Shown piece by piece: positions 1 to 30,342 of a DNA stretch of 30,342 nucleotides; the first letter of the stretch is position 1, and every line of letters starts with the position of its first letter. Location of the stretch: assembly GCA_027053075.1 (NCBI GenBank), contig JALUEE010000089.1:1-30342 (forward strand), given 5' to 3'. The position numbers and the translations under genes are program-made. The notes under the pieces were generated by a model. That model saw only the letters and a program-made list of their open reading frames with translations. It made no database searches and had not been told where the DNA came from. This DNA comes from a candidate division WOR-3 bacterium. Lineage in GTDB: Bacteria; Hydrothermota; Hydrothermia; B15-G9; WFZT01.

Positions 1-126
1 TTTATGCTGGTTTGTGTTATAATCAGTCATAGTAGAACCTCCTTATGATGTAATTTTTGCCCCCAGGTCCTACGGACCTGGGGGAGTATTATATTGTACT
101 CCTTACACAAAATTATTCTAACACCC
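1..126 (-). mobile_element. Left end of an IS element (probably IS256 family), running off the window edge; contains SD and the first 10 codons (MTDYNTNQHK) of a putative transposase at 30..1
   Basis: Exact reverse complement of 30217-30342. The terminus GGGTGTTAGAATAATTTTGTGTAA resembles IS256-family IRs (TGTGTAA motif, from memory). AAGGAGG precedes ATG, and an 11-bp hairpin lies at 60-84. It interrupts an IS3 transposase. Family is inferred from the end only. Confidence 0.6.
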
Positions 127-423
127 AGCAGCAGGGGGTATTTGGAGTATTTAGATAGAAAAGGGATGAGAGCGAGCATGGGTGAAGTTGGGAATGCGTA
201 TGACAATGCGTACGCGGAGAGGGTGGTAGGAACGTTAAAGAGGGAATACGGATTGGAAGAAGTATTTAAGAGTGGGATAGGGGTTGCTGTGGAGGAGGCG
301 ATAGAGTTGTACAATGAGGAGAGGCCGCATCAGTCGTTGGGGTATGCGACGCCGAGTGAGGTGTACAGTGGGGAGGTAGAGATAGAGGGATTTGAGGTGA
401 AGAGAGGAGGTAGGCCATGCTGA
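127..423 (+). pseudogene. IS3-family transposase, C-terminal fragment
   Basis: ORF 94..423. The first 11 codons come from the inserted IS end; the rest carries the DDE Glu region (NAYAER) and the YN..RPH.SLGY.TP motif. Confidence 0.85.
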
Positions 424-467
424 GGGGAGTCCCCCTTTTAAATGTCAACACATTTCAGGACTTGACA
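127..467 (+). mobile_element. 3' remnant of an IS3-family IS (transposase C-terminus plus right terminal IR ending ...CTTGACA)
   Basis: Translation GNAYDNAYAERVVGTLKREY...YNEERPHQSLGYATPSE is a typical IS3/integrase-core C-terminus. Identity with the second copy (29992-30216) stops exactly at 467, defining a TG...CA end. Confidence 0.85.
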
Positions 468-484
468 TGTTTGACACCACTAAA

Positions 485-528
485 TTTACCCATTCCACCC
501 CAACCCTCCCTTCCAGAGGAAGGGAGGG
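485..528. repeat. REP-like palindromic repeat, intact copy
   Basis: TTTACCCATTCCACCCCAA followed by perfect hairpin CCCTCCCTTCC-AGA-GGAAGGGAGGG (504-528). The first 27 nt match 29094-29120 at 25/27. Confidence 0.7.
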
Positions 529-644
529 AATTCGCTACTTATCATGCTTGGAGAAATTTGTTTAACCTCTTTTTTCTGGTCAATCTATTCACTCGTAGCT
601 ATAAAATAACCAGGGGAACATTTTCGAACAGGCTCGGAGAGCCC

Positions 645-689
645 TTGACATAAATTGGGTTTGACGATATTGTTTTGACCTTATAGAAT
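645..689 (+). promoter_or_regulatory. Tandem sigma70-type promoters for the ORF708-rsfS-argS-rph operon
   Basis: TTGACA(645-650)-17-TATTGT and TTGACG(661-666)-17-TAGAAT(684-689); GGAGG SD before ATG 708. Confidence 0.6.
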
Positions 690-707
690 TCATGTGGAGG
701 GTATTTA

Positions 708-899
708 ATGGGCTCGATTGAGAGACTGATAGAACTCATTCAGGACATGGATGATCAGGAGTTAGAAATCCTGATCAAATTTGCCGAAATTTTAAAAGAG
801 GGGAGCGATGAAGAAAAACGACTCCTTCTCGACCTCGAAGGTTCCAGAGAATATGTTGACTGGAACCTCGTCAGATGGAAAGACCGGAATGAAAAATAA
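708..899 (+). CDS. Small acidic hypothetical protein (antitoxin-like)
   Basis: 63 aa, good SD and promoter, overlaps the rsfS start. The LIELIQDMDDQEL...EYVDW pattern is reminiscent of small antitoxins. Confidence 0.6.
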   Translation: MGSIERLIELIQDMDDQELEILIKFAEILKEGSDEEKRLLLDLEGSREYVDWNLVRWKDRNEK

Positions 900-1272
900 G
901 GAAGACCTCTTCGAACTTGCCACCCTTGCTGGTAAATTAGCTCTGGACAAAAAGGGAGAGGATGTTGTCATCCTCAAAATAGGTGAGGTATCCCCTTCTA
1001 TTGCCGAGTTTTTTGTCCTTGTTACGGGACACACAAAGGACCACCTTCAGGCAATAAGTGACTACATCGAGGAGAACCTCGATGGCAAACTCACCTTACA
1101 CCATGTTGAGGGGTACGAAACCGGCAGATGGGTGCTTTTAGACTTTGTGGATATCGTTGTCCACATTATGACAAAAGAAGCCAGAGAATACTACAGCCTC
1201 GAATTCATCTGGGCTGACGCACCTATACATAAACTGGGAGACAAAGATGAGCGAGATCAGGGAGAAACTTAA
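889..1272 (+). CDS. rsfS: Ribosome silencing factor RsfS (Iojap)
   Basis: DKKGEDVVIL, FFVLVTG, EG..GRWVLLDFVDIVVHIM...REYYSLEFIW signature. Start placed at ATG 889 rather than 808. Confidence 0.93.
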   Translation: MKNKEDLFELATLAGKLALDKKGEDVVILKIGEVSPSIAEFFVLVTGHTKDHLQAISDYIEENLDGKLTLHHVEGYETGRWVLLDFVDIVVHIMTKEAREYYSLEFIWADAPIHKLGDKDERDQGET

Positions 1273-2854
1273 ACATCAAATTGGTGAGTTTATTAAAAAG
1301 CGCTACGGAATTTCCCATGACCCTGTGATTTCCGCTGCAAAAGATAGCAGATTCGGGGATTACAGCGTCACATCTGCATTTTCCCTCGCAAAATTGCTGA
1401 AGAAAAATCCAGTGGAAATTGCCAATGAAATTGCCTCTCATGTAAAAGAGACCTTCTCCCGAGAAGTTGATGATGTAAATGTCGTGAATGGTTTCGTGAA
1501 TATAACCTTTTCGCCCCCCTTTCTCATGGAAATAGTGAGCTCGGCAGCCACAGGTGATTATGGAAGGTGCAATGCAGGGAATGGCCTTAAAGTTAACCTC
1601 GAATTTGTTTCTGCAAATCCCACAGGACCACTTAACGTTGTAAATGCGCGAGCCGCTGCAGTGGGGGATTCACTGAAGAAAATCATGCGTTTCTGTGGCT
1701 ACGATGCATGGTCTGAATATTACGTGAACGACGCTGGAGGGCAGATTCGGGCATTGAGGGAATCGGTTAAATGGCGCATGGGACTGAGAAGTGACCTGCC
1801 AGAGGACGGATACGGGGGAGAATATCTAATTCCCTATGCACAGGAACTCAAAAATCTCGGCATAACTAAGGATGAGGATATAGAGCGTGAGATTGTGGAA
1901 ATGATTCTATCAGACCAGATGAAAACCCTCGAAAGATTCCGGGTTAAATTTGATGTTATCACGCGAGAATCTTTTATCAGAAAATCAAAGTACCCAAAAA
2001 TCTTAGAGGAGAAACTGCGCGAGAAAGGGCTGATTTATGAAAAAGACGGAGCCGTGTATTTCAAGGCAACATCACTTGGCGGCATAGATGAGAAGGACAG
2101 GGTACTCGTGAGGAGTAATGGGGAACCCACGTATTTTTATTTTGACCTTGCCTATCACATTTACAAGTTTGATCGTGGATTTGAAAAAGTTGTGGATTTC
2201 TGGGGCCCTGACCATCACGGCTACATCCCCCGCATGAAAGCAGGCCTCAAGGCACTTGATCTCGATGATGAAAGGTTTGATGTAAAAATCATTCAGCAGG
2301 TGAATATCATCCGTGAGGGCAAGAAAGTCAGGATGTCCAAGCGCAAAGGAGAGCTTTATACCCTCAAGGAACTTCTCGACGAGGTGAATGTGGATGCGGC
2401 AAGATTTTTCTTTCTTCTCAGGTCCTATTCGTCCCATCTTGATTTCGATATTGACCTTGCGAAAGAAATTTCGGTCAAAAACCCTGTCTATTACGTCCAG
2501 TATGCGCATGCAAGGATTTCGAGTATATTCAAAAAGGCGGCAGCAAAGGGCGTGAGCGATAACAATGCAGACCTGGGACTTCTTACCACTCCAGAAGAAA
2601 GGCTGATAATGAGGGAGCTCCTCTTCTTCCCGGATGTTCTCGAGGAAATATCGGCAAAGCTGGAGCCCCATCTACTGACTTACTATCTCACCGGACTGGC
2701 CGAGAAATTTCATAATTACTATCAGAAACACACGGTGGCCGATCCTGCAAATCGGGAGCTCAGTGCAGCGAGGTTGAGGTTTGTGAAGGCCATTGCGAAT
2801 GTGATAAAGACGGGGCTCGAGCTAATCGGTGTAAGTGCACCGGAGGAGATGTAA
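1247..2854 (+). CDS. argS: Arginine--tRNA ligase
   Basis: FGDYS, LEFVSANPTGPL, EYYVNDAG, DLAYH, GPDHHGY, MSKRKG, YYVQYAHAR, GVSAPEEM. Confidence 0.97.
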   Translation: MSEIREKLKHQIGEFIKKRYGISHDPVISAAKDSRFGDYSVTSAFSLAKLLKKNPVEIANEIASHVKETFSREVDDVNVVNGFVNITFSPPFLMEIVSSAATGDYGRCNAGNGLKVNLEFVSANPTGPLNVVNARAAAVGDSLKKIMRFCGYDAWSEYYVNDAGGQIRALRESVKWRMGLRSDLPEDGYGGEYLIPYAQELKNLGITKDEDIEREIVEMILSDQMKTLERFRVKFDVITRESFIRKSKYPKILEEKLREKGLIYEKDGAVYFKATSLGGIDEKDRVLVRSNGEPTYFYFDLAYHIYKFDRGFEKVVDFWGPDHHGYIPRMKAGLKALDLDDERFDVKIIQQVNIIREGKKVRMSKRKGELYTLKELLDEVNVDAARFFFLLRSYSSHLDFDIDLAKEISVKNPVYYVQYAHARISSIFKKAAAKGVSDNNADLGLLTTPEERLIMRELLFFPDVLEEISAKLEPHLLTYYLTGLAEKFHNYYQKHTVADPANRELSAARLRFVKAIANVIKTGLELIGVSAPEEM

Positions 2855-3583
2855 ATGCCGGTAGAATGGAGGGATAAAACGAGTATCAGACCTGTGAAAA
2901 TCCACCGGGGGTATCTCAAGGACCCGGAAGGCTCAGTGCTATTTGAGATTGGGAACACAAAGGTTTTATGCACGGCAACAGTTCAGGACAGGGTGCCCAA
3001 TTTTCTAAAAGGAACCGGTGAGGGCTGGCTCACTGCGGAGTATGCCCTCCTACCTCGCTCCACACCCAAAAGGAATGTAAGAGAGGGTCGAACAGGACGG
3101 TACGATGCACGCTCTGTCGAAATATCGAGAATGATTGGCAGGGCCCTGAGGGGTGTGCTTGACCTCACCAAACTCAAGGATTATTCGATTATTATAGATT
3201 GTGATGTTTTGCAGGCAGACGGGGGCACGCGAACAGCCTCGATCACCGCGGGATTCTGTGCCCTGTACGATGCAATCCAGTTCATGCTCCGAAACGGTCT
3301 GATAAAGGAAAATCCGATAAAGGAGTTTTTAGCTGCCATTTCAGTGGGCAAAGTGGGGAATGACCTCCTGCTTGATCTATCCTACGAGGAGGACTTTCAG
3401 GCAGAGGTTGACCTGAACGTTGCAATGACGGAAAGTAAAAGGATTGTTGAAATTCAGGGAACTGCTGAGAAGAATCCATTTACTCCCGATGAATTAAACC
3501 AGATGGTCGAGCTTGCCTGGCAGGGTATAAAACAACTCATCACCATCCAAAAAGAAACGCTTTTAAAGCCACAGGAAATTTAG
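2855..3583 (+). CDS. rph: Ribonuclease PH
   Basis: GSVL..GNTKVLCTA, GWLTAEYALLPRST, EISRMIGRALR, DCDVLQADGGTRTASITA, EIQGTAE. Confidence 0.97.
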   Translation: MPVEWRDKTSIRPVKIHRGYLKDPEGSVLFEIGNTKVLCTATVQDRVPNFLKGTGEGWLTAEYALLPRSTPKRNVREGRTGRYDARSVEISRMIGRALRGVLDLTKLKDYSIIIDCDVLQADGGTRTASITAGFCALYDAIQFMLRNGLIKENPIKEFLAAISVGKVGNDLLLDLSYEEDFQAEVDLNVAMTESKRIVEIQGTAEKNPFTPDELNQMVELAWQGIKQLITIQKETLLKPQEI

Positions 3584-3772
3584 GGAAAATAGTGCAGGTT
3601 AATTTCGCTCTAAAATTCTCTTGACGGTTTATTCCCCTTTTGATGCCTCAAATCAAAAGGAAACCTTGGCCCCGCTTTTGTAACCTGTATCAACATCATA
3701 AATTCTCGCACCAAGGTCTCGGTAAACTGGAAAATTTATCCCAATAACACCACATATCAAACATACTAAAAC

Positions 3773-3837
3773 TTGCCATCATACATTTTGTCCATTAATA
3801 TAACTGTACTGGACAAAAATTATAAAATTTGTCCAGT
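3773..3837 (+). promoter_or_regulatory. Putative promoter with three TTTGTCCA operator-like boxes upstream of the AAA+ gene
   Basis: TTGCCA(3773-3778)-17-TAATAT. Boxes at 3787-3794, 3810-3817 (inverted) and 3828-3835. ACTGGACAAA/TTTGTCCAGT is a perfect 10-bp IR. Confidence 0.5.
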
Positions 3838-3846
3838 TAAAAAATT

Positions 3847-5103
3847 ATGAAGGACATCATACTCAGGCAAAAATTTGAAAGAGACAGGTTTCTTTCACGA
3901 GAGTACGTTCCCCGTGAAAAACTGAATTATGCCAAACAGTGGCTAGACTCTGACCTTGTTAAAGTTATAGTCGGTCCACGAAGGGCCGGGAAATCCACCT
4001 TCGCATTTATGCTTCTTAAAAATATCCCCTTCATGTACTTCAATTTCGATGAGGAAATAACACATGATCTCGAAGATACAGACAGGCTTATGGAAAACCT
4101 ACATGCGGTTTATGGTGACCTCAGAACTGTATTTCTTGACGAAATCCAGAATCTTCCCCGATGGGAACTTTTCATAAACAGACTGCATAGAGAGGGATAT
4201 AACGTAATACTAACGGGTTCAAATGCCAGGTTGTTGAGCACCGAAATAGCCACAGCGCTCACTGGAAGGCATATTCCCATTGAAATCATGCCCTTTAATT
4301 TCAGAGAATTCCTGAGTGCTCGTGGAGTTACAATTGATACTGAAGAACTAATCCTACCCCATAATAAGGGGACGCTATTAAAATTGGTTGATGAGTTTTT
4401 GTTGAATGGTGGATTCCCTGAAGTTGTGCTTAAAAACTTTGATCCGTTTGATTATTTGCGGATATTGTTTGAATCGATTGTATTCAAAGACATCGTAAGA
4501 AGGTACAATGTGAGATTCCCCAATCAAATAGTGTCTCTTGCCGAATATCTTATTAACAATTTCGCTCGTTATTACACATCGAGAAAAATTAAAAATGTTC
4601 TCGAAATGAGGAGTGTTACTACAGTAGAGAAGTATCTTTCCTATCTGGAGGATGCCTTTTTATTTGTGTATCTCAAACGATTCAATTACAAGCCTTCCAC
4701 CAGGATAAAATCCCCACGGAAGGTATATGTTATAGATAATGGCTACATAATTGCCAAGTCCTTAAGATTTTCAAAAGACCATGGCAGACTAATGGAAAAT
4801 CTGGTTTTTACTGAACTTATGAAGCGCGGTGTCAAACAGTTATTTTACTACAATACAAGGAATCGCAAAGAGATTGACTTTGTAATTAAAAGAGGGATAC
4901 GGGACTATTCATTGTTGCAGGTTTCTTATGATGTATCTTCTCCAGACACGCTAAGCAGGGAAATCAAAGCTCTTGTTGAAGCGAGCGAAGAGCTTAATTC
5001 ATGGGAACTCGTAATACTAACATGGGATGAAGAAAAAGAGGAAAAGAAAAAAGGAAAAACTATAAAATTCATCCCCCTCTGGAAATGGTTACTTGGAAGA
5101 TAA
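3847..5103 (+). CDS. AAA+ ATPase (AAA_14) with C-terminal DUF4143 / PD-(D/E)XK-like domain
   Basis: Walker A GPRRAGKST, Walker B VFLDEIQ, LTGSNA, LTGR, GGFPE, KVYVIDNG, ENLVF, KEIDFV...QVSY. Confidence 0.9.
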   Translation: MKDIILRQKFERDRFLSREYVPREKLNYAKQWLDSDLVKVIVGPRRAGKSTFAFMLLKNIPFMYFNFDEEITHDLEDTDRLMENLHAVYGDLRTVFLDEIQNLPRWELFINRLHREGYNVILTGSNARLLSTEIATALTGRHIPIEIMPFNFREFLSARGVTIDTEELILPHNKGTLLKLVDEFLLNGGFPEVVLKNFDPFDYLRILFESIVFKDIVRRYNVRFPNQIVSLAEYLINNFARYYTSRKIKNVLEMRSVTTVEKYLSYLEDAFLFVYLKRFNYKPSTRIKSPRKVYVIDNGYIIAKSLRFSKDHGRLMENLVFTELMKRGVKQLFYYNTRNRKEIDFVIKRGIRDYSLLQVSYDVSSPDTLSREIKALVEASEELNSWELVILTWDEEKEEKKKGKTIKFIPLWKWLLGR

Positions 5104-5187
5104 TGTAACCTCCCTAAAAATTGACAATTTCCTCACCTCTCTATCTGCTTATAACCATCTAAACAGCATTGATGTAGAGTTTTTAGA

Positions 5188-6837
5188 TTATGTTGCCTTT
5201 ATCACTCTCCCGTTTTCTACAAAATAAATCCTGTCCCACCTGTATCTATTTTCAAGTGGTGTGTGGGAGGATATGACGAGTGTTTCAACACTTCTAAAAA
5301 TCTCATCCAATACTTTCCTTCCTGTTCCCTCATCGAGGTGTGATACAGGCTCGTCCATTATCAATAGCTCGGGCTTCGAATAAATTGCCCTCGCAATTCC
5401 AATTCTCTGAATCTCACCACCTGATAGATTCACATTATCTTCTCCAACAATGCTCAGAGCTCCCTTACTCAATTTATCAATAAATTCACTCACCCTCGAA
5501 ATCCTTATGGCACGATTCCAGAGCTCATCATCGTAATCCCTACCAATCAGTATGTTGTCCTTTATTGACACGCTAAAAAGTGGGACACTTTGAGGCACAT
5601 ATCCGACTTTCTTCATGAATTCATCATTGTCCATTTCACCAGGTTCCACACCGAAAAGCCGTACGTTTCCGGCCGCTGGAAGATATGTCCCCAGCATGAG
5701 GAGTATCAAACTGCTTTTTCCGGCACCTGTTTGGCCCTTTATCAATATTTTCTCTCCCCTCTCTACCTCAAAGGTTACATTATCAAGTATGATTTTATTC
5801 CCTGCTTTGAGTGTTACATCCCTTACCTGAATAATCTTTCCATCAACTTCCGAGGCCCTTCTGGAGGTTCGTTTCTCTTCATCATGTAAAAACTGATAAA
5901 TCTTATCGACTGAAGAAGAAATTTTATTCAGGGACAGGCCAAGGTTAAACAATCCGACGATCTGGGGCTGGAGCATATTAATGTAAGTCAGATATGCGAC
6001 AAGTGATCCAAGAGTCCACATTTTTTCCATCACCATGTAGCCACCCAATCCGAGAACCAGTATTACCTCTATTCCCCTTATCATCAGTTCGGCAAGAACA
6101 CCTCCCCGAGATTGAAATTCGTACAACTTTGCATTTGACTTTCGGTAATCTTCAGATGCCTTTCTGTGGAGCTCTAAAAACCATCTATCCAGCCTCATTG
6201 AAAGCACTTCACGGAGGTGATTCACAAAATCATTGATGACACTCAAAATCCTGCCCATACTTTTCCTGAAAATTCTGGACTGAAGTTTTACCTTCCTGTT
6301 GAATGCCTTGAGGAAAATGGGCACAAATAGGGAAAAGGGGAGAACGACAAGGGTTAACTTCCAGTTTAAATAAAGCAAAAAAGCCGCTGAAATCACAAAG
6401 TAAAAAATTCTTCTCACGGCAAGCATCAGGGAATTGCTGAGGAAATTTTCTATGATATGGATATCATCGTTTAAAATACCCATCAGATCACCTTTTTTCA
6501 GGTTTACAAACTTTGAATACGGCAGGCTAAGCGCTTTTTTCAGTATGCTTTCCTGAATATCTGTGTAAATTCTGCTTTCAAAGACAACCTGCGTATAGTA
6601 GGTTAAAAAATCCAGGGACTGCCGGAGGATAAAGACTCCCATAAAAGCTAAAACAAATAGAATTAGATAGTGAACAGAACCCGATGGAATAACCCTGTCA
6701 ATCAATATTTTGAAAAACATGGGCTCAATAAGAACAGTTACAGTCAGTAAAAGTGCAAGAATTATGATTACAGTCTGATATAACCAGAATTTCCTGATAT
6801 TTTTTGAAATTGACAATAAATTTTTAATCAGCAACAT
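5188..6837 (-). CDS. ABC exporter, fused permease/ATP-binding protein
   Basis: N-terminal TM domain; GQTGAGKS, YVPQ, LSGGEIQRIGIARA, LLIMDEPVSHLD, SH switch. Start ATG 6837 (alternative TTG 6858). Confidence 0.9.
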   Translation of the reverse strand: MLLIKNLLSISKNIRKFWLYQTVIIILALLLTVTVLIEPMFFKILIDRVIPSGSVHYLILFVLAFMGVFILRQSLDFLTYYTQVVFESRIYTDIQESILKKALSLPYSKFVNLKKGDLMGILNDDIHIIENFLSNSLMLAVRRIFYFVISAAFLLYLNWKLTLVVLPFSLFVPIFLKAFNRKVKLQSRIFRKSMGRILSVINDFVNHLREVLSMRLDRWFLELHRKASEDYRKSNAKLYEFQSRGGVLAELMIRGIEVILVLGLGGYMVMEKMWTLGSLVAYLTYINMLQPQIVGLFNLGLSLNKISSSVDKIYQFLHDEEKRTSRRASEVDGKIIQVRDVTLKAGNKIILDNVTFEVERGEKILIKGQTGAGKSSLILLMLGTYLPAAGNVRLFGVEPGEMDNDEFMKKVGYVPQSVPLFSVSIKDNILIGRDYDDELWNRAIRISRVSEFIDKLSKGALSIVGEDNVNLSGGEIQRIGIARAIYSKPELLIMDEPVSHLDEGTGRKVLDEIFRSVETLVISSHTPLENRYRWDRIYFVENGRVIKAT

Positions 6838-7004
6838 CTGTTTTCCCCAGTTATTCAAGAAAATGAGTTTACGGTTTTTACAATATTATCTTCATCGAAG
6901 TTAACGGAAATTTGGTCGTTATTATTTACTACACTTTTTAAATATTCAATTCTATAAAAACCTGTTCGTAAAATTTCAATTTATCTGAAATTTTGAAAGA
7001 AATT

Positions 7005-7031
7005 CTCCCCACGCACTTTGTGCGTGGGGAG
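7005..7031. repeat. Perfect GC-rich hairpin, possible terminator of the minus-strand operon
   Basis: CTCCCCACGCAC-TTT-GTGCGTGGGGAG, ~85 bp past the AI-2E stop; followed on the minus strand by AATTTCTTT. Confidence 0.6.
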
Positions 7032-7117
7032 TGATGTAGGTGCTGGAAATTTTTCCCAAATCAACTTGTATAAAAGATGAGAAAAAGCCTCTCAAGATGG
7101 GAAAACCCCCAGTTAAT

Positions 7118-8269
7118 CTACTGCTCAGGTGTTTGCTTCGGGCTTTTGAAATAAAGGCCTTTGATTACTGCGGCTGTGGGGACAGCGAGGAGAAACCCGA
7201 GTGGGCCGAAAAATTTCGCACCGATCAGGATAGAGATTAAAATGATCAAAGGATGGAGTCCCACACTTCCACCGATAACCTTGGGTGAAATAACGGTACT
7301 CTCAAGTAACTGAACGACCACAAAGACCACTGTGACTTTGAAAACCCCGGATAATGGGTTCGGCTCGAGCAATCCAAGAATTATTGCGATAAAGTAACTG
7401 AGCCAGAAGCCAAGAGTTGGTACCAGATTAAATAGTCCTGCAAAGACACCGATGATGATGAAAAAGTCTATTCCTAAAATTCCAAGAAACGCCGCTGTCA
7501 GAAGCCCCACAATAAAGGCGTCAATCAACTGTCCCCTGAAGTATTTTCTCAAAATCTCCGCAATCTCGGTGAATACAAGATGGGCACGTTCGTTTCTGAC
7601 AAAAAGCTCAAAAGTCTTATTTTTGATTTTATCGTAATCCACAAGGGTGTAAAACGTAACGATGATTGACAGTATGAAATAAAACACATAGGTGGCAACG
7701 ACGGTCGCGGATTTGTAAAACGACGGCAATCTCTTTACAAATTCGCCCATAATAGTCCCGATATCAGGTAAGTTTTCAAAGACCTTTTTCAGAGCATCAT
7801 ATTTTGAGAATTTTTCAAGTGCCTGAGCTCTCAATTTCAGGAGAAATCCCGGCAACTTGGTGGTAAAAATGCTCAACTCCTTTGAGAATTGATGTCCCAC
7901 GTAAACCCCGATAAGAGTAAGCAACCCGAGAAACAGACTCAGGATTAAAATAGAAGTGAAGACCCGTGGAACGCGGTATTTTTCAAGTCTATCCACGAGG
8001 GGGGAGAGCAGGAAAGCGACCAGGAGCCCTAGACCAAAAGGGAAAAGCACATTTTTTAGCTTGGAGAGAAGTAAAAACAGAAAGAATGAAAGGGCAATAA
8101 CAAAGAGTGTGTTAGCAGTTGGATTTTCCCTTGCAAGGTAAAAGAGATACGCGGCAAGGCCGGAATACAGGATAGCAAGGTATTCAAGGGGAAAACCAAG
8201 ATAAATAGAGAGTATCAGAAGGATAAGCGCAGAAATGAAAAAGGCGATATTTTCAGTTGTTCTGGTCAT
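7118..8269 (-). CDS. AI-2E (PerM/UPF0118) family transporter
   Basis: AFLLSPLVDRLE, YFRGQL, NLVPTLG, QLLESTVISPKVIGGSVGLHP, GFLLAVP. Confidence 0.92.
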   Translation of the reverse strand: MTRTTENIAFFISALILLILSIYLGFPLEYLAILYSGLAAYLFYLARENPTANTLFVIALSFFLFLLLSKLKNVLFPFGLGLLVAFLLSPLVDRLEKYRVPRVFTSILILSLFLGLLTLIGVYVGHQFSKELSIFTTKLPGFLLKLRAQALEKFSKYDALKKVFENLPDIGTIMGEFVKRLPSFYKSATVVATYVFYFILSIIVTFYTLVDYDKIKNKTFELFVRNERAHLVFTEIAEILRKYFRGQLIDAFIVGLLTAAFLGILGIDFFIIIGVFAGLFNLVPTLGFWLSYFIAIILGLLEPNPLSGVFKVTVVFVVVQLLESTVISPKVIGGSVGLHPLIILISILIGAKFFGPLGFLLAVPTAAVIKGLYFKSPKQTPEQ

Positions 8270-9336
8270 CTTAGATATTTTAAAGGATTAACAGCCCGCC
8301 CCCTAACTCTAATCTCAAAGTGCAAAACAGGGTCGTAGGGGGAAAGCTCACCTATAACCTCCCCCTGATTCACAATTTGCCCCTTCTTCACGAGAATTTT
8401 ATCGAGATTGGCATAGACTGTGTAAACCTTACCATGCTCGAGAATGACCACCCCTCTGTATGTGATAAAAGGCCCCGAATAGACCACAACACCGTCTCTT
8501 GACGCAACAACCTCTGCACCCGGTTTCGCCTTGATATCAATCCCTATGTTGTTAACCTTCGTGCCGTATTTAGGATGAACAACTACCCCAAATTTTGATA
8601 TAACTCTTCCCCTTACAGGCCAGATATAAGTCTTGCTCTTCGAAACATAAACCCGCTTCCTGGGCCTTTTCTCAATTTTGTTGAGTAATTTCTCCAATCG
8701 TTTCTTTGCAAGCTCGAGCCTTTTGATTCTGTACTTTTTCAACTCCTCGCGGTTTTTGATTTTCTTCAAAAGAGCCCTCTTTTCTCTTTTCTTCCGGGCG
8801 AGCTGGTTGCGCCGATAAGTGATATCCTTTTCAATCTTCGTAACTTCTACAAGTTGCTGACGTAAGAGTTCCTTCTTTTTCTTCAGTTCTTTGAGGTCTG
8901 AGGCTACCTGTTCGTATAACCTCTTCTCCTTTGTAAGAATGAAGTTGTAAATCTTTGCCCTTCTGTAAGACTCATAAGGGTTCCTGCCCTGAAGGATGAT
9001 TTCGAGTAGATTGGGCTCTCCATACTTGTACAGCCTGACAAGATAGGTTTTCAAAACCGTCTGTTTATACGTCAAATCGGTCTGCAAACTGTCTATATCT
9101 CCCTTGAGCCTTTTTATGGATCTTCTCAGGCTATCCTCCTGCTCCCTTTGGGTTTCGAGCATGTTTTCAAGAATGTCAAGCTGGCGGTCAATTACGCGAA
9201 TCTGCTTTATCACTCCCTTCTTCTGTCGCTGAATCTGAACAAGCTCTTTGTGGAGCTTCTTCAGTTCCCTTTCGTATTTTCTGATTTTCGCCTGATAGGA
9301 CGATGTCGCAAGGAGAAGGATGAGAATGAGCTTCAT
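8266..9336 (-). CDS. envC: Murein hydrolase activator EnvC-like (coiled coil plus degenerate M23 domain)
   Basis: Signal peptide, long coiled coil, WPVRG, GIDI, LHFEIR..NPLKYL. Zn ligands are degenerate (NIGID, YANL). Directly follows ftsEX. Confidence 0.85.
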   Translation of the reverse strand: MKLILILLLATSSYQAKIRKYERELKKLHKELVQIQRQKKGVIKQIRVIDRQLDILENMLETQREQEDSLRRSIKRLKGDIDSLQTDLTYKQTVLKTYLVRLYKYGEPNLLEIILQGRNPYESYRRAKIYNFILTKEKRLYEQVASDLKELKKKKELLRQQLVEVTKIEKDITYRRNQLARKKREKRALLKKIKNREELKKYRIKRLELAKKRLEKLLNKIEKRPRKRVYVSKSKTYIWPVRGRVISKFGVVVHPKYGTKVNNIGIDIKAKPGAEVVASRDGVVVYSGPFITYRGVVILEHGKVYTVYANLDKILVKKGQIVNQGEVIGELSPYDPVLHFEIRVRGRAVNPLKYLR

Positions 9337-10187
9337 GGTAGGATTTCTTCAAATGAGAGATAGGAGCCAATGAGACCGATTACGAGGCCTATCAGGACAA
9401 GCAAAGGATAAATAAACCAGTGGTCTGGCAGGTGGTAGGACAGAAGAGTCCCCACGAGCACGAGGGAGAGTTTGAGCACGATGGCTGCGAACAAACCACC
9501 GACAAATCCATAGAGTGTTCCGTTTATAAGATACGGAATCTCGATTGTGGACTTTGTGGCGCCAACAAGGTCGAGGATTTCTATGAGCTCACGCCTTGAG
9601 TTTATTATCAGTCTGATGGTCTGATAAATAACGTAGCTTATAGCAAGAAAGAGGCTGATTAGAAGCACGATAGAGACTGTGATAAAAAATGCGGAAATTT
9701 TAGAAAGCCTTGCAATCCATCCTGTGCCTGCATAGACCTCATCCACACCTGGAAGCACCGAAATCTCTTTCACGAGATGTTCCATAAGCTCAGGATTTTT
9801 CCAGGTCGGTTTAAGGTGTATAACAAAACTCTCGGGTAAGGGGATGTCCTGAAAAACGCTCACCACGTCGCTATACTCGGAGTACCGATTTTTAAAAATT
9901 TTGAGTGCCTCTTCTTTTGTCACGATATCAATATCTTTCACCCCTGCAAGGCCCTGGATGGTCGAATAGAGCTTCTCCTTCATTTCACGGGGCAGGTCTT
10001 CTTTTAGATATACATCAATTTCCACATTCCTCCGCTCTGTCTGGAGTATGCCAAAGATGGTGAGAGATAAATAAAGACTTGCACCAAAAATCAAAATGAG
10101 GGTAAAGGAGACAGCCGTTGAAACCCACGCCATTCCTTTAGCAGATTTGTATGCGCCAAGTGCCTCATTTAATATAAAATTTCTCAT
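9333..10187 (-). CDS. ftsX: Cell division permease FtsX
   Basis: 4-TM topology with periplasmic loop, PLPESF, TIRL..SRRELIEILDLVGAT....PYL; follows ftsE. Confidence 0.9.
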   Translation of the reverse strand: MRNFILNEALGAYKSAKGMAWVSTAVSFTLILIFGASLYLSLTIFGILQTERRNVEIDVYLKEDLPREMKEKLYSTIQGLAGVKDIDIVTKEEALKIFKNRYSEYSDVVSVFQDIPLPESFVIHLKPTWKNPELMEHLVKEISVLPGVDEVYAGTGWIARLSKISAFFITVSIVLLISLFLAISYVIYQTIRLIINSRRELIEILDLVGATKSTIEIPYLINGTLYGFVGGLFAAIVLKLSLVLVGTLLSYHLPDHWFIYPLLVLIGLVIGLIGSYLSFEEILP

Positions 10188-10848
10188 CGCTCTCGATCTT
10201 CCCGGCTTTAAGTGAGATAACCCTTTTCCTCACTACTTTCTCAAGGAAGTTGTAGTTGTGCGTTGCAACAATCACGGTTGTACCTCTGTCATTAACCCTT
10301 TTAAGGATTTTAAAAATTTCCTCAGATGATTCAGGGTCAATATTACCTGTGGGCTCATCGGCGAGAAGGATGTAGGGCTCACGAACAAGTGCACGGGCAA
10401 TGGCCACTTTTTGTCCCTCTCCACCGGAAAGTTCATTGGGCATCTTCTCCGCCTTATCCGCCATACCCAGCTTATCGAGGACTTCTATGGCTTTTCTTCT
10501 GGCGTTTCTGGGCGATTCGCCCGTCACTTCGAGGGCAATTGAAACATTCTTCAAAACATTTCTATCAAAAAGTAGCTTAAAGTCCTGAAAAATTACACCA
10601 ATCTTGCGCCTTAAGAAGGGTATTTCGTCTCTTGAAATGGTATCCGATGAATAACCAAGCACACTAACTCTGCCGGAAGTTGGGAATTCTTTGAAGTAAA
10701 TGTGACTAAGTAGTGTGGTTTTTCCTGCCCCTGTGGGACCGATGATGAAAACAAATTCGCCTTTGCCAATACTAAAACTAACGTTTTGAAGTGCATACCA
10801 GCGATTCTGGTAGATTCTCGACACATTCTGAAATTCTATGTAACTCAC
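10165..10848 (-). CDS. ftsE: Cell division ATP-binding protein FtsE
   Basis: GPTGAGKTT, LRRKIGVIFQDFKLL, LSGGEGQKVAIARA, LADEPTGNID, GTTVIVATH. Confidence 0.94.
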   Translation of the reverse strand: MSYIEFQNVSRIYQNRWYALQNVSFSIGKGEFVFIIGPTGAGKTTLLSHIYFKEFPTSGRVSVLGYSSDTISRDEIPFLRRKIGVIFQDFKLLFDRNVLKNVSIALEVTGESPRNARRKAIEVLDKLGMADKAEKMPNELSGGEGQKVAIARALVREPYILLADEPTGNIDPESSEEIFKILKRVNDRGTTVIVATHNYNFLEKVVRKRVISLKAGKIESDEKFYIK

Positions 10849-11786
10849 CCAAGGATTTCCTCTGCTTTCTTAACTATACTCTCGTGGTCGAGCCCGTAGT
10901 GGCGATAAAGGGCCTCCGGTGAGCCTGAACGTCCAAAAACGTCGTTTAAAGCGACGATTTCGAAGGGATTTTTGTATCCTGCTTCAAGCATCCTGAGTGA
11001 AAGGTTGGCACCAAGTCCGCCCCACACGACGTGATCTTCAACCACCATGATAGCCCTGTAATCCCTGAGCTCCTCAACTGTCTCATCTTTAATGGGCTTG
11101 ATGGTCAAAAAATCGTACAAGCCGACAGAAAATCCTTTTCCCTCGAGCACTTCGGTGGCCTTAATCACCTCGTGCATGGTGTAGCCGTAAGAAACAAGGG
11201 CGATGTCTTTCCCTTTTTTAAGCTCTTTGATTTCACCAATGTTGAAAGGGAATTTGTCGCCATAAATAACTGGAGCCGTGGGCCTGATGAGCCGCACGTA
11301 AACAGGCCCGTCGTACTCATACGCAGCCTGCAGCACAGACTTGGTGGCATAGTAGTCTGAAGCGGAAAGGACAACCATACCAGGAATTGCACCCATAAGA
11401 GCCACATCCTCAGTCATCTGGTGGGACGCGCCATCCTCGCCGGTGGCAATTCCTGCATGGGTCGCAACAATTTTGACGTTAAATCTTGCATAAGCAATGG
11501 ATAGTCTCACCTGATCATAGGCTCTTCCGGCGGCAAAAACTGCAAATGTGGAAGCAAACGGAATTTTGCCTGTTGATGCAAGGCCGGCGGCCACTCCCAT
11601 CATATTTTGCTCCTGAATGCCAAATTCGAAGTGCCGCTCGGGAAATTTCTCTTTGAACATCTCGGTGTAAGTAGATTTTGCAAGGTCGGCCGCAAGTGCT
11701 ACAACTCTCTCGTCCTTTTCTCCGATCTCTATTAAAAATTCACCGAAAGCCTTACGGAGGGATTTTTTCTCCAACTCAGTCCTCAA
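10845..11786 (-). CDS. Transketolase C-terminal section (pyrimidine-binding plus C-terminal domains)
   Basis: ADLAKST, GIQEQNMMGVAAGLA, FAAGRAYDQVR, GEDGASHQ, GPVYVRL, EDH, FGRSG. Confidence 0.92.
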   Translation of the reverse strand: MRTELEKKSLRKAFGEFLIEIGEKDERVVALAADLAKSTYTEMFKEKFPERHFEFGIQEQNMMGVAAGLASTGKIPFASTFAVFAAGRAYDQVRLSIAYARFNVKIVATHAGIATGEDGASHQMTEDVALMGAIPGMVVLSASDYYATKSVLQAAYEYDGPVYVRLIRPTAPVIYGDKFPFNIGEIKELKKGKDIALVSYGYTMHEVIKATEVLEGKGFSVGLYDFLTIKPIKDETVEELRDYRAIMVVEDHVVWGGLGANLSLRMLEAGYKNPFEIVALNDVFGRSGSPEALYRHYGLDHESIVKKAEEILG

Positions 11787-12900
11787 TTATTTCCACATTG
11801 GCGCGGGGGACAAGTACCCTCGTTCCATCGTCAAACTCGAGCTCAAGGACTCTGACCTTTGCCTCTGTCTCAATCACCTGAAGCTCTGCGGGTAGGGCGG
11901 TTACTCTACCAATTTTGCCAAAGTAGGGCTCGCGGATGACACGCACATGTGTTCCAATATCCAGGCCTGCCGCAATCTCCTCGTGGTCCTTTTTCAAATC
12001 TTCAGGATTAGCCCCCGGAGCGATTATTTCAGGTCTTATAACACCAGCCCTGATCTGGGTAGCTCCATTGATTGAAACCTTCTTCCCCTCTATGCTCTTC
12101 AGCAACTCAAAGGTTCTGTGCGCCATGGAAATTTTTCCAAAGCCCTCTGTAATGATGAGCGTGATACCCTTCTGCTCCGAGCCGGTAATAGCGACACCAA
12201 TGTCGTATCCGAGGAAATCGCGCAGGTTTTTATCATCAATGCCTCCTACAACGATTCCGGCTGCACCGACCTCAACTGCCTTTCTAAGGGCATCGGCTGT
12301 TACAAAAGCTCCACCAACAATTACCATATCTTTGTCATCCGGTGTAATTTTATCAGGGGTCAGGGTATCATCAGGGGAGCTTGCCTTAATTTTGAGATGT
12401 CCTATCCTTTCGCCACCTATTCCGAAAATGCCCTGCACGAAGGTGGCAATAGTTTCGATAACCACGCCCTCATTAGGAATCACATCCACAACTTCACCAT
12501 CAATGTATGCAATAACCTCGACTGGAATGGGTGGCTCTTCGATAATTACCTGTCCTGTGACATTTGAAATGCTCTTTATAGTTCCATCAACAGGAGAGGT
12601 GACCGTGGATTTGAAGAGCCCAAATATTCCTTTAGACTGAGCAATAGGCTCTCCTTTTTTCACAGGATCACCCACTTTTTTGAGCATCAGGTGTGGCAGG
12701 TCGCCGGGCGGGACAGATAACTGTCCTGCAACATTTATAGGTCTTACATTTCCTGGAAGCTCTGTTCTCGCAACGATATCCTCAGCCTTTACTTTGTCAC
12801 CCTTTTTAACAAGCACCTCTCCCGGGAGAGGGAGACGCCTTTCCTTTCTTAAAATTGTTGCCTTCGTTACTTTTAAACCTGGTGTATAAGCATGAGCCAT
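11776..12900 (-). CDS. Conserved hypothetical protein (barrel-sandwich hybrid repeats, C-terminal KOW-like motif)
   Basis: 374 aa. MAHAYTPGLKV start, VKKGDKV/KVGDPVKKGE and SPVDGTI hybrid-motif repeats, QGIFGIGGE, LIITEGFG, GATQIRAGVIRPE, VRVIREPYFGKIGRV...VPRANVE. Tightly coupled in the operon. Confidence 0.8.
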   Translation of the reverse strand: MAHAYTPGLKVTKATILRKERRLPLPGEVLVKKGDKVKAEDIVARTELPGNVRPINVAGQLSVPPGDLPHLMLKKVGDPVKKGEPIAQSKGIFGLFKSTVTSPVDGTIKSISNVTGQVIIEEPPIPVEVIAYIDGEVVDVIPNEGVVIETIATFVQGIFGIGGERIGHLKIKASSPDDTLTPDKITPDDKDMVIVGGAFVTADALRKAVEVGAAGIVVGGIDDKNLRDFLGYDIGVAITGSEQKGITLIITEGFGKISMAHRTFELLKSIEGKKVSINGATQIRAGVIRPEIIAPGANPEDLKKDHEEIAAGLDIGTHVRVIREPYFGKIGRVTALPAELQVIETEAKVRVLELEFDDGTRVLVPRANVEIIED

Positions 12901-12901
12901 T

Positions 12902-15697
12902 TTATTTTCCTCCTAACTTCTTCAATTCCTTAATTTCTGCCGAGTCATTAGGATTGTTTTTAATCCAATCCTGAATGAGTCGTTTGAGCTGATTTGTATC
13001 TTTCTTCGCTTTGTAAATGGATTTGAGTGACTCATAAATCTCTCTATCCTTTGGTGTCATACTCAAAGCAATCTCCAGATTTTCAATTGCCTTTGTCGTA
13101 TCACCCTTTGCAAGATAGGTTAAACCAATCTGCTTGTAAAGTAAAGGTACCTTCTGGATTTGCATCGCTTCCTCGTAGTACTTAATTGCGTTGTCGTAAT
13201 CTCCCTTCTGCTTGTAGAGATTTCCAATCATGAGGTCAATTGCTATGATCTGACGAGAGACATCAGTGGCCTGTGGCTGGAATTTCAGGACCACCTCAGC
13301 AAGTTTTTTGGAGAAGTAAAGCTCATCAATCGCCTGATCAATAGAATCCTGAAAGCTGTAATAATAGCCCAGTCTCAGAGCAACGGATGCGAGGTTTCTC
13401 ACAAGTTTCAGGTGGGTTCCATCTTTATAAGTATTGTCAAAAATCCCTCTGTAACGGAAGATGCCCCATGGAGATTTGGCATTAGCATACTTTTTCAAAA
13501 ATTCTTTAACACTCATATTACCGTGCAGTAGGTACCTTGTTCTCTCAACATTCAAGCCCTCAGGGAATATACCAGAGGACACGTTGTGGTTCATCACCCT
13601 GAATGCCAGTCCTTCGCTCAAAAGATATTTGCTCCAGGGCCTATAAACATCAGGTGTAACAGTGAGTGCGAAATAGATGGGAACTTTAAATTTTGCACCC
13701 TTGATAACTTTATTCAAAAATGTATCCGGTGGTGCAAAATACAGCTTTGGCACCCTCAAGCCCGGAGTGAGCTGGACGTAGTCGTCTTCCTTAAATTTGT
13801 ATCCAGCGGACGTGGCTATCATATCCCTGATCATAATGTCTCTCAGGTAGAGAACTTTTCCACCGGGCATGAGTAGTGCAGGTGGTAACTTGTCTATTTC
13901 AGCCTTTGTAAAGCTTATAGGCGCGCCCCAGTCTTTGAGCTGCTTCACGTACCAGTTTGTGTTGATAAGCGAAAGATTGGCAATAATAACATCAGGCCGG
14001 TATCCAAGAACATCCTGATCAAACCAGAGTGGGAATGTATCATTATCTCCATTTGTGTAAAGAATCACTGGGCCACCGTTTGGATTCTTCCTCGGTGAAA
14101 TCAGAAGGTCGTAGGCATAATCCTCAGCCATGTAGTTGTGTGTTCTATCCACTATGGGCCAGAAATGTTTGAACTGATACCCCTGAAGTGCACCTACAAT
14201 CAATAAACCAGTTACAAGCCCTATTACCCATTTCTTCAGATAAACCGCCAGCAATCGCATTATTTCCCACACACCCAATCCCATGTATATGGCAAAATAG
14301 GTGTAGAATGGGGCAAAGAAGTAATCCCTATCCCTTACCTCTCTCGGATTTAACGGGTTGATTGGGGCGGTGGGAGAGTCCTTGAGGTTGAGGTAAATAA
14401 TGAGCCCGAGACTGCCCATAAGGAGAGCAGTTCCAACGAGCCAGAAAGTTTTCTTTTCATTACCGAAGTGAGTAACAAGACCAAGAAGTCCAAGGAAAGT
14501 AAGCGGTAGCACAAGACTTGCATACTGCCATGTGAAGTATCTCCAGAACAGAAGTAGCTGGTCTGTGAATGGAATCCTTCTTGGCAAAATTTTGGCAGGC
14601 TCGTACTGTTTTCTCAAAAGGGCGTCCATGAAGGACTTCCAGTTGGATGGGTCTGTTTCGTTGATCTTGGGATTATGGATAGCCCTCACCATCATGGTAA
14701 ATTCAGCGGAAAAGGCAACCACTATCAAGATAAGGGCAAATCCTTTCCAGTCTTTGTAAAGCTTCGCCTTAATGTAAAGAATTAAAATGTCGAGGAATGT
14801 CCCAATAATGAGTAGAATGGAGCTTTTTGTATAGAGCCCCACAAGAACCACTATAAAGCCACCTATGAAGAGCATAATCTGGAAGTCGTTGATGTCAAAG
14901 AGCTTCTTGTAGTAGAGATACCACGCCATTACAAGGAGCGAAACTATCATCAGGGCCACAGAGCCAGTCCCATATTCATATGTCAATTTCATGAGAGCAA
15001 TAAGGGCAAATGTAGCGGCCGTTACCACAAGAAATTCCATATCCCATATAAGCTTTGGCTTTACCACCCAGACAAAGACGAAAAGTGCAGGGAAGAATAT
15101 CAATGGCATCAGGTGAATCCCACTGGAGAGGAATAAGAAATAGAGTGAGAAGAGGATGTATCTTATGCTAACTGGACTGTCTTTATGTTCCCACCAGTTT
15201 AAGGCCACCCAGGTCAGGAAAACCATCACAAAAACTGATGGAGTGTAGGTCTCAGCCTCAATGGAGTTCATCCAGACTGTTCTTGCAAACGCTCCGATTA
15301 AACCGGCGAAAATACCTGCAATGTGGGCAAATGATTTTGGTACAGGTGCATCCCACTTTTCAATAATTTTTACCACGATAAGGTATGCAAATCCGGCGGT
15401 GAATGCGCCGGAAAGCATGGAAACAGATGTTATCTTCAGCACACTATTGACTGCTTCAGTCTTATTTATCAAATGGAAAAGAGGGGCAAGGGGGATGGGC
15501 ATTAGGTCCATAAATCTTCCAAGGATCACGTAAAGTGGCGTTCCTGGAGGGTGTGGTATTCCAAGGATGTGGGAGCAGGCGAGAAACTCACCTACATCCC
15601 AGAAAACAACGGTTGGTGCAGTGGTCATAAAATAAAAAAGCCACGTGAAGAAGGTTACAAGTGTAAAAATAATAGCTCGCGTCTTTTTCTCGTCCAT
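12902..15697 (-). CDS. DUF2723 / TMEM260-like GT-C glycosyltransferase with C-terminal TPRs
   Basis: PTVVFWDVGEF, GIPHPPGTPLY, EAETY, VRDRDYFF, NGDNDTFPLW; many TM helices; TPR motifs near the C-terminus; GGAGG SD. Confidence 0.88.
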   Translation of the reverse strand: MDEKKTRAIIFTLVTFFTWLFYFMTTAPTVVFWDVGEFLACSHILGIPHPPGTPLYVILGRFMDLMPIPLAPLFHLINKTEAVNSVLKITSVSMLSGAFTAGFAYLIVVKIIEKWDAPVPKSFAHIAGIFAGLIGAFARTVWMNSIEAETYTPSVFVMVFLTWVALNWWEHKDSPVSIRYILFSLYFLFLSSGIHLMPLIFFPALFVFVWVVKPKLIWDMEFLVVTAATFALIALMKLTYEYGTGSVALMIVSLLVMAWYLYYKKLFDINDFQIMLFIGGFIVVLVGLYTKSSILLIIGTFLDILILYIKAKLYKDWKGFALILIVVAFSAEFTMMVRAIHNPKINETDPSNWKSFMDALLRKQYEPAKILPRRIPFTDQLLLFWRYFTWQYASLVLPLTFLGLLGLVTHFGNEKKTFWLVGTALLMGSLGLIIYLNLKDSPTAPINPLNPREVRDRDYFFAPFYTYFAIYMGLGVWEIMRLLAVYLKKWVIGLVTGLLIVGALQGYQFKHFWPIVDRTHNYMAEDYAYDLLISPRKNPNGGPVILYTNGDNDTFPLWFDQDVLGYRPDVIIANLSLINTNWYVKQLKDWGAPISFTKAEIDKLPPALLMPGGKVLYLRDIMIRDMIATSAGYKFKEDDYVQLTPGLRVPKLYFAPPDTFLNKVIKGAKFKVPIYFALTVTPDVYRPWSKYLLSEGLAFRVMNHNVSSGIFPEGLNVERTRYLLHGNMSVKEFLKKYANAKSPWGIFRYRGIFDNTYKDGTHLKLVRNLASVALRLGYYYSFQDSIDQAIDELYFSKKLAEVVLKFQPQATDVSRQIIAIDLMIGNLYKQKGDYDNAIKYYEEAMQIQKVPLLYKQIGLTYLAKGDTTKAIENLEIALSMTPKDREIYESLKSIYKAKKDTNQLKRLIQDWIKNNPNDSAEIKELKKLGGK

Positions 15698-15731
15698 TGA
15701 TAATCCTCCCTGGGTGGATTTTTGATAGGTT

Positions 15732-15761
15732 ATTATAATTTTCGCACTTCAAAGCTGTCAA
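15732..15761 (-). promoter_or_regulatory. Sigma70-type promoter of the DUF2723-to-AI-2E operon
   Basis: Minus strand TTGACA(15761-15756)-18-TATAAT(15737-15732). Confidence 0.7.
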
Positions 15762-15865
15762 GAAAGCAAGAATTTACGCGGTAAATTGCCGACCGGGGGG
15801 GTAAATTTTGTCACAATTTCATTTGGATTCAACGCATACACCTTGCGCAAAATTATCTTTAACCC

Positions 15866-15913
15866 ATGACCACTTGGAATTTGGGAGCTGACAAAATATA
15901 ATAAAGTGGTCAT
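15866..15913 (+). promoter_or_regulatory. Promoter of the SPT-like gene bracketed by a 10-bp inverted repeat
   Basis: TTGGAA(15874-15879)-17-TATAAT(15897-15902); ATGACCACTT(15866-15875) and AAGTGGTCAT(15904-15913). Confidence 0.55.
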
Positions 15914-15933
15914 ATTTATTCAGGGAGGATGTT

Positions 15934-17115
15934 ATGGACATTTTTGAAAAGTGTGCTAAGTTTGTAGAAGCCGATGAGGTAAAGGAACAGGGGCTTTATC
16001 CTTATTTCAGACCCATAGCCTCAGCTGAGGATACAGAGGTCACCATTGAAGGTAAAAGGGTCCTGATGTTTGGTTCCAACAATTATCTCGGTCTAACGGT
16101 TCACCCAAAGGTTAAAGAGGCGGCTCAGAAGGCAATTGAGAAATATGGAACAGGCACTTGTGGTTCAAGATTCTTAAACGGAACGCTTGAAATCCATCTC
16201 GAGCTTGAAAGAAAGCTGGCGGATTTTATGAAAAAAGAGAGGGCTCTGGTCTTTTCCACAGGTTATCAGACCAACCTTGGTACCATCTCCGCTATTGCCG
16301 GAAAAGAGGATGTTATAATCACAGACAAATGGGACCACGCAAGCATCATTGATGGTACAAGACTCTCCTTTGGCGAAATCCGCAGATTCAAGCACAACGA
16401 TATGAATGACCTCGAGAGGGTACTGAAATCCATTCCGGACAACAAGGGTAAACTCATAGTAGTGGATGGATTGTTCAGCATGGAGGGCGATATCGCTGAC
16501 CTGCCGGGAATTGTAGAGCTTGCCAAAAAATATGGAGCGCGTGTGATGGTGGACGATGCCCACGCCATTGGTGTTCTGGGCAAAAACGGTCGTGGAACAG
16601 CTGAGCATTACGGTCTTGAGGATGAAGTAGACCTCGTGATGGGAACCTTCAGTAAGTCATTTGCATCACTCGGCGGTTTTATCGCCGGTAAAGAATATGT
16701 GATCAATTTCATTCAGCATTTTGCGAGGTCGCTGATCTTTTCAGCGAGTATGCCACCTGCCAATGTGGCCGCCGTGTCCGCTGCATTGGACATTATCAAA
16801 AACGAGCCAGAGAGGCGGCAAAAACTATGGGACAACACAAAAAGGATGCTTGATGGCCTTCGCGAAATGGGCTACGACACTGGACTTTCAGAAACACCGG
16901 TAATCCCAGTGATTATCGGAGACGATATGAAAACCTTTATGTTCTGGCGTGCACTTCTTGACAATGGAGTTTACGTCAACCCGGTCATTTCTCCAGCTGT
17001 TCCACCAGGCAGGCAGCTTCTGAGGATCAGTATGATGGCAACACACACAGATGAGCAAATCGACAGGGCCCTTGAAGTCTTCGAAAAATTGGGCAAAAAA
17101 TTTGAGGTAATTTGA
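15934..17115 (+). CDS. PLP-dependent alpha-oxoamine synthase, probably serine palmitoyltransferase (BioF/Kbl superfamily)
   Basis: [50 protein letters not shown] lysine motif GTFSKS, IFSAS. Confidence 0.85.
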
Positions 17116-17126
17116 GGAGGTAAAAA

Positions 17127-17648
17127 ATGGCGACAAAAGATGAAATTTTAAAAGCCTATGAATTTGCAATTGAGCTTGAGAAAGAGAGTCTCAAGAGCTA
17201 TCTGGACCTTGCTAAAAGGACACATGATGTCACGGGCAAAAATATGTTTATCTGGCTCGCCCGTGAAGAGTACGAACACATGAGGATACTGGAGTCCATT
17301 AGGGACAAGGTTTTACAGGATCAGCCGATAGGGAAAATTAAGATTGAAGAGGATGAACTCCAGAAGTTGCTGCCCGACATAAAGAAGCTCGAGAAGAAGA
17401 AGTCCTCGGTAGCCGAGACCCATCAGATTCATGCACTTCAGGCCGCCCTCGAGCACGAGGCACAGTCAAGAGACTTCTACAAAGAGCAGGCGGATAAAAC
17501 CGAGGACCCGGAGCTAAAACAGCTCTTTACCCGCCTTGCTGAAATGGAGCAAGCTCACTACGACCTGATCCTTGCACAGCTTGACTTCATCAAGGGTACC
17601 GGATTCTGGTTCGGTATCCCTGAATTTGACATCGAAGGAGCTCCATAA
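17127..17648 (+). CDS. Rubrerythrin/ferritin-like diiron protein
   Basis: Two E..E/ExxH halves: AIELEKES...LAREEYEH and ALEHEAQS...LAEMEQAH; GAGGAGG SD. Confidence 0.88.
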   Translation: MATKDEILKAYEFAIELEKESLKSYLDLAKRTHDVTGKNMFIWLAREEYEHMRILESIRDKVLQDQPIGKIKIEEDELQKLLPDIKKLEKKKSSVAETHQIHALQAALEHEAQSRDFYKEQADKTEDPELKQLFTRLAEMEQAHYDLILAQLDFIKGTGFWFGIPEFDIEGAP

Positions 17649-17710
17649 GCCACTCCATTGGATTTGGCTAATTAATGGCAAATTAAGCTTGATTTAAAAA
17701 TATCCACTTC

Positions 17711-17753
17711 CTGCGTCATTCTCCACGTGCGAAGCACGTGGAGAATGACGCAG
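17711..17753. repeat. Perfect 20-bp stem hairpin with GAA loop
   Basis: CTGCGTCATTCTCCACGTGC-GAA-GCACGTGGAGAATGACGCAG; no U-tract after it. Confidence 0.75.
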
Positions 17754-18010
17754 TGGGGAGTGTATATATGATTTGAGGAATGCAGGAGTCCTGTCTTCAA
17801 AGGTTTGGTTAGTGTAATTTTATACCAGTCCCCCCACAAAAAGTGCCCTGATTATTACTTCTAAAATCCTTCCAGACTCTTGCAATTTTTTAACCCCTTA
17901 AAAAATCTTTGTCGTTGGGCCGGGTGATTTATTTGACTTTTTACAATTTGAAAAATTTGACATGAAGAAGACCTTCCGTTATACATAGGTTAATAAACAG
18001 GGAGGTGTCT

Positions 18011-19630
18011 ATGAAATATCTCTTGTTAGTATTATTGGGAGTCGTGTGGGGTGGTGAAATCTCCCACCATCTATCAGGAATTCCCGCCGCAGAAAGGGGG
18101 AACATCTCTATTTACCTTGCCTCTCAAAATCCAGATGTTTCAAAAACACTGAAAGATGCCAGTGAGCTATGGAATAGAGGCTCTTATGAAAAGGCGATTG
18201 AACTGATAAATAGAGCAGAGAAGGTTGACCCAGACATTATTCTTGGAAAGGAATATAGAGACCCCGCATCCACAATGAGATGGGGTAATGAGGTTCTATT
18301 GAACCAATACCCCTGGAAAAGTCGAACCCTTGAACTTGTGCGTAATCCAAACACGGGCAATCTATTCATGGCAATAAAGGCAGATACTGGAACTGGAAGC
18401 AGTAAAAGATACTTCGCACAACTATTTTTCTCAAACGATGGAGGAGAAACCTGGAGTAGAACGGCGAGCTGGACTATTCCCAATGGAACGAAGTTAAATT
18501 CCTATAACATCGCAGAGCTCGATACCTTTATCTACATGGTTCAGGCATGGAATGGAAGGGATGTTTTCTTCGTGAGATACAATGCAAATACGGGGCATTT
18601 TGATAACTCTTATGGAGCCCATTATGTCATTTCACCATCAGATACCATTAAAGAAATAGTGATTGAACCTAACAGGTACTTTCATAACACCCTTTACATT
18701 GCATTTATCACGATGGATCATAATCTATTCTATTATTATTCAGCTGACCCATACACCTCATGGCAAGAGATAAACACAGGAGTAACAAATGCTTATAAAG
18801 GACTAGACGCAAGTTACGGGTACACACCTTCCTCGGGACATTACATCTGGCTATCTTACATCAACACAAATGACAGCCTGGATGTCCTCGCGAGAGCAAA
18901 TGGTAGCTGGGATACTCACCTGGGACTATCAGCGGCAGAGCCACATCCAACCTCAATTGCCATGCACGGTGATACTGTTATAGTTCTTTTCGCATACCAG
19001 TATGCGAGCCATGTGGGGATAAGATACAAAATATCTTATAACGACGGGGGACACTGGTACTACGGAACATTTAACGCTACAGATGACACAGTGTATGTGA
19101 GTGATGTTACCGGTAACGGAAATAACGGATGGAACGTTATTTACACATCCTATCATTATTTGTCGGCGTCTGAGGATGTTAAATATCTGCACAGAGGGTA
19201 TGGTTCCGGGCAATGGTCTTCTCCTCTTACCTTAAATAGTCATGATGCGATGACGACGTATAAACCCGTGATTGAGTACATTGGAGGTGGAAACTATGGT
19301 GTTGCCTATGTAGCTGATAACTATGATGTTTATTTTAACAGATCCGACTGGGTCGATGTTGCCGAGCCCCCCGTAAATGTGGAAAAACCATTCTCATTTA
19401 TGGCAGTGACAGAAGGAAGAGTCGCCACACTGGAATTTACTTTAAAGACTTCAGGAATTGCAAACGTCAGGATTTACAACGTGTCTGGCTCTCTCATCAA
19501 ATCCTATACAGTTTCTGCTCATGATGGAGTGAACAGAATAGCTTTCAATGCCCGGATGCCCGGTGTATATATTGCGAGACTCGAATTCAAGGGGAGAGTA
19601 GCTGGTACTAAATTTGTTTTGTTGAAGTGA
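18011..19630 (+). CDS. Secreted Asp-box (BNR) beta-propeller protein with T9SS type-A-like C-terminal sorting domain
   Basis: Signal peptide MKYLLLVLLGVVWG; FSNDGGETW and SYNDGGHW Asp-boxes; C-terminal VRIYNVSGSLIK...PGVYIARL...KFVLLK. GGAGG SD favours ATG 18011. Confidence 0.8.
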   Translation: MKYLLLVLLGVVWGGEISHHLSGIPAAERGNISIYLASQNPDVSKTLKDASELWNRGSYEKAIELINRAEKVDPDIILGKEYRDPASTMRWGNEVLLNQYPWKSRTLELVRNPNTGNLFMAIKADTGTGSSKRYFAQLFFSNDGGETWSRTASWTIPNGTKLNSYNIAELDTFIYMVQAWNGRDVFFVRYNANTGHFDNSYGAHYVISPSDTIKEIVIEPNRYFHNTLYIAFITMDHNLFYYYSADPYTSWQEINTGVTNAYKGLDASYGYTPSSGHYIWLSYINTNDSLDVLARANGSWDTHLGLSAAEPHPTSIAMHGDTVIVLFAYQYASHVGIRYKISYNDGGHWYYGTFNATDDTVYVSDVTGNGNNGWNVIYTSYHYLSASEDVKYLHRGYGSGQWSSPLTLNSHDAMTTYKPVIEYIGGGNYGVAYVADNYDVYFNRSDWVDVAEPPVNVEKPFSFMAVTEGRVATLEFTLKTSGIANVRIYNVSGSLIKSYTVSAHDGVNRIAFNARMPGVYIARLEFKGRVAGTKFVLLK

Positions 19631-19675
19631 AAGGAGTGGGTGTGCCCGCCTTCGGCGGGCACACCCACTCCTTTC
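19629..19675. terminator. Bidirectional terminator-like perfect 22-bp hairpin between convergent genes
   Basis: GAAAGGAGTGGGTGTGCCCGCC-TTC-GGCGGGCACACCCACTCCTTTC, overlapping the stop at 19628-19630. Confidence 0.7.
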
Positions 19676-19713
19676 TCTCCTTCAAGCCCCCTTTGTCACA
19701 GAAATCTCTGAAT

Positions 19714-20400
19714 TTATTTCCTCAGCACTCCCGAGTAAATATAAGCAATACCAAAGCTCAGGCGAGTAGCTTTAACGTCCTGGAACCCCTTCTTTTGCAG
19801 CAAATCATTCATCTGAACCGGCGTCAGGAAAGCCCTGATAGAGACAGCAAGCTCCTTATAGTCCTCCTTAACGCCGGCGATTATATCTCCTACAACGGGC
19901 ATTATGTATCTCAGGTATATCCAGTAAAAGAAGCCGAAAATATTCTTCTCAGGAGGTGCAAACTCGAGAATAAAGACTCTCCCCCCGGGCTTTAAAACCC
20001 TTACCATTTCATCAATTGCCCTGCTGTAATCAGGCAAGTTTCTTAGGCCAAACCCAATAGTAACGACATCCACAGAGGAATTCCTCACGGGCAGGAGTAA
20101 TGCATCTCCAATTATGAGGGAAAATCTGTGCCCAGTTTTCCTCATCTTTTCCCGGGCCACGTCTAACATTTCAACTGAGATATCGAGCCCAATAGGTTTT
20201 GCCTCAGATTTTTTGGCTACCTCAAGGGCTATATCACCGGTTCCTGTACAGAGATCAAGAACCACCTCATCCTTTTTAGGTGATATCAACTTCAAAAGCT
20301 TCTTACGCCACAAAACATCAATGTACAGACTGAAGAAATGATTCAAAAAATCATACTTCTCTGCTATCTTCTTATAAATTTGCTCCGCATTGTTTACCAT
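19714..20400 (-). CDS. menG: UbiE/MenG family (demethylmenaquinone) methyltransferase
   Basis: IAEKYDFLNHFFSL.ID..WR, VLDLCTGTGD, GDALLLP, TIGFGLRNL, RVLKPGG, ILEF. Confidence 0.9.
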   Translation of the reverse strand: MVNNAEQIYKKIAEKYDFLNHFFSLYIDVLWRKKLLKLISPKKDEVVLDLCTGTGDIALEVAKKSEAKPIGLDISVEMLDVAREKMRKTGHRFSLIIGDALLLPVRNSSVDVVTIGFGLRNLPDYSRAIDEMVRVLKPGGRVFILEFAPPEKNIFGFFYWIYLRYIMPVVGDIIAGVKEDYKELAVSIRAFLTPVQMNDLLQKKGFQDVKATRLSFGIAYIYSGVLRK

Positions 20401-20485
20401 AATGAGGGCGAAAATTATACTGGATTCGTGTAGAATTAACTAATTCCAGCGCCACACCAGGGTCCATTAAAACTGGCTTCTCGAC

Positions 20486-20514
20486 TTGCATTCAAAATTT
20501 CAGGCGGATATAAT
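20486..20514 (+). promoter_or_regulatory. Sigma70-type promoter of the cmk operon
   Basis: TTGCAT(20486-20491)-17-TATAAT(20509-20514), 12 nt before ATG 20527; no SD. Confidence 0.65.
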
Positions 20515-20526
20515 GTAATCCAACCT

Positions 20527-21210
20527 ATGAAAAACCTCACCATTGCTATAGATGGTCCCGCTGCATCGGGTAAGTCTACCACTGCAAAACTGGTCGCGAG
20601 AAGACTCGGTCTAACGCCCATTGATACGGGAGCCATGTATAGGGCAGTGACTCTTAAAGTTTTACGGCTCGGGATAAACCCTGAAGATGAAGCAAAAGTT
20701 GTCGAAGTGGCAAATAAGACCGATATCTGGCAGGAGTGCAAGAATGGAGTGTTGAAAACTTACATGGACGGTGAAGACGTTTCAGAGGAAATTCGAACTC
20801 CTGAAGTCTCAAGGTATGTTTCCGTTGTTGCAAAATACCCGGGGGTGAGAAAACACCTCGTGGAGATTCAGCGAAAACTGGCAAAACAGGGAGGCGTGGT
20901 GGTTGAAGGCAGGGACATCGGCACCTACGTGCTGCCGGATGCGGACATTAAAGTTTTTATGAAGGCATCGCTTGAGGAACGGGTGAGAAGGAGACTCGCC
21001 GAGCTCAAGGCCAAAGGTGTAAAAGTATCAGCCGAGGAGATCAGAAAAGAACTCGAGACAAGGGATAGGATAGACTCATCCCGCGCCTTTGCACCACTTA
21101 AGCCCGCGGAGGATGCATTCGTAATTGATACAACAAACCTGACCATAGAGCAGCAGGTTGAAAAAATTATCCAAAAGGTGCACGAGAAATTCGGAGACGA
21201 AGACCCGTGA
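20527..21210 (+). CDS. cmk: Cytidylate kinase
   Basis: IAIDGPAASGKST, DTGAMYRA, VEGRDIGT.VLPDA, RDRIDSSR..APL. Confidence 0.97.
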   Translation: MKNLTIAIDGPAASGKSTTAKLVARRLGLTPIDTGAMYRAVTLKVLRLGINPEDEAKVVEVANKTDIWQECKNGVLKTYMDGEDVSEEIRTPEVSRYVSVVAKYPGVRKHLVEIQRKLAKQGGVVVEGRDIGTYVLPDADIKVFMKASLEERVRRRLAELKAKGVKVSAEEIRKELETRDRIDSSRAFAPLKPAEDAFVIDTTNLTIEQQVEKIIQKVHEKFGDEDP

Positions 21211-21214
21211 AGTC

Positions 21215-21814
21215 ATGAAATGGGGTTTTGCATGGCTGATCCTCTACCCATTGTTCAAAGCTCTTTTTGGGATGAGGATTGAAGGCACTGAGAATGTTAG
21301 GAGGAAGAAGAGAGTGATAATAGCGCCCAATCATATTTCATCCTGGGACCCACCGCTTGTGGGTGTGGCATCGCCGAGAGAGCTGTATTTTCTTGCCAAA
21401 GAGGACCTATTTATTCCCAATGCTCTTTTCAGATGGCTAATCACCACCTACAATGCCATACCGATAAAAAGGGAAACTGGTGGAAAAGATGCGCTAAAAA
21501 AAGCTCTTAAACTTCTTAAAGAGGAAAAGGCAGTGGTAATATTTCCGGAGGGAACAAGAAACAAAACAGAAAAAGAGCTCCTACCTTTCAAGGAAGGTGT
21601 GGCTTTACTTGCGATAAAGACCAATTCTCCTGTGGTTCCAACCTGCGTTAAGGGGCCACGGAGACCGTTCTGGACGTGGGTCTTGAGAAAAGAACAGTTA
21701 AAGGTTAAATTTGGTAAACCTCTGTACCCGTCAAACTTTAAAGGGAAAGATGGGATGCACAGGCTTACTGAAGAAATTGAAAAATCTATAAGGAGGATGC
21801 TTCACGAGAAATGA
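21215..21814 (+). CDS. plsC: 1-acyl-sn-glycerol-3-phosphate acyltransferase
   Basis: NHISSWDPP (HX4D), FLAKEDLF, FPEGTR. Start placed at ATG 21215. Confidence 0.92.
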   Translation: MKWGFAWLILYPLFKALFGMRIEGTENVRRKKRVIIAPNHISSWDPPLVGVASPRELYFLAKEDLFIPNALFRWLITTYNAIPIKRETGGKDALKKALKLLKEEKAVVIFPEGTRNKTEKELLPFKEGVALLAIKTNSPVVPTCVKGPRRPFWTWVLRKEQLKVKFGKPLYPSNFKGKDGMHRLTEEIEKSIRRMLHEK

Positions 21815-22656
21815 TCATTGAAGTTGCCGAAGACGCTGGGTTCTGCTACGGAGTCCAGCGTGCATTAAACATGATTAACAGAGCAATCGAGAAGGGAGAG
21901 AAGTTTGATACCCTCGGCCCCATTATTCATAACTCGATTGTAGTGAAAAGTTTAGAGGAAAAGGGCATAAGAGCTGTAAATTCCCTTGATGAATCTGACA
22001 AAAAAACAATTTTCATAAGGACGCACGGTGTGCCTCCAGAAGTTATTGAAGAGGCGAAAAATAAAGGATTTAAGGTAATTGACGCTACATGCCCTATTGT
22101 CTATAATGCACAACTATCAGCGAAAAAACTTTACGATGAGGGTTACATCGTAGTCATCGTGGGGAAAAAAGATCATCCAGAGGTTCAGGGAATTCTCGGT
22201 TTTGTTGAAAACAACGCACTGGTAATTGACAACCCGGAGGATGTGAAAAAGTATAATTTCGAGGGTAAACGGGTCGGCGTGCTCGCTCAGACAACTTCTC
22301 GATTCGATGTCTTTGGCGATGTTGTGAGAGAGATCCTTAAGTATGCAAAAGAGATCAAGGCGATAAACACAAGGTGCTATGTGACAGAGACCAGGCAGGA
22401 CCTGACAGCAGAGCTTGCAAGGAGATCAGATGTGATGATTATCGTCGGCGGCAAAAATAGTTCTAACACAAAAAGGCTCTTTGAAGTCAGCAAGATGCAG
22501 GGAGCAAGGAGCTATCATATAGAGAGTCCAGACGAGTTGAAACCTGAATGGTTTGGAGGTGTTGAAAGGGTGGGAATTTCAGCAGGCGCCTCTACACCAC
22601 CCTGGATCGTTGACGAAGTGGTGGAGAAAATAAAATCTTTTACAAAGGAGGTTTAA
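21811..22656 (+). CDS. ispH: 4-hydroxy-3-methylbut-2-enyl diphosphate reductase
   Basis: AGFCYGV.RA, IIHN, HGV, DATCP, HPEV, QTT, NTRC..T..RQ, SSNT, SAGASTP. Confidence 0.96.
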   Translation: MIIEVAEDAGFCYGVQRALNMINRAIEKGEKFDTLGPIIHNSIVVKSLEEKGIRAVNSLDESDKKTIFIRTHGVPPEVIEEAKNKGFKVIDATCPIVYNAQLSAKKLYDEGYIVVIVGKKDHPEVQGILGFVENNALVIDNPEDVKKYNFEGKRVGVLAQTTSRFDVFGDVVREILKYAKEIKAINTRCYVTETRQDLTAELARRSDVMIIVGGKNSSNTKRLFEVSKMQGARSYHIESPDELKPEWFGGVERVGISAGASTPPWIVDEVVEKIKSFTKEV

Positions 22657-22663
22657 GGATAGT

Positions 22664-24400
22664 ATGAAGGAGATGGAAAGGGCAAATAACGTGACAGAGG
22701 AACCCAAAAACCCGAAAGGAGGTGATGAAATAGGATTCGTTGAGTTGTTGGAGGAAAAGCTAAACCCTCCCAAAGAGGGAGAAATAGTAAAAGGTACGAT
22801 TGTAAAGGTCGTGCAGGATGAGGTTTACATTGACATAGGTGCAAAGTCAGAAGGAGTTGCACCTAAATCCGAGTTCAAAGAGGAAGAACTCGAGCCCGGG
22901 AAAGAGGTATTCGTTTACATAGACGCCCTTGATGGAAGAGATGGCAGAACCATAGTCTCCAAGCACAAGGCGGACTTTCTGCGTGCATGGGATAAAATAA
23001 AGGAGGCTTACCAGTCCAATCAGACCATCGAAGCCAAAGTGTTAAGAACAGTGAAAGGTGGTCTGATGGTCGAGGTCTTTGGAGTAAACGCCTTCCTGCC
23101 GGGATCACAGCTCGATCTCACAAGAGTTAAAAATATCCCGTCCTACGTAGGTAAAACCATACCTGTCAAAGTCATCAAGATCAACAAGGCACGCAAAAAC
23201 ATCGTGGTTTCCCGCCGCGAAGTGCTCCTCGAGGAGCAGGAAAAGCTCCGTCAGAAGCTTATGGAAATTCGCCCGGGCGATGTCATCGAAGGTGTCGTGA
23301 AGAACGTAACAGACTTTGGCGCATTCGTTGATATTGGTGGTATTGACGGTCTGATTTACATTTCTGAGCTCTCCTGGACAAAAATCGGACATCCCTCTGA
23401 GGTGGTCAAGCCTGGAGATAAAGTGAAGGTAAAGGTTCTCGAGGTTGACCCTGAAAATATGAAAATTTCTCTGAGCCTCAAGCTCTTACAGCCACATCCG
23501 TGGGAAAAGGTCAAAGAAAAGTATCCAGTTGGCACAACTGTTCGCGGAACTGTTAAGAAAATCATTGACTACGGAATTTTTGTGGAGCTCGAACCGGGTA
23601 TCGAGGGATTCGTTCACATTTCTGAGATGAAATGGGGTAAACCCCCGAGACATCCATCTGAGGTGGTGAAGGAAGGTGCTCGTGTCGATGTAGTCGTGCT
23701 TAACGTGGATATCGAGAAACAGAGAATTTCCCTCGGTATGAAACAGGCCCAGCCTGATCCGTGGGCACTTATCGAGGAAAAGTATCCTGTAGGTAGCATC
23801 GTTAAGGGTGTCGTAAAAGAGTTTGAAAACTACGGGGCCTACATCGAGCTTGAGGATGGCATTGAAGGATTCCTGCACGTTGCGGATATTTCATGGACTC
23901 AGAAATTTGCCAAGCCTGAAGAGGCGCTGAGAAAAGGCCAGAAACTTAGACTCAAGGTTTTAAAAATTGACAAGAAGAAGAGACTACTCGATCTTGGACT
24001 GAAGCACCTCTCACCCAATCCATGGGATGAAATTGAGGCAAAAATACCGCCTGGCACACACCTCAAGGCTCCTATCAAGCAGATCACCGATAAAGGTGTC
24101 GTAGTCGAGGTTGATAAGGGACTTGACGGCTTTGTAGCTGTCTCCCATCTGCAGAAAAAAGGTGACCCTGCGAAAAATTATCAGGTTGGAGAAGAGCTCA
24201 ACCTGCAGGTTATGAAGATTGAGCCAAAACGTAAGAGAATTCTGCTTTCTGAGAGGGAGTACTACAGGGCCAAAGAGAAAGAAGAGGTCGCCAGGTACAA
24301 GCCCGAGCCTGCAAAGATTAACCTTGGTGAAATTCTGCAGGCTGAGCTTCAGAGAATCGAGGAGCTCAAGGAAGAGGAAGAGAAGTCTCAGGAAGAGTAA
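22664..24400 (+). CDS. rpsA: 30S ribosomal protein S1
   Basis: Six S1 repeats (DIGAKSEG, AFLPGSQ, DFGAFVDIGGIDGL, DYGIFVELEPGIEG, etc.). Confidence 0.97.
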   Translation: MKEMERANNVTEEPKNPKGGDEIGFVELLEEKLNPPKEGEIVKGTIVKVVQDEVYIDIGAKSEGVAPKSEFKEEELEPGKEVFVYIDALDGRDGRTIVSKHKADFLRAWDKIKEAYQSNQTIEAKVLRTVKGGLMVEVFGVNAFLPGSQLDLTRVKNIPSYVGKTIPVKVIKINKARKNIVVSRREVLLEEQEKLRQKLMEIRPGDVIEGVVKNVTDFGAFVDIGGIDGLIYISELSWTKIGHPSEVVKPGDKVKVKVLEVDPENMKISLSLKLLQPHPWEKVKEKYPVGTTVRGTVKKIIDYGIFVELEPGIEGFVHISEMKWGKPPRHPSEVVKEGARVDVVVLNVDIEKQRISLGMKQAQPDPWALIEEKYPVGSIVKGVVKEFENYGAYIELEDGIEGFLHVADISWTQKFAKPEEALRKGQKLRLKVLKIDKKKRLLDLGLKHLSPNPWDEIEAKIPPGTHLKAPIKQITDKGVVVEVDKGLDGFVAVSHLQKKGDPAKNYQVGEELNLQVMKIEPKRKRILLSEREYYRAKEKEEVARYKPEPAKINLGEILQAELQRIEELKEEEEKSQEE

Positions 24401-24449
24401 GGCCTGACCGGCGAAAGAGAGTAATTTAAAACCTTTAAGGAGGCTAAAA

Positions 24450-25091
24450 ATGCTTGGGACAGTACTGCTGATGGTGCAGTTAAGTATATCGCCGGTCAGT
24501 GCAGATAGCGTGCTTCAAAAGGCCATGAACGCCTTTGAGGCACTGCACGATTATCAGACCACCCTCGTGAGCCACATGATAAAAGGGAAAAAGAAAGAAG
24601 ACCGCGTCTACCTATACAAGTTCATGAAACCCCACTGGATTTACATGAAGGTGATCAAAGGAAAAGACAAGGGAGCTGAAATTGTCTATAATCCGATTAC
24701 CAAAAAGATTCGCGCGCACAAGGGTGGCCTATTATCAAAGATAAAACTCACACTTGACCCGACAGATAAAAAAGTTCTTTCCTTAAGAGGTCACCGCGTG
24801 GATAGAACAGACTTCGGCTCCATCCTCTCACAGTGGCTAAAGGTGAAGGATAAGGTTAAAGTCGTAGGAATCGGCGGTAGAGTTGACGGCATAGAGTGCA
24901 CCGTCCTCGAGGCGGACAATCTGAATCCGGCTGAGTGGCATGGGGCTAATAGAGCAAAACTCTATATCAGGACCGACAACAACCTACCTTACGTGAGAGA
25001 GGAATACGAGGGTGATAAGCTTGTACACAGAGCTATTTACAAAGACCTCAAAATTAATGTGGGATTGACTGAGGATGATTTTAAAATGTAA
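24450..25091 (+). CDS. Exported LolA-like / DUF1571-like protein
   Basis: Signal peptide, DYQTTL, FMKP..IYMK, C-terminal YKDLKINVGLTEDDF typical of LolA-fold proteins; AAGGAGG SD. Confidence 0.7.
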   Translation: MLGTVLLMVQLSISPVSADSVLQKAMNAFEALHDYQTTLVSHMIKGKKKEDRVYLYKFMKPHWIYMKVIKGKDKGAEIVYNPITKKIRAHKGGLLSKIKLTLDPTDKKVLSLRGHRVDRTDFGSILSQWLKVKDKVKVVGIGGRVDGIECTVLEADNLNPAEWHGANRAKLYIRTDNNLPYVREEYEGDKLVHRAIYKDLKINVGLTEDDFKM

Positions 25092-25666
25092 TGCCCGCTC
25101 CTTCATACCTTCTTAAGCCTTTAATTTTTGCAATTTCCATCTTAATGATAGAGTGGGGAATCTTCCCCACTCTTTTTGTTTTTATCGCCCTCCTGAGTTT
25201 TCTTTCAGGGGCAAAATTCACCATATCCTGCCTGAAATTGACGCCATCCCCATCTTTATCAATTATAACAATCTCAGTGGTTCTCATTTCTGCCCTCATT
25301 GGTATCTTCACAAAAACATTAAATTTCATCACTCCCTGGTGGTATGTGCCTTACAGCCTTGTTTGGGCCATCTTTCAGGAGTTCATCATTTTTTGCTTCA
25401 TTTTCGAGAATTTTGAGTGGGCCTTCGCTGGAAAGCACACGGCCGTCTTCCTGACAGCGACAACTTTCGCAGTTTTCCACCTACCCAATCCTTTTCTTGT
25501 TCCGGCAACATTCATCATGAATCTCATTTTCTCAGGCTATTACAGAAGACACAGATCAATTCTGCTTCCCGGACTCCTCCATTTTGTTCTTGCGATAGCC
25601 GCATTTACCTTCTTACCATTTAGTCTTACTCATCAGCTCAAGGTGGGCATCCAGTGCTGCAGATAA
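25091..25666 (+). CDS. CPBP (CAAX/Abi) intramembrane protease-like protein with degenerate motifs
   Basis: Multi-TM; QEFIIF in place of EExxxR, FAVFHLP, R.RSILLPGLLH. Confidence 0.7.
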   Translation: MPAPSYLLKPLIFAISILMIEWGIFPTLFVFIALLSFLSGAKFTISCLKLTPSPSLSIITISVVLISALIGIFTKTLNFITPWWYVPYSLVWAIFQEFIIFCFIFENFEWAFAGKHTAVFLTATTFAVFHLPNPFLVPATFIMNLIFSGYYRRHRSILLPGLLHFVLAIAAFTFLPFSLTHQLKVGIQCCR

Positions 25667-26433
25667 TCGGTGCAATCCCATACTTTTTGATCTTTGTTCC
25701 CTGGTACAGACGGTGGATGGAGAAAAGATTCTCTTATCTGTGGTGCCTCGTATTCACCATTCCTGTTCTCCTATATTCCGTCACAGGATTCCTCCTGTTT
25801 GTCGCATTCTCCGTAGCCATTTTACTTGCGACGAAAATTCGGGATGAGAGACTGCGGGATGCAGTCTTATTCTTCCTTATCTGGCTTCCTGTCGAATTTA
25901 ACCTGCTTCCCATGACCGACCTGAATTCCGGCAGATTCATTGGCTACTTCGTCGTGCTCTCAATCTTCTCACACGTTCTGCTCTATAGGATTCGCCCTCA
26001 GGGTCTCGGCTTCACAATATTCCCGGTAAAATGGAAACTCGTGGGACTCGCCTATCTCGTGCTTTTCACAATAATTGCACCTATTGGCCTCAATACCGGC
26101 TTCATAGTTTTTCATCCCAGGCTCACGACCACCAATTTACTTTCCTTCTTCGCCATCTATTTTTTCGTGGCATATCCTGAAGAGATGCTCTTTCGCGCGT
26201 TTTTGTTCAAAATACTTAACCCCTTGAGTACAGCGTGGAAGATTGCCATTTCATCACTGATATTTGGACTTGCCCACTTCAACGGCCCCCACGGAGGACT
26301 TATTTACATGCTTCTTGCCACCATCGCCGGGGTTGGCTACGCTTACGTATTTGAAAAGTCAGGGGACGTTAACTCTTCTGCTCTTATTCACACCCTTGTT
26401 GACTACACATGGGTGTTATTTTTCGGTGGTTAG
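25654..26433 (+). CDS. CPBP (CAAX/Abi) intramembrane glutamic protease
   Basis: PEEMLFRA, SSLIFGLAH, ATIAG..YA, HTLVD. Confidence 0.88.
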   Translation: MLQIIGAIPYFLIFVPWYRRWMEKRFSYLWCLVFTIPVLLYSVTGFLLFVAFSVAILLATKIRDERLRDAVLFFLIWLPVEFNLLPMTDLNSGRFIGYFVVLSIFSHVLLYRIRPQGLGFTIFPVKWKLVGLAYLVLFTIIAPIGLNTGFIVFHPRLTTTNLLSFFAIYFFVAYPEEMLFRAFLFKILNPLSTAWKIAISSLIFGLAHFNGPHGGLIYMLLATIAGVGYAYVFEKSGDVNSSALIHTLVDYTWVLFFGG

Positions 26434-26452
26434 ATGGATTATAATTTGCACC

Positions 26453-27313
26453 GTGCTCAATTCCGAACTCATCTCTAAGGTAAAACCGCTAAGATTGAGG
26501 GCAAGGCTTATTGTAGAAGGATTCCTCACAGGACTCCACAAGAGCCCTTACCACGGATTTTCTGTTGAATTCAAGGACCACAGGAGCTACAACAAGGGAG
26601 ACGAGATACGCTGGATCGACTGGAAGGTGTATGCTCGAACCGACCGATTTTACGTAAGACGCTTTGAGGATGAAACCAACCTCATGGCATACATTCTCCT
26701 GGATAACTCCGCATCCATGGGATTTGTCAGGGAAAAATTCGAATACGCTGTGAACCTCGCCTCTGCAATCTCCTATCTCCTGTTTCTCCAGAGAGATGCC
26801 TTTGGACTTGCCGTTTTTAACGAGAAAATAGAGACCCTTGTGCCTCCACGCACATCAAGGGTAAACTTGAGCCACGTCATGTCCATTTTAGATGGGCTCA
26901 AAACCCATGGACAAACCGAGCTTTCGTCCTTTAGGGTGCTTGCAGAAAGGCTGAAGAAACGCGGACTCGTAGTTCTTATCTCTGACATGATGAAGGAGCC
27001 AGAGGAGATCATAACGGGCCTCAGAATGTTCCGCTATCGCAAGCATGAGGTCATCGCTTTCCAGATCCTTTCACCTGAAGAAACAAAGATTTCCGGCAGG
27101 GCAAGGGTCTTTGAAGACATGGAAACGGGTGAGCGAGTCCCATTTGACCCGGTTAATCTGCAGAACGAGTATCAGGAGCGTCTTAAAAACCATATCGAGC
27201 ACATCAAAAAGGAGCTCCGTAAAAGCAACATAGATTACGAATTTTTCCTTACTTCCGAGCCCATCGAGCTCGCTCTTTACAGATTTTTCAAGAAGAGGGA
27301 AAAACTGAGATGA
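26453..27313 (+). CDS. DUF58 / vWA domain protein (MoxR-associated family)
   Basis: GLHKSPYHGFSVEFKDHRSY.GD.IRWIDWKVYART, FEDETN, LDNSASM, VLISD. Start placed at GTG 26453; the longer ORF overlaps the upstream gene. Confidence 0.92.
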   Translation: MLNSELISKVKPLRLRARLIVEGFLTGLHKSPYHGFSVEFKDHRSYNKGDEIRWIDWKVYARTDRFYVRRFEDETNLMAYILLDNSASMGFVREKFEYAVNLASAISYLLFLQRDAFGLAVFNEKIETLVPPRTSRVNLSHVMSILDGLKTHGQTELSSFRVLAERLKKRGLVVLISDMMKEPEEIITGLRMFRYRKHEVIAFQILSPEETKISGRARVFEDMETGERVPFDPVNLQNEYQERLKNHIEHIKKELRKSNIDYEFFLTSEPIELALYRFFKKREKLR

Positions 27314-28986
27314 GTTTCCTGAATCCGGGATTTCTCTACCTCCTGCCACTTGTGGCACTCCCTTTTATCATCCATTTATTTGCAGCAAAGGTGCAGAGAC
27401 GGGCAAAATTTTCGTGGGTACGCCTCTTAAGGAGTGCCCAATATGAGGGGAAAAAGCGAAGACGCCTGCTCGAGATTCTTATCCTCATTCTGAGAAGCCT
27501 CGCTATCCTGAGCCTCATAATGCTTGCAGCAAGGCCATTCCGGGGTGAGCTTTTCAAATTTAGATACTTCGTGGTGGACTTCTCCCCCAGCGCAAGGCAC
27601 GACACATCAAAAATTTTCTCCATCGCAGAAAAGGTCAAAAGCAAGGGGCTTGATGTTTATTTTCTTGATGACAGGCTCTATGAGAAGCCGGTTATATACG
27701 ACATGCCCGCCCGTTTTAAAAAATTAGGAAGCCTTGGGAAACCTGCCATCATTTTGAGTGATTTTCAGAGTTCCAATGTTTCAGATTTCAAGGACACAAG
27801 TTTTCTTGCGGTAAAGCTCAGACCACCCCGAGATGAGCTTAAAGTCCTTGGAGTGAGGGTTCAGCCCGGAATTACCATGCAGGGCTTTGAGGCAAGCTTA
27901 AAGGTATTCCTGAAGGCAACCCGTCGGATGGCAGTTAGACTTAATCTTTATCGAGAAGAAAAACTAATTGCCGGTGGCAACTTTGAGGTTAATCCTGACA
28001 GTGTGAACCAGCTAAACCTCAAATTCATCCCGGAAAAGGGAGGTATATGGAAGGTAGAAGTGCTCCCGCTCGATGAACTGCCGCAGGACAATGTTAGATA
28101 CTTTAACCTCACCGTGCTCGAAAGGCTTCGCGTGGGAATTATAGGAAACAACAGATTTATTGCAAGAGCATTGAATCCCTTCCGGATAAAAAATTACCCC
28201 GTTCAGGTGACAGAGAATATTCAGACAAATTTTGCAGGATTTGACGCGATCTTCCTCACCAATCCCGATTTACCTCTTGAGAGGCTCATCATGGTAATCC
28301 GCTACGCTGAATCCGGTGGAAACTTAGTGATTTTTACCGATAAGATCACAGCCCCCATCATCAACGCCCTTGGACTTAATATCGAACCGGTGGAATCGGC
28401 TAAAGTGGTAATTGAAAAGGATACCCTGACCTTCCCACGGGCTATTGCTTTTGGGGACGGGAAGGCCATCCTCGGGGACTCAAAGGGGAAAAAAATTGCA
28501 GTAATCAAGCCATTCTCAAAAGGCAGACTCGTCCTGGTGGGTCTGCCTGCGGATGTCAGCGAAACTTTATTCCCCATATCTCCATCATTTGTTCCGTTTG
28601 TTTATTCATTGCTGGAAAGGCTCTTTAACGTCAAAACAAATACCCGTGTAACCACCGCTGGCACCCCCTGCATTTCCATTATAGATTCAAACCTGACGGT
28701 TGTTACACCTGAGGGGAAAAGAGCGTCCTGTAAGGACTTAAACTTTCCGAAAGTAGGATTTTACCGTGGAAAGTGGAGCTTTGGAATAAATCTTCCTCCA
28801 TCTGAAGCAGAGGAGAGGTTTTTAAGTGACAAGGAACTTGACGACCATTTCAAAGCACATACATCGCTTGAAAATTTCGAAAATATTGTCAGAAGCTCCC
28901 GCAGTTTCACGTTAATCTTTGTCTATTTCCTGATCTTCTACGTCCTCGTCGAATCCCTCATACTTGGGTGGAAATTTAGATTGTAA
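27310..28986 (+). CDS. BatA (N-terminal double-TM) domain membrane protein
   Basis: MSFLNP.FL.LL..ALP.IIHL, FS.V.LL, LILILRSLA...AARP, degenerate vWA (D.SPS, ILSDFQ), DN.RY, C-terminal TM. Confidence 0.85.
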   Translation: MSFLNPGFLYLLPLVALPFIIHLFAAKVQRRAKFSWVRLLRSAQYEGKKRRRLLEILILILRSLAILSLIMLAARPFRGELFKFRYFVVDFSPSARHDTSKIFSIAEKVKSKGLDVYFLDDRLYEKPVIYDMPARFKKLGSLGKPAIILSDFQSSNVSDFKDTSFLAVKLRPPRDELKVLGVRVQPGITMQGFEASLKVFLKATRRMAVRLNLYREEKLIAGGNFEVNPDSVNQLNLKFIPEKGGIWKVEVLPLDELPQDNVRYFNLTVLERLRVGIIGNNRFIARALNPFRIKNYPVQVTENIQTNFAGFDAIFLTNPDLPLERLIMVIRYAESGGNLVIFTDKITAPIINALGLNIEPVESAKVVIEKDTLTFPRAIAFGDGKAILGDSKGKKIAVIKPFSKGRLVLVGLPADVSETLFPISPSFVPFVYSLLERLFNVKTNTRVTTAGTPCISIIDSNLTVVTPEGKRASCKDLNFPKVGFYRGKWSFGINLPPSEAEERFLSDKELDDHFKAHTSLENFENIVRSSRSFTLIFVYFLIFYVLVESLILGWKFRL

Positions 28987-29093
28987 TACCAATATCGATT
29001 TAGAATTATCCTAATTTTTTCCAACAGTGTCAGGTGGAACTTTTTATACAAAACACGACCATAAGGTGCACTATGTATGAGTCCGAAATATTG

Positions 29094-29120
29094 TTTACCC
29101 ATTCCACCCCGGCCCTCCCT
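29094..29120. repeat. Left half of the REP-like repeat, interrupted by IS110
   Basis: TTTACCCATTCCACCCCGGCCCTCCCT is 25/27 identical to 485-511. Similarity ends inside the left arm of the palindrome. Confidence 0.7.
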
Positions 29121-29179
29121 CCTATAATGTTTGTTGTTATTTATTAGGGTTATCACTCACAATATAGAGAAAAACTTTA

Positions 29180-29355
29180 GGGGAGGTGGAATGAGTGGTT
29201 TTTAGATCTTTCCCCTCCTTGGGGCTTGACCCCGGCGGGAAGATTGGTCCCTCCACCTGGGGTATAAGCCTGGATTGTTATTTGTGCCTGAATCACTCGA
29301 TTCAGGAGGTTAGGCTATACCCACTTCGGTGGAGGATTCCACTCTCCACCTCCTC
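29180..29355 (+). ncRNA. Candidate IS110 bridge/seek RNA
   Basis: Closing stem 29182-29198 with 29339-29353. Hairpin 1 at 29205-29245 and hairpin 2 at 29250-29335 each have an internal loop; loop sequences resemble the insertion junction. Folded by eye only. Confidence 0.65.
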
Positions 29356-29379
29356 AAAAATAAAAAAAGGAGGTCTAAC

Positions 29380-29991
29380 ATGGATAAGTTATATGTAGGC
29401 ATAGACGTAAGCTCAAAAGAACTATTCGCCTCCTTCCTCGATGATAATTCAAACCCCGTCATATCCTCCGCTAAATACCCCAATACCCCTGACGGCTGGC
29501 ATGACATCTCCCAACTCATATCCTCACTCTCCAAAAACTTCAAAATCGTCTGCGGCCTCGAATCCACCGGTGACTTCCATATCGGTATCCTACACACCCT
29601 CGAAGCCATGGATAACATTGAAGTTCATCAACTCAACCCCGCATCCGTCCGTTACTTCGCTAAAGCACTCAACGTCAGTGCCAAAACTGACCGTATCGAT
29701 GCTCAAATTATAGCCCGCTACCTGGCCACTATCAAACCTCAGGGAGACTATCACGTTCCACTCTTCCTCCAACGCCTGCGTCATCTCGTTCGCATAAGAC
29801 GTACCTTCATAGAGAATATGGCCTCTTTAAAAAATCAATTGTACCATATACTGAGAATTTATTTCCCTGGATACAGGATTCTTGTGAAGAGTGGGTTACC
29901 TATCAGTTTTCTACACATACTCCAGAGATTTCCATCACCACATTTAATACTGGGAGCTGGAGAAGAGGAATTAATGAAGATAAGGGTTGGG
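29380..29991 (+). pseudogene. IS110-family DEDD transposase/recombinase, N-terminal ~204 aa
   Basis: YVGIDVS, GLESTG, NPA, AKTDRIDAQIIA; AGGAGG SD before ATG 29380. The C-terminal catalytic-Ser domain is cut off; the frame reads into IS3 and stops at 30021. Confidence 0.92.
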
Positions 29992-30216
29992 TGTCAAGTC
30001 CTGAAATGTGTTGACATTTAAAAGGGGGACTCCCCTCAGCATGGCCTACCTCCTCTCTTCACCTCAAATCCCTCTATCTCTACCTCCCCACTGTACACCT
30101 CACTCGGCGTCGCATACCCCAACGACTGATGCGGCCTCTCCTCATTGTACAACTCTATCGCCTCCTCCACAGCACCCCCTATCCCACTCTTAAATACTTC
30201 TTCCAATCCGTTATTC
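29992..30216 (-). mobile_element. Second, shorter IS3-family 3' remnant
   Basis: Reverse complement of 244-467 with one substitution and a 1-nt insertion; starts TGTCAAGTCCTGAAATGTGTTGACA. Confidence 0.88.
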
Positions 30217-30342
30217 GGGTGTTAGAATAATTTTGTGTAAGGAGTACAATATAATACTCCCCCAGGTCCGTAGGACCTGGGGGCAAAAATTACATCATAA
30301 GGAGGTTCTACTATGACTGATTATAACACAAACCAGCATAAA
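30217..30342 (+). mobile_element. Left end of the probable IS256-family IS (second copy), transposase start at 30313 running off the window
   Basis: Exact reverse complement of 1-126; AAGGAGG at 30299-30305, ATG at 30313. Confidence 0.6.

Follow-up and report, generated by a model that had tools for sequence, protein, structure and literature searches.

RNA-guided site choice is established for IS110 elements of the IS621 type (PMC11208160, PMC11208158), in which a split promoter is brought together across the joined ends (PMC11208160), and insertion of IS110 elements into REP sequences at a fixed base has been published (PMC1525189). The IS110 element described here shares with IS621 of E. 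coli (PMC11208160, PMC11208158; PDB 8WT6) a recombinase of the DEDD plus serine type, a CT core and an AU/GU handshake, as well as a long left end from which target and donor loops are predicted to form, a split promoter and a target that is a multi-copy extragenic palindrome. It differs from IS621 in its distant protein (E-value 1.4e-22; 431 vs 328 aa) and in its guides, several variants of which coexist within one genome, and its target is BoxC-like rather than an E. coli REP. As described for ISPpu9, ISPpu10, ISPa11, ISRm19 and other IS that target REP (PMC1525189; 10.64898/2026.03.19.712850), a fixed base of the repeat is broken by all copies and the flanks rebuild the repeat; as described for ISPpu10 (10.64898/2026.03.19.712850), the right guide is strict and the left guide lax. 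Unlike these REP-targeting elements, it belongs to another phylum and another repeat class, enters the palindrome from either arm, and resides in a genome in which no RAYT was found. Our reading, which we hold with high confidence, is that an IS621-type IS110 inserted at the CT of the left arm of a hairpin repeat, its site likely chosen by base pairing of a bridge RNA from the left end of the element.

The window (the whole stretch of DNA analyzed, 30,342 nt) is contig C89 of a 2.44-Mb genome, hereafter G000, which comprises 114 contigs, is 95% complete and has 84% of its length spanned by ORFs of at least 150 aa. Its sister genome, G004, was used for empty-site and synteny comparison. A match to the IS110 was obtained in 5 of 60 relatives, with a close match in G004 only, and a scan of the genome contigs with the full IS110 protein found no wider homologues. 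Among 17 loci listed from a metagenome pattern scan, only two (L027, L040) represent the G000-type IS110; the bridge-RNA alignment comprises nine left ends, drawn from G000, from G004 and from two metagenome loci. Both ends of the window carry the same two foreign element ends, inverted (29992-30342, 1-467). Elsewhere the window holds an intergenic hairpin near 7005 that belongs to the second repeat family described below (7005-7031), a perfect 20-bp intergenic stem (17711-17753), a 32-bp intergenic stem (19619-19685) and, on the minus strand (12902-15697), a gene for a TMEM260-like protein O-mannosyltransferase of 931 aa with TPR repeats. Features of the IS110 locus and its target are listed in Table 1.

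Table 1. Coordinates of the IS110 copy, its target repeat and adjoining elements in the window.
Feature	Position	Strand	Details
Longer composite repeat unit bearing the empty copy	471..635	+	140-165-nt matches on about 10 other contigs
Intact (empty) subtype-1a hairpin repeat	490..528	+	Pyrimidine tail 490-501, left arm 504-514, loop 515-517, right arm 518-528
Interrupted subtype-1a repeat, left part	29099..29120	+	Tail 29099-29110, left target 29112-29118
CT core, inferred crossover dinucleotide	29119..29120	+	Junction comparison; single CT at G004 empty site
IS110 left non-coding end, type A	29121..29379	+	Perfect -10 hexamer 29123-29128
Predicted target-binding loop	29205..29249	+	Left guide ~29211-29219, right guide 29238-29242, handshake AU 29243-29244
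Predicted donor-binding loop	29267..29316	+	Left guide ~29275-29281, right guide 29304-29308, handshake GU 29309-29310
IS110 recombinase gene, first 204 codons only	29380..29991	+	RuvC-like DEDD domain kept, serine domain lost
End of multi-copy integrase-core (rve_3; IS3/IS481-type) element, truncates IS110	29992..30216	-	Inverted copy 244-467
End of further multi-copy element, at contig end	30217..30342	+	Inverted copy 1-126

The ORF from 29380 matches DEDD_Tnp_IS110 (PF01548) with an E-value of 2e-24, and this is the sole family domain that the window copy keeps. The full-length recombinase has 431 aa and is encoded by two whole copies of 1,739 nt each (C98, C14), the one on C98 carrying both IS110 family domains; aligned to the recombinases of IS621 and ISCro4, the full copy has the catalytic residues D9, E61, D104, D107 and S313. 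In G000 this IS110 has 14 left and 12 right ends, with CT at 13 of the left junctions and at all 12 right junctions. TTGACA lies 14 nt before the core in every right end and TATAAT 2 nt after the core in every left end; in the sequence made by joining a right to a left end, the two hexamers are 18 nt apart. The left ends fall into two types, A and B, which are about 80% alike, and four right-end variants exist in G000. None of the type-A copies, to which the window copy belongs, is assembled whole. Ends of other IS elements repeatedly truncate IS110 copies (in the window and on C23, C52, C61 and C109, and at L073 and L077), and the ORFs of the G000 copies, 90-100% alike, have a patchy identity profile, as if coding regions recombine between guide types. 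Every feature of the IS621 group that sequence can test is present, and on this basis the IS110 of the window belongs to that group.

The target is best seen in the intact copy near the start of the window, which consists of a 12-nt pyrimidine tail, 2 nt and an 11-bp perfect stem closed by a 3-nt loop, with the equivalent of the CT core at 510-511. Over 490-514, pyrimidine tail and hairpin arm show 8 mirror matches out of 11. The composite unit in which this copy lies has a conserved terminal motif (621-632), and its left part is replaced by an IS remnant that ends at 467. This palindrome, hereafter family 1, occurs in 107 copies in G000 and in none in five block shuffles, and it is mostly intergenic (9 of the 107 centers lie within ORFs of at least 150 aa). 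Two subtypes are revealed, 1a (57 copies, including that of the window) and 1b (49 copies), with one copy in neither; a 1b copy is found within 250 nt of 27 of the 57 1a copies. The exact 1a motif is present in two of the six genomes of the genus. A second hairpin family, family 2, has 210 pattern matches in G000, a few of them spurious.

The earlier note called this palindrome REP-like. The target does share with REP sequences that it is a short, multi-copy, extragenic palindrome, often in inverted pairs. In REP sequences sensu stricto, the hairpin has a tetranucleotide, GTAG or CGTC, at its foot. In the aligned family-1 copies the foot bears a pyrimidine tail instead of either tetranucleotide, and a search of the 95% complete G000 for a RAYT gene (Y1_Tnp, PF01797) gave no matches. 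The target resembles the BoxC/TM class more than the RAYT-linked REP. Like the BoxC/PIT/TMECO triplex repeats of E. coli (PMC4666352), it is about 36-40 nt long and intergenic, with a pyrimidine tail that mirrors one arm of the purine/pyrimidine hairpin; it also has paired subtypes, as do BoxC/TMECO, with linkers that resemble the TTA and CCG types of Table 1 in PMC4666352. The length given there for BoxC/TM is 34-37 nt, compared with 39 nt here. Unlike BoxC as described in that paper, the sequence is lineage-specific, and an intrastrand triplex, examined in vitro by CD or NMR in that paper, is a putative fold here. PMC4666352 reports no link to mobile elements, whereas the G000 repeats are targets of an IS110. 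A literature search, outside which lay ISfinder and most subscription papers, found no paper on IS110 in BoxC-type repeats.

At the window copy, a match of 25 out of 27 nt between 29094-29120 and 485-511 had been claimed from the sequence, with a break in the left arm where the IS starts. Sequence comparison confirms both points: the match ends at arm base 8 (511 = 29120), and from 29121 the sequence is common to the IS copies. A 67-nt contig of run X1 spans 29080-29146 with 0 differences at a depth of 62.9, compared with 60 for the flank; its 26 letters on the IS side are below the 31-letter bridging rule, and X1 may be the source sample. A contig of a related strain in run X4 covers 28924-29120 and stops one base later. 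The right junction of this copy is unreadable because another IS truncates the IS110 at 29991 and the contig runs out at 30342. When the empty allele of the locus was sought in G004, that genome was found to diverge just after the upstream gene, and the repeat is absent there. A joint of 29120 to 29991 in run X1 was considered as an empty allele and rejected, as it equals a paralogue on C101 (about 7543-7609), which is also the nearest empty paralogue of the window site (39 of 41 nt identical). The proposal that the window itself contains an empty/filled pair consequently survives in part: the intact copy matched at 485-511 is present, but it is a paralogue, one of 57, rather than the empty allele of this locus, and the right half of the filled site is lost.

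The junctions of the other copies show the target more completely. All nine type-A left junctions stop within the left arm of family 1, eight of them in subtype 1b; the window copy is the sole one in 1a. Site numbers of the two subtypes are about equal, and the 8:1 preference for 1b has a one-sided binomial p of 0.02. At eight of the 12 right junctions the sequence continues with TCC, followed by a short loop and GGAAG; all eight are of subtype 1b, five with a tail and three without; among the left 1b junctions, five are tail-less and three tailed. Family 2 hosts five type-B left junctions and four right junctions. Left and right junctions of other copies thus sit in repeats and not in unrelated flanks, as the earlier note had expected: the type-A left junctions all lie in a repeat arm, and each of the 12 right junctions continues a repeat. 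The target family it proposed needs amending. A hairpin repeat family is indeed hit, but the usual target is 1b, not the 1a of the window, and the second guide variant leads to a different hairpin family.

To place left and right flanks together, we used synteny with G004. This linkage was tried for six type-A left flanks and succeeded for three, and in all three linked pairs the type-A left end pairs with a TCC right flank. G004 joins the left flank on C23 to the right flank on C52 via an intact repeat with one CT; this empty site is truly orthologous and gives the clean empty/filled pair. Two more pairs are linked by G004: C33 with C30, for which G004 has about 550 additional nt separating two repeats, and C96 with C35, where G004 carries another repeat cassette. 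C56 was paired with another left flank (C92), and C16 and C50 were without a partner. For the extra 550 nt or so (L061:2290-2844), which include a short ORF, G000 has no long match; there, one IS110 connects both repeats (C33:177484 / C30:52125), and the absence of the segment from G000 possibly reflects a deletion between repeats or between IS copies. Comparison of L063 of G004 with C56 and C92 places two left junctions opposite one another on either side of a single intergenic gap, which suggests two IS110 copies of opposite orientation in one repeat cluster.

At four left junctions (C50:14210, C56:13494, C22:16137, L067:1503), three additional bases repeat the start of the respective left end (CCT in type A, TCT in type B), and on C98 one base at the core is extra or changed. 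Candidate sources of the extra bases are slippage, a shifted crossover, or a scar plus re-insertion. When traces of excision were sought, the empty family-2 repeats showed no diagnostic scar and family 1 gave just two ambiguous cases.

The left end encodes a predicted bridge-RNA-like fold, in which we read the guide positions by the IS621 bridge-RNA layout of PMC11208158. Compared with shuffled sequences, 29175-29360 folds with a z of -6.5 into two stems with internal loops. Over the nine left ends, 272 of 272 stem cells are paired, with variable loops and two one-sided changes; a double compensatory stem change was sought across these nine and not found, as they are close kin. The handshake AU and GU are invariant in all nine and equal to those of wild-type IS621, and the guide loops vary (five left-loop and four right-loop variants).

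The predicted guides match both target and donor. The type-A right target guide matches 5-7 nt at the eight TCC right junctions and only the core at the other four; reciprocally, the type-B right target guide matches 7 nt at the four family-2 right junctions and only the core at the other eight. At the eight 1b sites the type-A left target guide agrees with the sequence at 7-9 of 9 nt, compared with 6-7 of 9 at the window site, and the type-B left guide matches 8 of 9 nt at two of five type-B left junctions and 2-4 of 9 at the other three. On the donor side, the right guide is AGGAG with left ends that start with C (3/3 rows) and AGAAG with those that start with T (6/6), so that pairing is restored in each. 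Two G004 loci depart from these rules: at the right junction L015 a T stands in place of the C predicted by the available right guides, and at L077 a left end that starts with C lies within a family-2 repeat, with the guide loop lost.

By analogy with IS621, end-to-end joining in a circle would bring perfect -35 and -10 hexamers together at a spacing of 18 nt, from which the bridge RNA would be driven. The target loop of this RNA would pair on the left of the core over 7 nt and on the right with CT-TCC, and its donor loop with the junction of the element itself. Strand exchange at CT by the DEDD/serine recombinase would follow. We infer the expression of the bridge RNA, the formation of the circle and the recombination of this IS110 from that likeness, and routes besides circle insertion have been reported for a related element (10.1101/2025.10.25.684509). 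Since the guide spells the sequence of about 100 mostly intergenic repeats, genes suffer little from the spread of the IS110. The window copy went into a slightly off-consensus site, of subtype 1a, and was afterwards truncated; it is inactive in cis.

Could the repeat halves belong to the ends of the element, or the repeats be footprints of IS110? The filled copies on C33 and C101 have a tail similar to that of the window copy, and an extra CCT is found in two empty family-1 copies. Against this, the 27-nt segment that the earlier note feared might travel with the IS is found at the window copy only, which makes it target rather than element end, and the 14 left junctions of G000 share only their last bases. 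The flanks vary among copies, the repeat is entered from either arm (five from the tail-less and three from the tail side, at left and right junctions alike), and there are 107 empty copies compared with nine filled ones; the intact repeat at the orthologous empty site in G004 refutes the reading, to which we give almost no weight. It is just as hard to credit that insertion occurs at CT nearly at random and that only copies in intergenic repeats survive. The repeats are indeed mostly intergenic, as the small share of centers in long ORFs indicates, and selection may for this reason sharpen the insertion pattern. But family-1 CT-TCC sites make up 237 of the 303,356 CT dinucleotides, all type-A copies use the same arm base, and selection leaves unexplained why the match between guide and target switches between types A and B.

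More serious, although we consider it unlikely, is that targeting depends on the folding of the repeat DNA into a hairpin or triplex as well as on guide pairing, with the fold rescuing badly matched sites, for example the three of five type-B ones at which the left-guide match is poor. In readable right flanks, 12 of 12 junctions lie in a hairpin, and an effect of the stem-loop has been reported for ISPpu10 (10.64898/2026.03.19.712850). The stem in ISPpu10 lies 5′ of the core, however, whereas here the core is inside the left arm of the hairpin. Moreover, among CTTCC sites at which the left guide matches at least six of seven positions, hairpins account for 209 of 276, and for 165 of 195 outside ORFs, so that eight of eight in hairpins would be expected 11-26% of the time from sequence alone. 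Fold and guide match thus go together at most such CTTCC sites, the eight hairpin sites are unremarkable, and a structure gate may exist but is not needed for this IS110. Guide pairing at the CT of the repeat arm is the reading that we retain.

A gene of a different kind is also found among these repeats. The only DUF559 gene of G000 (L041:1501-1815 = C26:16563-16877), which encodes a stand-alone nuclease, has five family-2 BoxC-like repeats around it, inverted, in a RAYT-like layout. Two of 19 other DUF559-matching loci in the phylum (L087, L089), among the strongest matches, have one repeat on each side within about 40 nt, and the other 17 have no framing repeats. Our literature search, with most subscription papers outside it, found nothing linking DUF559 to palindromic repeats. 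One might imagine this IS110 lineage as a specialist parasite of BoxC/triplex repeats that reads both fold and sequence and rewrites its guide loops to track the subfamilies generated by a DUF559 nuclease cassette. We regard this as quite unlikely; if true, reprogrammed bridge RNAs serving one recombinase would be available as a natural collection, and BoxC structure could be read out in vivo.

The known mechanism of IS110 elements is unchanged by the case of G000. What is new is an unusually readable example of known RNA-guided targeting, with a target of BoxC type, and the range of repeat targeting by IS110 now includes the BoxC/triplex class and an uncultured lineage. The run with the best coverage is labeled a hydrothermal vent metagenome, and the intact copies may merit a look as editing tools. 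With two guide sets, recombinases that are 90-100% alike, two repeat families and a matching change in the donor guide, G000 offers a natural test of the bridge-RNA rules.

Follow-up and report, generated by a model that had tools for sequence, protein, structure and literature searches.

Near one end of the window—the whole stretch of 30,342 nucleotides that was analyzed, from a candidate division WOR-3 bacterium—an interrupted IS110 recombinase gene is preceded by a non-coding stretch that folds into two hairpins above a closing stem. The question is whether this stretch encodes a bridge RNA, as an initial annotation of the locus had proposed, and which of its letters act as guides. We read it, with a probability of about 0.88, as the left, non-coding terminus of an IS110-family element, likely to encode a bridge RNA of the IS621 type. 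The bridge RNA at 29180..29355 is a well-supported and likely candidate, a new example of a mechanism already known. Since bridge RNAs are predicted in approximately 86% of the catalogued IS110-group elements, according to the available text of PMC11208160, finding one here is expected. The basis is sequence: element boundaries, core, four guide–DNA matches, covariation, and conserved stems; every feature of an IS110 bridge RNA that can be tested in this way is present.

The element, its ends, and its copies

The recombinase of the window features the residues D9, E61, D104, and D107 and lacks the serine-bearing C-terminal domain. Homology to its siblings ends at 29990, and the gene is interrupted at 29991. 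The siblings on contigs C14 and C98 encode a 431-aa protein with both PF01548 and PF02371 and the residues D9/E61/D104/D107/S314; at full length, this protein scores above the NCBIfam cut-off of NF033542 (IS110). The PF01548 match and the two-domain siblings bear out the proposal of an IS110 element; its bridge-RNA-like left end is supported as well. The end of the interrupting 225-bp repeat is found eight times in the genome, and its integrase fragment stays under the NCBIfam cut-offs. The foreign repeats of 29992-30342 recur at the other end of the contig (window 1-467), and many IS110 copies are broken or bordered by further IS elements (C23, C52, C61, C109, L031, and L036), which together explain the contig breaks. 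Upstream, at 22664-28986, same-strand genes encode an S1-domain protein, a DUF1571 protein, two CAAX-protease-like proteins, a DUF58 protein, and a BatA-domain protein—a run that directs transcription into the element. Among the plasmid matches listed (60, spread), the named ones are ISBth13, ISSfl4, ISEc20, IS1000B, ISKpn42, ISEc32, ISMno29, and IS621, all 24–33% identical to the recombinase. No match came from a first genome-collection scan that used one protein alone, from a viral scan, or from a strict search of plasmids.

The genome itself carries 14 left and 12 right ends of the element in two variants, A (the window type) and B, the proteins of which are over 90% identical. The left ends read CT-CCT-ATAAT in nine cases (variant A, the window included) and CT-TCT-ATAAT in five (variant B). 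Two copies are complete, both of variant B (C14 and C98), and C14 measures 1741 bp counting both cores. The right ends have a length of about 180 nt and all 12 carry TTGACA, then 14 letters ending in ATTGTT(A/G)T, and then CT; the finish is TATTGTT(A/G)T-CT throughout, with ATTGTTAT in front of CT in 11 of them. The finish TTTGTG(C)CT that had been predicted from the left end alone occurs in none of them. CT follows all 12 right ends and precedes 13 of the 14 left ends, the exception being C98 with one extra T. The left ends of 13 siblings, the two complete copies, and the empty repeats thus fix the core at 29119-29120, and the CT core of the initial annotation, common to left ends, right ends, and complete copies, stands. 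The two cores 3 nt apart that it had found puzzling are explained by the first letters of the left end itself, Y-CT.

No variant-A copy is assembled whole; A left ends were tied to TCC-flanked right ends only via counts (nine versus eight) and empty repeats, and no assembled right end is assignable to the left end of the window copy. The empty orthologous site was sought in 30 relatives, of which only G004 matched, and there the sequence past the upstream gene is unrelated. Comparing the contigs of four DNA runs with the complete C14 lists eight element-skipping joints, one of which spans exactly 1739 (the element plus one core). Their sides comprise just 21–27 letters, so they probably represent other copies of the repeat. 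A circle (going-back) joint is absent among these eight joints from the contigs of the four runs, contigs being prone to lose rare forms.

At three of the 14 own left junctions (C50, C56, and C22 of this genome, G000) and at one junction of G004 (L027, G004:C80), the letters with which the element begins (CCT for A, TCT for B) stand once more as an extra triplet; two empty A-type repeats also carry an extra CCT, and none was seen for B. The triplets possibly go back to slippage between two CT dinucleotides 3 nt apart. At 29380-29450, comparison with C23, C14, and L039 reveals that left-end type and recombinase N-terminus are shuffled among copies: in the window copy, a left end of type A goes together with an N-terminus resembling that of B, a pattern that suggests recombination among copies.

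The TTGACA of the right ends could serve as the −35 box of a junction promoter, and seven distant homologues have the two hexamers spaced by 17 nt as judged by motif match. In situ, no + strand promoter was found at the left end. The sub-terminal inverted repeat is complementary at 11 of 11 positions to six of the 12 right ends and at 10 of 11 to the other six. It is weaker in eight homologues (4–11 of 12), and the covariation of its middle 4 nt is marginal (14/32, p = 1820/40320).

Table. Coordinates of the features at the left end of the element and its surroundings (window numbering)
Feature	Position	Strand	Basis or remark
Left arm of host palindromic repeat (subtype 2), target	29100..29118	+	arm at approximately 65 other places
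Left target GCCCTCC	29112..29118	+	part of the subtype 2 left arm
CT core dinucleotide	29119..29120	+	copy homology starts there; CT at both ends of C14
Right donor, first left-end letters CCT (TCT in variant B)	29121..29123	+	core + 3 letters = reverse complement of right donor guide, 13/13 elements
−10 box TATAAT of predicted junction promoter	29123..29128	+	on the circle, at 18 nt from the −35 TTGACA of the right end
Left copy of the 11-bp sub-terminal inverted repeat	29124..29134	+	complementary to right ends
Closing stem, 5′ strand	29182..29198	+	pairs with 29339-29353
Predicted target-binding loop	29205..29249	+	outer stem GATC/GGTC, inner stem 29220-24/29230-34; consensus fold, pair counts
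Left target guide, in two registers shifted by 1 nt	29211..29220	+	TCCCCTC-CT at 29211-29219; CCCCTCC-TT at 29212-29220
Right target guide	29234..29244	+	GGAAG core part 29238-29242, extension 5′ of core part, handshake AT 29243-29244
Predicted donor-binding loop	29250..29335	+	basal stem 29250-57/29328-35, inner stem GTG/CAC (29284-86/29294-96)
Left donor guide ATTGTTAT and two core-facing letters	29274..29283	+	guide itself 29274-29281
Right donor guide AGGAG and handshake GT	29304..29310	+	AGGAG 29304-29308, GT 29309-29310
Closing stem, 3′ strand	29339..29353	+	fold and pair probabilities
IS110 recombinase gene, first 203 codons	29380..29990	+	PF01548, E = 2e-24
225-bp multicopy repeat with integrase-core fragment (IS3/IS481-like)	29992..30216	.	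interrupts recombinase; PF13683, E = 1e-7
Second multicopy element, its end, running off the contig	30217..30342	.	9 copies, mostly at contig ends

Fold and guides of the predicted left-end RNA

The 176-nt region 29180..29355 folds at −89.4 kcal/mol (z = −6.14), a value that none of 200 shuffles equals, and within the window, no Rfam family reaches its gathering score. The fold shape of the initial annotation is hereby reproduced, and the letters it quotes (all arms, the text of the junction, CCCTCCT at 29117-29123, and AGGAGG at 29304-29309) are found where it had placed them. Relatives were gathered from G004, three metagenome loci, and 28 genome loci. The alignment consists of 15 left ends: three own, two of G004, two from the three metagenome loci, and eight from the 28 genome loci. 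Outside the alignment are three more L054 copies (junctions only), L058, in which a loop is deleted, five loci where the left end is incomplete, the more distant L066, L068, and L069, which the model still matches, and eight very distant loci without a model match.

The closing stem pairs 29182-29190 with 29345-29353 and 29193-29198 with 29339-29344 at probabilities of 0.88–1.0. In folds constrained to keep the loops open, an equivalent of 12–21 pairs occurs in 15 of 15 homologues, as does a donor basal stem of 6–10 pairs; the closing stem of the initial annotation thereby proves to be conserved. In the consensus fold, the target loop is closed by GATC/GGTC and TGGGG/CCCCG and the donor loop by GCCT/AGGC and GTG/CAC, giving two stem/internal-loop/stem modules in the non-coding end. 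GATC/GGTC (29205-08/29246-49) pairs in 96.7% and GTG/CAC (29284-86/29294-96) in 100% of the cells of the 15 homologues, with two-sided changes. Over all four guide-flanking stems (16 pairs), 98.8% of the cells pair—as high as in none of 500 shuffles, with slid controls at 26–54%—and two-sided changes occur in eight of the 16 pairs, 37 in all; the consensus structure was derived from the same alignment, which biases these counts in its favor.

The naked window RNA favors GATCTT/AAGATT (0.52–0.68) over GATC/GGTC (0.31) and GAATC/GATTC (1.0) over GTG/CAC (0.0). These favored stems are the ones drawn in the initial annotation; they hold for the naked RNA of the window and pair in just 54% and 61% of the cells, respectively, across the 15 homologues. 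The open-loop form lies approximately 19.5 kcal/mol above the minimum-energy fold, and in the naked RNA, the AGG of the right donor guide is predicted to be buried. The protein would need to remodel this fold into the open-loop form.

Both target guides match and covary with the insertion sites—the right one clearly, the left one with a register of ±1 and poorly at three of the five B sites. In register 29211-29219, the left target guide matches 6–7 of 7 letters at six of the nine variant-A sites and 5 of 7 at two; in register 29212-29220, it matches 6 of 7 at the window's own site. Over 11 elements (one per guide), p is about 2e-4 as the best of three registers (±1), and a single fixed register yields 0.009–0.019 (one) or 0.17–0.37 (other). 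The A guide outscores the B guide at nine of nine A sites; the B guide wins at two of five B sites only and matches 1–2 of 7 letters at three of the five (two registers scored). The complement of the right target guide, CT-TCC, fits the empty repeats and eight of the 12 right junctions; in the eight elements with both ends, cognate pairs score 43/56 versus a permuted mean of 31.3 (p = 2/40320, a kind of value that overstates independence since the elements are kin). These matches uphold the assignment of hairpin 1 as the target loop. The match of CCCTCCT at 29117-29123 to the target, put forward earlier, is out of register: it runs across the junction and takes in CCT letters that belong to the element. 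Taken together, the two junction matches of the initial annotation (7 nt direct, 6 nt complementary) recur in 227 of 1000 dinucleotide shuffles and, therefore, prove nothing alone.

Matches and covariation also link the donor guides to the joined ends. The left donor guide was placed at 29274-29281 because all 12 right ends finish as given above; it is identical to the eight letters before the core in 11 of them. Cognate pairs score 50/56 versus 40.6 in the same eight kindred elements (p = 48/40320), and the guides ATTACA, ATTGCA, and ATTATAT of relatives each track their own right end. The real right ends match the 5′ part of the left strand of hairpin 2, and not the 3′ part that had been proposed. 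Wherever a left junction is available (13 of 13 elements), the right donor guide agrees with the letters of the left end, and three types occur: AGGAG, AGAAG in variant B (left end TCT), and GGGAG in L060 (CCC); just two variable positions test this match since the left-end search pattern already held most core and right-donor letters. Of AGGAGG, previously taken as the guide for the left end, the first five letters are the right donor guide and the sixth is a handshake base. Hairpin 2 as the donor loop is supported by this covariation and by the comparison of right ends with the loop, on which the assignment had been staked beforehand.

The handshake letters obey the rule of IS621, as given in the available text of PMC11208158. 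In the target loop, the A is invariant and stands opposite T in all right ends. Of the 14 own junctions, 13 have the donor-loop G opposite C at target position 7, a pair that has changed to T opposite A in L055, L056, L064, and L065; at 11 distant junctions, the donor-loop letter forms seven Watson–Crick and two wobble pairs with position 7 and is unpaired in two. The register appears to vary by ±1 in both loops. Three guides distinguish variant A from variant B: those for the left target, the right target, and the right donor. Other left target guides and mixed left/right guide combinations, which largely fit their own insertion sites, occur in L027, L028, and L031 (G004) and in L041.

Host repeats, proposed mechanism, and alternative readings

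The IS110 copies are flanked by arms of palindromic intergenic repeats. Subtype 1 (NCCCCTC-CT-TCC; 101 strand-wise pattern matches) hosts eight of the nine A copies. Subtype 2 (CCCTCC-CT-TCC) has 67 matches, and the window copy is inserted at its equivalent CT; elsewhere, the left arm of this subtype is almost always followed by CT-TCC and the complementary arm. After the core, subtype 2 reads TCCC in 32 of 67 and TCCCG in 10 of 67 cases. The repeats hosting B copies continue with CT-CCCCC. The right flank is CT-TCC in variant A and CT-CCCCC in variant B (eight versus four of the 12 right junctions), and the junctions differ in step with the guides. Among the A copies, the window copy alone lies in subtype 2, and it alone reads GGCGGGAAG at 29234-29242, where all five other A copies that cover the guide have GGTAGG. 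A possible explanation for this single case is retargeting.

From the available accounts of IS621 (PMC11208160, PMC13626964, 10.64898/2026.08.31.748434) and CazIS110-1, we infer a sequence of circle formation, transcription from the junction promoter, RNA-guided pairing, and strand exchange at CT. The circle would join the TTGACA of the right end to TATAAT at 29123, and the resulting promoter would drive an RNA starting near 29135, which the recombinase would bind, opening both loops. Target selection would fall to hairpin 1 and recognition of the element's joined ends around the CT core to hairpin 2; the left guides would pair with the bottom strands and the right guides with the top strands. 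Strand exchange at CT would then insert the element into the palindromic host repeat. Any activity of the window copy would need enzyme from the complete siblings since its own recombinase is truncated and without the serine domain.

The hairpins could instead form a structured 5′ leader or terminator that controls recombinase expression, with junction matches merely reflecting a shared C/T-rich composition. The chance-level rate of the two original junction matches would agree with this, as would the single terminator-like site in the region, which equals chance expectation in these low-complexity sequences. Four guide segments and the handshake letters, however, covary cognate-specifically across homologues of 40–53% recombinase identity and differing compositions, and variable unpaired loops sit between covarying stems; a leader or terminator is, hence, hardly credible. 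A different account of the same locus, which we regard as improbable, takes as working guide a processed target-loop-only RNA of approximately 70–80 nt (the seekRNA type), leaving the donor hairpin relevant only in a minor full-length species. It draws on CazIS110-1, where a 77-nt RNA of this kind makes up 90.4% of the bound transcripts, and on other elements, where seekRNAs of 70–100 nt dominate, as described in the accessible text of 10.1101/2025.10.25.684509 and PMC11187229, respectively. Against it, the donor guides covary with the element ends, the closing stem links both loops in 15 of 15 homologues, and, in the CazIS110-1 assays as reported in that text, truncated RNAs alone gave no excision or integration (10.1101/2025.10.25.684509).

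The window copy by itself may be an inert remnant of a family that uses the bridge RNA, at slightly under even odds, the two changes in its right target guide then being decay. This concerns the window copy alone and is compatible with a bridge RNA at the level of the family. The interruption of the recombinase at 29991 and the lack of a detectable + strand promoter in situ point this way, as does the restriction of GGCGGGAAG to the window, set against GGTAGG in the other five. Yet the stems and guides of the window copy are all intact, and the complement of its variant guide, CT-TCCCG, fits its own repeat subtype at the TCCC and TCCCG frequencies given above, in what is one case. Read-through transcription is, moreover, sufficient for excision of IS621 (PMC13626964, available text), and the upstream gene is directed into the element.

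Comparison with known systems and distant relatives

Known systems are compared here as far as the available text of the cited papers describes them. With IS621 and ISCro4 (IS622) (PMC11208160, PMC11208158; PDB 8WT6, 9T56), the element shares a DEDD and serine recombinase, a left-end RNA (predicted here), the CT core, the target loop before the donor loop, and the left guide before the right in each loop. Handshake letters, a junction promoter (predicted here), and insertion into palindromic intergenic repeats are also common to both. The RNA body measures about 176 nt versus 177 in IS621. The recombinase comprises 431 aa versus 328–341 in the solved IS621/ISCro4 chains, to which it bears a distant similarity (E about 1e-23). 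Both loops sit on a predicted closing stem here, whereas IS621 is described as a 5′ stem-loop with two more stem-loops after it; the IS621 paper notes diverse bridge RNA structures (PMC11208160). The inverted repeat has 11 bp versus 2–3 bp, the promoter spacer is 18 nt here, and the register of the guides seems to shift by 1 nt.

ISPpu10 and ISPpu9, the REP-targeting IS110s of Pseudomonas putida (10.64898/2026.03.19.712850, PMC12288879), likewise target many hairpin-forming intergenic repeat copies. ISPpu10 has the same CT core, ISPpu9 an AG core, and both use other repeat families and guides; here, the target hairpin consists of the left arm and the right flank. The IS1111 group (seekRNA; PMC11187229) shares sub-terminal inverted repeats (11–13 bp there) and a junction promoter (predicted here). 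Its RNA is usually downstream of the gene with the top-strand guide first; here it is upstream with the bottom-strand guide first. In that group, the ends extend by 7 (left) and 3 (right), compared with 3 (left) and 6 (right) plus core here. CazIS110-1 of a thermophile (10.1101/2025.10.25.684509) is likened by description: a multicopy IS110 with a two-loop bridge RNA of approximately 170 nt, for which copy-out and direct-transfer pathways are described. Further papers on the subject are 10.1101/2025.05.14.653916 and 10.64898/2026.08.14.744561, as far as available.

An RNA-bearing non-coding region upstream of the gene and a bottom-strand guide in first place are features of the IS110 group. 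The sub-terminal inverted repeats of that group are absent or short and imperfect, in contrast to the 11 bp here, and a search with the left-end model found no long RNA-bearing non-coding region downstream of the gene, the arrangement of the IS1111 group. Because of the 11-bp inverted repeat, the placement in the IS110 or the IS1111 group is left open, which does not affect family membership. A literature search of main texts, with figures and supplements outside its scope, found no paper on an IS110 bridge RNA built on a three-way junction, which may nonetheless be in print.

Tentatively, and with less than even confidence, the element may belong to a distinct sub-lineage of bridge recombinases. 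This would combine a left-end RNA with both loops on a three-way junction, IS1111-like inverted repeats of 11 bp, and guides sliding by one base; distant members would insert into and rebuild Shine–Dalgarno sequences, and a vent lineage would have shifted its target to hairpin repeats of the host and diverged inside a single genome into variants whose target and donor guides differ. If true, this would be natural reprogramming caught in progress. In three respects that can be put to the test, the element departs from the IS621 model: the closing stem, the long inverted repeat, and the sliding register. The first two of these and the co-resident variants with different guides are modest oddities. 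Variants A and B represent a natural swap experiment on target and donor specificity. The value of the system is practical and comparative, given complete 431-aa recombinases of a hydrothermal-vent organism with resolved ends, core, and guides.

At eight of 11 distant junctions, an opposite-strand ATG lies 4–13 nt from the core and opens a frame of at least 170 codons or one running off the locus. These insertions upstream of opposite-strand start codons (L051, L054, L055, L057, L060, L061, L064, and L065) fall inside a Shine–Dalgarno-like sequence, the AGGAG of which is rebuilt by the left end. Elements of the IS900 type show similar targeting. A literature search of main texts, with supplements outside its scope, found no paper on IS900-type insertion at ribosome binding sites.

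The model derived from the aligned left ends matches only upstream of genes, plus one orphan; weak matches in G006 and G008 were rejected, being located inside long reading frames. The orphan is a bridge-RNA-like copy without an adjacent recombinase (model E = 5e-11) and occupies the same locus in two species—G000:C33:137134-137311 (L078:1135-1312) and G004:C180:1745-1922 (L079). No such copy was detected where it would be expected in G001, G002, and G005, and its predicted target has no match in the genome. It may be a remnant or a trans-acting copy. The orphan keeps the variant-A donor loop and has a perfected closing stem, with the right target guide inside a 14-bp inverted repeat. A parallel is found in the orphan small-RNA copies of ISPpu9 away from the transposase (ssr9), as described in the available text of the ISPpu10/ISPpu9 papers.
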